NCBI GenBank assembly: GCA_051953735.1
Contig: JBQCIM010000117.1
Coordinates: 18,319-82,318 of the forward strand
Origin: Ginsengibacter sp.
GTDB lineage: Bacteria > Bacteroidota > Bacteroidia > Chitinophagales > Chitinophagaceae
Length of the DNA stretch: 64,000 bases
Reading direction: 5' to 3'
The notes below the pieces were generated by a model. That model had not been told where the DNA came from. It saw only the letters and a program-made list of their open reading frames with translations, and did no database searches. Shown here piece by piece: positions 1 through 64,000 of the stretch; within the stretch, counting starts at the first letter, position 1; every line of letters starts with the position of its first letter. The position numbers were made by a program, and so were the translations under genes.

Positions 1-126
1 AATCTAACATTCTGCTGATTTTAATTTTTTATTTTTTTGCTGAAATCCTCTCGTTTATTTTTAAAAAGAAATAAAAAATCGAATTATTTCTTGGTTTACT
101 ATTTAATTATTTACTTTTTTAAACGA

Positions 127-1569
127 TCACTTTTCCTCTTGTGCCTTTCTTACTTCTTCTTCCCAAACGGTATGAAAAATTCCTTCTTTATCGGTTCTTT
201 GATAGGTATGAGCGCCAAAAAAATCACGCTGCGCCTGTATCAGATTCGTTGGTAACAATCTTCTGCGATACGCATTGAAATAATTTAAAGATGCCATCAA
301 TCCTGCAGCCGGATAATTGTTTAAAGCCGCCAGCGAAACTACTTTTTGAAGCGCTGATTCTTTTTGCTGCAAAAGCCCGGCGATATTTTTATCAAGCAAT
401 AAATTTTTCAAATTCGAATCCTGCTGATACGATTTTTTAAACGTATCCAACATGGCAGAACGAATAATGCAACCGCCACGCCAAACGCTTACCACTTCCG
501 GCAAAGGAATATCCATTTTTAATTCTGATGAAGCAACCGTTAGCATTGCAAGACCTTGGGCATAGCTGATTAAAGTAGAAAAATATAAAGCGTCTTTTAG
601 TTGATTAATCAATTCTTTTTTGTCAACATCTATTTTCTTTGGATCGGTTTTATAAATTTCTGCTGCTTCTTTTCTTTCGTCGATCAATGAAGAAAGATTG
701 CGCATCATAACCGCTGAATCTATGGTTGGTATTGGCATTGGAAGATCAAGTCCTTCCTGCGAAGTCCATTTTCCCGTTCCTTTTGCACCCGCTTTGTCCA
801 AAATCATATCTAACAAATAGCGGTCGTAGTTTTCATCTTTTCTCGCAAAAATAACAGCGGTTATTTCCAGCAAAAATGATTTCATGTCTCCGCTATCCCA
901 GTCTTTAAAAACCTGTTCCAGTTCTTCTGAAGAAAGTCCTAATCCGTGATGCATCACGTCGTAACATTCGCTGATCAACTGCATGATGGCATATTCAATT
1001 CCGTTATGAACCATTTTTACATAATGCCCTGCAGCATTATGTCCCAGGTATCCAACACAAGGCTCGCCATTCACTTCTGCAGCAATTGCTTTTAAGATCG
1101 GCGCTACTTCTTCATACGCTTCCTTATCGCCGCCCGGCATAATGCTCGGACCTTTTCTCGCGCCTTCTTCGCCACCCGAAATTCCCATTCCCATAAAATG
1201 AAAACCTGCATCTTTTAATTCGGCAATTCTTCTTAAGGTATCCGTGTAATGAGAGTTTCCTCCATCTATAATAATATCGCCTTTTTGTAACAAAGGTTTC
1301 AGATCGTTTATCACACTATCTACCGGTTTTCCTGCAGGCACAAGCATCATCATCTTCCGGGGCGTTTTTAATTTCGCTACCATCTCTTCTAAAGTATTCA
1401 CCCCTTTTACTGTTGTCCCTTCTGTAGCTGCCTCTTCAAACGCTTTCGTTTTGTCAGGATTTTTATCAAAGCCAACCACAGAAAATCCGTGATCCGCCAT
1501 ATTCAGCAGAAGATTGCTACCCATTACACCAAGGCCGATCATTCCAAAATCATACAAGTTTTCACCCAT
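127..1569 (-). CDS. gndA: NADP-dependent 6-phosphogluconate dehydrogenase
   Basis: GMIGLGVMG Rossmann motif, GHYVKMVHNGIEY, GCIIRS and QAQRDFFGAHTY signatures. Confidence 0.97.
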   Translation of the reverse strand: MGENLYDFGMIGLGVMGSNLLLNMADHGFSVVGFDKNPDKTKAFEEAATEGTTVKGVNTLEEMVAKLKTPRKMMMLVPAGKPVDSVINDLKPLLQKGDIIIDGGNSHYTDTLRRIAELKDAGFHFMGMGISGGEEGARKGPSIMPGGDKEAYEEVAPILKAIAAEVNGEPCVGYLGHNAAGHYVKMVHNGIEYAIMQLISECYDVMHHGLGLSSEELEQVFKDWDSGDMKSFLLEITAVIFARKDENYDRYLLDMILDKAGAKGTGKWTSQEGLDLPMPIPTIDSAVMMRNLSSLIDERKEAAEIYKTDPKKIDVDKKELINQLKDALYFSTLISYAQGLAMLTVASSELKMDIPLPEVVSVWRGGCIIRSAMLDTFKKSYQQDSNLKNLLLDKNIAGLLQQKESALQKVVSLAALNNYPAAGLMASLNYFNAYRRRLLPTNLIQAQRDFFGAHTYQRTDKEGIFHTVWEEEVRKAQEEK

Positions 1570-1650
1570 AAAAAAATATTTTAGTGTGTAAAATTAATGA
1601 AATTGAATTTGCTTTCAGTTTTTTAGCATTCGCCATTCAGCTTTCATCCC

Positions 1651-1658
1651 TACCTTTG
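1651..1658 (+). promoter_or_regulatory. Bacteroidota -7 promoter element TACCTTTG, 4 nt before the SCO ATG
   Basis: Matches the TAnnTTTG consensus. Confidence 0.65.
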
Positions 1659-1662
1659 CGAA

Positions 1663-2289
1663 ATGAAAAAGAAAATAATTTTTTACTCAATTTTCTTTGT
1701 ACTTCTCATCTCTACATTTTATATTTTGCTTTCTTTTACTAAAGGATTTTTTGATGTGGAACTGCCCGTGATGAGCTATGTGCAGGATTTCTCATTTACC
1801 GATCAGAATGGACAAACCGTAACCCAAAAAAATATTGATGGAAAAGTTTATGTCGCGGAATATTTTTTTACGACCTGCAAAGGCATTTGCCCGAAAATGA
1901 ATTTCAACATGAAAGACGTGTATGATCAATTTAAAAATGACAAGGATTTCGCCATCATTTCCCACACTTCGATGCCTGAAACAGATTCTGTTCCTTTATT
2001 AAAAAAGTACGAAGAAAAGATGGTTGGAAGCAATCCAAATTATGCCGCCAAATGGTATTTTGTAACAGGAAGCAAAGACTCTTTGTACAAAATGGCCCGC
2101 CAAAGTTACTTGTTGGATAATGATAAAAATAACAGCGAGAATATAAAAGAAGCTTTTATTCACACACAATTTTTTGCTTTGGTCGATAAGCAAAAAAGAG
2201 TTCGTGGAATTTATGACGGTTTGAAAAAAGATGAGATTGCAAGATTAGAGAAAGATATTGCTACTTTGCTGAAAGAGAAGGATTCTTAA
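1663..2289 (+). CDS. SCO family copper chaperone
   Basis: N-terminal TM anchor, FFTTCKGICP (CxxxC) motif, distal HTQFFALVD His. Confidence 0.9.
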   Translation: MKKKIIFYSIFFVLLISTFYILLSFTKGFFDVELPVMSYVQDFSFTDQNGQTVTQKNIDGKVYVAEYFFTTCKGICPKMNFNMKDVYDQFKNDKDFAIISHTSMPETDSVPLLKKYEEKMVGSNPNYAAKWYFVTGSKDSLYKMARQSYLLDNDKNNSENIKEAFIHTQFFALVDKQKRVRGIYDGLKKDEIARLEKDIATLLKEKDS

Positions 2290-2290
2290 C

Positions 2291-3559
2291 TTACTTCGCA
2301 ATAAATTTTACAATATCCTCTACCAATTTTTGATCAACCGGCATTGATCCGTCTGTATAAGTTTTATTTTCATCCACACAATCTTTTCCTGCATTTTTTA
2401 ACGTGTGCGACATGTTTGGAATAATGTCCAAATCACTTTTTTTATTGGCTTTGTGAAGATTTGTCGCATCCACAATTTGTACCTGTATATCACAGCCGCC
2501 CTGGATAATCAAAACAGGACATTTCAATTTTTTTATTTCATTTTCGGGAGAATATTTTAGCCACGAAATCATGTAGGGCTGAATGGATTTTCTAAAAAAA
2601 GGCGCCAGCATTTCAGGAAAATCATTCACTTCTTTTCCTTGTTTTAGTTGTTTAAAAATCACCGGTATTTGTTGCTTTACTGAATCGGGCAAAGGTTGTT
2701 TTTGCATTTGCTCTTCCAGAATAACATCAATCGGGCGGCCAGCCCCGGCAATGGAAATATATCCTTTCACATTCTTTTTTTCAGAAGCAAGCATCGCGAT
2801 CAACGAACCCTCGCTGTGGCCAATGAAATAAATGTCTTTAAATCCAAGTGTATCATGCAAATAATCAAAAATTTCTTCCGCGTCTTTTACGTAATCTTCA
2901 AAAACAAGATCACTTTCTTTGAAATTAGCGACAGCGCTCTTGGCAATGCCGCGTTTGTCATACCTGAATGTTGCGATATTTTGAGAATCGAGCGAATGGG
3001 CCAGCATTTGATATTCATTGGTTGCGACAGCTAAAGTGCTGTTTCCATTTCTGTCTGTTGGGCCGGAACCCGCAACAATGATCGCAATCTTTTGCTGATT
3101 ATTTTTCGATAATAGCGTTCCATAAAGTTTTGTTCCTGCTGCTGAAGTAATGGCAATTTCCTTTTCGTTTGGATAAACAGAAGCAGTTTCTATTTCCTCA
3201 GAATTTCCTTTTGCTCTTGCAAAATTTAATGGAAGCTCATGCCCGTTTTGATTCCATATTCCTGTAATCGAATCCTCGTTCACAAACTTTCCGCGATAAA
3301 ATCCGTTGATCATTGTAATGCCCAGATGTATGCTGTCTGCATTTACATCCATTGAGCTGAAAGGCAATCCCATCGCGTTTTGCTTTGGGCTGTCCCATTT
3401 CCCGGAAATATTTCCGGAAGCGTCTTTTGTAAAATGAAACACAATCGGAATCTGTGTTCCGTTCACATCAATATTTCCGTTCCAGTCGCCGGAAATATCC
3501 TGGGCAAATAGTGGTAAAGAAAATAACATGAAAATTGGAATGAAAAGAGAGCGTCTCAT
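2291..3559 (-). CDS. Secreted alpha/beta hydrolase with an N-terminal beta-rich domain (likely start ATG 3559)
   Basis: Signal peptide, AGSGPTDRNGN, GHSEG nucleophile elbow, C-terminal Asp and His. Confidence 0.85.
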   Translation of the reverse strand: MRRSLFIPIFMLFSLPLFAQDISGDWNGNIDVNGTQIPIVFHFTKDASGNISGKWDSPKQNAMGLPFSSMDVNADSIHLGITMINGFYRGKFVNEDSITGIWNQNGHELPLNFARAKGNSEEIETASVYPNEKEIAITSAAGTKLYGTLLSKNNQQKIAIIVAGSGPTDRNGNSTLAVATNEYQMLAHSLDSQNIATFRYDKRGIAKSAVANFKESDLVFEDYVKDAEEIFDYLHDTLGFKDIYFIGHSEGSLIAMLASEKKNVKGYISIAGAGRPIDVILEEQMQKQPLPDSVKQQIPVIFKQLKQGKEVNDFPEMLAPFFRKSIQPYMISWLKYSPENEIKKLKCPVLIIQGGCDIQVQIVDATNLHKANKKSDLDIIPNMSHTLKNAGKDCVDENKTYTDGSMPVDQKLVEDIVKFIAK

Positions 3560-3623
3560 TTTTTTAAACAAAAATAATGGTTTGATTTGTTGAAAAGGAA
3601 AAAGAAGCAGAAGGCACGAATTC

Positions 3624-4529
3624 TTAAGCCGTCAGGTTTCTGAAAACTTCTTCGAGGCTCTGGCTTTTAGTTTGTAAAGAAAGAATGTCCAGGTTGTTTT
3701 TCAAACTGAATTCGAGCAGCAATTTTTTCACTTTTTCAGGATCAGAAGTTTGTATGAAATATTGATTTTGATTTTGTTCAATATTATCAATTCCCGGCAA
3801 ATTTTTTAATAATTCAGAATCTACATTTCGATAAAATTCAACCAACACAACATGAGAATTTTTATTAGCAGATTGAAGATTCACCAGCGTATCATCTGCA
3901 ACAATATTTCCTTTGTTGATGATGATAATTCTGTCGCAAATGCTTTCTACTTCCTGCAAAATATGCGATGAAAAAAGAACGGTTTTATTCTTTCCCAAAT
4001 CTTTAATTAATTGCCTTATTTCAATGATCTGATTGGGATCAAGGCCGGTGGTAGGCTCGTCCAGAATCAATACTTTCGGATCATGAATCAAGGCGGCCGC
4101 AAGGCCAACTCTTTGTTTATATCCTTTGCTCAACTGCCCGATTTTTTTATTACTTTCAGGTCGCAAACCTGTCAGGTCAATCACTTCTTCAATTCTTTTT
4201 TTTACGGCAGTTTTCAGATCATGAATTCCGGCAATAAATTGCAGATATTCACGAACGTACATTTCATAATAAAGCGGATTTCCCTCCGGCAAATAACCTA
4301 TTTGTTTTTTAGCTTCCAAGGGATCTGCATTTACATTAATGCCGTTCACCACAGCATTACCAGAATCAGCAGTAATATATCCGGTAACAATTTTCATCGT
4401 TGTTGATTTTCCGGCGCCATTAGGGCCTAAAAAACCAACAATTTCATTATTGCCGATAGCAAATGAAATATCATTTACCGCTTTTTGCTCGCCATAAATT
4501 TTTGTAAGGTTGGAAACGCTGATTGACAT
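3624..4529 (-). CDS. gldA: Gliding motility ABC transporter ATP-binding subunit GldA
   Basis: GPNGAGKS Walker A, LSKGYKQRVG signature, LDEPTTGLDPNQ; the length and start resemble GldA. Confidence 0.8.
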   Translation of the reverse strand: MSISVSNLTKIYGEQKAVNDISFAIGNNEIVGFLGPNGAGKSTTMKIVTGYITADSGNAVVNGINVNADPLEAKKQIGYLPEGNPLYYEMYVREYLQFIAGIHDLKTAVKKRIEEVIDLTGLRPESNKKIGQLSKGYKQRVGLAAALIHDPKVLILDEPTTGLDPNQIIEIRQLIKDLGKNKTVLFSSHILQEVESICDRIIIINKGNIVADDTLVNLQSANKNSHVVLVEFYRNVDSELLKNLPGIDNIEQNQNQYFIQTSDPEKVKKLLLEFSLKNNLDILSLQTKSQSLEEVFRNLTA

Positions 4530-4634
4530 AAAAGCAAATGTAAAACAAAAACAATCCTGCGATTATTGTTTCAATTCTCCTCTTTTCCGAAAGAAGAATT
4601 GAATTTATTTCTCAGTTTACTGTAAAAATCGCCG

Positions 4635-6008
4635 TTATTTATTAGCCGTTGAGGAACGATTTTCAACCCATTTTGACACTTCAGGACAAGTAGCATATTG
4701 CGGATCGATATTTACATAAAAAGTAGGAATTTTTTTATTAAACCATTCATCCAAAGCTGCGTTCTTTTTTTCTTCCAACGCGCGTTGAGCTACTTTATCA
4801 TAATCGTCTTTCAGGTTTTCACGATGAGGTTCTGTTTTGCTTAATACTTCAACAATCCTTACTGCTTTTTTGCCGGTATAAGGATCAGCAAATTCTGTTG
4901 GCTGAGAAAACTCGCCAACTTTCAGCGTTGGAAGCAGTAAAGCAAGGTCTTTATCATGGATATCATCAATTGTTATAAGCGTACTATTATCAGGAGCAGT
5001 TAAGCGACCGCCGGTGAATTTGCTGTTATCGTCCTCACTGTATTTTGAAACTGCTTCCCCGAATTTAAGCGTTCCATTTTCCAACAGTGTTCTGATGGAA
5101 TCCAGTTTTTGCTTCGTCTGGTTCACTTCGATAGAACTTACCTGGGGCACTTTTAAAATATGCCTGATAGTTGCATCGTCGCCACGCTTGCTAACCATCT
5201 GGATGATATGATAACCGAACTTTGATTTAAAAACGCTTGAAATCTGGCCATCTTTCAGACTAAAAGCTTTTGCCAAAAAAGTAGGATCGATATCTTTTTG
5301 GTTGCGGTTGATTTCCATTAATCCCCCATTCTCTTTTGTCCCCGGATCATCAGAAAAAAGTGAAGCAAGCACTTCAAATTTTTTGCTTCCATCTTCCACT
5401 TCTTTTTTGTATTCTTTCAATTGATCGATGGCATAATTTTCCAGGTCGCGGCTGGGTTTTGGATAAATAACAATTTCCCCAACTTCCAGTTGTGATTCAT
5501 AAAACGGAAGACTGTCTTTTGGAATTTTTGAATAGTAATCTTCCACTTCATTTGGCGTAATTCTTACATCAGCAACTATTTTATCCCTTTCTGCGGCTGC
5601 CAGTTTCTGGTCTCTTATAATAGGTTTGAATTCTTCTTTTAATTGATAAACCGTTTTCCCCGCCACTTGTTCCAACACTTCTTTCGATCCGTACTGACTG
5701 ATAAAATAGCGGATCCTATTGTCAATTTCTCCATTGATCTGATCTTCAGAAACAGGCAAAGAATCTCTTTCAGCCTGCAGTACCAAAGCTTTTACGGCAA
5801 GTGACTGTTGCAGAAGAAGGCAAGCGGCATTTGCCGGAACTTCTTTATTCTGTCGCTGATAATCAAGAATGGCATTGTCAATATCACTTTTCAAAATGAT
5901 CTTATCACCAACGGTGGCAATGATCTTATCTGCAACTACTTTCTTAGTTTGTGCAAATGAAATGAATGTAAAGGCCAGTAAACAAAGAAATAAAACGATT
6001 TTTTTCAT
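4635..6008 (-). CDS. surA: SurA-like periplasmic peptidyl-prolyl isomerase (likely start ATG 6008, MKKIVLF)
   Basis: Signal peptide, VADKIIATVGD N-domain, two parvulin domains (SDDPG...FGYHII; YSED...GG). Confidence 0.85.
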   Translation of the reverse strand: MKKIVLFLCLLAFTFISFAQTKKVVADKIIATVGDKIILKSDIDNAILDYQRQNKEVPANAACLLLQQSLAVKALVLQAERDSLPVSEDQINGEIDNRIRYFISQYGSKEVLEQVAGKTVYQLKEEFKPIIRDQKLAAAERDKIVADVRITPNEVEDYYSKIPKDSLPFYESQLEVGEIVIYPKPSRDLENYAIDQLKEYKKEVEDGSKKFEVLASLFSDDPGTKENGGLMEINRNQKDIDPTFLAKAFSLKDGQISSVFKSKFGYHIIQMVSKRGDDATIRHILKVPQVSSIEVNQTKQKLDSIRTLLENGTLKFGEAVSKYSEDDNSKFTGGRLTAPDNSTLITIDDIHDKDLALLLPTLKVGEFSQPTEFADPYTGKKAVRIVEVLSKTEPHRENLKDDYDKVAQRALEEKKNAALDEWFNKKIPTFYVNIDPQYATCPEVSKWVENRSSTANK

Positions 6009-6148
6009 CAGAAGTTTTTGTATTGAGATGCCGACACGCTTAGGCTTTTGTAAATGTGTCGCCAAAAATACGGTGGTAAATCTTTCTTTATTTTTTTTGA
6101 AAGTTAAAAGTTGGAACACTTTTGTTAAAAGAACCCAGGATTTTGCAA

Positions 6149-8989
6149 TCAGAGCGTTCTTTTAATTTCAATTTCTTCAAACGCTTCAATCATATCGCCG
6201 GTTTTCAGGTCGTTATAATTTTTCAGGGTCATACCGCATTCCATATTGTTATTCACTTCTTTCACATCATCTTTAAATCGTTTCAAACTTCCGAGTTCAC
6301 CTGTATGAATGATAATTCCGTCTCTTACCAAACGAACACGATTATTTCTTGCGATCTTTCCTTCAACTACCATACATCCTGCAACAGTAGCTTTGTCGAA
6401 TTTGTAAGTTTCCTTTATTTCTGCAATACCCAAAACTTTTTCCTGGATCTTCGGCTCCAACATTCCTTCCATTGCACTCTTCACTTCGTCAATAGCGTCA
6501 TAAATGATGGAATAAGTTTTTATTTCAACGCCTTCGTGATCCGCAAGTCTGGAAGCCTGCAATGAAGGCCGAACATTAAATCCGATGATGACTGCATCTG
6601 AGGCAGTTGCGAGCATTACGTCAGTTTCTGTGATCTGTCCAACGCCCTGGTGAACCACGCTTACAGCAATTTCCTCGGTGCTCAGTTTCTGTAATGAATC
6701 GCTCAATGCTTCTACAGATCCATCCACGTCGGCGCGAATCAACAGGTTTAATTGTTTGAAATTGCCTAACGCAAGACGACGGCCTATCTCATCAAGAGTG
6801 ATATGTTTTTTAGCGCGGATCCCTTGCTCACGAAGGATTTGCGCCCTTCTGTTGGCAGTTTCTTTTGCTTCGGATTCGTCATTAAAGACTTTGAAAGTCT
6901 CACCCGCCTGCGGAGCGCCGTTCAAACCAAGAATTAAAACAGGTGTCGATGGCGGCGCAGTTGTTACGCGTTGGTTACGTTCATTAAACATTGCCTTGAT
7001 ACGGCCATAATATTGACCGGAAACCAAAAGATCTCCCTGGTTTAAAGTTCCGTTCTGAACTAAAATGGTAGCAACATAGCCACGCCCCTTATCGAGGGAA
7101 GCTTCAATTACGGTTCCGCTGGCGATTTTTTTAGGATTCGCTTTTAATTCCAACAGATCAGATTCCAACAATACTTTATCGAGTAATTCATCGACATTCA
7201 ATCCTGATTTGGCGCTGATTTCCTGGCTTTGATATTTTCCTCCCCAGTCTTCAACAAGAATATTCATTTGCGCCAGTTGTTCCTTTATTTTTTCAGGATT
7301 AGCGCCTTCTTTATCAATTTTATTTAAGGCAAAAACCATCGGCACGTCAGCCGCCTGAGCATGAGAAATGGCTTCTTTGGTTTGAGGCATTACGGCATCA
7401 TCAGCGGCAATTACGATCACAGCGAGGTCGGTTACTTTTGCACCTCTCGCACGCATAGCGGTAAACGCTTCGTGTCCCGGTGTATCAAGAAATGTAATCG
7501 CGCGTCCATTTTTTACAGTTACTTCGTAAGCTCCGATATGTTGTGTAATTCCACCTGCTTCACCGGCAATTACATTAGCGTGGCGAATATAGTCGAGCAA
7601 AGAAGTTTTACCATGATCAACGTGCCCCATGATAGTAACGATTGGCGAACGAGGCACCAAATCCTCTTCATTTTCTTCTTCTTCCTCTTCCTCAACGTCC
7701 TGTTGATTATCGATGTCAATAAATTCTACTTCATAATTAAATTCGCTGGCAACCAGTTCTATCACATCTGCTTCCAGCCTTTGGTTGATAGAAACCATGA
7801 TGCCAAGGCTCATACATTTGCTAATCACATCTGCAAAACTTACGTCCATCAGATTTGCAAATTCACTGACAGAAATAAATTCTGTTACCTGCAACTTATT
7901 ATCTGTTGTTTCTTCGCCGAGGTTTTCAGCTGCTTCTTCTCTTTTTTGTTTGCGATATTTTGCTTTAAGGCTTTTTCCTCTTCCTCCGGCTCCGGCAAGT
8001 TTTGCCTGAGTTTCCTTGATCTTATCCTGAATTTCTTTTTGATCAATTTCTTTTTCCTCACGCCTTATTTGAGGAGCGTTACGGTTAAATCTTCCCTGCG
8101 GCATGGCTCCCGGCCGGTTTGGTGCACCATGAGGCCTTTGATTGTTTGGATGAGGAGTATGCGCTCCTGGCTGATGATTTCCTGACGGCTTCTTTTCAAC
8201 AATGATGCGCTTGCGTTTACGTCTTTCATCGGCGGGTTTTGGACGCGTATCGTTATTAACAGGCAATTCAATTTTGCCCATTATTTTCGGACCTTCCAGT
8301 TTTACTGCCTTAATATTGGTTATTACCGGCGCTTCCTTTTCAGTTTCAACTGCGGTTTTTTCTTCAACAGTTTCTTCCGGAACAATTTCCCCGGGCTTAT
8401 CAATAACTCCTTTTATTTTTCCTTTTGATTCTTTTTTCTTCGAATCTTTTTTTGGTCTTACGGAAGAATCTATTGTGCTCAGATCAATCTTATCTACAAT
8501 TTTCAATCCTTCTACTTCAGGCACTTCAATTTTTGTCACTTCCTGAACAGGTTCTGCAGCAGCGATTTCTTCTTTTGCTTCTTTCTTTTCTTCCTTTATC
8601 TCCTTAACCGGTGCGGCTTCTTCTTTAGGCGCTTCGGGCACTTTTTCTGCAACAGTTTCTTCCGGTTTTATTTCCTCTTGTTTTTCTTCTTTTACTACTG
8701 GTTTTGCTGTTTCTTTTTTCGTAAAAGAAAGATCTTGTTCGTCTTTTCTTTTCTTATTATCTGTAGGTGTATTTTTAGGAAGATCGATCTGTTCCGCTTT
8801 TTGTTTCGCCACTTTATCCGGCTGAAACTCTACCTGCAATACACGGTACATCTCTTCCGAAAGCTTTGAAGTAGGCTTCAAATCATCGGTGCTAAAATTT
8901 TTCGATACCAAAAAGTCTATTAAAGTACTTGTGCCTATATTAAACTCTCTGGCCGCAGCCATCAACCGTGGTGTATTTATTTCTGCCAT
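6149..8989 (-). CDS. infB: Translation initiation factor IF-2
   Basis: [21 protein letters not shown] and NKID GTPase motifs; long charged N-terminus. Confidence 0.98.
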
Positions 8990-9067
8990 TAAACTTTACT
9001 ACTCCGTATAGAAGTAACTTTTTTATTTTTTTAAATTAAATCCCCGGAAACCAATATTGATTTCAAT

Positions 9068-10318
9068 TTATTCGTTGCTAAATTCTTCTTTCAAAATCTT
9101 TTTAACTTCGGCGATTGTTTCTTTTTCAAGATCAGTTCTGCGTTCCAGTTCTTCATCAGACAAGTCTAACACGCTTTTCGCTGTATCGCAACCAACTTTT
9201 TTTAGTTCATCGATCACCCATGTTTCCAATTCATCTGCAAATTCGTCCAGATCCACATCATATTCTTCCACTTCGCCTTCATTGTCACGGAATACATCAA
9301 TTTCCAAACCTGTCAGTTCGCAGGCAAGTTTAATGTTTACGCCTCTGCGGCCAATTGCCAGAGAAACCTGGTCTGGTTTCAGGTAAACACTCGCGTGTTT
9401 TGCTTCCGTATCCACTTCCATACTGGTAATTTTAGCAGGAGTAAGCGAACGCTGGATCAGCAATTGAATATTATTGGTCCAATTAATTACATCAATATTT
9501 TCATTTTTTAATTCGCGCACAATCCCATGAATGCGGCTTCCTTTCATACCCACACATGCACCAACCGGGTCAATACGATCATCAAAACTTTCCACCGCAA
9601 CTTTTGCTCTTTCTCCGGGATCGCGAACGATTTTTTTGATAACAATAAGACCATCAAAAATCTCAGGAACTTCAATTTCCAGCAATTTAGCAAGGAAAGA
9701 ATTATCTGTTCTTGAAACAATAATTACTGCCTGGTTATTTTTTAGCTCCACATTTTTAACCACTGCACGAATGGTTTCGCCTTTCTTAAAATAATCAGAA
9801 GGAATTTGCTCAGACTTTGGAAGAAGCATTTCGTTTCCCTCTTCATCCAGCAATAAAATTTCTTTTTTCCAAACCTGGTAAACTTCGCCGGTGATTATTT
9901 CGCCGATCCTGTCTTCATATTTTTTGATCAGAATATTTTTCTTCAGATCGTTGATACGACTTGCCAGTGTTTGTTTTCCGGCAAGAATCGCCCTTCTTCC
10001 AAACTCTTTCTGAATGTCCACTTCTTCATACAATTCTTCGCCAACCTGGTAGTCGGGTTCTATTTTTATCGCGTCTTTATATTCAATTTCTGTAAGTGTG
10101 TTATAGAGATCATCATCTTCAACGATCGTACGACGACGAAATATTTCAAGGTCACCTTTTTGGTCATTTACGATCACGTCAAAATTTTCATCAGATCCGT
10201 ATTTTTTGCGGATGAGCGTTTTAAAGACATCTTCCATCACTTTCATCAAAGTAGGCCTGTCTATATTTTCTGCTTCTTTGAATTCCTGAAAGGATTCTAT
10301 TAAATTGATACTTGCCAT
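9068..10318 (-). CDS. nusA: Transcription termination factor NusA
   Basis: S1 and KH domains (RDPGERAKVAV, GACVGMKGSRI, AIGRRGVNIKLA); rimP-nusA-infB order. Confidence 0.98.
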   Translation of the reverse strand: MASINLIESFQEFKEAENIDRPTLMKVMEDVFKTLIRKKYGSDENFDVIVNDQKGDLEIFRRRTIVEDDDLYNTLTEIEYKDAIKIEPDYQVGEELYEEVDIQKEFGRRAILAGKQTLASRINDLKKNILIKKYEDRIGEIITGEVYQVWKKEILLLDEEGNEMLLPKSEQIPSDYFKKGETIRAVVKNVELKNNQAVIIVSRTDNSFLAKLLEIEVPEIFDGLIVIKKIVRDPGERAKVAVESFDDRIDPVGACVGMKGSRIHGIVRELKNENIDVINWTNNIQLLIQRSLTPAKITSMEVDTEAKHASVYLKPDQVSLAIGRRGVNIKLACELTGLEIDVFRDNEGEVEEYDVDLDEFADELETWVIDELKKVGCDTAKSVLDLSDEELERRTDLEKETIAEVKKILKEEFSNE

Positions 10319-10327
10319 ACTGGTATT

Positions 10328-10798
10328 TTAAAAAGTTATCAGCACGGTGGCGTGCTTTATCTGATTCAATAATATTGTTGTTGTTTTTGTTGTCGCTTTA
10401 TTTCCTTTGCCGGTTTTTTCTTCAATGACAATTTGCTCGTCATTTACATCCGTAAGTTTTCCTTCTAACCGGCTTCCGTCTTTTAAAACCACTTCAAGCG
10501 TTCTTCCGATGTTCTTTTTGTATTGCCTTACTAATTGCAAAGGCCTGTCAACACCAAAGGAAGAAACTTCCAGCGAAAAATTACTATTTCCAAAAAGCCC
10601 GGTTTCTTCGATAAACTTGTACAGCGCTTTATTGATCGCTGTGCAATTGTCAATCGTAATTCCCTTATCGCCATCTAACAAAACCGTAACCTTATTTCCC
10701 AGAGCAATTTTTACTTCTATCAGAAATAGATCCGGTGATTTTTCAATAAAATTTTTTACAAATTCTTCAATCTTCTCCTGTTCTGCTGATGAGCTCAT
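10328..10798 (-). CDS. rimP: Ribosome maturation factor RimP (likely start ATG 10798)
   Basis: LEVSSFGVDRPL motif (S-G variant); first gene of the nusA operon. Confidence 0.93.
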   Translation of the reverse strand: MSSSAEQEKIEEFVKNFIEKSPDLFLIEVKIALGNKVTVLLDGDKGITIDNCTAINKALYKFIEETGLFGNSNFSLEVSSFGVDRPLQLVRQYKKNIGRTLEVVLKDGSRLEGKLTDVNDEQIVIEEKTGKGNKATTKTTTILLNQIKHATVLITF

Positions 10799-10823
10799 TT
10801 TTTTGAATCTTTTGAAAATAGAA

Positions 10824-10847
10824 GAAGGGAACGCTTCCGTTCCCTTC
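10824..10847 (-). promoter_or_regulatory. rimP leader hairpin (perfect 10-bp stem, GAAG loop)
   Basis: On the minus strand GAAGGGAACG-GAAG-CGTTCCCTTC, between the -7 box TATCTTTG (10873-10866) and the rimP ATG. Confidence 0.7.
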
Positions 10848-10993
10848 ACTAATCATTTGCGAGTGCAAAGATAAGACAATAAAGAGTTACACTCCAAATT
10901 ATGTTTCTCAAAAGCCAATTCATTAACAAATTTTTGAACGCAAATTTGGTTCAGCGGTAAAGCCGATTGATTTAAAACATTTATTTTTGTTGA

Positions 10994-11236
10994 ATGAACA
11001 TTTTCAGACTCGCAGCCGAACTTTTTTTATTATATCTTTTATACAAATTCATTTTTGATTTTATTATTCCTGTCTATGAATCTTCCAAAAAGATAAAACA
11101 GCAGTTTGGAGAAATGCAGGATAAGATGCAGCAAAACATGAATCAATTTCAGCAGCGTCAGCAGCCATCTCAACCCACACCAGAAAAACCAGTGCAAAAA
11201 GAAGGCGATTATATTGATTTTGAAGAAGTAAAATAA
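10994..11236 (+). CDS. Small membrane-anchored protein (DUF4834-like)
   Basis: N-terminal TM, Gln-rich linker, C-terminal GDYIDFEEVK motif typical of this Bacteroidota family. Confidence 0.75.
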   Translation: MNIFRLAAELFLLYLLYKFIFDFIIPVYESSKKIKQQFGEMQDKMQQNMNQFQQRQQPSQPTPEKPVQKEGDYIDFEEVK

Positions 11237-11274
11237 CGTTGCAGTAAAAGAACAAATAAAAGAGATTCTTTTTC

Positions 11275-11889
11275 TTACAAATTCAAATCTTCTATTTTTA
11301 AATCCGGCGTTAAAAGTATCGTTTGCAATCCTGCTTTTTTTGCAGCTTCAATGTTTTGAACAGAATCATCGATAAAAACCGTTTTTGCAGGATCAATTTG
11401 TAATTCTTTGATCACCTGATGAAAAATTGCTTCGCCCGGTTTTCTTAATCCCATTTTGAAGGAATAAAAAGCTTTGTCAAAATACGCTTCGAACGTTTTG
11501 CTTCTTTCTTTTGAATGAAAATTTTCCTTAAAAGAATTCCAGTGAATCACGTTCGTGTTACTCAAAAGATAGACTTTATATTTTGACCGGATCTTTTCCA
11601 AAAACCGAAGGCTTCCTTCGCGAAACGACAGCAGCATTGAATTCCACGCTTTTTTAATTTCCTCTTCTGAAAGATGAAGGCCGGTAGATTCGTTTAATTT
11701 TTTATAAAATTCTGCTTCGCTGATTTTGCCTGTTTCTAATTTTTGAAACAATTGGTTGGCATGCGCCTGCGAATACATTTCATCGAAATTTGTGACGCCC
11801 AGTTTTTCAAAAGCCGCCCGTGTAAGATTGTAATCGACGTCAAGAATAACACCGCCAAGATCAAAAATGACATTTTCAATTTTTTCCAT
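11275..11889 (-). CDS. HAD family phosphatase
   Basis: IFDLGGV motif I, LSNT, RKP, FIDDS motifs. Confidence 0.92.
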   Translation of the reverse strand: MEKIENVIFDLGGVILDVDYNLTRAAFEKLGVTNFDEMYSQAHANQLFQKLETGKISEAEFYKKLNESTGLHLSEEEIKKAWNSMLLSFREGSLRFLEKIRSKYKVYLLSNTNVIHWNSFKENFHSKERSKTFEAYFDKAFYSFKMGLRKPGEAIFHQVIKELQIDPAKTVFIDDSVQNIEAAKKAGLQTILLTPDLKIEDLNL

Positions 11890-11991
11890 GATCCAAAGAA
11901 AAATATTTCTGCCGACTTGGCGAATTTTTCTATTTTTGCAGACCTTAAAAAATACTCTTTGTGATTAAATTTTTATCATTAAGAATATTTT

Positions 11992-12065
11992 GGGCCTATA
12001 GCTCAGTTGGTTAGAGCACCTGACTCATAATCAGGTGGTCCCAGGTTCAAGTCCTGGTGGGCCCA
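11992..12065 (+). tRNA. tRNA-Ile2 (anticodon CAT, lysidine-modified); CCA not encoded
   Basis: Full cloverleaf GGGCCTATAGCTCAG...CTCATAA...GGTTCAAGTCC...GGGCCCA; C4:G69 and C5:G68 TilS determinants and A73 favour Ile2 over Met. Confidence 0.9.
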
Positions 12066-12344
12066 CAAAAGTGAAACACTTAACATTGAAGGATTTCTGA
12101 AATAGGAGTCCTTTTGTATTTTTTAACGTTAAGTAGCATTAACGATATTAACGCCTTCTTCTTTTTAAACAATTAAGCAAAATCAATGAAGAAAACAAAC
12201 TGCTTTATGTGTATGGTATGATTGTCAATCAAGAAAAGTGAATCAAATAATTCCATTTTTATTTTCTTAAAACCCTTCCTCTACACCGGCTTTCTTCTTT
12301 ACCTTCGCAAACATTTTTCGAAAAAAATTTAAGCCGGAAACTTC

Positions 12345-13712
12345 ATGTTGATCACCGAAGCAAAAAGAACATTAAAACTTGCTTTTCCTATAATTCTGGG
12401 AGAAGTAGCTCAAATGATGCTTGGCATCATTGACACGGCGATGGTGGGCGCTGTTGGCTACAAACAGCTTGCGGCAGCGGCTTTGGTGATGAGCGTGATC
12501 AACATTCCTTACGTTTTTGGAATCGGAATTACTATTTCTGTTTCACAAATGGTATCGATGGCTCATGGAAGAAAAGATAGAAAATTAGTAAGCCATTATT
12601 TGTTCAATGGATTCTGGCTTTGTGCCATTTCAGCGGTCGTCATTTCGCTTGCCATTGAACTGAGCAAAAATATTTTATTTCATCTCGGGCAGGATGCAGA
12701 AGTGGCGCGGCTTGCATTGCCTTATCTGCAAATCATGGGTTGGTCAGTCATTCCGATGTTGCTGTTTCTTTCGCTGAAACAGTTTACAGATGGATTGGAG
12801 TTTACAAAAACTGCGATGATCCTTTCTTTATCGGCTTTGCCTTTGAATGCTTTTTTAAACTGGCTTTTCATTTACGGAAACTGGGGCTTTCCGAGGTTGG
12901 AATTAATGGGCGCGGGCCTTGGCACTTTGATCACGCGAATTTTTATTTTCGTAGTTCTTGCACTGATTATTTTATATCACCGGACTTTTACCAACTACAT
13001 TGCTGCAAGAACCGAAGTGTGGAAATTAAAATCAAAAACGATTAAAGAACTGCTGCACATCGGCATTCCTAGTAGTTTTCAAATTACGATGGAAGCCGGC
13101 GCTTTTGCGATTTCCGGCATCCTGATCGGAACGATAGGAGCTGTAGAACAAGCGGCGCACCAAATCGCTTTGAGCCTTGCTTCATTAACTTTTATGGTTT
13201 CGATGGGATTGTCGCAGGCCGGATCAATTCGCGTCAGTAATGCTTTTGGGAGAAATGATCGCAATGCAATTGCTGACATCGGCAAAAGCACCATTATGAT
13301 GGCGTTGATCTATGGATCAATCTGCGCCATGATTTTTATTCTATTCCGGCATCAATTGCCTTATATTTTCAATGATGATAAAGAAGTGGTTTTGATGGCA
13401 GCATATTTGCTTTTATTCGCTGCTTTGTTTCAAATTTCAGACAGCACACAGGCGGTTAGCGCCGGATTATTACGCGGAATAAAAGATGTAAAAATTCCAA
13501 CCGTTTTTGTTTTGATCGCTTACTGGGCGATCGGAATTCCTGTCGGTTGTCTTCTTGCTTTTTATTTCAAAATGGGCGCTGCCGGAATCTGGACCGGTTT
13601 CATTGCAGGTTTAACTTTTTCAGCCGTTTTTTTGAGCTTCAGATTTAAGAAAATGTCGAAAAAGAATTCGGTGCTAAATCAGAGCCAGCTTAGCTTTCAA
13701 AACTTTAATTAA
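12345..13712 (+). CDS. MATE family efflux transporter
   Basis: About 12 TM segments; DTAMVG, EAGAF and FQISDSTQ MATE motifs. Confidence 0.92.
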   Translation: MLITEAKRTLKLAFPIILGEVAQMMLGIIDTAMVGAVGYKQLAAAALVMSVINIPYVFGIGITISVSQMVSMAHGRKDRKLVSHYLFNGFWLCAISAVVISLAIELSKNILFHLGQDAEVARLALPYLQIMGWSVIPMLLFLSLKQFTDGLEFTKTAMILSLSALPLNAFLNWLFIYGNWGFPRLELMGAGLGTLITRIFIFVVLALIILYHRTFTNYIAARTEVWKLKSKTIKELLHIGIPSSFQITMEAGAFAISGILIGTIGAVEQAAHQIALSLASLTFMVSMGLSQAGSIRVSNAFGRNDRNAIADIGKSTIMMALIYGSICAMIFILFRHQLPYIFNDDKEVVLMAAYLLLFAALFQISDSTQAVSAGLLRGIKDVKIPTVFVLIAYWAIGIPVGCLLAFYFKMGAAGIWTGFIAGLTFSAVFLSFRFKKMSKKNSVLNQSQLSFQNFN

Positions 13713-13763
13713 AAATTATTAACATCGCCCTTAGCTCGCCTTCTCTTTTCGTAAATTTGCCAA

Positions 13764-16070
13764 ATGCAGGAATATTTACAGGGTTTGAATGAGGCGCAAC
13801 GCGAAGCGGTTCTTCATCGCGACGGGCCCATAATGATCGTGGCTGGCGCAGGAAGCGGGAAAACCAAAGTTTTAACTACCAGGATCGCTCACCTGATGGC
13901 GACAGGCGTAGATTCTTTCCAAATTTTAGCACTCACTTTTACGAACAAAGCTGCTGCTGAAATGAAAGAAAGAGTTACCCACATTTTAGAAAATAATGAC
14001 GCAAGAAATCTTTACATAGGAACTTTTCACTCTGTTTTTGCACGGATTTTAAGAGCTGAAGCTGATAAGCTCGGCTATCCGAGAAATTTCACCATCTATG
14101 ATACTGATGATGCCAAAAGCGTGGTGAAAACAGTGATCAAAGAAATGAATCTTGATGATAAGCATTATAAACCTAACACCGTTTACAACCGCATCTCCGG
14201 TGCAAAAAACAGTTTGATCACTCCGGAAGAATATATTAACGATTATGGTTTGCAGCAGGAAGATATGCGGGCCAATCGCCCTTTGATTGGTCAAATTTAT
14301 GCTTCTTATTGCAACCGCTGTTTCAAAAACGGCGCGATGGATTTTGATGATCTTTTGTTGAAATTTTATCAATTACTGAAAACACATCCTGAAAGCCTGA
14401 GCAAGTATCAGCGCAAGTTTAAATACATCATGATCGATGAATACCAGGATACGAATACTTCGCAATACCAGATCATAAAATTATTAGGTGCAATGCATGA
14501 AAACGTTGCTGTGGTGGGCGATGACGCTCAAAGTATTTATAGTTTTCGCGGTGCAACAATTGAAAATATTCTGCAGTTTCAAAAAGATTACGATGAAGTA
14601 AAAGTGGTGATGCTTGAGCAAAATTATCGCAGCTCACAAAATATTTTGCATGTTGCCAATAAGGTTATTGCGAACAACAAAGGCCAGATTCCCAAAAAAT
14701 TATGGACCAGCAACAATGAAGGCGAAAAAATAAATTTAGTCAGGACCGCGACCGATAACGACGAAGGAAAATATGTAGCCGATGCCATACAGGAGCAAAA
14801 ATTACGAAACCATTATCGCAACAGTGACTTCGCCATTTTATATCGCACCAATGCACAAAGCCGAAGCTTTGAAGAAAGCCTTCGCCGCATGAATATCGCT
14901 TACAGAATTTATGGCGGCATTTCGTTTTATCAAAGGAAAGAAGTAAAAGATTTTCTGAGCTATTTGCGTGTTATCGTGAATCCAAATGATGAAGAAGCGC
15001 TGAAAAGAATTATCAATTATCCTGCAAGAGGAATCGGAAAAACTTCGATTGAAAAAGCGATTCTTTTGGCAAATGAAAATAACGTATCCTTTTGGAATGT
15101 GCTGGAACGTGCCGCTGAGTTTGGTTACAGAGCTTCAACATTGGAAGTGATCAACAGTTTTGTGATCATGGTCAAAATGTTTCAAAGCGAATTACAAAAG
15201 AGAAACGCTTATGACCTTGCGATAATTGTTGGGAAACAAACCGGCATTGTAAAAGAACTTTTTAACGATAAAACTACCGAAGGTCTTGCGCGTTATGAAA
15301 ACCTGCAGGAGTTATTAAACTCTATAAAAGAATTTACTGAAACGCCCACAGAAGATGGAGAATTGCTTGATAAAAGTCTCGGAAGTTATTTGCAACAAAT
15401 TACTTTATTGACCGATGCTGATGAAGACAAAGGCCAAAGTGATGTGGTAAAATTAATGACGATCCATGCCGCAAAAGGATTGGAATTCCCGGTGGTATTT
15501 GTTGGCGGACTTGAAGAAACATTGTTTCCAAATGCAATGGCAATCAATACCAGGGAAGAACTGGAAGAAGAAAGAAGATTGTTTTATGTAGCCATCACAA
15601 GAGCTAAGAAAAGATTGTGGCTTACTTATGCCAACAATCGTTATCGTTTTGGAAATCTTACTCAAAATGAACCAAGCCGTTTTATTGACGAATTGCCATC
15701 CGAACAAATTGACAAATCTTTTGCCGGAGGAAATATGCGCAATAATCAAAACAATTACTGGAACGCTTTTGACAAACCAAAATATCCGGCATATAACTCA
15801 CCCCGTGAATCAAAACCTGAAAAGCCTGCGTACATGGTTTCTCCACCCGTGGTAAAAGTGAAGGAACATGTTCCTTCTCCAAATTTTGCTCCGAGTGACA
15901 CTAGCAATCTACAAGCGGGACAAAGAATTGAACATCAAAAATTTGGATTTGGTGAAGTAATTAAGATGGAAGGAGCAGCACACAATCCGATTGCAACTGT
16001 AAAATTTGAACATAACGGCGAGAAGAAAATCATGCTGAATTATGCAAAGCTGAGGATAGTAAACGAATAA
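13764..16070 (+). CDS. pcrA: ATP-dependent DNA helicase PcrA/UvrD
   Basis: AGAGSGKT, DEYQDTN, VGDDAQSIY, LEQNYRS, MTIHAAKGLEF, EERRLFYVAITRA; C-terminal Tudor-like domain. Confidence 0.96.
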   Translation: MQEYLQGLNEAQREAVLHRDGPIMIVAGAGSGKTKVLTTRIAHLMATGVDSFQILALTFTNKAAAEMKERVTHILENNDARNLYIGTFHSVFARILRAEADKLGYPRNFTIYDTDDAKSVVKTVIKEMNLDDKHYKPNTVYNRISGAKNSLITPEEYINDYGLQQEDMRANRPLIGQIYASYCNRCFKNGAMDFDDLLLKFYQLLKTHPESLSKYQRKFKYIMIDEYQDTNTSQYQIIKLLGAMHENVAVVGDDAQSIYSFRGATIENILQFQKDYDEVKVVMLEQNYRSSQNILHVANKVIANNKGQIPKKLWTSNNEGEKINLVRTATDNDEGKYVADAIQEQKLRNHYRNSDFAILYRTNAQSRSFEESLRRMNIAYRIYGGISFYQRKEVKDFLSYLRVIVNPNDEEALKRIINYPARGIGKTSIEKAILLANENNVSFWNVLERAAEFGYRASTLEVINSFVIMVKMFQSELQKRNAYDLAIIVGKQTGIVKELFNDKTTEGLARYENLQELLNSIKEFTETPTEDGELLDKSLGSYLQQITLLTDADEDKGQSDVVKLMTIHAAKGLEFPVVFVGGLEETLFPNAMAINTREELEEERRLFYVAITRAKKRLWLTYANNRYRFGNLTQNEPSRFIDELPSEQIDKSFAGGNMRNNQNNYWNAFDKPKYPAYNSPRESKPEKPAYMVSPPVVKVKEHVPSPNFAPSDTSNLQAGQRIEHQKFGFGEVIKMEGAAHNPIATVKFEHNGEKKIMLNYAKLRIVNE

Positions 16071-16092
16071 ATAAGCCGATTTTTTAATTCTG

Positions 16093-17571
16093 CTAATGTA
16101 TATGTCGCCGCTTGATAATTCCTCCCGACGCTTCTTTGATGGTGCTTGCAAAAACAAATGACCGTGGATCAATTTCACTCACCAGGTTTTTAAGTTTTCT
16201 GATTTCCAGCCTGGTGATAACGGTAAAAATAATATCGCAATCAGCGTGAAGATCAAATTTCCCTGGCAGGTATCCTCTTTCGCCTTTGTAAATCGTGATT
16301 CCGCGTCCCATCTCGTTTACAAGACGGTCTTTGATAATTTCGCTTTTGCCTGAAATGATCGTAACGCCCACATAAGCTTCCAATCCTTCTACCACATAAT
16401 CAACGGTTTTTGTCGCCGTAAAATAAGTAAGCATGGAATATAAAGCGACTTCAATTCCAAAACGAAAAGCAGCTATTCCGAAAATGAGAATATTAATTGC
16501 AAGAATAATTTCGGTGATTGTAAAGCTTGTTTTTTTCCACGTGTAAAGTGCGAGAATTTCAATTCCGTCAATCGCACAGCCAGCTCTCATTGTCAAACCA
16601 ATTCCAGCTCCGAGGAAAAATCCGCCGAAAATTGCTACCAGTAATTTATCACTTGTAACAGAGAAATGCGGGAAATAATATAGACAAAATCCAAGCAATA
16701 AAATGCAAAAAAATGTTTTCAAAGCATATTGAACATTAATAGCATAAACACAAATGATGATAAATGGAAGATTGGCAAGCATGATCACATAGGAAATATC
16801 AAAATTGTATAGCTCATGAATCAAAAGAGAAATACCGGTGACACCGCCATCAAAAAAACCATTGGGAACCAGAAATCCTTTTAAAGCAAATGCCGCGAGA
16901 ATTGCGCCAACAACAATAAACATCGCGTCACTTATCCAATCATAAATCAGGTAATTTTTTGTTTCACTTTTTTGTTTGATCTCACGAAGGCGAAGCTGGG
17001 AAAGCGTTTCCTTTAGTCCTGCATTTAATTTTTTCTGCGCAATTTTTGTAAAATAATGGTGTCCTTCTACAAATTTAATTTCTTCGTTCCTCCATTCTTC
17101 ACGGTTTTTTACAAATCCCGCTTCATGCAATTCTTTATATAATTTATCAGAGTTTAGAAAATATTTGTTCGTGCCGAGATAGTATAAATCAGCATCACAT
17201 AAAATTTGCGCAAGTTTATTTTCGGGTGTTTGCGGAATTTTAGTAGCCAAAATAAGATGGCAAATTCTGTCGATTTCCTCTTTATTATAGCCAAATTGTG
17301 GCAACCATTTTTTTGCCATTTCACACGAAATTTCTTCGTGATCGCTGTAGGTTTCCAGGAACCCTGAATCATGAAACAACGCGGCTGTTTTTAAGATTGT
17401 AAGTTCATCGCCAGAAGCTCCTTCAGCTGTTGCAATTCGTTCAGTGGCATCCAATACATCTTTCGTATGTTGGGCATTATGATAGTGCAGGTATGGCGGT
17501 AATTCGCTTTCTAATTTTCCCATCAAAAAAGAATACGCATTTTCAAACTGCATTTGTTGTGTCTGGCTCAA
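16093..17571 (-). CDS. HD-domain phosphohydrolase fused to a YitT (DUF161/DUF2179) membrane protein
   Basis: N-terminal HYHNAQHT...FHDSG...CDADL; C-terminal FLVPNGFFDGGVTGIS, TM helices, GRGITIY...DPRSF. Confidence 0.85.
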   Translation of the reverse strand: MSQTQQMQFENAYSFLMGKLESELPPYLHYHNAQHTKDVLDATERIATAEGASGDELTILKTAALFHDSGFLETYSDHEEISCEMAKKWLPQFGYNKEEIDRICHLILATKIPQTPENKLAQILCDADLYYLGTNKYFLNSDKLYKELHEAGFVKNREEWRNEEIKFVEGHHYFTKIAQKKLNAGLKETLSQLRLREIKQKSETKNYLIYDWISDAMFIVVGAILAAFALKGFLVPNGFFDGGVTGISLLIHELYNFDISYVIMLANLPFIIICVYAINVQYALKTFFCILLLGFCLYYFPHFSVTSDKLLVAIFGGFFLGAGIGLTMRAGCAIDGIEILALYTWKKTSFTITEIILAINILIFGIAAFRFGIEVALYSMLTYFTATKTVDYVVEGLEAYVGVTIISGKSEIIKDRLVNEMGRGITIYKGERGYLPGKFDLHADCDIIFTVITRLEIRKLKNLVSEIDPRSFVFASTIKEASGGIIKRRHIH

Positions 17572-17774
17572 AAAAATGTTGATTTATTTTTTTAATAAAA
17601 TATTTTGAAGAAAATCGCAGGTATTTTTTTGGTTTGCAGAGCAGATACCTTGATACAAATCTAAACAATACGAAATAAAATTATTAAAAATGTATCTTCA
17701 AACATAATTTGTTTCAAAGTCGTGACTTCGATTAAAATTGAAAAGCCAATTATTTAAACTAACGCATCAACAAT

Positions 17775-19872
17775 ATGGGCAAATTCAACCATATTCCAAT
17801 TTGGAAAAAAGCGCCATTTGTTCGTTTACTGTTGCCGGTCATTGCCGGAATTATTCTTCAGTTTTATGGTAATTTTCAAATCAATGTGATTGCTGCTTCT
17901 GCAATTATTTTTCTGTTATTCATTATTATTTTTTCACTTTTGCCGGAAGCAATTCGCTTTCGTTTTAGGATAATACAAGGACTAAATATTTCGCTGTTTC
18001 TAATCTTTTTTGGTGCGCTGATCACCTGGCAAAAAGATGTTGGAAATCATTCAAATTGGTATGGAAACATAACTGGCGCAGGAAATTTTTATGTAGCCAC
18101 CATCAATGAGCCACCAGTTGAAAAAGCAAAATCATACAAGGCTTTGGTAACGATTGAAACTGTTGTCAATAAACAGCTTCATCAGAATTTAAAAGGAAAA
18201 GCACTCATCTATTTCAGCAAAGATTCTTCTTCTCAAAAGCTGCAATATGGCGATCAAATTATTTTTAGAAAACCGCTTCAGCCAATTAAAAATTCAGGCA
18301 ACCCCAACGCTTTTGATTATGCGCAATACTGCGCTTTTCAGCAAATCTATCAACAGACTTTTCTGAAAAAAAATGAGTGGAATCTGATCAAAGAAAAAAA
18401 CGGTTCTTTTGTGAAGGGCATTATTTTTAAGACGCGCGATTATATCTTAAAAACACTTGAAAATTATATTCCCGGCAATGACGAATCTTCTCTTGCAAAA
18501 GCTTTGTTGATCGGCTACAGAGTGGATCTTGATAAAGATCTCGTTCAGGCTTACAGCAATGTAGGCGTTGTTCACCTCATTGCAATTTCCGGAATGCACC
18601 TGGCACTGATTTATTTTTTCCTGGTTTGGCTTTTTAAAAAAATTCCCGTAATAAAGAAATCGAAATTGGCAAAACTTTTTCTTATTCTATTCTGTTTGTG
18701 GTTTTTTGCATTGCTTACCGGTGCACCCGCTTCTGTACTTCGTTCTGCTGTAATGTTTACTTTTGTTGCCATCGGCGATTCTTTCAACAAACGAAATTCA
18801 ATTTACAATTCGCTGGCAGTTTCTGCATTTGTTCTTCTTTGTGTTGATCCGTTTATGTTGTGGGATGTAGGTTTTCAGCTTTCTTATCTTGCTGTTTTAG
18901 GCATCGTTATTTTTCAAAAATATATTTACAACTGGTTCTATTTTAAAAACAAAATCTTAGATGAAGGCTGGAAACTTGCTTCAGTTTCCATCGCAGCCCA
19001 ACTGCTCACTTTGCCCATTTGTATTTACTATTTTCACCAATTTCCGCTATTGTTTTTGCTATCAAATATGATTGCTATTCCATTATCCACAGTAGCGCTT
19101 TGGGGTTGCATAGCGGTCGTTTCCATTTCTTTCATTCCTGCTGCAGCATTGTATTGGGGAAAATTGGTATGGTGTTCTATTTGGTTGTTAAATCATTCTG
19201 TCCTCGCCATCAATTCAATTCCCTTTTCTTTATGGAATGGATTATCCATTTCTGTTTTCAGCACTATTTTATTGTATTTTATTTTCATTGCTTTTGCAGT
19301 TTCATTGATCAAAAAAAAATAAAGCAGCTTTAAAATTAGCACTTGCAGCCACTTTTGTTTTTGTATTAATTACAGCTTATTCTAAATGGCAAAATTTTAA
19401 TCAGAAAAAAATCATCGTTTACAATATTTCACAACACCAGGCAATTGATTTTATAAAGGGAAATAAATATTATTTTGTTGGCGATTCTGCCTTGAATAAA
19501 AATAACTTGCTCGTGAATTACAATATAAATCCCGCCAGAACTTCGCTACAGGTTGACCGGGAATCTGATCTTTCAGATTTTTTTTATAAGAAAAATAATT
19601 TTTACCGTTTTTATAATACTAAATTTTTGGTAGCAGATTCTTCTGTGCATTATGATCCTTCGTCCGGTAAAATCAATATTGATTACATCATCATCACAAG
19701 AAATCCAAAACTGAAAATTGCAGATCTTGCGAAAAATTTCGATTGCAACAATTATGTTTTTGATGCGTCTAATTCTTTTTGGAAAATTGAACAATGGAAA
19801 AAAGAATGCGAAGAATTACATTTGCATTTTCATTCTGTAGCTGAACAGGGTGCGTTGGTAATCAATTTCTAA
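17775..19872 (+). pseudogene. comEC: ComEC/Rec2 competence protein, frameshifted at the A9 tract 19311-19319
   Basis: DUF4131 N-part, HLIAISGMHL and SVLRS motifs; removing one A joins 17775-19322 to the 19492-19872 frame (about 698 aa). Confidence 0.85.
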
Positions 19873-19895
19873 AAGAAAATTTCTTCCAAAAGGTC

Positions 19896-21416
19896 ATGCA
19901 AAAAAAAATTAAATCTGCCCTCATTTCTGTTTTTAACAAAGAAGGGCTGCAACCAATTATTTCTTTATTAACTGAAAAAAATATTACGATTTACAGCACC
20001 GGTGGCACTCAAAAATTTATTGAAGAAAATGGTGGAAAATGTATTGCTGTTGAATCGCTCACCGGCTATCCCTCCATTCTTGGTGGAAGAGTGAAAACGC
20101 TTCATCCTGTTGTGTTTGGTGGATTTTTGGCAAGAAGAGATGTTGAAAATGATTTAAAAGAAATGGAACAATATCGCATTCCTGAAATAGACCTGGTTGT
20201 TGTCGATTTATATCCTTTTGAAGAAACCGTAAAATCGACAAGTGATGAAGCAGCCATCATCGAAAAAATTGATATTGGCGGACCTTCTATGATTCGTGCG
20301 GCAGCAAAAAATTTCAAAAATGTTGTGGTAATAGCTGATAAAAAAGAATACCCCAATTTGGAAAAAATTCTTTCAGAAGAAAATGCAGAAACGTCATTGG
20401 AAGAAAGAAAAGATTTTGCAAGAAAAGCATTTGATGTGTGCGCAGGCTATGATATTGCTATTTCAAATTATTTCAATCAAACGAATTTTATTAATCCATT
20501 TCAACTGCAGAAAAAAGAATTGCGTTATGGTGAAAACCCGCATCAGAAGGGCTTTTTCATCGGAAACATTAATGAGATTTTTGAACAATTACATGGCAAG
20601 GAACTTTCTTATAATAATTTAGTAGATGTGGATGCTGCTTTGCAATTGATGAAAGAGTTTGATAAAAAAGATCCTTCACCGACCACTTTTGCAATTATAA
20701 AACACACGAACGTTTGTGGTGTTGCTCAAAGAGAAAATGTATCAGACGCTTTTGCTTCTGCTCTTGCCGGCGATCCGGAAAGTGCTTTTGGAGGTGTGTT
20801 GATTTCTAATTCAATAATAGACAAAAAAACAGCCGAAGCATTAAAAGATTTATTTTTTGAAGTGCTTATTGCTCCTGCTTTTGAGGAGGATGCTCTTCCT
20901 GTTTTGGAAATAAAAAAGAACCGGATCATTTTAAAAATAAAAGAATTTCCAAAAGAAAAACAACAAACAAAAAGCTTGTTAAATGGGTTACTGATCCAGG
21001 AAAATGATGAAGGGAATTTTGCTGAATGGAAAGAAGTGGGCGGAAGAATTGCTTCAGAAAACGAAAAAGAAGATTTGATTTTTGCGAATCTTGTTTGCAA
21101 ACATTTAAAAAGCAATTCGATTGCCGTTGTAAAAAATAAACAGCTTCTGGGAAAAGGAGCCGGCCAAACTTCACGCGTTGATGCTTTGCGGCATGCGATT
21201 GAAAAAGCCAATCAATTTGAATTTGATTTGCAAAATGCAGTTGTAGCCAGCGATGCATTTTTCCCTTTTGATGATTGTGTAAAAATCGCTCATAAGGCCG
21301 GTGTTACTGCATTTGTGCAACCGGGAGGTTCAATCCGAGATAAAGATTCCATCGAGTATTGTAAACAAAATAATCTGGTGATGGTGATAACAGGATTGAG
21401 GCATTTTAAACATTGA
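19896..21416 (+). CDS. purH: Bifunctional AICAR transformylase / IMP cyclohydrolase
   Basis: GGRVKTLHP, IDIGGPSMIRAAAKN, LRYGENPHQ, SDAFFPF, QPGGSIRD, RHFKH. Confidence 0.98.
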   Translation: MQKKIKSALISVFNKEGLQPIISLLTEKNITIYSTGGTQKFIEENGGKCIAVESLTGYPSILGGRVKTLHPVVFGGFLARRDVENDLKEMEQYRIPEIDLVVVDLYPFEETVKSTSDEAAIIEKIDIGGPSMIRAAAKNFKNVVVIADKKEYPNLEKILSEENAETSLEERKDFARKAFDVCAGYDIAISNYFNQTNFINPFQLQKKELRYGENPHQKGFFIGNINEIFEQLHGKELSYNNLVDVDAALQLMKEFDKKDPSPTTFAIIKHTNVCGVAQRENVSDAFASALAGDPESAFGGVLISNSIIDKKTAEALKDLFFEVLIAPAFEEDALPVLEIKKNRIILKIKEFPKEKQQTKSLLNGLLIQENDEGNFAEWKEVGGRIASENEKEDLIFANLVCKHLKSNSIAVVKNKQLLGKGAGQTSRVDALRHAIEKANQFEFDLQNAVVASDAFFPFDDCVKIAHKAGVTAFVQPGGSIRDKDSIEYCKQNNLVMVITGLRHFKH

Positions 21417-21492
21417 TAAAAATAAACGCGTCCAGTTTTTTGAAAAATAAAATCAATATTATTTCTTCGTTTACTACTTAGAAATGATTTTT

Positions 21493-22872
21493 TTACTTCA
21501 AATTCCGCCTCTCTTTCCACAATTGATTAAATGTTTTTTTGCAAAACTGGAGAGGCGCATGTTGTTTATCCCAATCTTTGAACAAACTGTTAACCACTTT
21601 CGTTTTCAGGTCGCCGTTTCCCATATTCATCAATCCTCTTTTTAGCGAAGCGAATTTCCATGCTTTCCACGCCATTTTCTCTGAAAAAGTGGTCATTCCT
21701 CTTTCAACACTTTCATTTCTGTTGACAAGTAGCAATGAATGAAGATTGATTTTTACAGGACAAACTTCTGTACACGCGCCGCATAAAGAAGATGCATAGC
21801 TTAAATGTTTATACTCTTTAAAATCTTTTAAATGAGGTGTAATAACACTTCCGATCGGTCCGGAATAGGTAGTTCCATAAGCATGGCCGCCAATATTTTT
21901 ATAAACAGGACAAACATTTAAACAAGCTCCGCAGCGAATACAATAAAGGCTTTCGCGCTGCACCTGATTTGCAAGAATATTTGTACGGTTGTTGTCTAAA
22001 AAAACCACATACATTTCTTCAGGTCCATCGTTTTCACCAGGTTGGCGAGGACCTGAAATAATGCTGTTATAAACCGTTACTTTCTGACCTGTTCCATAAG
22101 TAGCGAGTAGCGGCCAAAGCAAAGCCAGATCAGTAATTGAAGGAATCATTTTTTCAATGCCAACAATAACAATGTGGGTTTTAGGCCACGCAGAACTTAA
22201 TCGTGCATTTCCTTCATTTTCAGTAACGGCAACAGCGCCGATATCACTGATAACAAAGTTCGCGCCTGTAATTCCTATCTCGGCCTGAACATATTTTTCT
22301 CTTAATTTTTCCCTGGCAACAAGCGTCAATCCTTCGGGAGAAAGTTTGGAAGATGTACCTAATTTGTCTTCGAAAAGTTTTGCCACATCTTCTTTGCTTT
22401 TGTGCATTGCAGGCGTTACGATATGATAAGGAGGCTCGTCGTCCAATTGCTGAATGTATTCTCCCAGGTCTGTTTCCACGCTTTCGATTCCATGTTCTTT
22501 TAAGAAAGGATTCAAATGAATCTCTTCGGTGACCATGCTTTTGCTTTTCACAATCGTCTTGCAATTTTTTTCTTTGCAAATTGCCAAAATCTCCTCCAAA
22601 GCTTCCTGCGAATTTTCTGCCCAAATCACTTTTCCACCACGTGCGGTAAAATGTAATTCGAATTCTTCCAAATGCTGATCAAGTGTTTCCAAAGCACGCC
22701 ACTTAATATTCTTCGCTCTTTCTTTTACAAGAATATTATCTTCAAACTGTTGCTTAGCCTGTGGTACAACGGAATTGTATTTTCCAATATTGAAATTGAT
22801 TTTTTTCCGATGCTCAAGATCAGCACCTTTGACAGCGCTTTTTGCTTTAAATATTTCAACGGTTTCTGTCAT
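21493..22872 (-). CDS. lutB: LutB/LldF family L-lactate oxidation iron-sulfur protein
   Basis: KSKSMVTEEI, ETDLGEYI, CIRCGACLNVCP and CGACTEVCP ferredoxin motifs. Confidence 0.9.
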   Translation of the reverse strand: MTETVEIFKAKSAVKGADLEHRKKINFNIGKYNSVVPQAKQQFEDNILVKERAKNIKWRALETLDQHLEEFELHFTARGGKVIWAENSQEALEEILAICKEKNCKTIVKSKSMVTEEIHLNPFLKEHGIESVETDLGEYIQQLDDEPPYHIVTPAMHKSKEDVAKLFEDKLGTSSKLSPEGLTLVAREKLREKYVQAEIGITGANFVISDIGAVAVTENEGNARLSSAWPKTHIVIVGIEKMIPSITDLALLWPLLATYGTGQKVTVYNSIISGPRQPGENDGPEEMYVVFLDNNRTNILANQVQRESLYCIRCGACLNVCPVYKNIGGHAYGTTYSGPIGSVITPHLKDFKEYKHLSYASSLCGACTEVCPVKINLHSLLLVNRNESVERGMTTFSEKMAWKAWKFASLKRGLMNMGNGDLKTKVVNSLFKDWDKQHAPLQFCKKTFNQLWKERRNLK

Positions 22873-22928
22873 ATTTATCCGTTTCTTCTTGCTTGTAAAA
22901 AATAATTTAAAAACTTTTCCAAAATACT

Positions 22929-24116
22929 CTATTTCAACACGCCCAGTTCTTTCCCAACTTTAGTAAATGCTTCAATCGCTTTATCCAAATGCTTTTGCTC
23001 GTGTGCAGCGCTTAGTTGAACACGGATTCTTGCCTGTCCTTTTGCCACAACCGGGAAGAAAAATCCAATCACATAAATTCCTTCTTCCAATAATCTTGCT
23101 GCAAATTTCTGCGATAGAACAGCGTCATACAACATAATTGGAACAATCGGATGATTTCCCGGCTTGATGTCAAATCCTGCAGCGGTCATTCTTTCTCTGA
23201 AATATTTTGTATTTGCTTCCAACTTATCACGCAAATCAGTTGTCTCACTAAGCATATCAAACACCGCGATGGATGCACCTACAATATTTGGAGCAACTGT
23301 ATTGCTGAATAAATACGGACGGCTTCTCTGCCGCAACATTTCAATAATTTCTTTTTTGCCCGAAGTAAATCCCCCGTTGGCTCCGCCAAGCGCCTTTCCT
23401 AAAGTTCCTGTGATAATATCAATTTTCCCCATCACACCGCGATATTCATGAGTGCCTCGTCCTGTCTTTCCAATAAATCCGGTTGAATGAGAATCGTCCA
23501 CCATAATCGCTGCATCATATTTTTCTGCCAACTCAACAATTTTATCAAGTTGAGCAATCGTTCCTTCCATACTGAATGAGCCATCGGTAACAATAATTCT
23601 GTTTCTGCAATCTTTTGCTTCTTTTAATTTATTCTCCAAATCCTCCATATTATTGTGGTCATAGCGAAAACGTTTTGCCTTGCACAAACGAACGCCATCA
23701 ATAATACTTGCATGATTCAAAGCATCAGAAATAATTGCATCTTCTTCAGCAAATAAAGGTTCAAAAACTCCTCCGTTTGCATCAAAGCAGGCAGCATATA
23801 AAATCGTATCTTCTGTTCCTAAAAAAGCAGAAATCTTCTGTTCCAGTTCTTTATGAATATCCTGAGTACCACAAATAAAACGAACGCTGCTTAATCCATA
23901 TCCGTGCGAATCAATTGTTTTTTTTGCCGCTTCTTCAACTTTTGGATTCGATGCCAAACCAAGATAATTGTTTGCGCAAAAATTTAAAACTGTTTTTCCT
24001 CCAACTTCAATTTCAGCACCCTGGTCGCTGGTGATGATTCTTTCCTTTTTATAAAGTCCTGATGCTTCTATTTCTTCCAATTCCTTACCAATTCGCTTTG
24101 CAAAATTTTCATTCAT
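22929..24116 (-). CDS. kbl: Glycine C-acetyltransferase (2-amino-3-ketobutyrate CoA ligase)
   Basis: NFCANNYLGL, SVRFICGTQ, GTLGKALGG (PLP Lys), RQRSRPYLFSN. Confidence 0.96.
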   Translation of the reverse strand: MNENFAKRIGKELEEIEASGLYKKERIITSDQGAEIEVGGKTVLNFCANNYLGLASNPKVEEAAKKTIDSHGYGLSSVRFICGTQDIHKELEQKISAFLGTEDTILYAACFDANGGVFEPLFAEEDAIISDALNHASIIDGVRLCKAKRFRYDHNNMEDLENKLKEAKDCRNRIIVTDGSFSMEGTIAQLDKIVELAEKYDAAIMVDDSHSTGFIGKTGRGTHEYRGVMGKIDIITGTLGKALGGANGGFTSGKKEIIEMLRQRSRPYLFSNTVAPNIVGASIAVFDMLSETTDLRDKLEANTKYFRERMTAAGFDIKPGNHPIVPIMLYDAVLSQKFAARLLEEGIYVIGFFFPVVAKGQARIRVQLSAAHEQKHLDKAIEAFTKVGKELGVLK

Positions 24117-24264
24117 ACTTGTTTATTTTTGAAGCCACAAACCTACGAATGAATTGCATAAAGTTTTTGCTGAAAAAAAGTTTCATTCCATTTTGTAACT
24201 TTTATTTTCTTCATCCGTATAATATCAAAGCACGCTGAAGTAATCAAAAAATTACCTTGATTCT

Positions 24265-24750
24265 ATGACTGAGAAAGAATTTAATGATTGTGTAAATCTG
24301 TATGCGGACAATGTTTACAGGTTTATTTTAAAAAATTTAAGGCATGAAGATGATGCGAAGGATGTGGTGCAGGCAGCATTTGAAAAAATGTGGGTCAATC
24401 GTGATAAAGTGGAAACAGAAAGAAGCAAGTCTTATTTGTTTACTGTTGCCTATCATCAAATGATTGACCTGATCAGGAAAAATAAAAGAGTAACATTGGA
24501 AGAAGATTTTTCATCATCAACAAAGGCAACAAGAGAACCACAACATCAGTTGAAAAAAATTTTGAATGAGGCTTTGTACAGATTGAGTGAAACACAGCGC
24601 AGCCTTGTTTTATTGAAAGACTATGAAGGTTATAGTTATGAAGAAATTGCGGTTATTACTTCGTTGAGTGTGAGCCAGGTAAAAGTATACCTGCACCGAG
24701 CAAGAATCCAGTTGAAAAACTATTTGGTGAAACCCGAAAACGTACTTTAA
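24265..24750 (+). CDS. ECF RNA polymerase sigma factor
   Basis: Region 2 (DAKDVVQ..F..MW) and region 4 (EGYSYEEIA...VKVYLHRAR). Confidence 0.92.
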   Translation: MTEKEFNDCVNLYADNVYRFILKNLRHEDDAKDVVQAAFEKMWVNRDKVETERSKSYLFTVAYHQMIDLIRKNKRVTLEEDFSSSTKATREPQHQLKKILNEALYRLSETQRSLVLLKDYEGYSYEEIAVITSLSVSQVKVYLHRARIQLKNYLVKPENVL

Positions 24751-24751
24751 A

Positions 24752-25870
24752 ATGAACATCAACCGAAATAATTACGAAGAATATTTTTTACTGTATGCCG
24801 ATAATGAATTGACGCAAACAGAAAAAAAAGTGGTGGAAATATTTCTGCAGGAAAATGTAGATCTCAAAGAAGAATTTCTGATGATCCAGATGACGGTGAA
24901 TTCTCCTGAAAAAGAAATGAAACTTTCAGACAAATCATTTTTGCTAAAAACAGAACCCGCTTTCATCAACGAAAATAATTACGAACAAATTTTTGTTCTG
25001 TATCATGATAATGAACTTTCTGAAGAACAGAAAAGAGAAACAGAAAAGTTTATTGCAGAAAATGCAAGGTTTAAAAACGATTTTGAATTAATTGGAAAAG
25101 CAAAATTAGAATCTGATAATTCAATTATTTATCCAAATAAAAAAGGATTATACCGAAAAGAAAAATCAGGAAAAGTTATTCCGTTAATTTTGTGGAGATC
25201 CTTGGCAGCAGCTGTTTTCGTTGGATTTGGTTTATGGGCTGCAGTTTCTTATTTTAATAAAAATGAAGTTCATCAACCAGTCGCAACCACTATAAATCAT
25301 GCAATTAAAAACCCGGAAATAAAAGACGCAAAACCGAAACCAGTTGTTAAAGAGCATTCTGAAAATAAAGGAGAAAATATTGCTTCTTCTACGAAAAATA
25401 AACAGCCGGAAAAATTAGTTGAAGATGAATCAGAAAATAAAAGTGCGATTGCAACAGAAGAAAAAATAAACAAGGGATCGACTGCAAAAACAGAAACAAA
25501 AGTTGCTCCTGCAGAAGAAAAGGTTAAAATTATAAAACCGGAAATTAATCTTCAACTGGCTTCAAATGAGCCAATAAAAGAATTGCCTGAAGCTATTGAA
25601 AAGACTGCAAATTCTTTTGTAAGTAATACCGCAGTAAAGCAGCAAAACGAAGTTGATGCTGATATTTCAAAGCCCAATTATGCACATACGGCTTCTTATA
25701 TTTCTGATGCAGACGAAAAAAACGAAAACTATGTTTTTTATGATATTTCTACAGAAGAATTCCGAAAATCTAAGGTGGGTGGTTTTTTGAAAAAAGTAAA
25801 ACGAATTGTAGAAAGAACCAATCCTATCGCGCGTTTGCTCGGTGATGAGGAACAACTGGCTGCAAAATAA
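24752..25870 (+). CDS. Putative anti-sigma factor (duplicated N-terminal ASD-like segment, single TM, low-complexity periplasmic tail)
   Basis: Abuts the ECF gene; repeated NENNYE..F.LY.DNEL motif; TM WRSLAAAVFVGFGLW. Confidence 0.65.
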   Translation: MNINRNNYEEYFLLYADNELTQTEKKVVEIFLQENVDLKEEFLMIQMTVNSPEKEMKLSDKSFLLKTEPAFINENNYEQIFVLYHDNELSEEQKRETEKFIAENARFKNDFELIGKAKLESDNSIIYPNKKGLYRKEKSGKVIPLILWRSLAAAVFVGFGLWAAVSYFNKNEVHQPVATTINHAIKNPEIKDAKPKPVVKEHSENKGENIASSTKNKQPEKLVEDESENKSAIATEEKINKGSTAKTETKVAPAEEKVKIIKPEINLQLASNEPIKELPEAIEKTANSFVSNTAVKQQNEVDADISKPNYAHTASYISDADEKNENYVFYDISTEEFRKSKVGGFLKKVKRIVERTNPIARLLGDEEQLAAK

Positions 25871-25907
25871 AACATCAAATATTTTAAGGACGATAAATTT
25901 AAAAAAA

Positions 25908-26780
25908 ATGAAAACGACAATTCTAATTGTGAGCGTAATGCTTATGGCTGCGACGAGTTTCGCACAAACTGATTCAGTTCAGATAGGGAAAAAAGATGAT
26001 ACTATTCGCATCGGCGGCATGATCATTTTGAAAAAAGGAGAACCGGAAAATAATAAACACGTAACTGTAACTGTTGGAAATCGCAGAAAAAATAAAGAAA
26101 CTTCCAACATCAGCACTTCTTCGTTGATTTTTGATATTGGATTTTCTAACTGGACTGATAAAACCAATTACGCACAGGCAAAAGCTGATGGATATTTGGT
26201 TGGTTCTCCGAACTTGACAGCGAATGATTTTAAATTAAAAACTGTGAAATCCGTGAATGTGAATATTTGGTTTTTTATGCAAAGAATGAACCTGATAAAA
26301 CATTACGTAAACCTAAAGTACGGTTTGGGCTTAGAACTGAATAATTATCGTTTCAAAAACAATATCAGCTTCAATGAAGGAGGAATGAATCCTTTTAATC
26401 CTTCACAAAATATTCCACATCCATTTGTTTTCAGAGATACCGTTAACTTCTCAAAGGACAAGCTGGCAGCGGATTACGTAACGATTCCATTAATGCTGAA
26501 TTTCAGAACCAATCCTAATTATTCTGATAAAGGAATCAGCATCAGCGCTGGTGTAAGCATGGGATATTTATACAGCAGCCGTAACAAACAAAAGAGTGAT
26601 GCAAGAGGCAAAGAAAGAAACCGCGGCGATTATGATTTGCAACAATGGAAATTCTCTTATGTAGGAGAATTAGGACTTGGACCCGTGCATTTGTATGGCT
26701 CTTACAGTCCAAAATCAATTTTTAAAAATGATTTGAATTTCACTCCTTATACAATTGGGTTGCGATTGAGCAATTGGTAA
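25908..26780 (+). CDS. Outer-membrane beta-barrel protein (likely start ATG 25908)
   Basis: Signal peptide, amphipathic beta strands, C-terminal IGLRLSNW. Confidence 0.75.
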   Translation: MKTTILIVSVMLMAATSFAQTDSVQIGKKDDTIRIGGMIILKKGEPENNKHVTVTVGNRRKNKETSNISTSSLIFDIGFSNWTDKTNYAQAKADGYLVGSPNLTANDFKLKTVKSVNVNIWFFMQRMNLIKHYVNLKYGLGLELNNYRFKNNISFNEGGMNPFNPSQNIPHPFVFRDTVNFSKDKLAADYVTIPLMLNFRTNPNYSDKGISISAGVSMGYLYSSRNKQKSDARGKERNRGDYDLQQWKFSYVGELGLGPVHLYGSYSPKSIFKNDLNFTPYTIGLRLSNW

Positions 26781-26807
26781 CTTCTTCTCTGTGTTAGTTT
26801 TAATTTT

Positions 26808-26841
26808 AAAAAAACCTGCTCATTAAAAAGCAGGTTTTTTT
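26808..26841. terminator. Bidirectional intrinsic terminator
   Basis: AAAAAAACCTGCT-cattaaaa-AGCAGGTTTTTTT between convergent genes. Confidence 0.85.
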
Positions 26842-26890
26842 AGAATAATAAAAGAAAAATCTAAATTATTTGTTTGCTTACTATTCGATT

Positions 26891-28084
26891 TTATTTGCTC
26901 AAATGCATGCTTCTTTCACGGTACAATTGCCTGAAGTAAGGATCGCGAAGATCTTTGATAAAACGAATGGCTTCGCCGGTGCTTTTCATTTCCGGCCCAA
27001 GTTCTTTGTTTACCCCAGGAAATTTATTGAATGAAAAAACGGGTTCTTTTATCGCAAAGCCATTCAATTTTTTCTCAAAGGTAAAGTCCTTCAATTTTGC
27101 TTCGCCAAGCATTACTTTGGTGGCAATATTCAGATACGGAATCTGGTAAGCTTTTGCGATAAAAGGTGTGGTTCTTGATGCGCGCGGATTTGCCTCGATT
27201 ACATATACTTCTCCATTTTTGATCGCAAACTGAATATTGATAAGGCCTCTTATTTCTAAAGCTCTTGCGATTTTTTCCGCATATTCTTCCATTGTCTGAA
27301 CGACCAAAGGAGACAAATTAAATTGGGGCAATACTGCATTACTATCGCCACTATGAATTCCTGCCGGCTCAATATGTTCCATCACACCCATCACATGAAA
27401 GGTTTCTCCATCAAAGATTGCATCTATTTCTGCTTCCTGGCAGCGATCTAAAAACTGATCGATTAAAATTTTATTTCCAGGCAAATGTTTCAATAAGCTC
27501 AACACCCCATTTTCAAGTTCTTCATCATTCAAAACGATTCTCATTCTTTGTCCACCGAGTACGTAGCTTGGCCGCACCAAAACGGGATAACCAACCTGGT
27601 GAGCGATCTCAATTGCTTCATCTGCATCATGAGCAGTTCCGTATTTTGGATAAGGAATTTGAAGCTCTTTCAGCATATCGCTAAATCTTCCGCGGTCTTC
27701 CGCGATATCCATACTGTCGTAAGAAGTTCCAATAATGCGTACACCTTTTTCATGAAGTCTTTTTGCAAGCTTTAAAGCGGTTTGTCCACCCAATTGAACG
27801 ATAACACCATACGGTTTTTCGAGCTCAATTATTTCCCAAATGTGTTCCCAGAAAACAGGTTCAAAATACAGTTTATCAGCAATGTCAAAATCGGTGGAAA
27901 CTGTTTCAGGATTACAGTTGATCATGATGGCTTCCATGCCACATTCTTTAATTGCCATTAGGCCATGGACGCAGCAATAATCAAATTCGATTCCCTGGCC
28001 AATGCGATTAGGACCGCTGCCTAACACAATGATTTTCTTCTTTGATGAAGGGATGGATTCGTTGTGGGTGATGTTATTATTCAT
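26891..28084 (-). CDS. carB: Carbamoyl-phosphate synthase large chain, C-terminal half (carbamoyl-phosphate domain; no MGS domain)
   Basis: KKIIVLGSGPNRIGQGIEFDY, RPSYVLGG, EANPRASRT, GPEMKSTGE. Confidence 0.9.
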   Translation of the reverse strand: MNNNITHNESIPSSKKKIIVLGSGPNRIGQGIEFDYCCVHGLMAIKECGMEAIMINCNPETVSTDFDIADKLYFEPVFWEHIWEIIELEKPYGVIVQLGGQTALKLAKRLHEKGVRIIGTSYDSMDIAEDRGRFSDMLKELQIPYPKYGTAHDADEAIEIAHQVGYPVLVRPSYVLGGQRMRIVLNDEELENGVLSLLKHLPGNKILIDQFLDRCQEAEIDAIFDGETFHVMGVMEHIEPAGIHSGDSNAVLPQFNLSPLVVQTMEEYAEKIARALEIRGLINIQFAIKNGEVYVIEANPRASRTTPFIAKAYQIPYLNIATKVMLGEAKLKDFTFEKKLNGFAIKEPVFSFNKFPGVNKELGPEMKSTGEAIRFIKDLRDPYFRQLYRERSMHLSK

Positions 28085-28114
28085 TAACTGATTAAACTTT
28101 TTAAGAATTATATC

Positions 28115-29773
28115 TCATTCAAACGTACTATAAAAATAAGGCGTCTTCGCTTCGAACTCCGCGCTGCACGTGTCCACCATTTTATAAACCCGGCTGATTC
28201 CTAACGCTTTTCTTTTTTCATAAATATCTTCATCAGTACTTCCATCTTTCATGATTTTTGCAATCTGTTCATCGCTGAAGCCAAGATGTTTTGCTTCTGT
28301 CAAAAGTTCCGGTAAGATCTTTTCTAAAGTAGTTTTGGCCAAGGCTTTTTCACAGTTCACAATTTTCTGGATCTGGTAAATAAACCAGCGGTCAATGCCT
28401 GTGGATTCACAAATTCTTTTCACACTTACTCCAATCATCAAAGCATCTTTTATTCTGAAAATACGATCCCATTTAGGAATCTTTAAATACTCGATAATTT
28501 CATCGGCATGCATCAAACTTTTTCCATAATATCCTAATCCAACCGCATCATTTTCCAAACTCTGACACGCCTTTTGAACCGCTTCCGCAAAACTTCTTCC
28601 AATTCCCATCACTTCACCAACAGATTTCATCTGAAAACCTAATGTATCATCCGCGCCTTTGAATTTATCAAAGTTCCAACGTGGAATTTTTACAATTACA
28701 TAATCCAAAGCCGGTTCAAAATATGCGGAAGTTGTTTTTGTAATTTGATTTTTTAATTCATCTAAAGTAAAACCTACAGCAAGCTTCGCAGCAATCTTTG
28801 CAATCGGATAACCGGTTGCTTTACTTGCCAAAGCCGAAGAACGACTCACTCTTGGATTAATTTCTATCGCAATAATATCTTCTGTGTGGGGGTTTAACGC
28901 AAACTGAACATTACAACCGCCGGCAAAATTTCCAAGATTTCTCATCATTGAAATAGCCGTATTTCTCATCTTTTGATAAGCTGTATCGCTCAACGTCATT
29001 GCCGGGGCAACCGTAATAGAATCACCGGTGTGAACGCCCATCGGATCAAAGTTTTCTACAGTGCAAATGATGACCACATTATCATTGTCGTCGCGCAATA
29101 ATTCCAGCTCAAATTCTTTCCAACCCATCATTCCTTTTTCTACCAAAACCTCATGAACAGGCGAGGTAGTTAACGCCCGGTTAAGCGCTTCATCCAAACG
29201 TGATTTCTCAAAAACAATGCTTCCTCCGGTTCCTCCTAAAGTGTATGAAGGCCGCAATACAAGTGGAAACCCAATTTCCTGTGCATATTCCTTTCCTTCC
29301 AAAAATGAATTCGCAATTTTTGCAGGAGCTACCGGAATATTCATTTCGATCATCCACTCACGAAATTTTTCACGATCCTCAGCTTTATCAATCGCTTTAA
29401 TATCCACGCCAATTAATCGAATATTATTTTTTTCCCAAATCCCCATTTCATCTGCTTCTTTTGCGAGATTGAGCGCTGTTTGTCCGCCCATCGTTGCTAA
29501 AACTGCATCAATGTGCAACCCTTCCGCTTCCGTTTCTTCAATAATTTGTTCAATACTTTCGGGGTTCAACGGAAGCAAATAAACTTTATCGGCCATCATC
29601 GGATCTGTCATGATCGTGGCCGGATTGCTATTGATCAGAATCACTTTGATTCCTTCTTCTCTGAGGCTTCGTGCTGCCTGGCTTCCGGAATAATCAAATT
29701 CACACGCCTGGCCAATAACAATTGGACCTGAGCCGATAATTAAAACTGTTTTAATGGATTTGTCGAGTGGCAT
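28115..29773 (-). CDS. carB: Carbamoyl-phosphate synthase large chain, N-terminal half (carboxyphosphate and oligomerisation domains; likely start ATG 29773)
   Basis: GSGPIVIGQACEFDYSG, EINPRVSRSSALASKATG, YKMVDTCSAEF; ends at TGA 28117-28115. Confidence 0.92.
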   Translation of the reverse strand: MPLDKSIKTVLIIGSGPIVIGQACEFDYSGSQAARSLREEGIKVILINSNPATIMTDPMMADKVYLLPLNPESIEQIIEETEAEGLHIDAVLATMGGQTALNLAKEADEMGIWEKNNIRLIGVDIKAIDKAEDREKFREWMIEMNIPVAPAKIANSFLEGKEYAQEIGFPLVLRPSYTLGGTGGSIVFEKSRLDEALNRALTTSPVHEVLVEKGMMGWKEFELELLRDDNDNVVIICTVENFDPMGVHTGDSITVAPAMTLSDTAYQKMRNTAISMMRNLGNFAGGCNVQFALNPHTEDIIAIEINPRVSRSSALASKATGYPIAKIAAKLAVGFTLDELKNQITKTTSAYFEPALDYVIVKIPRWNFDKFKGADDTLGFQMKSVGEVMGIGRSFAEAVQKACQSLENDAVGLGYYGKSLMHADEIIEYLKIPKWDRIFRIKDALMIGVSVKRICESTGIDRWFIYQIQKIVNCEKALAKTTLEKILPELLTEAKHLGFSDEQIAKIMKDGSTDEDIYEKRKALGISRVYKMVDTCSAEFEAKTPYFYSTFE

Positions 29774-29909
29774 GAAATTGTAATGTGTGGGCGCCAAAAT
29801 TAAACGAAAGAGAGGAATTTAAAGTAAGAAAAATGTGAAGAAGTTGAAAATACCATTATTCCACGAATAAAAATCTCCAATATTTATCCTTTTACTGAAA
29901 TTTTTGCAT

Positions 29910-29933
29910 AAAAAAACAGGCTTTCACAGCCTG
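29910..29933 (-). terminator. Intrinsic terminator after the YtxH gene
   Basis: Minus strand CAGGCT-GTGAA-AGCCTG-TTTTTTT. Confidence 0.75.
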
Positions 29934-29959
29934 CTGTTAATTCGCCCCAAATAATTCTT

Positions 29960-30244
29960 TTACAAAAGATAATTCCTGTCTGAACCGTACAGGTTCTTAA
30001 ACATTTTTTTCAAAATATAAATTTTATCAATCCATTCATCTTCGCCTTTGTCTTTAAACTCATCCATATAATGTTCCACTTTTTCCACAGTCTCTTCTGC
30101 ATTATCCAGCAATTGCCGCGTCTTATCTTTCAAAAACTGGTAAAATTCATTTCTTTCCTCTTGTGGCATGCTTAAAAATTTTACAAGAGCCACGCCGGCA
30201 GCCGCTCCTAAAATAATTGCTGCCACCTTATTTGTTTTCGCCAT
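29960..30244 (-). CDS. YtxH-like small protein
   Basis: N-terminal IILGAAAGVAL hydrophobic segment followed by a charged helix. Confidence 0.7.
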   Translation of the reverse strand: MAKTNKVAAIILGAAAGVALVKFLSMPQEERNEFYQFLKDKTRQLLDNAEETVEKVEHYMDEFKDKGEDEWIDKIYILKKMFKNLYGSDRNYLL

Positions 30245-30279
30245 AGTGTTTAAAATTTTAAGTTCTTAGCTTTGTCGAT

Positions 30280-32019
30280 ATGAGAACTATTTCTATTAAA
30301 AAATATACAATACATAAACCGTTCCTGTTTTTTACGTTCCTGCTTTTTAATTCAACAATTTTTGCGCAGTTTTTTCCGCCAAAAAATTATCCGAAAGATT
30401 ATTTTATCTATCCTGTTGATGCTAAAATCAGTCTTGCCGCGAACTTTGGTGAATTGCGTCCCAATCATTATCACATGGGATTGGATTGCAGAACCAACCA
30501 GGTAATTAATCGTCCTGTGAAAGCAGCGGCGGATGGGTATATTTCCCGCGTAAGTGTTGCTCCTTTTGGATTTGGACAGGCAATTTATATTACGCATCCA
30601 AACGGCTTTACCACAGTTTATGGGCATCTGCACAGTTTCATTCCAGCCTTGGAAAAGTACGTGAAAGAACAACAATACAAGCAAGAATCATGGAATGTTT
30701 CACTGGATATTCCAAAGGGTTTATTCCCGGTAAAAAAAGGACAATTGATCGCGCATAGCGGAAACACCGGCGGTTCTCAAGGGCCACATTGTCATTTCGA
30801 AATCCGGGATACAAAAACAGATAAAGTTTTTAATGAGTTGTTATTCGGATTGCCGATTCCCGACAACGTGCCTCCAACAATTGTAAGCCTTTATATGTAT
30901 GACAGAAATAAAAGCACTTACAGCCAATCTCCACAACATCTTCCGATAAAAAAATTAAATGGAGAATATACAACTTCCTCAATTATAATTCCAATCAACA
31001 GTGACAAAATCAGTTTTGGCATTTCTGCGAATGACAAGCAATCTGGTTCTACCAATCCGAATGGAATTTACGAAGCTGCTATTTATTTGGACGATGTTCC
31101 TCTTTCTGCTTTTCAGCTCGACAGTATTTCTTATGACGAAACAAGATATGTAAATGCGAATGTTGATTATAAAACCCGTGCTGCCGGTGGACCATATATT
31201 CAACATCTTTCACGGCTGCCCGGCTATCCCGAAGGAGTTTATAAAGATATTAACGGCAATGGTGTGATTCAATTAAAAGATGAAAATGTTCATCAAATAA
31301 AAATTGTGGTGAAAGATGCGAATGGAAATACTTCTAACCTCGAATTTAAAATCAAAAGAAACAACTTGGCCAACAATTTAAATTCGACTTTCCAGGGACT
31401 TGAATTTGAGCCGGGCGTGGTAAATGTTTTTGAAAATGATAACGTGGAAGTGTACTTGCCTTCGACAACTTTGTACGATTCAGTTGCTTTCTTTCATTCT
31501 GAAAAAGAGTCTTCTTCTGCCAATAGTTATTCTTCTATTTTTTCTATTCTTTCGGGATTAATTCCCGCTCAAAATTATTTCACTGTTAATATCAAAGCTG
31601 ATAAACCTGTTGATGAAAATCTGCAGGACAAAATGTTAATCAAAAGATCATGGAATGGAAAAACAGAAGTTGCAAAAGCGATCAAACATGTCAATTGGTA
31701 TTCCGCTAAGTTCAATGCCTTTGGAAATTTTGAACTGATTTCAGACGACGAACCACCTACAATTGCAAGTAATTTTCATGAAAACGCGAATCTTTCTCAT
31801 GCAAGAAATATTATCGTAACTCCAAAAGATAATAATGACGAAATCAAAAATTTCCGCGCGGAACTGGATGGAAAATGGCTTCGTTTTTCAAACGATAAAG
31901 GAAGAAATTTTATTTATGATTTTGATGAAAAATGCCCTTCCGGAAAGCATGAATTAACGATTTCCGTAGAAGACGAAGCTGGAAATCAAACTGTAAAAAC
32001 CTTTCATTTTACCAGATAA
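30280..32019 (+). CDS. M23 family metallopeptidase
   Basis: HYHMGLD (HxxxD), YGHL, GPHCHFE (HxH); signal-like N-terminus. Confidence 0.9.
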   Translation: MRTISIKKYTIHKPFLFFTFLLFNSTIFAQFFPPKNYPKDYFIYPVDAKISLAANFGELRPNHYHMGLDCRTNQVINRPVKAAADGYISRVSVAPFGFGQAIYITHPNGFTTVYGHLHSFIPALEKYVKEQQYKQESWNVSLDIPKGLFPVKKGQLIAHSGNTGGSQGPHCHFEIRDTKTDKVFNELLFGLPIPDNVPPTIVSLYMYDRNKSTYSQSPQHLPIKKLNGEYTTSSIIIPINSDKISFGISANDKQSGSTNPNGIYEAAIYLDDVPLSAFQLDSISYDETRYVNANVDYKTRAAGGPYIQHLSRLPGYPEGVYKDINGNGVIQLKDENVHQIKIVVKDANGNTSNLEFKIKRNNLANNLNSTFQGLEFEPGVVNVFENDNVEVYLPSTTLYDSVAFFHSEKESSSANSYSSIFSILSGLIPAQNYFTVNIKADKPVDENLQDKMLIKRSWNGKTEVAKAIKHVNWYSAKFNAFGNFELISDDEPPTIASNFHENANLSHARNIIVTPKDNNDEIKNFRAELDGKWLRFSNDKGRNFIYDFDEKCPSGKHELTISVEDEAGNQTVKTFHFTR

Positions 32020-32030
32020 AATATTCAAAA

Positions 32031-32504
32031 ATGACAACATTAGCCGAAGGCGAAATAGCGCCAGATTTTACAACAAAAGACCAAAACGGGAACAAAGTTT
32101 CACTGAAAGATTTTCGTGGGGAAAAAGTGGTTCTTTATTTCTATCCTGAAGACGATACGCCTACCTGCACGATCGAAGCATGCAATTTGCGCGACAATTA
32201 TTCCGAACTTCAAAAAGCCGGTTTGGTAGTTTTAGGCGTTAGTCCGGATGACGAAAAAAGCCACAAAAAATTTGAGAAAAAATATGATCTCCCTTTCACT
32301 TTATTGGAAGATCCACAGAAAAAAATTATTGACAAATACGGCGTTTGGGGCGAAAAAAACCTTTATGGAAGAAAATATATGGGGCTTTTCAGAACCACAT
32401 TTTTGATTGATGAAAACGGAAAAATCATCAAAATTTTCAGGAAGCCCAAATCAAAAATCCATAGCCAGGAAATTTTAAAATCCCTGGAAACAGCAGGCAA
32501 ATAA
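32031..32504 (+). CDS. bcp: Thioredoxin-dependent peroxiredoxin Bcp
   Basis: FYPEDDTPTCTIEACNLRD (CxxxxC), GVSPD. Confidence 0.93.
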   Translation: MTTLAEGEIAPDFTTKDQNGNKVSLKDFRGEKVVLYFYPEDDTPTCTIEACNLRDNYSELQKAGLVVLGVSPDDEKSHKKFEKKYDLPFTLLEDPQKKIIDKYGVWGEKNLYGRKYMGLFRTTFLIDENGKIIKIFRKPKSKIHSQEILKSLETAGK

Positions 32505-32524
32505 ATAATCAATTTTTCTTTTTT

Positions 32525-32815
32525 ATGGAATTTGTGATAAAAGAAAATTCATGGATTGCGAAGCTGGCAGCAAAAAAATTACAAACAAAAAGTGTCGCCA
32601 TTACAATTGGAAAAACGATTCATTTGCATCATGTTTCCAAAGATGATTTTCTGAAAGATGAAAAATGGGTCCGCCACGAAATGTGCCACATTCAACAATT
32701 TAAAAAATATGGCTTTTTTAATTTTATTCTGAAATATCTGTGGGAAAGTTGGAAGGTTGGATATTACAACAATAGATTTGAGGCAGAAGCGAGAAAAGCA
32801 GAAACCGGCAATTGA
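32525..32815 (+). CDS. Small HExxH protein (DUF4157-like)
   Basis: AITIGKTI, RHEMCHIQQ, NRFEAEAR. Confidence 0.75.
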   Translation: MEFVIKENSWIAKLAAKKLQTKSVAITIGKTIHLHHVSKDDFLKDEKWVRHEMCHIQQFKKYGFFNFILKYLWESWKVGYYNNRFEAEARKAETGN

Positions 32816-32853
32816 TCAAAATAAAAAATCGATTTTTTGTTCATTTACAGTAA

Positions 32854-33444
32854 TCAGCAATTATCAATTTTCATAAGTCGGTCAATTTCTGCAGTAAGTC
32901 GTGAGAAAATTTCGTCCACAGTTCCTTCGCCTTTTACCATTACCACTTTATTTGCTTTTTCATAATGATCCGCAACGGCAGCAGTTTTTTTATGATATTC
33001 CGCAATTCGCGCGCGGATAACAATTTCATTGTTATCGTCAGTCCTGCCGCTTGTTTCGCCCCGCTTCAATAATCTTTTGATCAATTCTTCTTCGCTAACA
33101 ACTAAAGCGAGCATCACATCAATGCAGGTTTTTTTTCTTTCTAATAAATGATCCAGTTCCTCTGCCTGAATTGCCGTTCTTGGAAAACCATCGAACAAAA
33201 AACCCGCAGCATTTGGATTTTGATCCAACGCGTCGTTGATCATTCCGATCACCACTTCATCCGGCACCAGGTTTCCTTTGTCCATAAACATTTTTGCTTC
33301 TATTCCCAAAGGAGTTTTTCGCGAAATTTCACTTCTTAATAAATCGCCGGTAGAAAGATGTTTTAAATGATATTTAGCGATCAGCTTTTCTGATTGAGTT
33401 CCTTTTCCGCTTCCCGGAGGACCAAATAAAATGAGATTGAACAT
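32854..33444 (-). CDS. adk: Adenylate kinase (short-LID type)
   Basis: FGPPGSGKGTQ, HLSTGDLLR, FDGFPRT. Confidence 0.97.
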   Translation of the reverse strand: MFNLILFGPPGSGKGTQSEKLIAKYHLKHLSTGDLLRSEISRKTPLGIEAKMFMDKGNLVPDEVVIGMINDALDQNPNAAGFLFDGFPRTAIQAEELDHLLERKKTCIDVMLALVVSEEELIKRLLKRGETSGRTDDNNEIVIRARIAEYHKKTAAVADHYEKANKVVMVKGEGTVDEIFSRLTAEIDRLMKIDNC

Positions 33445-33601
33445 TGGCTTTTTAAAATCCTTGTGAGCATCAAATATACTTTATGAAAATTAAATAGCAA
33501 CCGAAAGCCGTAAAAACGGAATATTTTTTAGCAAATCATCCGTTTTGGATTATGTAATTTTACAAAAGCAACAATTTTTTTTATTATTTAAAATAAACAA
33601 A

Positions 33602-34048
33602 ATGGCAAGCGACCCTAAAAATACCGGTTACGTGAAAGAAAATAAAAATCCGGCTGAAGTAAGCAATGCAGAATGGAAAAAAGTATTGCCAAATGACGTT
33701 TATCACATTGCCCGGGAAAAAGGAACTGAAAGGCCTGGCACAGGGAAATATTATCAACACAATGAGGTAGGAACTTATTATTGCGCCGTTTGCGGAAACC
33801 CGCTTTTCAGGAGCAATGGAAAATTCAATAGCAGCTGTGGCTGGCCAAGTTTTTTTGAACCGATCAGCAAAGACAGTTTGATTTATCTGCCTGATAATTC
33901 TTTTGGAATGAGAAGAACAGAAGTAGAATGCGGAAAATGTCATTCACACCTGGGACACGTTTTTGAAGATGGTCCTCCACCAACCGGTTTGAGATATTGT
34001 ATCAATTCAGTAGTTCTCGGGTTTGAGAAAGAACCAAATGAATCATAA
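33602..34048 (+). CDS. msrB: Peptide-methionine (R)-S-oxide reductase (likely start ATG 33602)
   Basis: GTERP, two CxxC Zn motifs, GWPSF, HLGHVF.DGP, RYCINS. Confidence 0.96.
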   Translation: MASDPKNTGYVKENKNPAEVSNAEWKKVLPNDVYHIAREKGTERPGTGKYYQHNEVGTYYCAVCGNPLFRSNGKFNSSCGWPSFFEPISKDSLIYLPDNSFGMRRTEVECGKCHSHLGHVFEDGPPPTGLRYCINSVVLGFEKEPNES

Positions 34049-34333
34049 ATCGCGTCCTCCAAGAAATGCCCTTCGGAGTAAAGCAACAATAAATGTAAAA
34101 ATTGCAGAGCCAATGATCGCCCAGATAATTGGGAAAGGTTTTCCTTCGATGTTGATTGTAAAGAAATGTGGCAGCCCAAATTTTCCCGCTACCCATAGGC
34201 CGATATAGGCGCCAATAAAACCTACAACTATAGAAACAAGACAACCTCCAATATCATAACCGGCAAGAGATTGGCCAATACCGCCACAGATAGCGGCAAT
34301 CAATAAAAGTATAAGGAATCCAATGAGAGTCAT
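34043..34333 (-). CDS. GlsB/YeaQ/YmgE family stress-response membrane protein
   Basis: Gly-rich three-TM protein, SIVVGFIGAYIG, WAIIGSAIF. Confidence 0.85.
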   Translation of the reverse strand: MTLIGFLILLLIAAICGGIGQSLAGYDIGGCLVSIVVGFIGAYIGLWVAGKFGLPHFFTINIEGKPFPIIWAIIGSAIFTFIVALLRRAFLGGRDL

Positions 34334-34502
34334 GTGATAAAGTTTTAGAGGAAAAAAATATTTTTAAATTTCCGCAATTAAAAATCCATCCAATTATCAT
34401 GCTGAATTTTTGTTATTCAATTGTTTTCTTATAAAAATTTCCGGAATTTAATTTTTCAGGTGTCATCTTTGCTCTGCATAAAAACAAAAGCGTCTTCCCA
34501 GC

Positions 34503-35297
34503 ATGATGAATATTAAGCCCGTTGAAAAAAACCTGATCTCAAAAAAAGTAGATGCTTTTTTTATTAATCTTTATTCCGCTTTCCAGTTTATAATCAGATT
34601 CTTTAAAGAGGTTTTTAAACCTCCTTATGAAGTAAAAGAAATTATCAGACAATGTTATGAAGTTGGTTATAAATCCCTTTTCCTGATCACGCTTACTGGT
34701 TTTATTACAGGACTCGTTTTTACTAAACAGTCGCGTCCCTCTTTGTCTGAATTTGGTGCCACTTCATGGCTTCCCAGCCTTGTAGCGATTGCAATTATCC
34801 GTGCTTTAGCCCCTTTGGTTACCGCTTTGATTTGCGCCGGAAAAGTTGGTTCCAATATTGCCGCTGAATTAGGTTCGATGAAAGTAACGGAACAGATCGA
34901 TGCGATGGAAGTTTCGGCAGTAAATCCATTCAAATTTTTAGTGGTAAGCCGCGTTTTGGCAACCACTTTAATGATCCCGATGCTGATGTGTTATACAGGT
35001 TTTGTTGCAATGATGGGCGCGTTCATTAATGTGCATCAAAATGAAATGACCAGTTTTATTACTTTCTTTCAACAGGCTTTTGACAAAATTTCTTTCCTGG
35101 ATATTTTTTCTTCTTTAATAAAAAGTATTGTCTATGGATTCACGATTGGAATGGTGGGATGTTATAAAGGCTTTCATGCAAAAAACGGAACGGAAGGAGT
35201 TGGAAAAGCAGCCAATTTATCCGTCGTACTTTCGATGTTTTTAATTTTTATTGAAGAAATTCTGATTGTTCAAATAACCAATAGTATCAGGCCATGA
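34503..35297 (+). CDS. mlaE: MlaE family ABC permease
   Basis: IIRALAPLVTALICAGKVGS..AAELGSMKVTEQIDAMEV. Confidence 0.92.
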   Translation: MMNIKPVEKNLISKKVDAFFINLYSAFQFIIRFFKEVFKPPYEVKEIIRQCYEVGYKSLFLITLTGFITGLVFTKQSRPSLSEFGATSWLPSLVAIAIIRALAPLVTALICAGKVGSNIAAELGSMKVTEQIDAMEVSAVNPFKFLVVSRVLATTLMIPMLMCYTGFVAMMGAFINVHQNEMTSFITFFQQAFDKISFLDIFSSLIKSIVYGFTIGMVGCYKGFHAKNGTEGVGKAANLSVVLSMFLIFIEEILIVQITNSIRP

Positions 35298-36070
35298 CGG
35301 AAGCTGAAATTGAAAATAAGGAGCCAGGAAAAATCATGATCTCAATAATGGATTTGTATAAATCTTTTGGAGAAAATCACGTGTTGCGTGGCGTAAATCT
35401 CGAAGTGAAGAATAAAGAAAATGTAGTGGTTTTGGGAAGATCGGGAACCGGGAAATCTGTGCTGATAAAAATCATTTGTGGTTTATTAATGCCTGACAGC
35501 GGAAGCGTAAATGTGTTGGGAAAAGAAGTCGAATTGCTAAATGATAAAGAACTGCAGCAACTCCGTTTGCAAATCGGATTTTCTTTTCAAAACAGCGCTT
35601 TGTATGATAGCATGACGATCAAAGAAAACCTTGCTTTTCCATTGATTCGCCATTCCAAACATTTATCAAAGGCACAAGTAAACGAACAAATAGAGCGGGT
35701 TTTGGATGCGGTGGGATTGTTGCAAACAATGAATCAAATGCCGGCTGAATTATCGGGCGGACAAAGAAAAAGAATTGGGATTGCACGAACACTGATTCTT
35801 CAGCCAAAGATCATGTTGTATGACGAGCCAACTTCGGGGCTTGATCCAATTACAAGCATTGAGATCAACAAGCTAATCAATCTTGTAAAAGAAAAGTTCA
35901 ATACAACTTCGATCATCATTACTCATGATCTTACCTGCGCAAAAACAACAGGCGATAAAGTGGCCATGTTGTTTGACGGAAAATTTATTAAGCAGGGAAC
36001 TTTTGACGAAGTTTTTAGTGACAGCGACGAGCGAATTCAAAGTTTTTATAAATATAATTTTATTCATTAA
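35294..36070 (+). CDS. mlaF: MlaF family ABC ATPase
   Basis: GRSGTGKS, LSGGQRKR, YDEPTSGLDP, IITHD; overlaps the mlaE stop. Confidence 0.92.
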   Translation: MTEAEIENKEPGKIMISIMDLYKSFGENHVLRGVNLEVKNKENVVVLGRSGTGKSVLIKIICGLLMPDSGSVNVLGKEVELLNDKELQQLRLQIGFSFQNSALYDSMTIKENLAFPLIRHSKHLSKAQVNEQIERVLDAVGLLQTMNQMPAELSGGQRKRIGIARTLILQPKIMLYDEPTSGLDPITSIEINKLINLVKEKFNTTSIIITHDLTCAKTTGDKVAMLFDGKFIKQGTFDEVFSDSDERIQSFYKYNFIH

Positions 36071-36072
36071 TT

Positions 36073-37080
36073 ATGAGAGCAACACCAAACAAAAGAGCGG
36101 TTATCGTCGGAATATTTGTTTTCCTTGGCATTGCTATTTTTATTATAACAGTTCTCACACTAGGTTCCCAAAGAAAAACTTTTGCCAACACTGTTGTCAT
36201 TAAATCGTTTTTCGAAGACGTAAACGGATTGAAGCAGGGAAATAATGTATGGTTTTCAGGCGTAAAAGTAGGCACCATCAAAAGTGTGAATCTGATCGGA
36301 AATGCAAGGGTAGAAGTGGACATGAATATCGAACACGAATCACTTCCTTACATTCGAAAAAATGCAAAAGCAAAGTTGAGCACTGACGGGCTGATCGGAA
36401 ATAAGATCATTGAAATTTATGGCGGCACAGCAAAAGCCCCTCAAATACAGGAAGGCGATATATTGAACACGGATAAATTATTAAGCACCGACGAAATGAT
36501 GGCAACGCTTTCAAAAAACAATGACAACCTGCTTGCTATAACAGACAATTTTAAAAAGATCAGCACAAAAATGGCTGCAGGCGAAGGGTCTATTGGAAAA
36601 TTACTTTCTGACGAAACGTTTGCTGATGAATTAAATAAAACAGTTGTTACATTACAAAAAGCTTCTTCGAATCTTGAAAATCTTACCTCAAACGTTTCTA
36701 ATTATACTTCACGATTAAATGAAAAAGGAGGTTTTGCAAATGACCTGGTAAAAGATACTGTTATTTTTAGTAAGCTTCGTTCGATGGTTTCTCAGTTGCA
36801 GGAGGTGTCAGATAAATCAAAAGACGTTATGGACAATTTGCAAACTGCCACAAATACGTTAAACACCGGATTAACCAATAAAAATGCTCCTGCCGGAATG
36901 CTGCTCAGCGATGAAAAAACTGCGGAAAATTTAAAAATAACTTTACAAAACCTGCAATCAGCAAGTAAAAAATTAGATGAAGACCTGGAAGCTGCACAGC
37001 ATAATTTTTTACTTCGTGGATTTTTTAAAAAGAAAGCAAAGGCTGAAGAAAAAGCAAAAAAAGATTCTGCGTCTGATTAA
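36073..37080 (+). CDS. mlaD: MlaD/MCE family protein with a long helical C-terminus
   Basis: N-terminal TM, GLKQGNNVWFSGVKVG, DGLIGNKII; GSIGKLL repeats. Confidence 0.9.
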   Translation: MRATPNKRAVIVGIFVFLGIAIFIITVLTLGSQRKTFANTVVIKSFFEDVNGLKQGNNVWFSGVKVGTIKSVNLIGNARVEVDMNIEHESLPYIRKNAKAKLSTDGLIGNKIIEIYGGTAKAPQIQEGDILNTDKLLSTDEMMATLSKNNDNLLAITDNFKKISTKMAAGEGSIGKLLSDETFADELNKTVVTLQKASSNLENLTSNVSNYTSRLNEKGGFANDLVKDTVIFSKLRSMVSQLQEVSDKSKDVMDNLQTATNTLNTGLTNKNAPAGMLLSDEKTAENLKITLQNLQSASKKLDEDLEAAQHNFLLRGFFKKKAKAEEKAKKDSASD

Positions 37081-37159
37081 ACTTTTTTGAAAAAATTACA
37101 AAAAAGTTAATTGTAAACTATCCGCTGTTTTTTTATTTTATTTTTGAAAAAATCCTTTT

Positions 37160-37603
37160 ATGAAAAAAATATATTCTTACTTCTTGTTTCTTCTTGCAAT
37201 AATCCTTGTTCAATCATGCAGCGCGCAGAAGCCTGAAAACTGGACAAAAGGTCAACTAATAGAACCAGCAGCTTTGGCAAAGACTATTGAAGCGAATGAA
37301 AATCTTCCTCTGATTTATTGCGTTGGTCCAGGCGTTGTTATCCCTCATTCTATTGATATTGGAATGGCAAGCGACGAAAAAAATCTTGAAAAATTTAAAG
37401 ACAGTTTGAAAGATTTGCCACGCGATGCCAACATTGTTATTTACTGCGGATGTTGTCCCTTCAATCATTGCCCGAATGTGCGTCCCGCCATTGCTTTATT
37501 GCAGGAAATGAAATTCACTAATTATCATTTACTGGATTTGCCACACAACATAAAAGCAGATTGGATCCAAAAAGGATATCCACAAGCAAATTTGAAACAG
37601 TAA
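37160..37603 (+). CDS. Rhodanese-like putative lipoprotein with a Cys-rich loop
   Basis: Lipobox-like LVQSC; IVIYCGCCPFNHCPN; C-terminal W..KGYP. Confidence 0.75.
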   Translation: MKKIYSYFLFLLAIILVQSCSAQKPENWTKGQLIEPAALAKTIEANENLPLIYCVGPGVVIPHSIDIGMASDEKNLEKFKDSLKDLPRDANIVIYCGCCPFNHCPNVRPAIALLQEMKFTNYHLLDLPHNIKADWIQKGYPQANLKQ

Positions 37604-37638
37604 ATTCTCAAATAATCACTTTTGAAAATTCTTTTAAA

Positions 37639-38280
37639 ATGAAGTTTTTAAAATTCTCTTTCCTTTTTGCCATTGCAATTTTTTCAGCCTCATTTTGCAA
37701 TGCCCAAAATGATGACATGCCAGATGCTAGAAGAAAGACCGAATCTTTTGATCGCTTTCATGTGAAAGATCTTCGTGCAGATCTGGCAACTTTTACTTTA
37801 TCAGGAATCAGTGAAAGCGTTGGCTTACTTCCTTTAAAAAAAATTACTTACAGCAAACTTAGCAACGATTCTATTGTATTTGACGGTGATGGAATAAAAG
37901 CGAAAGTGAAGATCTCGGCTTTTGATCCGTCAAAACATAAATTGACATACGATGAAAAATACCTGGTAAGAATTGACCGTAAAGCCTATTATGGAAATTA
38001 TGGAGTAGTTCCAAAAACAGAGATCAGCAATGTGATGATGATCATTAATAATGATACCGTTTTTATTCCGCCTGCTGCTTATTCAGATTTGTATAATCTC
38101 AATTTAACGTATCTCGATAAGGGCGTAGAACGCACTACCGATGCGGTTTACAAGTCAAAGGATGGAAATACAATTTATCTTTATCTTTTCTCGAAAGACA
38201 AAACAGGAAGCTATGAGGTAACCTGGATCTTTCAAAACAGGAAATATTTGAGAAGGGTTTTGGATTATGGATTTATGTAA
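37639..38280 (+). CDS. Hypothetical secreted protein (likely start ATG 37639)
   Basis: Signal peptide MKFLKFSFLFAIAIFSASFCNAQ; normal codon usage. Confidence 0.7.
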   Translation: MKFLKFSFLFAIAIFSASFCNAQNDDMPDARRKTESFDRFHVKDLRADLATFTLSGISESVGLLPLKKITYSKLSNDSIVFDGDGIKAKVKISAFDPSKHKLTYDEKYLVRIDRKAYYGNYGVVPKTEISNVMMIINNDTVFIPPAAYSDLYNLNLTYLDKGVERTTDAVYKSKDGNTIYLYLFSKDKTGSYEVTWIFQNRKYLRRVLDYGFM

Positions 38281-38369
38281 AATTTTTTAAATTAAAATAA
38301 AAAATTCACTTATTTCTTTGTCCACTGTTCTCTGAACTTTTTCAGAAAGAAGTGTTTAGCGTGCAAAAA

Positions 38370-38801
38370 TTATCCCATTAGATACGCCAAACCATGGCTC
38401 ACAGGTTCGCATAAATTCTGAACATTTTTTTCGCGGAACAATTTTTCCATCAAATCGCGCACCTGTTTGTAATCATTATGAATCGGGCAAGGATGCGATG
38501 AGGAACATTTGCTTAATCCTAAACCACAGCTGGTAAAAAATTGTTTTCCATCTATGGCTTCTACAATATTGATGATCGGCTGTTTCTGTTGTGCTTTTGA
38601 AATGAAGAACCCGCCTGTCGGTCCTTTCATGCTATTGATCACGTTTTGTTTTGCAAGTGTTTGCAAAATTTTTCCAACCGTATGTTCGCTCGCGTCAATA
38701 AATTCAGCGATCTCTTTAATACCGGCGTTTTCGCCACTTTCAAATTTTGAGCAGAGATAAATGACGGCTTTTATCGCGATTTTGCAAGTCTTGCTTAGCA
38801 T
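38370..38801 (-). CDS. Rrf2 family Fe-S transcriptional regulator
   Basis: wHTH, KGPTGGF, C-x6-C-x5-C-x2-H cluster-ligand pattern. Confidence 0.93.
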   Translation of the reverse strand: MLSKTCKIAIKAVIYLCSKFESGENAGIKEIAEFIDASEHTVGKILQTLAKQNVINSMKGPTGGFFISKAQQKQPIINIVEAIDGKQFFTSCGLGLSKCSSSHPCPIHNDYKQVRDLMEKLFREKNVQNLCEPVSHGLAYLMG

Positions 38802-38803
38802 AA

Positions 38804-39127
38804 TTACATGTTTAAAAATTCGCGTCCTTCATCTGATATCTTAGAAGAATTCCATGGCGGATCAAAAGTAATTTTTGTCTCAACGTGATAATCTGTAAAT
38901 GTTTGCTGAAGCGCGTTCGTAACGCCATCATTTATAGTTTCGCCCATGGGGCAAAATTGCGTCGTCAATGAATGCGTACAAAATATTTTTTTTTGATCTT
39001 CATCAAAATCAATCTGGTAGATCAATCCAAGATCTACAACATTCAATCCGATTTCCGGGTCGTCTACAAATTTTAATGCGCCCAACGCAAGTTCGCATTT
39101 TGCTTTATCGTTGGTTATTTCATTCAT
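38804..39127 (-). CDS. DUF59/SufT-like metal-sulfur cluster assembly factor
   Basis: DPEIGLNVVDLGLIY, TTQFCP, FDPPW. Confidence 0.92.
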   Translation of the reverse strand: MNEITNDKAKCELALGALKFVDDPEIGLNVVDLGLIYQIDFDEDQKKIFCTHSLTTQFCPMGETINDGVTNALQQTFTDYHVETKITFDPPWNSSKISDEGREFLNM

Positions 39128-40413
39128 GATTTTTTCGGTTTATGAGTTACAGCTTTCCATACATTTCCATTGTATAAAATCGCCGCTATCAACAAAAGCA
39201 TTGCAGCAATTTTCAAAATTATTTGATTGAAAACAAGCACTCCCACAACAAATAAAACAAATCCAATCAGATAAGAAATTCCCATCATCAAAAATATTTT
39301 ATCATTAAATAATTCTTTGGGATTCGGTGTTTTTCCTATTCCTGCTTTTGAATGATACACTTTGTTCCAAACAATAAAAGGTAATGTTTTGAAGGTCATT
39401 CCAAAAATGATCGCAGTGATCCATCCAAAAAAAATGCAAAATCCATAAGTTAATATTAGATGCACATTATTTTCAGAAAGCAATAACAATACAATAACGA
39501 TCAATAAAAAAATCAATGGAAGCGACATCATAAAAACGGAAAGCAAAGAAATTTTTACAGGATAATCTACTTTTTTACGAATTCTTTCGTAGTAACTTTT
39601 ATAACAATAATATCCAAACAGAATTAATGCTGTGGCAATCGCAATCAATGGAATAAAATAAAGAGCTATAATTTTAAAATACAGAAAGAAAATAATAAAA
39701 CTGATCAAAGCAAAATTGATGAGCGAATAGACCCACCAAAGCAATTTATTGTTACTGTATTTTGAAATTAAAAACATCGGAATCAATCTTGAACCAACTC
39801 CAATTACCAACAATAAAAACCATCCGATAATTCCGAGATGCGCATGAAGCGGAAGATAACTGAGTGAATCGCGCGACAAAATATTGTAGGTAAAATTATA
39901 GACCAAAAACAATCCAACAATTGTAGTTATGATCAACCACAGGGTTGCTGTAAAAACAAAAACAGCATGCACATTTTCTTTCTTGCTTTTTGCCATGCTA
40001 ACGCCAATATTGATCAGATAAAACGCAATGGCAGAGTTGATCAAAATGGCGCCGAACTGAGTCGGCCAGCCAAAATCAAATTCATAAAGTCCCACGACAA
40101 GAAAAGGGATTCCAACACCGGCGCAAAAAAATGAAAGATAGGCAAGCGCGTTACTGTATAATTTTCCTTCGATCAAAACCGGCACCAGCTGATGACTCGC
40201 GCCAAGAATCATCATCGTTCCCCAGCCAAGCGCCATCACATGTGTGATTGCCAAAGTATGCGGATGAAAATAATGTTGCAAAAAAGCAGGAGTAGAAAAA
40301 ACGAGTAAAATTGTGGCAATAAAAAATGCAATTCCCGCGTATAAATAAAATGGCAACACTACTTTGTAAGAAGTATTTTTTGTAAGGCCGGTATTACTAT
40401 TCCCTGGAAGCAT
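39124..40413 (-). CDS. Polytopic membrane protein with conserved His residues (heme-copper oxidase subunit I-like or NnrS-like; function unknown)
   Basis: About 12 TM segments; THVMALGW, SHQLVPV, HAHLGIIGW, QL/RLIPMF repeats. Confidence 0.75.
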   Translation of the reverse strand: MLPGNSNTGLTKNTSYKVVLPFYLYAGIAFFIATILLVFSTPAFLQHYFHPHTLAITHVMALGWGTMMILGASHQLVPVLIEGKLYSNALAYLSFFCAGVGIPFLVVGLYEFDFGWPTQFGAILINSAIAFYLINIGVSMAKSKKENVHAVFVFTATLWLIITTIVGLFLVYNFTYNILSRDSLSYLPLHAHLGIIGWFLLLVIGVGSRLIPMFLISKYSNNKLLWWVYSLINFALISFIIFFLYFKIIALYFIPLIAIATALILFGYYCYKSYYERIRKKVDYPVKISLLSVFMMSLPLIFLLIVIVLLLLSENNVHLILTYGFCIFFGWITAIIFGMTFKTLPFIVWNKVYHSKAGIGKTPNPKELFNDKIFLMMGISYLIGFVLFVVGVLVFNQIILKIAAMLLLIAAILYNGNVWKAVTHKPKKS

Positions 40414-40414
40414 T

Positions 40415-41221
40415 TTAATCTTTAAAAATCAAAAGGCGCACTTCATTCGGCGCAATTTCTTTGATACGATAATCAAATTTTCTTTCTTTCAATTCAGGCA
40501 ATAAAAAAACAGGAATTCTTTTGTGATACACAAACAAGGCTTTGTCTTCCGGCAATTTTTCTATTTCGGAAAGAATCGTCATCATTGGTTGTGGCATTTC
40601 TAAATGGCGCACATCAACGATTTCGGTTTTTCCTTCAAACTTTTTGATCAGTTCATCCCAACCTTCAGAATTATTTTCCTGCCGGGTCACTTCAATCGGC
40701 ACTTCACTTTTTTTGTAAAAATAAGTTTCTATTGTTTGATCGTCCAGTTTGTCAACAAAGGAATCAAAGCCTTGTTTTTTCAATAAAGAAATTAACGGAG
40801 TCGGTTCAAAAGAATTGATGATTTTTAATGCGCTATTCGGCGAAATTGATTTTACTTTTTTGACGATCAAAGAAAGCGGATCATCGCCTGCGTTAATGAT
40901 TGGACGAACATCAAATTCAACAATTTGTTCTGGTTTTAATGAATTAAAAAAAGCAGGCAGTTTTGGTTTTTCAATGTTTGAGTCCGGCACAGTCTCCCTG
41001 TCTGGTTCAAATCCTAAAGGTTGTAATTTTTCAAAAAATTTTTCTACACTTATTCCCGCAATATTGGATGCCATGCCGATGCTGGTGCGTGCTGCCATCA
41101 GTTTTCGCAACAATGGATTTTTCAATTTTTCAAACTTCGGTGTGATGCTGATAATTGCTTCAAGAGCATCAGGATTTTGTTTTAAAATTCTCGAAATTTT
41201 TGTGTTCGCATTTATTGTCAT
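40415..41221 (-). CDS. DUF1858 plus two DUF2249 (TusA/SirA-like) domain protein
   Basis: INANTKIS N-domain; FDVR..DPL..INSFEPTPL; VDVRHLEMPQPM..HKRIPVFL. Confidence 0.82.
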   Translation of the reverse strand: MTINANTKISRILKQNPDALEAIISITPKFEKLKNPLLRKLMAARTSIGMASNIAGISVEKFFEKLQPLGFEPDRETVPDSNIEKPKLPAFFNSLKPEQIVEFDVRPIINAGDDPLSLIVKKVKSISPNSALKIINSFEPTPLISLLKKQGFDSFVDKLDDQTIETYFYKKSEVPIEVTRQENNSEGWDELIKKFEGKTEIVDVRHLEMPQPMMTILSEIEKLPEDKALFVYHKRIPVFLLPELKERKFDYRIKEIAPNEVRLLIFKD

Positions 41222-41346
41222 AAAGGCATTGTTTATTCCAAAAACAGCAGCACAGGCAATCTTACTTTCAGGATTGAAACACCCTAATTTTCAATCAGAC
41301 AACAAGAAAGCCCGGCACCGCGTTTTGGTAATTAAACTCTAGTTTT

Positions 41347-42810
41347 TCAGTTACTTTTTTCCAGATCCAATGCTTTTGGAAACAGAATATTGTTTTCAAG
41401 ATGAACGTGGACATGCAAATCATTTTCAAATTCATCTAAAGTTTTAAACAAGAAAGAATAACTAGCGCATGCATCTTCCGGAAGGTGATAATTGTTGGTT
41501 ATTTTCCTGATCTCGTCCATGTTTCCTCCAACCAGCTCATGTTCCATTTCCATCATGTTGATCGGTGTTTCAACTGTTTGAAGATTTCCAAATTGAACCT
41601 TTCTTTGTCCGTTATTTTTTGCAGCCACCAACTGTTTTACGTAAGGAAATAAAACAGTTTCTTCTTTCACCATATGAGAAGACATTTCGTCGCAAACTTC
41701 CTGCGCAAGCTGGTTAATGCGCAACAATTCCGGGTGATGAGCGCCATGAACTTTGGCAACTTTTCCTGCATAATTTCGTATGTCAATAATTGTTTTCTTT
41801 ACGTAACTGTGGTGTGTGTTCACAATATAATCAGCAAGAAAATCAAGATTCCAGTCGTTGTAGGGCAGCGGTTTTGCAGTAAACGAACTTTTATCGCTGT
41901 TTTGTAATTCCTGCTCAACCTTCGTTACATCAATTCCTTTTTCTGCGCACGCTTCTTTCACAGTTTTCTTTCCTCCGCAACAAAAATCCAAGCCGTATTT
42001 TTTAAACACTTCTGCTTTGCGTAAATCTTTTGCAGCAATTTCTCCAAGCGTTTCGTCTGCTTCACCTTCTGTACGCTTTAAGATTTTTACACGCCATATT
42101 TTCGGACCTTGTTCCAAATATTCCCAGGTAAAAATATTTCCTCTTTCTCCGAGCAATTGGTAATACAAAGGTTTAGGATCGTGATCATTATGAATGGTCA
42201 AACTTTCGCCAGGTTTTAATTCATCAAACTTTACAAAAATGGTTGGATGTTTTAATTTAGGCTCGATTGCTGTAACGTTTAAAATGTTTTCAGAAGATCT
42301 TGCTTCTTCGGGTTCAGCATTTGCTAATTTATTTTTAGTAATTTTTATTCTGAATAATTCCGGACCTTGTTCCAGGTATTCCCATTGAAAAATATTTCCT
42401 TTTAGATTTTCCAGTTGAAAACGAAGCGGGCGCGGATCATGATCATTGTGCAAAACGAAGTTTTCGCCGGGTTTCAGCGAATCAAAGCGGTTAAAAATAG
42501 TAGCATGCTTTACTGATGGATGTAATAAAGTAGCATCCAAAATATTCTCATCTTCTTCAGACGTTTTTTTATTTTTTGTGATTTTTACTTTCCACGTTTC
42601 TGGCCCTTGCTCCAAATATTGCCATGAAAAAATATCGCCTCTTTCAGCAGATAATTCATAATAAAGCGGCTTTGGATCATGATCATTATGAAGAATGAGG
42701 CTTTCGCCTGAAATTAATTCATCAAATCTTTCAAAGATGGTTGGATGTTTCAATTTTGGCTCTATTAAACTTACATTGAGAATATTTTCATTCTCTAAAG
42801 CTGTATTCAT
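41347..42810 (-). CDS. ric: Iron-sulfur cluster repair di-iron protein (RIC) with three N-terminal DUF2249 domains
   Basis: Three copies of ENIL...HNDHDP.PL...YLEQGP; GLDFCCGG (ScdA_N); hemerythrin ligands HH, HMVKEE, EHE, HVHLENNILFP. Confidence 0.92.
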   Translation of the reverse strand: MNTALENENILNVSLIEPKLKHPTIFERFDELISGESLILHNDHDPKPLYYELSAERGDIFSWQYLEQGPETWKVKITKNKKTSEEDENILDATLLHPSVKHATIFNRFDSLKPGENFVLHNDHDPRPLRFQLENLKGNIFQWEYLEQGPELFRIKITKNKLANAEPEEARSSENILNVTAIEPKLKHPTIFVKFDELKPGESLTIHNDHDPKPLYYQLLGERGNIFTWEYLEQGPKIWRVKILKRTEGEADETLGEIAAKDLRKAEVFKKYGLDFCCGGKKTVKEACAEKGIDVTKVEQELQNSDKSSFTAKPLPYNDWNLDFLADYIVNTHHSYVKKTIIDIRNYAGKVAKVHGAHHPELLRINQLAQEVCDEMSSHMVKEETVLFPYVKQLVAAKNNGQRKVQFGNLQTVETPINMMEMEHELVGGNMDEIRKITNNYHLPEDACASYSFLFKTLDEFENDLHVHVHLENNILFPKALDLEKSN

Positions 42811-42863
42811 TAGTGTAATGTTTTATAAATAATAATTGAAAACAAAGATAACAAAGGTGACCA

Positions 42864-42889
42864 AATAAAAGTATTTCTATACTTTTATT
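42864..42889. promoter_or_regulatory. Candidate Rrf2 operator: inverted repeat AATAAAAGTAT-ttct-ATACTTTTATT
   Basis: Perfect 11-bp arms just upstream of the minus-strand -7 box TATCTTTG (42850-42843) of ric. Confidence 0.7.
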
Positions 42890-42920
42890 GTTTCAGAAAT
42901 TCCCGATTTCGACAAAAGAA

Positions 42921-42943
42921 AAAACAGGCTTAAAAGCTTGTTT
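42921..42943 (-). terminator. Probable terminator after chrA
   Basis: Minus strand AAACAAGCTT-tt-AAGCCTGTTT followed by a T tract. Confidence 0.55.
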
Positions 42944-42955
42944 ACCTGAAAAAAG

Positions 42956-44176
42956 TCAGAAAATAAACCCGATGATGAGACACCCCAAAACAATAAACGG
43001 AGCAGGAATTTTTGTGAAAGTAAGAAGATAAAAAGTACCGATGATAACAACGATATTTACAACACTAACAGTGTTTAAAGCTGTGATTGAAATATCTTTT
43101 ACAAGATAAAGAAAAGATGCCCACATAATTCCCACGACGACTGCATTAATTCCTTCCAGCGAGCGATAAACGACTACATATTTTTTTAAAATTTGCCAAA
43201 CAGGAAAAAAGAATAAAACCAGCAAAGCGCTTGGCAAAAAAATGCCGATACAACCAATAAGACATCCTAATATTTGCCACGTCGGACCGTAATCACGAAG
43301 CACCATTCCACCCACATAAGAGGTAACCGAAAACACCGGACCGGGAATCGCGCGAACAATTCCCCAACCAGTTAAATATTCTTCTTTGGTCAAATAATTT
43401 GATTTCTCGCGGGTAACATATTGTTCATACATCATGGGCATCAACACATCGCCTCCGCCGAAAACGAGACTTCCATAACGGTACACATTTTCTGAAAGAT
43501 TGAAAGCTCTTTTGTGTTCCCAGTTTTGTTTTCTTGCTGTTTCACTCAAAAAGCCTACGACAATGAAAATCAAAATGAATAGCCAAATGTTTGTCCATTT
43601 TATATGGCGCGGTTTGACATTGTCCTTTTGAGGATATCTTCTGTCACTGAAGTTGGTGACCACTCCTCCCAAAACGATCAGTATTGGAAAGACCCATGGA
43701 GTTTTAAAAAAAAGATAGGTACCGATGGCGCCTACGATCATAATAATAAAGGTGATCTTATTTTTAATAGAAACTTTATACATTCTGAAAGCAGCGAATG
43801 CGATAAAGCCAACAGCCATTGGCTGAATATAAGAAAAAAGATCAAGGCTTACATGATAGGTGTTGACATAATAAAACAGAAAAGAAAAAATTCCCATCAA
43901 AATACTGGCAGGAAAAATCCAAATCAAAAGAGTAAGAATAGCAAGAGGAACGCCGCCGCGTTTATAACCAATCAGCGTTATGGTTTGCGTGGAAGACGCG
44001 CCAGGCAAGAGTTGACAAAATGCGACGTATTCCATCAATTCTTCTTTCGTTACATCCCTTCGTCCTTCTACAAATGTTTTCATCATCATTCCCAAATGAC
44101 CTTGCGGGCCGCCGAAGGCGGAAATAGTATAATAAAAAACCGCTTTTAAAAAAGGAATGTGCCTGTGCAGTACCAT
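42956..44176 (-). CDS. chrA: Long-chain chromate transporter (CHR family)
   Basis: Two CHR halves: [10 protein letters not shown]...QLLPGASS and FGGGDVL...RAIPGP. Confidence 0.92.
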
Positions 44177-44277
44177 GAAAATATTGTTTTAAAAATCGTT
44201 TTCTGTTAGTACCGCATCAGTTTAAAATGATACATTTCATCTTTCCAATTTTCTTTTGCAATTAATTTTAACGTCAT

Positions 44278-45222
44278 TTATTTCTTCAAACCAATCTCTC
44301 TCAAACGCTCATCAAGGTATTCTCCTGCCGTGATGTTTTCATAGACCTTCGGATGATTTTCATCCACGCATTCCTCAAGAGCAGAAAGATCCATTGCAGA
44401 TTTTGGATGAAGAAAAAACGGAATCGAAAATCTTGATGTATGCCACAATTCACGCGGAGGATTTACGACTCTGTGCGTTGTGCTTTTTAATTTATTGTTA
44501 GTAAGTCGTTGCAGCATATCACCAACATTCACCACGATCTGATCAGGTAAAGAAGTGACGCCGATCCATTCATTTTGTTTCGTCAGAATTTCCAAACCAC
44601 CAGCTGATGCGCCTACCAATAAAGTGATCAGGTTAATATCTTCATGTTGTTCTGCACGAATGGCGCTTTGGGGCTCAACGGTTATTGGTGGATAATGAAT
44701 GGCGCGAACAATTGAATTTCCTTCTTCCACAAAATCGTCAAAATAATTTTCATCCAAGCCAAGATAAAGCGCAATCGCCTGCAGCAAAGATTTTCCCGAT
44801 TTTTCAAAAGCACGATAAGCTTTGAAAAGCGTTTCATTAAATCCTTCAACTTCCGCTACACTTACATTATCGGGATATTCAGCCTTCAATGGATGATTTG
44901 CAGGAACAGTTTGTCCGTATTGAAAAAACTCTTTCAGGTCGGGCGCATCACTTCCCTTTGCATGTTCTTTTCCAAAAGAAGTATAACCCCTTTGTCCGGC
45001 AAGTTCCGGAATTTCATAAGCGCGTTTTTTATCAGAAGGAAGAGAAAAAAATTGCTGCACATATTTATAAAGATCCGCGATAAGATGTGCAGGAATTCCA
45101 TGATTTTTCACGGCCACAAAACCGACGTCTTCATACGCTTTTCCCAACCGCTGAACGAAAGATTCTTTTAGCTTTGGATCGCCGCCGGTAAAGTCCGAAA
45201 GATCAACTACTGGTATGGTCAT
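44278..45222 (-). CDS. 2-oxoglutarate/Fe(II) dioxygenase (isopenicillin N synthase family)
   Basis: IPVVDL DIOX_N domain, HEDINLIT (HxD), STTHRV, RFSIPFF. Confidence 0.92.
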   Translation of the reverse strand: MTIPVVDLSDFTGGDPKLKESFVQRLGKAYEDVGFVAVKNHGIPAHLIADLYKYVQQFFSLPSDKKRAYEIPELAGQRGYTSFGKEHAKGSDAPDLKEFFQYGQTVPANHPLKAEYPDNVSVAEVEGFNETLFKAYRAFEKSGKSLLQAIALYLGLDENYFDDFVEEGNSIVRAIHYPPITVEPQSAIRAEQHEDINLITLLVGASAGGLEILTKQNEWIGVTSLPDQIVVNVGDMLQRLTNNKLKSTTHRVVNPPRELWHTSRFSIPFFLHPKSAMDLSALEECVDENHPKVYENITAGEYLDERLREIGLKK

Positions 45223-45268
45223 TGCATCAAAAATTTAAAATTTTAAAATAGCGAATGTAGCTTAGCTC

Positions 45269-46327
45269 ATGTCAATTTACAAACAAAATTTTTTATCTAA
45301 AAATATAGTTTTTCTTTTTTTACTTTTTCCTTTTTGGCTGCTGAATTCATGCGCACATAAAATTTCCGGACAGTCGATAACTTATTCTTTTAAAACCAAA
45401 AACCATGTTCCTGACTACAGCGATTTAAATTATTGGGCCGCGTCTCCATTCAAATATGATCCGTCAGACAATGTTCCAAAAGATTTAAAAGACGGGCAAA
45501 AAGATTCTATTGCAGATGTGTTTTTTATTTATCCTACTTCTTATACAGATCGCAAAATGCCGGATGGTTGGAACGCAAATATTGATGATGCCGCTGTGAA
45601 TAAAAAAACAGATGAGAGCTCCATCCTTTACCAGGCAAGTATTTTCAACAAATATTGCCGCGTATTTGCACCGAGATACCGGCAGGCAAATCTTTTTGCA
45701 TTTTATACAAAAAACAAAGATTCTGCAAATGCTGCTTTGAATTTAGCATACGAAGATGTAAAAAATGCTTTTGAATATTATTTGAAAAATTACAATCACG
45801 GACGACCTATCATCATCGCTTCTCATAGCCAGGGAACATGGCATGCTGGAAAATTGTTGAAAGAATTTTTTGAAGGAAAACCGTTGCAAAAACAATTGGT
45901 CTGCGCGTACATTATTGGCTTGCCGGTTTTTGAAAATTATTTTTCTCAGCTAAAACCTTGCGAAGATTCTACTTCAACGGGTTGCTTTGTCAGTTGGCGA
46001 ACTTTTGAAGAAGGATATGTGCCAAATTATATCCAGAAGGAAACATTGAAAGCATACGTTATCAATCCGCTTACATGGACGACGGATACCACTCTCGCTC
46101 CGGATTATTTAAACAAAGGTGGTGTGCTTCGCAATTTTAATAGAGTAATTTCCGGATTGGTTCATGCGCAAATTCATGGAAATGTTTTGTGGGTAAACAA
46201 GCCAAAATTTTTTGGAAGTATTTTTCTAAAAACGAAAAATTATCACATTGCTGATTACAATCTTTTTTACGAAAATATCAGGGAAAACGTCGGAACAAGA
46301 ATCATATCTTTTTTGAAAAACCAATAA
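45269..46327 (+). CDS. DUF3089 family putative lipoprotein hydrolase
   Basis: Lipobox LNSC, DVFFIYPT, FAPRYRQ, SHSQG, YHIADYNLFY. Confidence 0.85.
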   Translation: MSIYKQNFLSKNIVFLFLLFPFWLLNSCAHKISGQSITYSFKTKNHVPDYSDLNYWAASPFKYDPSDNVPKDLKDGQKDSIADVFFIYPTSYTDRKMPDGWNANIDDAAVNKKTDESSILYQASIFNKYCRVFAPRYRQANLFAFYTKNKDSANAALNLAYEDVKNAFEYYLKNYNHGRPIIIASHSQGTWHAGKLLKEFFEGKPLQKQLVCAYIIGLPVFENYFSQLKPCEDSTSTGCFVSWRTFEEGYVPNYIQKETLKAYVINPLTWTTDTTLAPDYLNKGGVLRNFNRVISGLVHAQIHGNVLWVNKPKFFGSIFLKTKNYHIADYNLFYENIRENVGTRIISFLKNQ

Positions 46328-46580
46328 ATTTTTTTGGTTTAAACTTTTTATTGTACCTAACCGCCATGCACAAACGGAACTAATTTAGACATTCGTTTTC
46401 CAATTACAGTAAAGAAATAAATAAAGTGGATTCTTATTTTATACATAACATAAAAGAATCGTACTTCGCTTTTCAGAAGAACATTAATAAAACAAAGAGC
46501 ATCGATTAAGTGCTACTTTATAGTAAACAAAAAAATAAGCTCGGTTTCTTATTTTTATAAAATGTGGTAACTCTGTAAAC

Positions 46581-46838
46581 TTATCTTTTTCTTTTTTGCG
46601 GATCACCAAACAATTTTACTAATAAATTGTAGAAGAATTTCGAATAATCTTTATGCTTGCCACCAATCAATCTATAGGCAAAAATTATTAGAAGAATGTA
46701 AATAATTGGTTGCAGAACGCCGCTATCGGTAATGTATGCAACAAGCGGTTTCGAAGGATGATTCATATCACCATATTTTCCTAAAAGTAAAAGCACCATA
46801 CAAACTCCTAAAAGGAATTCAGCAATAGGTTTTATCAT
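46581..46838 (-). CDS. Small two-TM hypothetical protein (likely ATG 46838)
   Basis: Open frame directly downstream of asnS, two hydrophobic segments, basic C-terminus. Confidence 0.55.
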   Translation of the reverse strand: MIKPIAEFLLGVCMVLLLLGKYGDMNHPSKPLVAYITDSGVLQPIIYILLIIFAYRLIGGKHKDYSKFFYNLLVKLFGDPQKRKR

Positions 46839-46858
46839 TTGAAAAATTTTATATGCAA

Positions 46859-48298
46859 TCAAAATTCGACATTCTTTGGGTACCGCGGAAAAGGAATTAC
46901 ATCGCGGATGTTGGTCATTCCGGTTACAAACTGGATCAGTCTTTCAAAACCAAGTCCAAAGCCGGCGTGAGGCGCGCTTCCAAATCTTCTTGTATCGAGA
47001 TACCAGTTCATTTCTTCAACCGGAATATTCATTTCACGCATTCTTTTTTCCAACACATCCAATCTTTCCTCACGTTGCGAGCCGCCCACAATTTCACCAA
47101 TTCCCGGCGCCAGAATATCCATCGCTGCAACCGTTTTTCCATCGTCATTTTGGCGCATGTAAAATGCTTTGATCGCTTTCGGATAATTGATCAGAATAAC
47201 CGGTTTTTTAAAATGTTTTTCTACCAGATAGCGCTCGTGCTCGCTCTGCAAATCAATTCCCCATTTGTCAACCGCATATTGAAATTTCTTTTTCTTATTT
47301 GCCGGAGAATTTTTTAAAATTTCTATCGCTTCTGTATAGGTTAATCTTTCGAAATCATTATTAATTACAAATTCCAGTTTTTCGATCAATCCCATTTCAC
47401 TTCTTTCATTCTGTGGCTTTTGTTTTTCTTCTTCTGCTAATCTTGTCGCTAAAAAACCCAGATCTTCCCGGTTATGTTCAAGCGCATATTTAATAATATA
47501 CTTGATAAATTCTTCCGCAAGGTTCATGTCGTCTTCCAAATCTGAAAAAGCCATTTCGGGCTCGATCATCCAGAATTCCGCAAGATGGCGCGCCGTATTG
47601 GAATTTTCTGCCCGAAAAGTTGGACCAAAAGTATAAACATCTCCCAATGCCATTGCAGCGAGCTCGGCTTCGAGTTGTCCACTAACAGTAAGATTGGATG
47701 CTTTTCCAAAAAAATCTTCTTTATAATTGATGGTTCCGTCTTCGTTTTTAACTGGATGTTCCAAATCAAATGAGGTAACATGAAACGTTTCTCCCGCACC
47801 TTCCGCATCAGAAGCGGTAATGATTGGCGAATGCAAATACACAAAACCTTTTTTATTAAAAAATTCATGAATCGCAAAAGCGAGTGAATGTCTTACTCTG
47901 AAAATTGCACCAAAAGTATTGGTACGAAAACGCAAATGCGCTTTTTCTCTTAAAAACTCAAGGCTGTGTTTTTTGGGTTGAAGTGGAAATTTTTCCGCAT
48001 CACTGTCGCCCAGCACTTCCACCAATTGTGCTTTTAATTCCACTTTTTGACCCTTTCCCAGAGAAGGAACTAAAATTCCTGAAATTTTTAACGCGGCTCC
48101 TGTAGTAATTCTTTTTAAAAGTGAATCATCAAATTTGCCTAGTTCCAACACTATTTGAAGATTGGAATTGGTGCTTCCATCGTTCAAAGCGATAAATTGA
48201 TTATTTCTGAAAGTACGAACCCAGCCCATTATAGTTAATTCCTGGTTAATTAAATCATCTTCCAAAACATCTTTAATGCGTACTCTTTTGTTAAACAT
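46859..48298 (-). CDS. asnS: Asparagine--tRNA ligase
   Basis: [48 protein letters not shown]. Confidence 0.98.
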
Positions 48299-48600
48299 CT
48301 GCTTTATTTAGAAACGCAAATATAATTCAACAGCAGAAAATTTTTGGTCTAATCCTTGTTTTACACGTATTTTAAGAGATACCGGATTGTGTTTTAGTCA
48401 TCCGCAATTGGTACATAAAAAGAAAAAAATTTATTGTTTTTATTATTTTAGTGTAATATTGCATTCAGATTAAAGCTGACTAGTTTTCCTTTTGCTACGA
48501 TTACATCAGTGTTAACAGAATCCCATTCCATTATAAATATCAAATATTAGATTTTTACAACCCCAATTTGTGTTTTGACTATTAATCTATACGTCTCTTT

Positions 48601-50253
48601 ATGTATGACATTTTACAACTGAACGATATGCTCGTTCCGGAGTTGCTTGATATTGCAGAGCAACAAAATATAACCGACGCAAAAAATTTACAAAAACAGG
48701 AATTGATCTATAAAATTCTTGACAAACAAGCATCAATGGCTACCAACGATAAAAAAGAAACTACTTCTGAAAGACCTAAGCGTAAACGGATTGTAAAATC
48801 TGTAAAGAAAGAGGTTGCAGAACCTGTGGCTGTAGAAGAAGATAAAGAATTAAAACCTAAAAGAACTGAGGAAAAGAAAAAACCGGTTAAAAAACCGAAA
48901 GAGGAAGCTGTTGCAGTAAAACCAGAGTTTGATTTTTTTGACAGTGAAGGTGAGGAGGAAGAAGATGATCATGTAGAACATCTTGCAGATCCAAAAACGA
49001 TTGCACCTGCGTTAATAGAATTATTGAAAAATGAAGATGAGGAAGAAGAAGAGCAGATGCCGCCGCTTCCGATAAACAATGGACATCAGCATCATTCAAA
49101 AAATTTTCAAAAGAAGGAACCGGCATTCAATATTGAATTTGACGGAATCATTTTAGCCGAAGGCGTTTTGGAAATGATGCCTGACGGTTACGGGTTTTTA
49201 AGAAGCAGTGATTATAATTACCTCTCTTCTCCGGATGATGTTTACGTTTCTCCTTCTCAAATAAAATTATTCGGTTTAAAAACAGGCGACACCGTTTATG
49301 GTTCTGTTCGCCCACCAAAAGAAGGGGAAAAATATTTTGCTTTATTGAAAGTGGAAACGATCAATGGAAAAGGACCTGACGAAGTGCGCGACCGCGTTCC
49401 TTTTGATTATCTGACACCGTTGTTTCCTTATCAAAAACTGAATTTATTTACTTCTCCTAATAATTTATCTACCAGGATCATTGATCTTTTTACTCCCATC
49501 GGAAAAGGCCAGCGTGGACTAATTGTTGCGCAGCCAAAAACCGGTAAAACCATGTTGCTGAAAGAAATTGCAAACGCAATTGCAGAAAATCATCCTGAGT
49601 GTTATTTAATGATCGTGTTAGTGGATGAAAGACCAGAAGAGGTTACCGATATGGAACGCAGCGTAAAAGCTGAAGTCATTGCTTCTACTTTTGACGAGCC
49701 TGCTGAAAAACATGTGAAAGTGAGTACGATGGCTTTGCAAAAAGCAAAACGTTTGGTAGAATGCGGACACGATGTGGTTATTTTATTAGATAGTATTACC
49801 CGTTTGGCTCGTGCGCACAACACCGTTTCTCCGGCAAGTGGAAAAGTTTTATCCGGTGGTGTGGAAGCAAATGCAATGCAAAAACCAAAACAATTTTTTG
49901 GCGCTGCGCGTAAAATTGAAAATGGTGGTTCGCTGACAATTATTGCAACAGCGTTGGTTGATACCGGAAGCAAAATGGACGAAGTGATCTTTGAAGAATT
50001 CAAAGGAACAGGTAATATGGAATTGCAGCTTGACAGGAGATTGTCTAACCGTAGAATTTTCCCTGCTATTGATATCATTTCTTCTTCAACACGCCGCGAC
50101 GATTTGTTGCTTGATAAAGATGTACTTCAGAGAATGTGGATCTTAAGAAATCACATGGCCGATATGAATCCGGAAGAAGCGATCAACACTTTGATGAAAA
50201 ACATGAAAGGAACGAAGGACAATGCGGAATTCCTTACGTCTATGAATGGATAA
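48601..50253 (+). CDS. rho: Transcription termination factor Rho with a K/E-rich N-terminal insertion
   Basis: [48 protein letters not shown]. Confidence 0.98.
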
Positions 50254-50272
50254 AATCGAAATAAAAGTCGGT

Positions 50273-51088
50273 TTACTGCAAAGAATATATTGACAGCCGG
50301 TTGTTTTTCAAAACATAGATCTTATGATTTCTTACTTGGATCGAAGAATTGTTTTGCATTTCAACCGGCAATTTTTTTGTTGTAAAATCAGGCAAAGGAG
50401 GAGAATATTTATAAATATTCTCTTCGTTGAATCCATAAATGTTTTTACCGATCACCTGGATGTTTTTCCAGTTTAAAAAAGTGAATTTGTTTTTAAAACT
50501 TCCGTAGTAATCAAAAATATAAATGCCTTTTTCAGGATCATTTAAATAAACAAACCCATCACGGTCAATGATTTGTTTCGGATCAGGAACAGAGTCGAAC
50601 AGCAAACGAAAATCTACGGTTTCTGATAGAACATTTCCATTGTCATCAATCTTTTTCAATTTATTGTCCTGCTCATCAAAAAGCCAGATATTATTGTCGT
50701 AAGAAGTAGTAACTGCGCGAACTCTGAAAATATTTTGCTTTCGTAAATTGATAGAAGTAACCACATTGAGATATTTATCCAGCAACAAAATCGTAGAAAA
50801 ATTTTGGTAAAATAAAATCGTTTTCCATGGATTTTCAGCATTTACATAAGTCAGTTTTCCATATTGAGTTACCTGGTTAAAAACACCAACAGAATCTCCT
50901 TTTTCATTTAATTTTTTTAATTGATTGTCTGAAGTGATAAGGTACAATTCATCAATATTATCAACAGAAAAAGAAGTAACCGGAAATGAAATTTGCTTTA
51001 TAAAATGGAATCCGGAATCTTCCTGGGCAAAAATTTCAGGAAGATAAAACCAATTGAAAAAGATCAGAAGAAAAAGAATTTTTTTCAT
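50273..51088 (-). CDS. Conserved hypothetical secreted protein (beta-propeller-like)
   Basis: Signal peptide, beta-rich repeats; overlaps the lpxH stop. Confidence 0.7.
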   Translation of the reverse strand: MKKILFLLIFFNWFYLPEIFAQEDSGFHFIKQISFPVTSFSVDNIDELYLITSDNQLKKLNEKGDSVGVFNQVTQYGKLTYVNAENPWKTILFYQNFSTILLLDKYLNVVTSINLRKQNIFRVRAVTTSYDNNIWLFDEQDNKLKKIDDNGNVLSETVDFRLLFDSVPDPKQIIDRDGFVYLNDPEKGIYIFDYYGSFKNKFTFLNWKNIQVIGKNIYGFNEENIYKYSPPLPDFTTKKLPVEMQNNSSIQVRNHKIYVLKNNRLSIYSLQ

Positions 51089-51843
51089 GACTGATAATAT
51101 TTCAGTGTTATCGTGTCATTCTCAAAAACAGCGTAGCTATTGTATTTGATCCAGTCGCCAAGATTGATGTAAACACTGTTATCATTCAGTTTGAATTCAA
51201 TCGGCAAATGCCTGTGGCCAAAAATGAAATAATCGAAATGCTCTTTTTTTAAAACTTCTTTCGCAAAAATGATCAGCCATTCTTTCTCTTCGCCTAAAAA
51301 TTGCTCGTCTTTTTTCCCAGCCGAAGCCCGGCTTTTTCGACTGAAATAATCCGCCATTCCAATTCCCGCTGAAGGGTGCAATAATCCAAAAAGCGCCTGC
51401 GAAAATTTATTTCTAAACACTTTTTTCATCATTTTATAACGATGATCTCCCGGCCCTAAACCATCTCCGTGGCCAATCAAAAACCGTTTTTTATTAAATT
51501 CAAATTCTTTGGCTTCATGAAAAACCTGGATATTCAGTTCTTTTTCAAAATATCCATTCATCCACATATCGTGATTTCCGACAAAAAAATAAATTGTGAT
51601 TCCGTTGTCTGTTAGTTCTGCCAGTTTTCCAAGAATTCTTACAAATCCTTTTGGAACTACTTTTTTGTATTCATACCAAAAATCAAAAAGATCACCGAGG
51701 ATAAATATCACTTCTGCGTCTTTTTTTATTTCGTTCAAAAATTGAATTACCCGTTTTTCGCGCGCCAAACTTGCCTGATAATCTGGTGCGCCAAGGTGAA
51801 AATCTGAGAGAAAATATATTTTTTTTCCGGGTAATAATTGCAT
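51085..51843 (-). CDS. lpxH: UDP-2,3-diacylglucosamine diphosphatase
   Basis: SDFHLG, LGDLFD, GNHD, HGDG, GHRH metallophosphoesterase motifs. Confidence 0.92.
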   Translation of the reverse strand: MQLLPGKKIYFLSDFHLGAPDYQASLAREKRVIQFLNEIKKDAEVIFILGDLFDFWYEYKKVVPKGFVRILGKLAELTDNGITIYFFVGNHDMWMNGYFEKELNIQVFHEAKEFEFNKKRFLIGHGDGLGPGDHRYKMMKKVFRNKFSQALFGLLHPSAGIGMADYFSRKSRASAGKKDEQFLGEEKEWLIIFAKEVLKKEHFDYFIFGHRHLPIEFKLNDNSVYINLGDWIKYNSYAVFENDTITLKYYQS

Positions 51844-51962
51844 AAAGTATTTCGACCGTAATTATTTCTGTAACTAAAACATTCCTTAAATGCGAGGGCA
51901 AAAGCAAATGTAAAACAAATTTACCTTGATAAAAGTGCATGAATTTTACAGTAAATGAACAG

Positions 51963-52649
51963 TTACTCGCTTTTTTTATTTTCTTGAAAAGTGAAATCAT
52001 CAATGATTTTGTCGGCATCGGCCAGTTCTTCTTTTGGCTGGGTAGTTGCCACAGCAATCACTTTCATTCCCGCTGCTTTGGCAGCATTTATTCCTACGAC
52101 GGCATCTTCAAACACTAGACAATTCTCTGGAGACACATTTAGCATCGAAGCAACTTTTAAATAGATTTCCGGATCCGGTTTTCCTTTAGAAATGTGCGAT
52201 GAGTTCACCACTTCTGAAAAATATTCTTTGATCGGCACGTTTTCAAACATAAAATCAATGTTTGGCTGAATGCCGGAAGTGGCAATTGCCATTGGAATTT
52301 TTTTATCTTTTAAAATTTGCAAAAATTGGATCAAACCGACAACAGGCTTGATAAATGGCTTATAAATTTCGCGGTAAACTGCTTCTTTTTCCAGGGAATA
52401 CTTTAAAATTTCTTCAGGAGACATTTTGCGATTGAAAATATATTCGATCACATCTTTATTTGTGCGGCCGTTGAAGTTCTCATTGAATTCTTCTTCAGAA
52501 ATGTCGCGGCCCATGTTTTTTAAATATTCAATCCAGCTTTTTCGATGAAAAGAATTGTTATCTAGCAATGTTCCATCCAAATCAAAAATCACCGCTTTCG
52601 TTTCAAATTCTTTTAAGATTCCATCAATCTTTGGTTTCAGATTTTCCAT
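51963..52649 (-). CDS. HAD family phosphatase, beta-phosphoglucomutase-like (likely start ATG 52649)
   Basis: FDLDGTL, ATS, GKPDPEIY, FEDAVVG. Confidence 0.9.
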   Translation of the reverse strand: MENLKPKIDGILKEFETKAVIFDLDGTLLDNNSFHRKSWIEYLKNMGRDISEEEFNENFNGRTNKDVIEYIFNRKMSPEEILKYSLEKEAVYREIYKPFIKPVVGLIQFLQILKDKKIPMAIATSGIQPNIDFMFENVPIKEYFSEVVNSSHISKGKPDPEIYLKVASMLNVSPENCLVFEDAVVGINAAKAAGMKVIAVATTQPKEELADADKIIDDFTFQENKKSE

Positions 52650-52743
52650 TAGTCTCTGTTTTTGAGCCGCAAAGTTCGTATAAACAGGATAAAAAATGTT
52701 TTCAAATGGTTGAAGTTGAAATTGTATCTTTATAAAAAACATT

Positions 52744-53334
52744 ATGAAGAAGTTCATTTTTGCGACAATTCCTTTGCTGTTGTCTTCCTTCATTATTCCC
52801 TCCGGCATTTCAAAAAATATGAAAACAACTTCAATATATCAGTTTAAAGTTCCGGCGTTGACAGGGGGCACAATTGATTTTTCTTCGTTTAAAGGAAAGA
52901 AATTATTAATCGTAAATACTGCTTCCAAATGTGGAAACACGCCACAATATGATGACCTGGAAAATTTGTATAAAAAATATAAGGATCAACTGGTGATTGT
53001 AGGTTTTCCTGCCAATAATTTCGGAGCCCAGGAGCCGGGAACCAATGATGAAATTGCTGAATTCTGTAAAAAAAATTATGGAGTTAGTTTTCCAATGGCA
53101 GCAAAGGTTTCAGTAAAAGGAGATGACATTGCGCCCATTTATAAATATCTGGTTACGGTTGCAGAACAAAACGGTTTTGATGATCCCGTCAAATGGAATT
53201 TTACCAAATTTCTTTTTGATGAAAATGGCAAATTTCTTACTGTCTTTTATAACAGAGATCGCCTGATTCCAAATAACCCTGATCCTAAAGGAAAAGAAGC
53301 TTATGAAAAGCTTTTGAAGTACCTGAACGGTTAA
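52744..53334 (+). CDS. Cys-type glutathione peroxidase family protein with a signal-like N-terminus
   Basis: NTASKCG, GFPANNFGAQEPG, KWNFTKFL. Confidence 0.93.
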   Translation: MKKFIFATIPLLLSSFIIPSGISKNMKTTSIYQFKVPALTGGTIDFSSFKGKKLLIVNTASKCGNTPQYDDLENLYKKYKDQLVIVGFPANNFGAQEPGTNDEIAEFCKKNYGVSFPMAAKVSVKGDDIAPIYKYLVTVAEQNGFDDPVKWNFTKFLFDENGKFLTVFYNRDRLIPNNPDPKGKEAYEKLLKYLNG

Positions 53335-53407
53335 TTACTTTTTTCAAAAATCAATTCCAAAATTGCTTTTTAGTCCTTTACTTTTGCCTGGATTCTAATT
53401 TTTTTCA

Positions 53408-54637
53408 ATGCAGTTCAAAGAAGTTATTAGTGATACCCAGGTGAAGGATCGGTTAAAAGACCTTGTGCAAAAGAACCGGCTTTCACACGCTCTTTTATTT
53501 CTTGGAAGAGAGGGAAGTGGTGCTTTGCCATTGGCAATTGCTTTTGCTCAATATATTCTTTGTGAAAAAGTTCGCCCGCAATCAAAAAACAAATCAACCT
53601 CTTTATTTGGAGAAGGAGTTGAAACTGATGAAACAACATGGGAGGACAGCTGTGGACAATGCTCTTCTTGTTTGAAAATCAATCGGTTAATTCATCCTGA
53701 TCTTCATTTTTCTTATCCGGCTTTAAAAAGAGATAGTAAGCACGATCGTGTTTTAAGTACAGATTATATAACCGAATGGCGCGAATTTATTTCTCAATAT
53801 CCTTATAACAATGTAGCCGATTGGCTCAACTTTTTAAAAGAAAATTCAAAAAGCAAAATCGAAAATCCGGCTAATAAGCAAGGAAATATCACCGTTTTTG
53901 AGTGTGATGATATTTCTCATAAAGTAAGTTTGAAATCCTTTGAGAGTGACTATAAAATTCTGATTCTGTGGATGCCGGAGTTTTTGGGCAAAGAAGGAAA
54001 TAAATTACTGAAATTGATTGAAGAGCCACCGCCAGACACGCTTTTTATATTTGTTGCTGAGGATGAAAATGAAATTCTGCCAACGATTTTATCACGAACT
54101 CAGTTGGTAAAAATTCCTTCTCTGCCGGATGCAGCAATTGAAAATGCATTGAGTTCAAAATACAATCTTTCTGCCGAAAAAGCTTCAGAAATTGCAGCAA
54201 TTTCTGAAGGCAATTTTCGCGAAGCGTTGCAAATTCTAGAAAATCCTGAAGAAAATCTGCAATCACAAATTCGAGAATGGTTGAATGTAATTGTCAAAAA
54301 CAACGTTGCTGTTCAATTAAAATGGATCGATGAAATCAGCAAGACCGGCCGCGAAAAACAAAAGCAATTTTTAAAATATTTTATTCATTTGCTGGAGCAA
54401 TCAATTCGTGCGGAGTTTCTTGTTGATAATCCCGATATTATTCCTGAAAATGAGAGAGATTTTGCTTTGAGAATGAATAAAATGAGTTCTACAGAAGCGC
54501 AGGAAGCCATTATCAAAGAGCTGGATAATTCGATTTATTACATTGAGCGGAACGCGAATGCGAAATTGTTATTTCATGCTTTGACAATTCGGATTTTTCA
54601 CATTATTAAGGATAATTCGCTAATTTTGGTTCAATGA
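53408..54637 (+). CDS. holB: DNA polymerase III delta-prime subunit
   Basis: RLSHALLF, CGQCSSC, HPDLH, NKLLKLIEEPP, TILSR. Confidence 0.92.
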   Translation: MQFKEVISDTQVKDRLKDLVQKNRLSHALLFLGREGSGALPLAIAFAQYILCEKVRPQSKNKSTSLFGEGVETDETTWEDSCGQCSSCLKINRLIHPDLHFSYPALKRDSKHDRVLSTDYITEWREFISQYPYNNVADWLNFLKENSKSKIENPANKQGNITVFECDDISHKVSLKSFESDYKILILWMPEFLGKEGNKLLKLIEEPPPDTLFIFVAEDENEILPTILSRTQLVKIPSLPDAAIENALSSKYNLSAEKASEIAAISEGNFREALQILENPEENLQSQIREWLNVIVKNNVAVQLKWIDEISKTGREKQKQFLKYFIHLLEQSIRAEFLVDNPDIIPENERDFALRMNKMSSTEAQEAIIKELDNSIYYIERNANAKLLFHALTIRIFHIIKDNSLILVQ

Positions 54638-54800
54638 GGCAATGGATGTGAACAAAATTGTAGTTTAAGTGAGATGAAAAAAATTCATTTTAAATAAACC
54701 GCTGGAATCCAAACCGTTCAAATCAGTTTTTATAAAAACTTATTGCGACTGTTTGCAAACACCCTCTCTATTTTATTAATTCATTTTTTTAACTATTTAT

Positions 54801-56066
54801 ATGGGATGTACGAGCTGTGGGACCGGAAAACCAAATGGTTGTAAAAGCAATGGTGGATGTAGCTCCGGTGGATGCAACAGATTAAATGTTCATGATTGGC
54901 TTTCGAATTTGCCAATCGACGATATGGAAAGCACTTGCCGCATCGTTGAAGTTTCTTTCAACCAGGGAAGTCGCAAGGATTTTTACAGAAATTCTACCCT
55001 GAACCTTTTTTCAAAAGGCGATATTGTTACGGTTGAAGGAATAAGCGGATTTGATGTTGGAACTGTAAGTCTAACCGGCGAATTAGTAAGAATGCAAATG
55101 AAAAAGAAGAGAGTAGATGAAAACAGTACTGACATCAGAAAAATTTTACGATTAGCAACTGATAATGATATCGCGAAATGGAAAGAAACAAAATTGAAAG
55201 AAAGAGAAGTGCTGATTAGAAGCCGCGCAATTGCACGCCAGCTAAAACTGGATTTAAAAATGTCTGAAGTGGAAATTCAGGCGGATTCCAGGAAAGCCAC
55301 TTTTTATTATATCGCTGATGAGCGCGTTGATTTTCGCGAATTGATTCGCCTTTATGCTTCTGAATTCAAGGTAAAAGTAGAAATGAAGCAAATTGGCGCC
55401 CGGCAGGAAGCAGGAAAAGTAGGAGGAATTGGAAGTTGTGGACGTGAGCTTTGTTGCAGCACCTGGCTCACAGACTTTAAAAGCGTCAATACGAATGCAG
55501 CCCGCTATCAAAATTTAAGTATTAATCAAACAAAGCTGAGTGGACAATGTGGAAGATTAAAATGTTGCTTAAATTATGAGTTGGACACTTATCTTGATGC
55601 CTTACAACATTTTCCTGAAGATGCGGACGTAATTGAAGTAGCCAAAGGAAGGGCGTTTTTGGTAAAAAAAGACATTTTCAGAAACCTGATGTGGTATTCT
55701 ATGGCCGACAGCACCAAACATTATCCTCTTTCAATTGAAACAGTTAAAAAAATAAAGGCGCTTAATAAACAGGGAATAAAACCAGAGGCTTTGGAAACCG
55801 TAGAAATTGTAAGCGCAAAACCAAAAGAAGTAGAACCGGAATTTGTGGATGTTGTTGGCCAGATCACTCTTAAATCTTTAGAGAAAAACAATCAAAAAAG
55901 AAAAAGTAATCAGAGCGGAAGTAATGATAAAAGAACCAACGTAAGTGACAAGGGAACGGCCAGCCGAAACACTCCTAATAATCAACAAAACAAGCCTCCT
56001 AAAAATCAAACCAAAAATACCCATAAGTCTAACAGACAAAAGCCTCCATCAAAGAATCATAGTTAA
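54801..56066 (+). CDS. ricT: PSP1-domain protein RicT/YaaT
   Basis: RVDFRELI, QIGARQEA, GGIGSCGRELCCS, LSGQCGRLKCCL; Cys-rich N-terminus. Confidence 0.9.
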   Translation: MGCTSCGTGKPNGCKSNGGCSSGGCNRLNVHDWLSNLPIDDMESTCRIVEVSFNQGSRKDFYRNSTLNLFSKGDIVTVEGISGFDVGTVSLTGELVRMQMKKKRVDENSTDIRKILRLATDNDIAKWKETKLKEREVLIRSRAIARQLKLDLKMSEVEIQADSRKATFYYIADERVDFRELIRLYASEFKVKVEMKQIGARQEAGKVGGIGSCGRELCCSTWLTDFKSVNTNAARYQNLSINQTKLSGQCGRLKCCLNYELDTYLDALQHFPEDADVIEVAKGRAFLVKKDIFRNLMWYSMADSTKHYPLSIETVKKIKALNKQGIKPEALETVEIVSAKPKEVEPEFVDVVGQITLKSLEKNNQKRKSNQSGSNDKRTNVSDKGTASRNTPNNQQNKPPKNQTKNTHKSNRQKPPSKNHS

Positions 56067-56189
56067 TACATAACAGTCATACCTACGCGGATAGTTGATC
56101 TCGCTAATATAAAAGTTGCAATTTTTTGTCGTTTTACTGACTCTTTTTAAAATCAAAAAGATAACAGTCATGCATATATGAAAACATTT

Positions 56190-56762
56190 TTATTTATAAT
56201 ACAATTGTGATTCTATTTCTTCCCTTACAAGATCCGGAACGAGATACCTTATGGATTTTTTCTCATGAATCATTTCGCGGATTTGAGTACTTGAAATTTC
56301 TAAAAGAGGAGCTTTTAAAACAGTTATATTTTTATTCAACATTAAAGGATCCACTTTAAAGCCAGGCCTTTCATAAATATAAAAGCGATACGTTTTCAAG
56401 AGGAAATCTCCCTGCTTCCATTTTTTTATGTTTTGAAAGCTATCGCTTCCTACAATAATGGAAAACCGATCGTTAGGGAATTTTTCACTTAAATACTGTA
56501 ATGTCTCTATTGTGTAGGACGGTTTCGGAAGATGAAATTCAATTGAAGAAGTTCTTAATTTCTTTTCTCCTTCAATCGCCAAATCTATTAGATGCTTGCG
56601 ATGGTTTTCATTTAATAAAGATTTTTGTTCTTTAAGTGGATTTTGAGGAGTAACGACAAACCAGATTCTTTGTAAATCAGTATAGTTGGCAACAAAACTG
56701 GCAATAATTAAATGGCCATTATGAACAGGATTAAAAGAACCGAAATACAATCCAATAGTCAT
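56190..56762 (-). CDS. nadD: Nicotinate-nucleotide adenylyltransferase
   Basis: GSFNPVHNGH, SYTIETL, GSDS, ISSTQIR. Confidence 0.96.
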   Translation of the reverse strand: MTIGLYFGSFNPVHNGHLIIASFVANYTDLQRIWFVVTPQNPLKEQKSLLNENHRKHLIDLAIEGEKKLRTSSIEFHLPKPSYTIETLQYLSEKFPNDRFSIIVGSDSFQNIKKWKQGDFLLKTYRFYIYERPGFKVDPLMLNKNITVLKAPLLEISSTQIREMIHEKKSIRYLVPDLVREEIESQLYYK

Positions 56763-56771
56763 GTGATCGAT

Positions 56772-57002
56772 TTAAACCTCAACAATATAATCTACAATAA
56801 TTTGCTCTGCTTCGTCTAAACGCAAGCTTAGCGAATATCCTGCTACTAGTATATAAATTGGATCGCCCAGAGGTGCTTTTTTCCAGACAACCACTTCTTC
56901 TTCAGGAAGACAACCCATTTCCATAAGTTTTAAAATGATCTCATGATTTTCAAAAGACTTAATTTTTACTTTTGTCCCTTCTTTTACTTGCGATAATTTC
57001 AT
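56772..57002 (-). CDS. feoA: Ferrous iron transport protein A
   Basis: KLMEMG, APLGDP, LSLRLDEA. Confidence 0.9.
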   Translation of the reverse strand: MKLSQVKEGTKVKIKSFENHEIILKLMEMGCLPEEEVVVWKKAPLGDPIYILVAGYSLSLRLDEAEQIIVDYIVEV

Positions 57003-57033
57003 CTTTAATAATTATTCTAACTCACTTTACATT

Positions 57034-57462
57034 TTGGGTACAATAGCATTTAGCAATCACAACGTTTCTTTCTTTCTCAAGGACAAGCTTTTATTAAAAA
57101 CCTTCTTTGCATCTATATTTGTCCAGGAGAAGAAGGATTTTAAGTCTGTTTCTTATGTTTTTTGTACCGATGAATTTTTGTTAAAATTAAACCAACAATA
57201 CCTGAATCATGATACACTAACTGATATTTTAACATTTACGCTTTCTGATATCTCCTTTCCTATAATTTCAGAAATTTATATTAGCTTGGAAAGAGTAAAA
57301 GAAAACGCAGAAAAACTGCAAGTTCCATTTTCGGAAGAACTTTCTCGCGTGATGATTCATGGGATTTTACATTTGTGTGGTTATGACGATCATTCTCCTT
57401 CCCAAAAGCAAGAAATGCGAGAAAAAGAAAACTTTTATCTAAATCAGCTTTGTTCCACGTGA
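57034..57462 (+). CDS. ybeY: rRNA maturation RNase YbeY (TTG start; exact start uncertain)
   Basis: TDILTF, IHGILHLCGYDDH (H-x3-H-x5-H). Confidence 0.93.
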   Translation: MGTIAFSNHNVSFFLKDKLLLKTFFASIFVQEKKDFKSVSYVFCTDEFLLKLNQQYLNHDTLTDILTFTLSDISFPIISEIYISLERVKENAEKLQVPFSEELSRVMIHGILHLCGYDDHSPSQKQEMREKENFYLNQLCST

Positions 57463-57466
57463 AACA
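57451..57466. other. parS site (TGTTCCACGTGAAACA)
   Basis: Matches the universal parS consensus; overlaps the ybeY stop. Confidence 0.9.
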
Positions 57467-57476
57467 AATGCAAAAT

Positions 57477-57492
57477 CGTTTCACGTGAAACA
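57477..57492. other. parS site (CGTTTCACGTGAAACA)
   Basis: One mismatch to TGTTTCACGTGAAACA, 10 bp after the first site. Confidence 0.88.
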
Positions 57493-57534
57493 GAAAAATA
57501 CCCCTGAAATTTTCAATTGCTTTAATTTTACAAA

Positions 57535-59397
57535 ATGTTTCAAAATTATGATGTAATTGTAGTGGGCGCGGGACATGCGGGCTGCGAAGCCGCTGCGGCT
57601 GCGGCCAACTTGGGAAGTTCTGTACTTCTAATTACGATGAATTTGCAGAATATGGCGCAAATGAGTTGTAATCCTGCTATGGGCGGGATTGCAAAAGGGC
57701 AAATTGTAAGGGAAATAGACGCAATTGGAGGTTATTCCGGAATCGTTTCTGATGAAAGCATGATTCAATTCAGAATGCTTAATAAAAGTAAAGGGCCGGC
57801 GATGTGGAGTCCGCGAACCCAGAACGACCGAATGCTTTTTTCAGCCAAATGGAGGTCTATGCTGGAAAAAACCCCCAATCTTGATTTTTACCAGGATTCT
57901 GTGGTGGGATTAGTAAAAACAGGAGAGCGAATTTTAGGAGTAAAAACAGCTTTGGGTCATACAATTCTTTCAAAATCTGTGATTCTTACAAATGGAACTT
58001 TCCTAAATGGAATAATTCATATTGGGGAAAAACAATCTAAAGGAGGAAGGGTTGCAGAAAAAAATTCTTCAGGAATTACTGAACAGTTGGTAGCATGGGG
58101 ATTTGAAAGCGCAAGACTGAAAACAGGTACGCCACCAAGAGTAGATGGAAGATCGCTGGATTATACTCAAATGGAGGAACAAAAAGGTGATGAGGAAATA
58201 ACCGGATTTTCATTTCTGAAAAGCAATAAACCATCTAAGCAAAGGAGTTGTTGGATAACATACACGAATCCTGAAGTGCACGAAATTCTTAAAACGGGTT
58301 TTGGGGAAAGCCCAATGTTCCAGGGAAGAATAAAAGGAACCGGGCCAAGATATTGCCCAAGTATTGAGGATAAAATCAATCGGTTTTCAGAAAGAGAAAG
58401 ACACCAGCTTTTCATTGAGCCCGAAGGCTGGGATACTGTCGAAGTTTATGTAAATGGATTTTCTTCTTCCTTAGCTGAAGAAGTTCAATATAAAGCATTA
58501 AAAAAAGTTCCGGGATTTGAAAATTGCAAGCTTTTCCGTCCGGGGTATGCAATTGAATATGATTATTTTCCTCCTACACAATTAAAGATCAACCTGGAGA
58601 CTAAAGTGATTAAAAATTTATTCTTTGCTGGTCAAATTAATGGGACAACAGGATATGAAGAAGCCGCGTGCCAGGGTTTGATCGCCGGAATAAATGCACA
58701 TCAGTCAATTAATAGTAATGAACCTTTCATTCTCAAAAGAAATGAAGCATATATCGGAGTTTTAATTGATGATTTGATCAATAAAGGAACTGATGAGCCA
58801 TATAGAATGTTTACAAGCCGCGCAGAATATCGGACATTGCTGCGCCAGGATAATGCAGATTTGCGCTTGACAGAAAAAAGTTTCAGAATTGGATTAGCAT
58901 CTCAGGAAAGGATGGACAATGTTTTAAAAAAGAAAAATGAAATAAGTCAGATCATTCGAATATTGAATGAGACAAAATTTGAACCATCGGATATTAATCG
59001 GTTTTTGGAACGAAACACTTCTTCTTCGATTAACCAGAAAACAAAAGCTTCACAAGTTTTATTGAGGCCTGAAATTGATTTGCAACAACTAATCACATCT
59101 GTTCCTTTAATAGAAGAAAAAATTGGTACCTTTTCGCCTGAAGCAATCCAGCAAGCGGAAATACAAATAAAGTATGAAGTATATCTTCTTAAAGAAGAGG
59201 AACTTGTAAAAAAAATGGGCGCTCTGGAAGACCAATTAATTCCTGAAACTTTTAATTACGAACATGTTTCTTCACTCTCTAACGAGGCGCGCCAAAAATT
59301 TAAGAAAATAAAACCTCGAACACTTGGCCAGGCTAGCAGAATTAGTGGCGTAAATCCAAGTGACGTACAAATTTTAATGGTTTACATGGGTAGATAA
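57535..59397 (+). CDS. mnmG: tRNA uridine 5-carboxymethylaminomethyl modification enzyme MnmG
   Basis: VGAGHAGCEAA, MSCNPAMGG, RLKTGTPPR, GPRYCPSIEDK, AGQINGTTGYEEAA. Confidence 0.98.
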   Translation: MFQNYDVIVVGAGHAGCEAAAAAANLGSSVLLITMNLQNMAQMSCNPAMGGIAKGQIVREIDAIGGYSGIVSDESMIQFRMLNKSKGPAMWSPRTQNDRMLFSAKWRSMLEKTPNLDFYQDSVVGLVKTGERILGVKTALGHTILSKSVILTNGTFLNGIIHIGEKQSKGGRVAEKNSSGITEQLVAWGFESARLKTGTPPRVDGRSLDYTQMEEQKGDEEITGFSFLKSNKPSKQRSCWITYTNPEVHEILKTGFGESPMFQGRIKGTGPRYCPSIEDKINRFSERERHQLFIEPEGWDTVEVYVNGFSSSLAEEVQYKALKKVPGFENCKLFRPGYAIEYDYFPPTQLKINLETKVIKNLFFAGQINGTTGYEEAACQGLIAGINAHQSINSNEPFILKRNEAYIGVLIDDLINKGTDEPYRMFTSRAEYRTLLRQDNADLRLTEKSFRIGLASQERMDNVLKKKNEISQIIRILNETKFEPSDINRFLERNTSSSINQKTKASQVLLRPEIDLQQLITSVPLIEEKIGTFSPEAIQQAEIQIKYEVYLLKEEELVKKMGALEDQLIPETFNYEHVSSLSNEARQKFKKIKPRTLGQASRISGVNPSDVQILMVYMGR

Positions 59398-59407
59398 ATT
59401 TTTAACT

Positions 59408-59923
59408 ATGAACCTGCAATTAACACCACATTCAGACAAAAGGAAAGTTTTCGAAAGAGTACAGAATTATTTACTGGAAAATGAATTTAAAATTATTAAC
59501 TCTGATGAAACTCGTCCCTGGGGAGGTTTTTTTGTAATTGATGAAAAACAAGCGCAAAAATTTATTGACTTTTTCTTCAATGGAGTTGAGGATTCAAAAA
59601 GCAAACCTGTTCAAAAAATTAGCCCTAAAATATTAATAGTACAGCCTAAAAAAAGATTAAGCTGGCAATACCATCATCGAAGAGCAGAATTATGGAAAGT
59701 AATTGGAGGAGAGGTGGGGGTAGTTCGGAGTGAAAATGACGCCGAAACAGAAGTTAAAACAAAGACAATCAACGACTTAATAAAATTGAAACAAGGTGAA
59801 CGCCATCGGTTAATTGGACTGGAAAATTGGGGAATTGTAGCTGAAATCTGGCAGCACATAGATAATTTACAACCAAGCGATGAAGATGATATTGTGAGAT
59901 TACAGGATGATTTTGGAAGATGA
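59408..59923 (+). CDS. Stand-alone cupin resembling the type II phosphomannose isomerase C-domain
   Basis: RPWGGF, LSWQYHHRRAELW, HRL, DIVRLQDDFGR. Confidence 0.8.
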   Translation: MNLQLTPHSDKRKVFERVQNYLLENEFKIINSDETRPWGGFFVIDEKQAQKFIDFFFNGVEDSKSKPVQKISPKILIVQPKKRLSWQYHHRRAELWKVIGGEVGVVRSENDAETEVKTKTINDLIKLKQGERHRLIGLENWGIVAEIWQHIDNLQPSDEDDIVRLQDDFGR

Positions 59924-59966
59924 ATTTCCAGTAAACACACAAATACTTCCTTTTCTTATTTCCAGC

Positions 59967-60008
59967 AAAAGAAAAACCCTTATAAACAACTATAAGGGTT
60001 TTTCTTTT
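59967..60008. terminator. Bidirectional terminator hairpin between the cupin gene and tRNA-Phe
   Basis: AAAAGAAAAACCCTTATA-aacaac-TATAAGGGTTTTTCTTTT. Confidence 0.85.
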
Positions 60009-60013
60009 ATCTG

Positions 60014-60086
60014 TGGTGTGGGGCGGGATTGAACCGCCGACACAAGGATTTTCAGTCCTTTGCTCTACCAACTGAGCTACCGCACC
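60014..60086 (-). tRNA. tRNA-Phe (GAA); CCA not encoded
   Basis: GGTGCGGTAGCTCAGTTGGTAGAGCAAAGGACTGAAAATCCTTGTGTCGGCGGTTCAATCCCGCCCCACACCA; -7 box TATTTTTG upstream. Confidence 0.93.
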
Positions 60087-60138
60087 AACGGGCGGCAAAA
60101 ATAGAATTATTCAGTTAAAATAAAAAGATTTTTCAACT

Positions 60139-62409
60139 TTAATTTCCGTATTCTGCCAGGAATTTTATCCGCATGATCTTTAATTGCTCAAGCGAGTAAT
60201 TTCCATCAGAAAGTTCGGCTTTGGCAGTTTCCAGGCTGGAGGTTTCACATCCTTTAAAATAATCAATGATCTCTTCTCTTTCGTATTCATCCATCAGATC
60301 ATCAATTGCATAATCCAGATTTAATTTTGTTCCACTTGCTACAATTGTTTCCATTTCTTCCAAAAGTTCATCAAGCCTTAGTGTCCGGTTTTTTGCAATC
60401 GTTTCCAATGGCATCTTTTTATCAACATTCTGAATGATGAAAATCTTGTTACTATTACGGTTTACAACACTTTTCATCACAAAATCATCTGGCTTCTCAA
60501 TTTCATTTTCCTCTACGTATTTCTCAATCAAATTGACAAATGGACGTCCGAATTTCATCGCCTTTCCAACACTAACACCCTGGCATTTTTCGAGTTCTTT
60601 TAACGTGGTTGGATAAAGAGTGGCCATATCAATCAGGCTATTTTCAAGGAAAATTACAAAAGGAGGCAAATTTCTTTTTTTTGCCTCCTGTTGGCGCAAA
60701 TCTTTTAATAATTGAATTAATTTTTCATCCGCAGCGCCTGCTTCTCCCGTTTCTACAGACTCGTCATCTTCTTCGCCATCAGTTTCATAAATATGATTTA
60801 GGGCAATTTTGAAAGAAGTAGGTTTCTTTAAAAAGGAGTCACCCTTTTTAGTAATTTTTAAAACCCCGTAATCTTCGATATCTTTTTGTACCAGATTTTC
60901 AAGAATCAGTTGACGTATCAATGAATTCCAAAAATGTTCATCTTTCTCTTTTCCACTTCCAAATTCAGGCCTTTCATCGTGCCTGTACATTTTGATCTGG
61001 GGATTCAATTTTCCAATAATAATCGGAATCATATAAGTAATTGGAAATCTTTCTTCCAAACCTTTGATCGCTTTTAACGCAATTAATGTTTCAACTTTTG
61101 CTTCTACAAGTTCTTTTGGCTTTTTACAGTTGTCGCACTTTCCACCACAATTATCCTGTGTATAAACTTCTCCGAAATAATTCATCAGCATTTTCCGGCG
61201 ACAAACGGCGCTTTCGGAATATGCAACCGTTTCATTGATCAATTGTGCGCCAATTTCTCTTTCACTAAGGGATTTATCGCGCATTAAGTGCTCAAGCTTC
61301 GCAACATCTTTATGAGAATAATATAATAAACATTTTCCTTCCAATCCATCACGACCGGCGCGACCCGTTTCCTGGTAATAATTTTCGATTGATTTTGGAA
61401 TATTATAATGAATTACAAAACGAATATCCGGCTTATCAATTCCCATTCCAAATGCTATAGTAGCAATGATTACCTGGATTTCTTCACCTAAAAACTGATC
61501 TTGTCTCTTCGCTCTTAATTTTGTGTCCAAACCGGCATGATAGGCTACAGCTTTGATTCCATTTGCCATTAAGGTATCTGCTAATTCTTCCGTGGTTTTC
61601 CGGTTCAGGGTATAAATAATTCCACTTTTGCCTTTATTTTGAGAAATGAATTTTACAATACTTTTTATCGCCTGATCCTTCTTTACTTTCGGAACTACTT
61701 CATAATATAAATTTGGACGATTGAATGAAGAAATAAAAACATTTGGCTCACGAAGACCCAAATTTTTAATAATGTCACTTTGAACCTTGGGCGTTGCAGT
61801 TGCAGTTAACGCAATTACCGGAGCACGCTCATCAATCTGCTCCATAATTTCGCGCAATCTTCTGTATTCAGGACGGAAATCATGTCCCCATTCACTGATA
61901 CAATGAGCTTCGTCTACTGCAAAAAATGAAATTTTTAAGTCTTTAAAGAAACCAACGTTTTCTTCCTTGGTTAACGTTTCAGGAGCCACATACAGTAGTT
62001 TTGTGTGCCGTGAAAGAAGATCATCTTTTACGATTTTCTGTTGGCCCTTATTTAATGAACTATTTAAAAAATGAGCAATATTGTCTTTGCTGCTATAGCC
62101 TCTTACAAGATCTACCTGGTTTTTCATCAGAGCGATAAGAGGTGAAACAATAATGGCACAGCCATCACTGATAATTGCAGGCAGTTGGTAACAAAGGCTT
62201 TTCCCACCACCGGTTGGCATAATTACAAAAGTATCTTTTCCGGATAAAAGACTTTTGATAATGTCGTGCTGGGGTTCTTTAAATGAATTAAATCCAAAAT
62301 GTTGTTGAAGTTTTTCTAAGAGAAATGTTTCGTCGGTGTTGCTGGAATCTTTGCTAAGCGATGTTTTGGAATTTTTAGGTTTTAATGGGTTTTTTGTTTT
62401 TGTGGACAT
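60139..62409 (-). CDS. recQ: ATP-dependent DNA helicase RecQ
   Basis: MPTGGGKSLCYQLP, VDEAHCISEWGHDFRPEY, QETGRAGRDG, Zn-binding Cys, RQC and HRDC domains. Confidence 0.97.
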   Translation of the reverse strand: MSTKTKNPLKPKNSKTSLSKDSSNTDETFLLEKLQQHFGFNSFKEPQHDIIKSLLSGKDTFVIMPTGGGKSLCYQLPAIISDGCAIIVSPLIALMKNQVDLVRGYSSKDNIAHFLNSSLNKGQQKIVKDDLLSRHTKLLYVAPETLTKEENVGFFKDLKISFFAVDEAHCISEWGHDFRPEYRRLREIMEQIDERAPVIALTATATPKVQSDIIKNLGLREPNVFISSFNRPNLYYEVVPKVKKDQAIKSIVKFISQNKGKSGIIYTLNRKTTEELADTLMANGIKAVAYHAGLDTKLRAKRQDQFLGEEIQVIIATIAFGMGIDKPDIRFVIHYNIPKSIENYYQETGRAGRDGLEGKCLLYYSHKDVAKLEHLMRDKSLSEREIGAQLINETVAYSESAVCRRKMLMNYFGEVYTQDNCGGKCDNCKKPKELVEAKVETLIALKAIKGLEERFPITYMIPIIIGKLNPQIKMYRHDERPEFGSGKEKDEHFWNSLIRQLILENLVQKDIEDYGVLKITKKGDSFLKKPTSFKIALNHIYETDGEEDDESVETGEAGAADEKLIQLLKDLRQQEAKKRNLPPFVIFLENSLIDMATLYPTTLKELEKCQGVSVGKAMKFGRPFVNLIEKYVEENEIEKPDDFVMKSVVNRNSNKIFIIQNVDKKMPLETIAKNRTLRLDELLEEMETIVASGTKLNLDYAIDDLMDEYEREEIIDYFKGCETSSLETAKAELSDGNYSLEQLKIMRIKFLAEYGN

Positions 62410-62667
62410 GGTTTTTCGTTTCTACTATTCAATCTTTAAAAAGGGTTCCAAAGTTAATTTATTAATTGAGAACTATGGTTAAAGTTATTCTATAAATTCC
62501 TCCTTAAAGTGAAATAATTTCCGTTAAGGTACGATGTTTTTGCTTCAAATAAAATAAATTTCAACACATTTTATTCCCCATGATTTTCCATACGTTTGCT
62601 GACATTTCAAAGAATTTGCGCATATTTGGAAACTAAAAGTAAAAAGTTGCCTTTCTAACCCTTTTTA

Positions 62668-63630
62668 ATGGAAAATAGCATTGTCAATACCGGTAAACAA
62701 ACAATTATCGCAGAATCTCATTCTATTGCAGAAATGGTAGATTTCGTAAACGACGATTTTGAAAAGGCTGTTTCAACTATTTTTTCATCAAAAGGCAGGG
62801 TTGTAATAAGCGGCATCGGAAAAAGTGCCATTGTTGCCCAAAAGATCGTCGCTTCTCTTAACAGCACCGGAACCCCCGCCATTTTTCTTCATGCTGCCGA
62901 TGCTATTCATGGTGATTTAGGAATGATTCAGCAGGAAGATATTGTAATGATCATCAGCAAAAGCGGAGACAGTCCAGAAATAAAAGTATTGGTTCCGCTG
63001 ATAAAGAACTTTCATAATCCTTTGATCGCAATTTGCGGAAACATGCAAAGCTACCTTGCCAGGTGCGCTGACATTGTTTTAAATACTACGATAAAAAAAG
63101 AGGCTTCACCATATAATCTCGTTCCGACAAGCAGTACAACTGCCCAAATGGTGATGGGAGATGCAATTACTGTTTGCCTTATGGAATTACGTGGATTTAA
63201 TTCAGATGATTTTGCTAAGTTTCATCCCGGCGGTGCCTTGGGGAAAAAATTGTACCTGCATGTTTCTGATCTCTCCGTAAACAATGAAAAACCATCGGTT
63301 AATGCAGAAAGTTTGTTGAAAGATGTAATTGTGGAAATAACAAAAAAACGTTTAGGCGTGACTGTTGTATTAAATGAAGATAAAAAAATTATCGGCATCA
63401 TTACTGATGGCGATCTTAGAAGAATGTTGGAAAAGGGTCTTTCGCTGACAGAAATCAAAGCAAAAGATATTATGACTTCCGATCCGAAAACAATTGAGGC
63501 AAAAAGTTTAGCGGTAAAAGCTTTGGACATCATGCGGAATAAAAATATTACACAATTAATTGTCACAGAAAATAACGAATATGCGGGCATTATCCATTTA
63601 CACGACCTTGTTCGCGAAGGAATTATTTAA
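62668..63630 (+). CDS. kdsD: KpsF/GutQ arabinose-5-phosphate isomerase
   Basis: GIGKSAIV, HGDLG, PTSSTT, FHPGGALG, two CBS domains. Confidence 0.93.
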   Translation: MENSIVNTGKQTIIAESHSIAEMVDFVNDDFEKAVSTIFSSKGRVVISGIGKSAIVAQKIVASLNSTGTPAIFLHAADAIHGDLGMIQQEDIVMIISKSGDSPEIKVLVPLIKNFHNPLIAICGNMQSYLARCADIVLNTTIKKEASPYNLVPTSSTTAQMVMGDAITVCLMELRGFNSDDFAKFHPGGALGKKLYLHVSDLSVNNEKPSVNAESLLKDVIVEITKKRLGVTVVLNEDKKIIGIITDGDLRRMLEKGLSLTEIKAKDIMTSDPKTIEAKSLAVKALDIMRNKNITQLIVTENNEYAGIIHLHDLVREGII

Positions 63631-63641
63631 ATAAGAGTTTT

Positions 63642-64000
63642 ATGAATAAAAATAATTATGTCGCCATTATGGCCGGTGGTATTGGAAGTCGTTTCTGGCC
63701 GGTAAGCCGTGTGGATTATCCAAAACAATTCCTGGATATTTTAAACACCGGAAAAACATTGATCCAGTCTACATTTGAAAGGTTTGCACAATATATTCCT
63801 CTCGAAAATATTTATATTGTCACCTCTCATCAATACAAAGATCTTGTTGCTAAACAATTACCACAATTGCCAGTTGAAAATATAGTTTGTGAACCTTCAA
63901 GAAAAAACACGGCGCCCTGCATCGCTTATATTTCCTATAAACTGCAACAATTGAATCCTGACAGCAATTTGATTTGTGCTCCTGCAGATCATTTGATTCT
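63642..64000 (+). CDS. manC: Mannose-1-phosphate guanylyltransferase (5-prime part; runs off the window; absent from the ORF track)
   Basis: MNKNNYVAIMAGGIGSRFWPVSRVDYPKQFLDIL...EPSRKNTAPCI...PADHLI. Confidence 0.92.
   Translation, partial: MNKNNYVAIMAGGIGSRFWPVSRVDYPKQFLDILNTGKTLIQSTFERFAQYIPLENIYIVTSHQYKDLVAKQLPQLPVENIVCEPSRKNTAPCIAYISYKLQQLNPDSNLICAPADHLI

Follow-up and report, generated by a model that had tools for sequence, protein, structure and literature searches.

Within the window, i.e., the whole 64,000-nucleotide stretch of Ginsengibacter sp. DNA that was analysed, five co-oriented open reading frames on the minus strand (38370-42810) encode a protein with three DUF2249 domains fused to a RIC domain (3xDUF2249-RIC), a DUF1858-2xDUF2249 protein, a protein with 12 transmembrane helices (12-TM), a DUF59 protein, and an Rrf2-family regulator. 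This arrangement raises the question of whether the five genes act as one system and, if so, what this system does. The original prediction had proposed a membrane-coupled device for the repair of Fe-S centres or for NO stress. The features of the locus, listed in the direction of transcription with the evidence for each in brackets, are as follows.

42864..42889, no strand: presumed operator, a perfect 11-4-11 palindrome, AATAAAAGTAT-N4-ATACTTTTATT (sequence, shuffles, PWM, conservation)
42843..42850, minus strand: putative Bacteroidota-type -7 box TATCTTTG (TAnnTTTG) (sequence, register with the operator in relatives)
41347..42810, minus strand: g1, 3xDUF2249-RIC protein, 487 aa (Pfam, TIGR03652, alignment to 5fnn)
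41222..41346, minus strand: spacer between g1 and g2, 125 nt (ORF coordinates)
40415..41221, minus strand: g2, DUF1858 plus two DUF2249 domains, 268 aa (Pfam; DrpB architecture according to PMC6282519)
39124..40413, minus strand: g3, 12-TM protein with a predicted heme-copper oxidase subunit I fold, 429 aa (AF2, Foldseek, profile, conservation)
38804..39127, minus strand: g4, DUF59 / FeS_assembly_P protein, 107 aa (Pfam, conserved Cys motif, fusions with the membrane protein)
38370..38801, minus strand: g5, Rrf2-family regulator, 143 aa (Pfam, invariant Cys/His)

The ORF coordinates agree with the earlier description of five co-oriented genes of which the last four overlap or lie 1-2 nt apart: g2 and g3 are separated by 1 nt, g3 and g4 share a 4-nt overlap (ATGA), g4 and g5 lie 2 nt apart, and only g1 and g2 are separated by a longer spacer. 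Neither a TAnnTTTG box nor a terminator-like site was found in this spacer, the position of which is occupied in most relatives by one to three extra genes (for a 149-aa lipoprotein, a hemerythrin, and an NDH-2) that are missing here. A hairpin 3' of g5 was no better than those of shuffled sequences (z -1.17). The five genes are predicted to form an operon with one promoter, and this arrangement is conserved across the Bacteroidota. The domain assignments made earlier (RIC, DUF1858/DUF2249, DUF59, Rrf2) were reproduced by Pfam, which placed three DUF2249 domains together with ScdA_N and Hemerythrin in g1, and DUF1858 with two DUF2249 domains in g2. No DUF2249 domains occur in the 4.2-Mb genome besides these five, which are spread over two proteins.

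The palindrome that had been noticed in the single promoter is perfect and did not appear in any of 100 shuffled versions of the window. It was also the top PWM match in the genome (36 bits; shuffle maximum, 12.7), where the only other site above the noise precedes a small cupin-like gene. The operator is conserved upstream of g1, at a fixed distance, in 62 of 66 related loci, and its presence co-varies with that of g5 (Fisher p 0.003), both loci without g5 also being devoid of the operator (2/2). TAnnTTTG is the Bacteroidota-type -7 promoter consensus, and a box of this form follows the operator core by 13-17 nt (mode 16) in 41 of 60 sites. In the window, 16 nt separate the -7 box from the operator core upstream of it, which would place the operator over the -33 region. 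The only candidate for a wider regulon is the cupin-like gene of the present genome; in a search of 11 genomes, the operator pattern with up to two mismatches (<=2) turned up no more often than the reversed pattern used as a control. The palindrome is presumed to be the binding site of g5; its half-site (AAGTAT) is similar to that of NsrR (ATGyAT; PMC1274295).

The regulator itself is one of three Rrf2 genes detected in the genome with the Pfam model (PF02082; 81.5 bits for g5, cut-off 30). Residues C6, C92, C99, C105, and H108 are invariant in 75 orthologues, in line with the Cys-ligated Rrf2 protein that had been anticipated, and g5 is presumed to be an Fe-S-cluster repressor of the operon. 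Its scores stay below the cut-offs of both the NsrR equivalog (NF008240; 30.3 bits, cut-off 182) and the IscR equivalog (TIGR02010; 47.7 bits, cut-off 207.55).

RIC/YtfE proteins are known to repair damaged Fe-S centres and to donate iron to them; their mode of action in the cell is under debate. g1, the first gene of the predicted operon, passes the cut-off of the RIC equivalog TIGR03652 (239.6 bits, cut-off 204.7), and its residues 252-482 align end to end with YtfE (5fnn), including the CC motif (DFCCGG). At the H, H, H..E, H, and H..E positions, which we take to be the seven His/Glu ligands of the YtfE di-iron site, g1 and 5fnn are identical. Judged by this alignment, the RIC part of g1 is a complete YtfE di-iron protein with the CC motif. 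It thus shares the conserved di-iron ligands and this motif with E. coli YtfE and S. aureus ScdA, but differs from both by an N-terminal extension of 245 residues that comprises three His-rich DUF2249 repeats (KHP...HNDHDP...YLEQGP); in relatives, the RIC protein carries one to three DUF2249 copies. The His-rich domains of g1 may bind metal. The catalytic cysteine of TusA (CPxP) is absent from the DUF2249 domains, which at the aligned positions have KHP in g1, MPQP in g2, and PPEP in distant partners. This argues against a sulfur relay, and the sulfur part of the relay suggested earlier for these domains is accordingly disfavoured. For the DUF2249 and oxidase-homology families we know of no bench-tested function.

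The C-terminal DUF2249 domain of g2 (MPQP) is of the Cys-less, TusA-like type found alongside the membrane protein in other phyla, and BLASTP revealed no similarity between the DUF1858 domain of g2 and ScdA_N of g1. The combination of DUF1858 with two DUF2249 domains is that of DrpB of Thermus thermophilus (Chahlafi et al., 2018; PMC6282519), a likeness in the described architecture. The His-rich repeats of g1 resemble the His-bearing single-domain type of DrpA. The drpAB genes are located downstream of nar under DnrT control, and no oxidase-like protein, DUF59, RIC, or Rrf2 has been reported there.

The third gene had been described as coding for a His-rich membrane protein; beyond its histidines, the protein has a recognizable fold. 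The AF2 model (pLDDT 95.6, pTM 0.94) shows 12 transmembrane helices with three-fold pseudo-symmetry, and Foldseek aligned it to the cbb3 oxidase subunit CcoN (TM 0.81 to 8smr_E, 0.79 to 3mk7_A) and to NorB (0.68). Profile comparison with CcoN (E 7e-9) matched CcoN helices 9-12 and aligned g3 H58 to a heme-ligand histidine. g3 is thus modelled as a heme-copper oxidase subunit I fold, although Pfam gave no match at E <= 0.01, including COX1 (PF00115) and NnrS (PF05940), and some relatives have only weak or faint precomputed COX1 matches. PF05940 was likewise without a match in the whole genome, a search in which the controls were silent, too. H58 and H190 are the only invariant histidines (conservation of H192, 74%; of H47, 63%); g3 and its relatives contain no HH pair and no histidine on helix 10, and the CuB/FeB histidines are absent. 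With two of the six canonical heme-copper oxidase histidines retained, and the second heme ligand pair missing, g3 should be neither an oxidase nor an NO reductase. It differs from CcoN and NorB also by having no subunit II and no cytochrome c partner. A single b-type heme is probably held by H58 and H190, close to the outer face.

These properties fit the computationally described class of three-unit "HCO homology" (HCOH) proteins, which Pei, Li, Kinch and Grishin reportedly defined in 2014 (Protein Sci 23:1220) as having a 12-TM oxidase fold, two conserved histidines, a predicted single heme, and DUF2249 and hemerythrin gene neighbours, and for which they reportedly proposed a function in denitrification or the detoxification of NO. 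g3 resembles this class in its fold, its two histidines, the prediction of a single heme, and its DUF2249/hemerythrin neighbours. The original prediction knew of no description of these genes as a single pathway; this needs qualification, as PMC11218638 attributes the link of DUF2249 to heme-copper-oxidase homologues to Pei et al. 2014, and the system is not wholly undescribed.

A physical partner of g3 is suggested by g4, which matches DUF59 / FeS_assembly_P (PF01883; 34.3 bits, cut-off 23.5) and has an LTTxFCP cysteine motif kept in 78 orthologues; the cut-offs of the SufT equivalogs were not reached. Natural HCOH-DUF59 fusions occur in five clusters at 50% identity, and one was modelled by AF2 with a pLDDT of 94.2 and a pTM of 0.84. 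Because such fusions exist, the membrane protein and the DUF59 protein appear tightly coupled, as had been proposed for a SufT-type partner, and are suggested to act together physically.

In a survey of related loci with a 15-sequence alignment as query, the order g3-g4-g5 was found in 74 of 80 Bacteroidota loci, and RIC upstream in 71 of the 80. g3 is present in 11 of 201 sampled Bacteroidota genomes, each time with an adjacent DUF2249 gene (11/11), and a DUF2249-HCOH-DUF59 core recurs in other phyla with 24-35% identity, several of these distant loci having a Crp/FNR-family regulator gene nearby. The co-occurrence in other genomes that had been named as a test of the original prediction is therefore observed. 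No nar, nir, or nor genes linked to the module were found in Bacteroidota, and a phyletic association test detected nirK in only 1 of the 11 module-bearing genomes, which speaks against a general role in handling endogenous NO.

Taken as a whole, the operon most likely serves to shield metal centres against nitric oxide or comparable damage. At a probability of roughly 60%, it is an autoregulated stress operon answering NO or Fe-S damage, by analogy with NsrR-dnrN-nnrS regulons. Under this reading C92/C99/C105 of g5, together with H108 or C6, would ligate an Fe-S cluster, and the g5 dimer would bind the 26-bp palindrome over the -33 region of the only promoter. NO, or another agent that destroys Fe-S clusters, would damage the cluster, g5 would leave the DNA, and the five genes would be made. 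The RIC/YtfE part of g1 would then repair, or donate iron to, damaged Fe-S centres, whereas g2, g3, and g4 would constitute a membrane-anchored unit in which an oxidase fold without the catalytic copper/iron site carries one b-type heme, with the cytoplasmic DUF2249 protein (Cys-less, TusA-like) and the DUF59 protein docked to the inner face of g3. The function of this unit might be comparable to that of NnrS, an oxidase-related membrane protein found in the NO regulons of proteobacteria: under stress it might guard or maintain iron centres, possibly as a supplier of electrons or iron for RIC and DUF59. Four elements of this scheme are inferred, namely the effector, the binding of heme, the formation of the complex, and the biochemical activity. 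The relay of iron, heme, or electrons between the membrane and the RIC/SufT machinery that had been suggested originally stays hypothetical, and the predicted heme of g3 near the outer face is far from the cytoplasmic partners, which would make a simple electron relay awkward.

The analogy is drawn from the NsrR regulons of proteobacteria, in which dnrN/ytfE (RIC) and nnrS are co-regulated (Rodionov et al., 2005; PMC1274295). Common to both are a Cys-ligated Rrf2 repressor, an AT-rich palindrome with a GTAT/ATAC-type half-site, and a RIC gene placed together with a heme-copper-oxidase-related membrane protein under one NO-related control. Here, however, everything including the regulator is contained in one operon, the operator spacing is N4 instead of N5, g5 remains below the NsrR equivalog threshold, g3 has no Pfam NnrS match, DUF2249, DUF1858, and DUF59 partners are present, and RIC has three extra domains. 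Counted against an NO-stress function were the scores of g5 below the NsrR and IscR cut-offs, the N4 spacing, and the independence from nirK.

A different sensing logic, in which g5 monitors cluster occupancy like IscR/SufR and the operon is a back-up branch of Fe-S maturation or iron delivery that is switched on under iron limitation or oxidative stress, is possible but unlikely. The ligand pattern of g5 (C-x6-C-x5-C-x2-H) is more IscR-like than NsrR-like, its best partial NCBIfam match is a SUF regulator (60.8 bits, cut-off 110.65), the DUF59-Rrf2 tail mirrors that of the genome's own suf operon (SufS-SufE-DUF59-Rrf2), and the independence from nirK would also fit such homeostasis. However, the suf operon is equipped with a separate Rrf2 paralogue that shares just 23% identity with g5, and no copy of the operator lies near suf; moreover, RIC and oxidase-like membrane proteins are typical of NO regulons (PMC1274295), and the regulator gene often found near the core in other phyla is of the Crp/FNR type.

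More speculative, and somewhat less probable again, is the idea of a membrane service complex, made up of the DrpB-like protein, the copper-less oxidase-fold protein, and DUF59, that links the quinone pool or a membrane iron/heme source to RIC. With regard to the quinone pool, NDH-2 is encoded in the operons of relatives. If true, this complex would be the physiological partner or reductant that RIC/YtfE has been missing, and Hmp/NOR and NnrS would be joined by a third widespread system against nitrosative stress.

It is improbable that the module serves in signal transduction like Thermus DrpA/DrpB, sensing nitrate, nitrite, or oxygen and controlling other genes without any repair. Besides the DrpB architecture of g2, this notion draws on the membrane association of DrpB and on the altered nar and dnr expression of DrpA/DrpB mutants (PMC6282519). 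Yet in the drpAB double mutant, nitrate reductase protein was made at normal levels and had little activity (PMC6282519), which hints at a role in cofactor maturation. Furthermore, the present operon has no link to nar, nir, or nor in Bacteroidota and encodes a DNA-binding regulator of its own as well as the enzymes RIC and DUF59.

Least probable of all is a cryptic nitric oxide reductase in which g3 and the di-iron RIC reduce NO to N2O and fill an apparent gap in a genome that carries nirK and clade II nosZ, has only two A-type oxidases with GHPEVY as PF00115 matches, and yielded no Hcp, with the NDH-2 of relatives' operons as a conceivable source of quinol: g3 has neither the three CuB/FeB histidines nor the second heme ligand pair, nirK is missing in 10 of the 11 module-bearing genomes, and the gap, judged by PF00115 and Hcp, may not be real, since Hmp or a flavodiiron NO reductase could close it. 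The phyletic association with nirK likewise lent the idea of a "missing NO reductase" no support (1/11).

To our knowledge, the five-gene operon of the Bacteroidota has never been studied at the bench. One predicted transcription unit here unites RIC, DUF2249, an oxidase-like protein, and DUF59 with a dedicated repressor and a sharply defined operator, and its nirK-independence in Bacteroidota sets the module apart from the denitrification-island versions in Thermus and haloarchaea. The operon is also carried by cultured strains, among them Hanamia caeni BO-59, Ginsengibacter hankyongi BR5-29, Agriterribacter humi YJ03, and Chitinophaga oryziterrae, in which four effector genes with a single promoter and a single regulator offer a compact and testable entry.

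The five genes of the module lie on the minus strand as a block at 38370-42810, behind a single operator:

42864-42889: operator, the perfect palindrome AATAAAAGTAT-N4-ATACTTTTATT
42843-42850, minus strand: putative -7 box TATCTTTG
41347-42810, minus strand: ORF g1, 487 aa, DUF2249-RIC protein
40415-41221, minus strand: ORF g2, 268 aa, DUF1858-DUF2249 protein
39124-40413, minus strand: ORF g3, 429 aa, membrane protein
38804-39127, minus strand: ORF g4, 107 aa, DUF59 protein
38370-38801, minus strand: ORF g5, 143 aa, Rrf2 regulator

A gap of 125 nt separates g1 from g2, the g2 stop is 1 nt from the g3 start, g3 and g4 overlap in an ATGA, and g4 and g5 are 2 nt apart. These coordinates bear out the original prediction of five co-oriented genes, the last four overlapping or 1-2 nt apart; all domains named in it were recovered by Pfam, and the palindrome it had placed at the operon promoter is perfect and did not turn up in any of 100 shuffled versions of the window. 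On these grounds the observation is fully confirmed. A search of the 4.2-Mb assembly found five DUF2249 domains, all in g1 and g2. Upstream of the operon, also on the minus strand, genes for a ChrA-family chromate transporter and a 2OG-Fe(II) oxygenase were found (42956-44176 and 44278-45222, respectively). Since ChrA also adjoins the operon in the closest relative, locus L021, and in none of the remaining loci, it is probably not a module component.

The expectation that the genes co-occur in other genomes held in a neighbourhood check. A scan of species-representative genomes yielded 525 g3 relatives; the 80 best of them all belong to the Bacteroidota (Chitinophagaceae, Sphingobacteriales, Mucilaginibacter, and Flavobacteriaceae). 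Among these best 80 loci, g3, g4, and g5 are contiguous in 74 and a same-strand DUF2249-RIC gene lies upstream in 71, the exceptions being mostly contig ends. Most relatives carry additional genes between g1 and g2, coding for a 149-aa lipoprotein of no Pfam family, a 160-aa hemerythrin, and a type II NADH dehydrogenase (NDH-2). The latter (444-462 aa) separates the g1 and g2 homologues in loci L008, L034, L036, L038, and L061, several of which also have the hemerythrin and the lipoprotein. The window has none of the three, its lineage having lost them. In an evenly drawn sample of 201 Bacteroidota genomes, a full-length g3 orthologue was present in 11, all of them with DUF2249 domains beside g3, versus 12 of the 190 others with such domains.

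A core of the module is kept in relatives from other phyla at 24-35% identity (including Ktedonobacterales, Dehalococcoidia, Accumulibacter, and metagenomes), usually with a lone Cys-less, TusA-like DUF2249 gene directly upstream, overlapping or nearly so. The DUF59 gene follows directly downstream in two contexts and is convergent in a third, the Accumulibacter locus includes a hemerythrin gene, and a Crp/FNR-family regulator gene is located near the core in four of these loci. In five separate 50%-identity clusters the membrane protein and DUF59 are fused end to end.

Of 66 related loci, 62 have the same palindrome (consensus AATAAAAGTATTTAAATACTTTTATT) upstream of g1, at a distance of 60-82 nt and rarely up to 120 nt from the start of the gene. 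The motif TAnnTTTG, which we take to be the Bacteroidota-type -7 box consensus, is found 13-17 nt (mode 16) past the operator core in 41 of 60 sites, a set distance that would place the operator over the -33 region, where a repressor site would be expected. An adjacent g5 and the operator could both be scored in the 61 loci whose flanking sequence was long enough: 57 have the two together, and the two loci in which g5 is not adjacent have no operator either (Fisher p = 0.003). In a whole-genome PWM scan the operator scored 36.0 bits, followed by a match of 27.5 bits on contig C83 (140892-140917) and by no third site above the shuffle maximum of 12.7. This second site precedes by 42 nt a 103-aa cupin-like ORF outside the window (C83:140959-141270; Cupin_2 25.7 bits, slightly below the cut-off), which is a possible second regulon member; a 110-aa cupin gene lies within the operon in locus L085. 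The NsrR half-site ATGyAT (Rodionov et al., 2005; PMC1274295) is similar to AAGTAT of this operator, but the NsrR spacing is N5 instead of N4.

Residues C6, C92, C99, C105, and H108 of g5 are shared by all 75 orthologues, and the protein scored below the curated cut-offs for NsrR, IscR, and the SUF regulator. The genome contains two other Rrf2 genes, one of which is the last gene of a suf operon tail (SufS-SufE-DUF59-Rrf2; C147:855-3402); g5 therefore is a dedicated local regulator and not the general Fe-S regulator. The g4-g5 arrangement, in which g4 retains the conserved Cys motif of DUF59 (Pfam), mirrors this ending. The module tail may have arisen by duplication of the suf tail, whose DUF59 and Rrf2 proteins are 27% and 23% identical to g4 and g5, respectively. 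Loci L045 (7377-8591), L074 (14191-15273), and L078 (8883-10095) contain another Rrf2 gene, which is more distant (32-33% identity to g5) and is located downstream of the module at a distance of a few kb; a second RIC gene, this one plain (29-39% identity), comes immediately after it.

The g1 protein matched TIGR03652 with 239.6 bits (cut-off 204.7), and by sequence its C-terminal 235 residues are a genuine RIC protein. When aligned to YtfE of E. coli (5fnn), this part showed that the CC motif and the His/Glu di-iron ligands, at what we take to be the YtfE ligand positions, are retained. The N-terminal 245 residues form three DUF2249 repeats with the His-rich signature KHP...HNDHDP...YLEQGP; g1 homologues have one to three copies. 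According to Pfam, g2 consists of a DUF1858 and two DUF2249 domains, the same architecture as DrpB of Thermus thermophilus (PMC6282519). The DUF2249 alignment resolved two types, a His-rich one found in g1 and a PPEP/MPQP type, to which the g2 C-terminal domain and the one-domain partner of other phyla belong; judged by this shared type, g2 represents the ancestral DUF2249 partner in its local form.

No Pfam family matched g3. Its AlphaFold model, built from a 99-sequence alignment, has 12 transmembrane helices (pLDDT 95.6, pTM 0.94), and in Foldseek searches reached TM scores of 0.81 to cbb3 CcoN and 0.68 to NorB, so that by predicted structure g3 groups with the catalytic subunits of heme-copper oxidases. 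The family profile also matched CcoN helices 9-12 (E = 7e-9), with H58 aligned to a heme-ligand histidine. The only invariant histidines, H58 (helix 2) and H190 (helix 6), are each about seven residues from the outer helix end; Q75, N135, and K342 are near-invariant polar residues of the inner half, and 70% of members have Tyr at the equivalent position in helix 10. The CuB/FeB histidines were not found in the family alignment, and g3 therefore is neither an oxidase nor a NOR. It fits the single-heme "HCO homology" (HCOH) class of Pei et al. (2014), a work cited in PMC11218638. A double-length relative, P0182 (L089:1808-4396; 862 aa), has three matched stretches and could represent two oxidase-like units fused in tandem; two divergent DUF2249 genes and a gene for a Crp/FNR regulator flank its own gene.

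Repair of Fe-S centres is the established role of the RIC family. The module is best read, with a probability of roughly 0.6, as an Fe-S-regulated stress operon combining RIC with a membrane unit for iron centres. An Fe-S-loaded g5 dimer on the palindrome would repress its own operon until NO or a similar agent damaged the cluster and released the repressor, whereupon RIC would repair or re-metallate Fe-S centres. The proteins g2, g3, and g4 would form a membrane-anchored partner unit, with a single heme held between H58 and H190 of g3. Protection or servicing of iron centres by this unit is favoured because of the analogy to NnrS and the associations with NDH-2, hemerythrin, and DUF59; that the g2-g3-g4 complex serves RIC as its physiological partner or reductant appears unlikely. 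Among known systems, the proteobacterial NsrR regulon, which co-controls dnrN (RIC) and nnrS (PMC1274295), comes closest, and among known parts, HCOH proteins, DrpA/DrpB, and YtfE do. In the literature examined, Pei et al. (2014) apart, no description was found of a single operon that includes its own Rrf2 gene, of the sharply conserved operator, of RIC fused to DUF2249 or HCOH fused to DUF59, or of the independence from nirK.

The genome containing the window has nirK (C52:4338-5219) and clade II nosZ (C73:10952-12763). Its only PF00115 matches are two A-type oxidases with GHPEVY (contigs C93 and C134), so no NorB-like gene was found by this search, nor was Hcp found in the genome; judged by PF00115 and Hcp, there is a seeming gap at the NO reduction step. 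The presence of nirK and nosZ with no NorB-like match had raised the possibility that the module is a cryptic NO reductase, which was not supported: 10 of the 11 module-bearing genomes lack nirK. With nirK in only 1/11 of these genomes versus 27/190 others in the Bacteroidota sample, the five-gene module is therefore no denitrification accessory in this phylum. ORFs of about 140-150 aa in genomes G116 (C3:31547-42787), G196 (C6), G104, G072, and G076 matched the g3 profile in its middle four-helix unit only and look like single-unit oxidase-homology proteins. They are located near DUF2249 genes in G116, G196, G104, and G072, and in G116 and G196 both are near nirK. Such sets of DUF2249 and single-unit oxidase-homology genes make up a separate flavour, linked to denitrification, that differs from the Rrf2 module.
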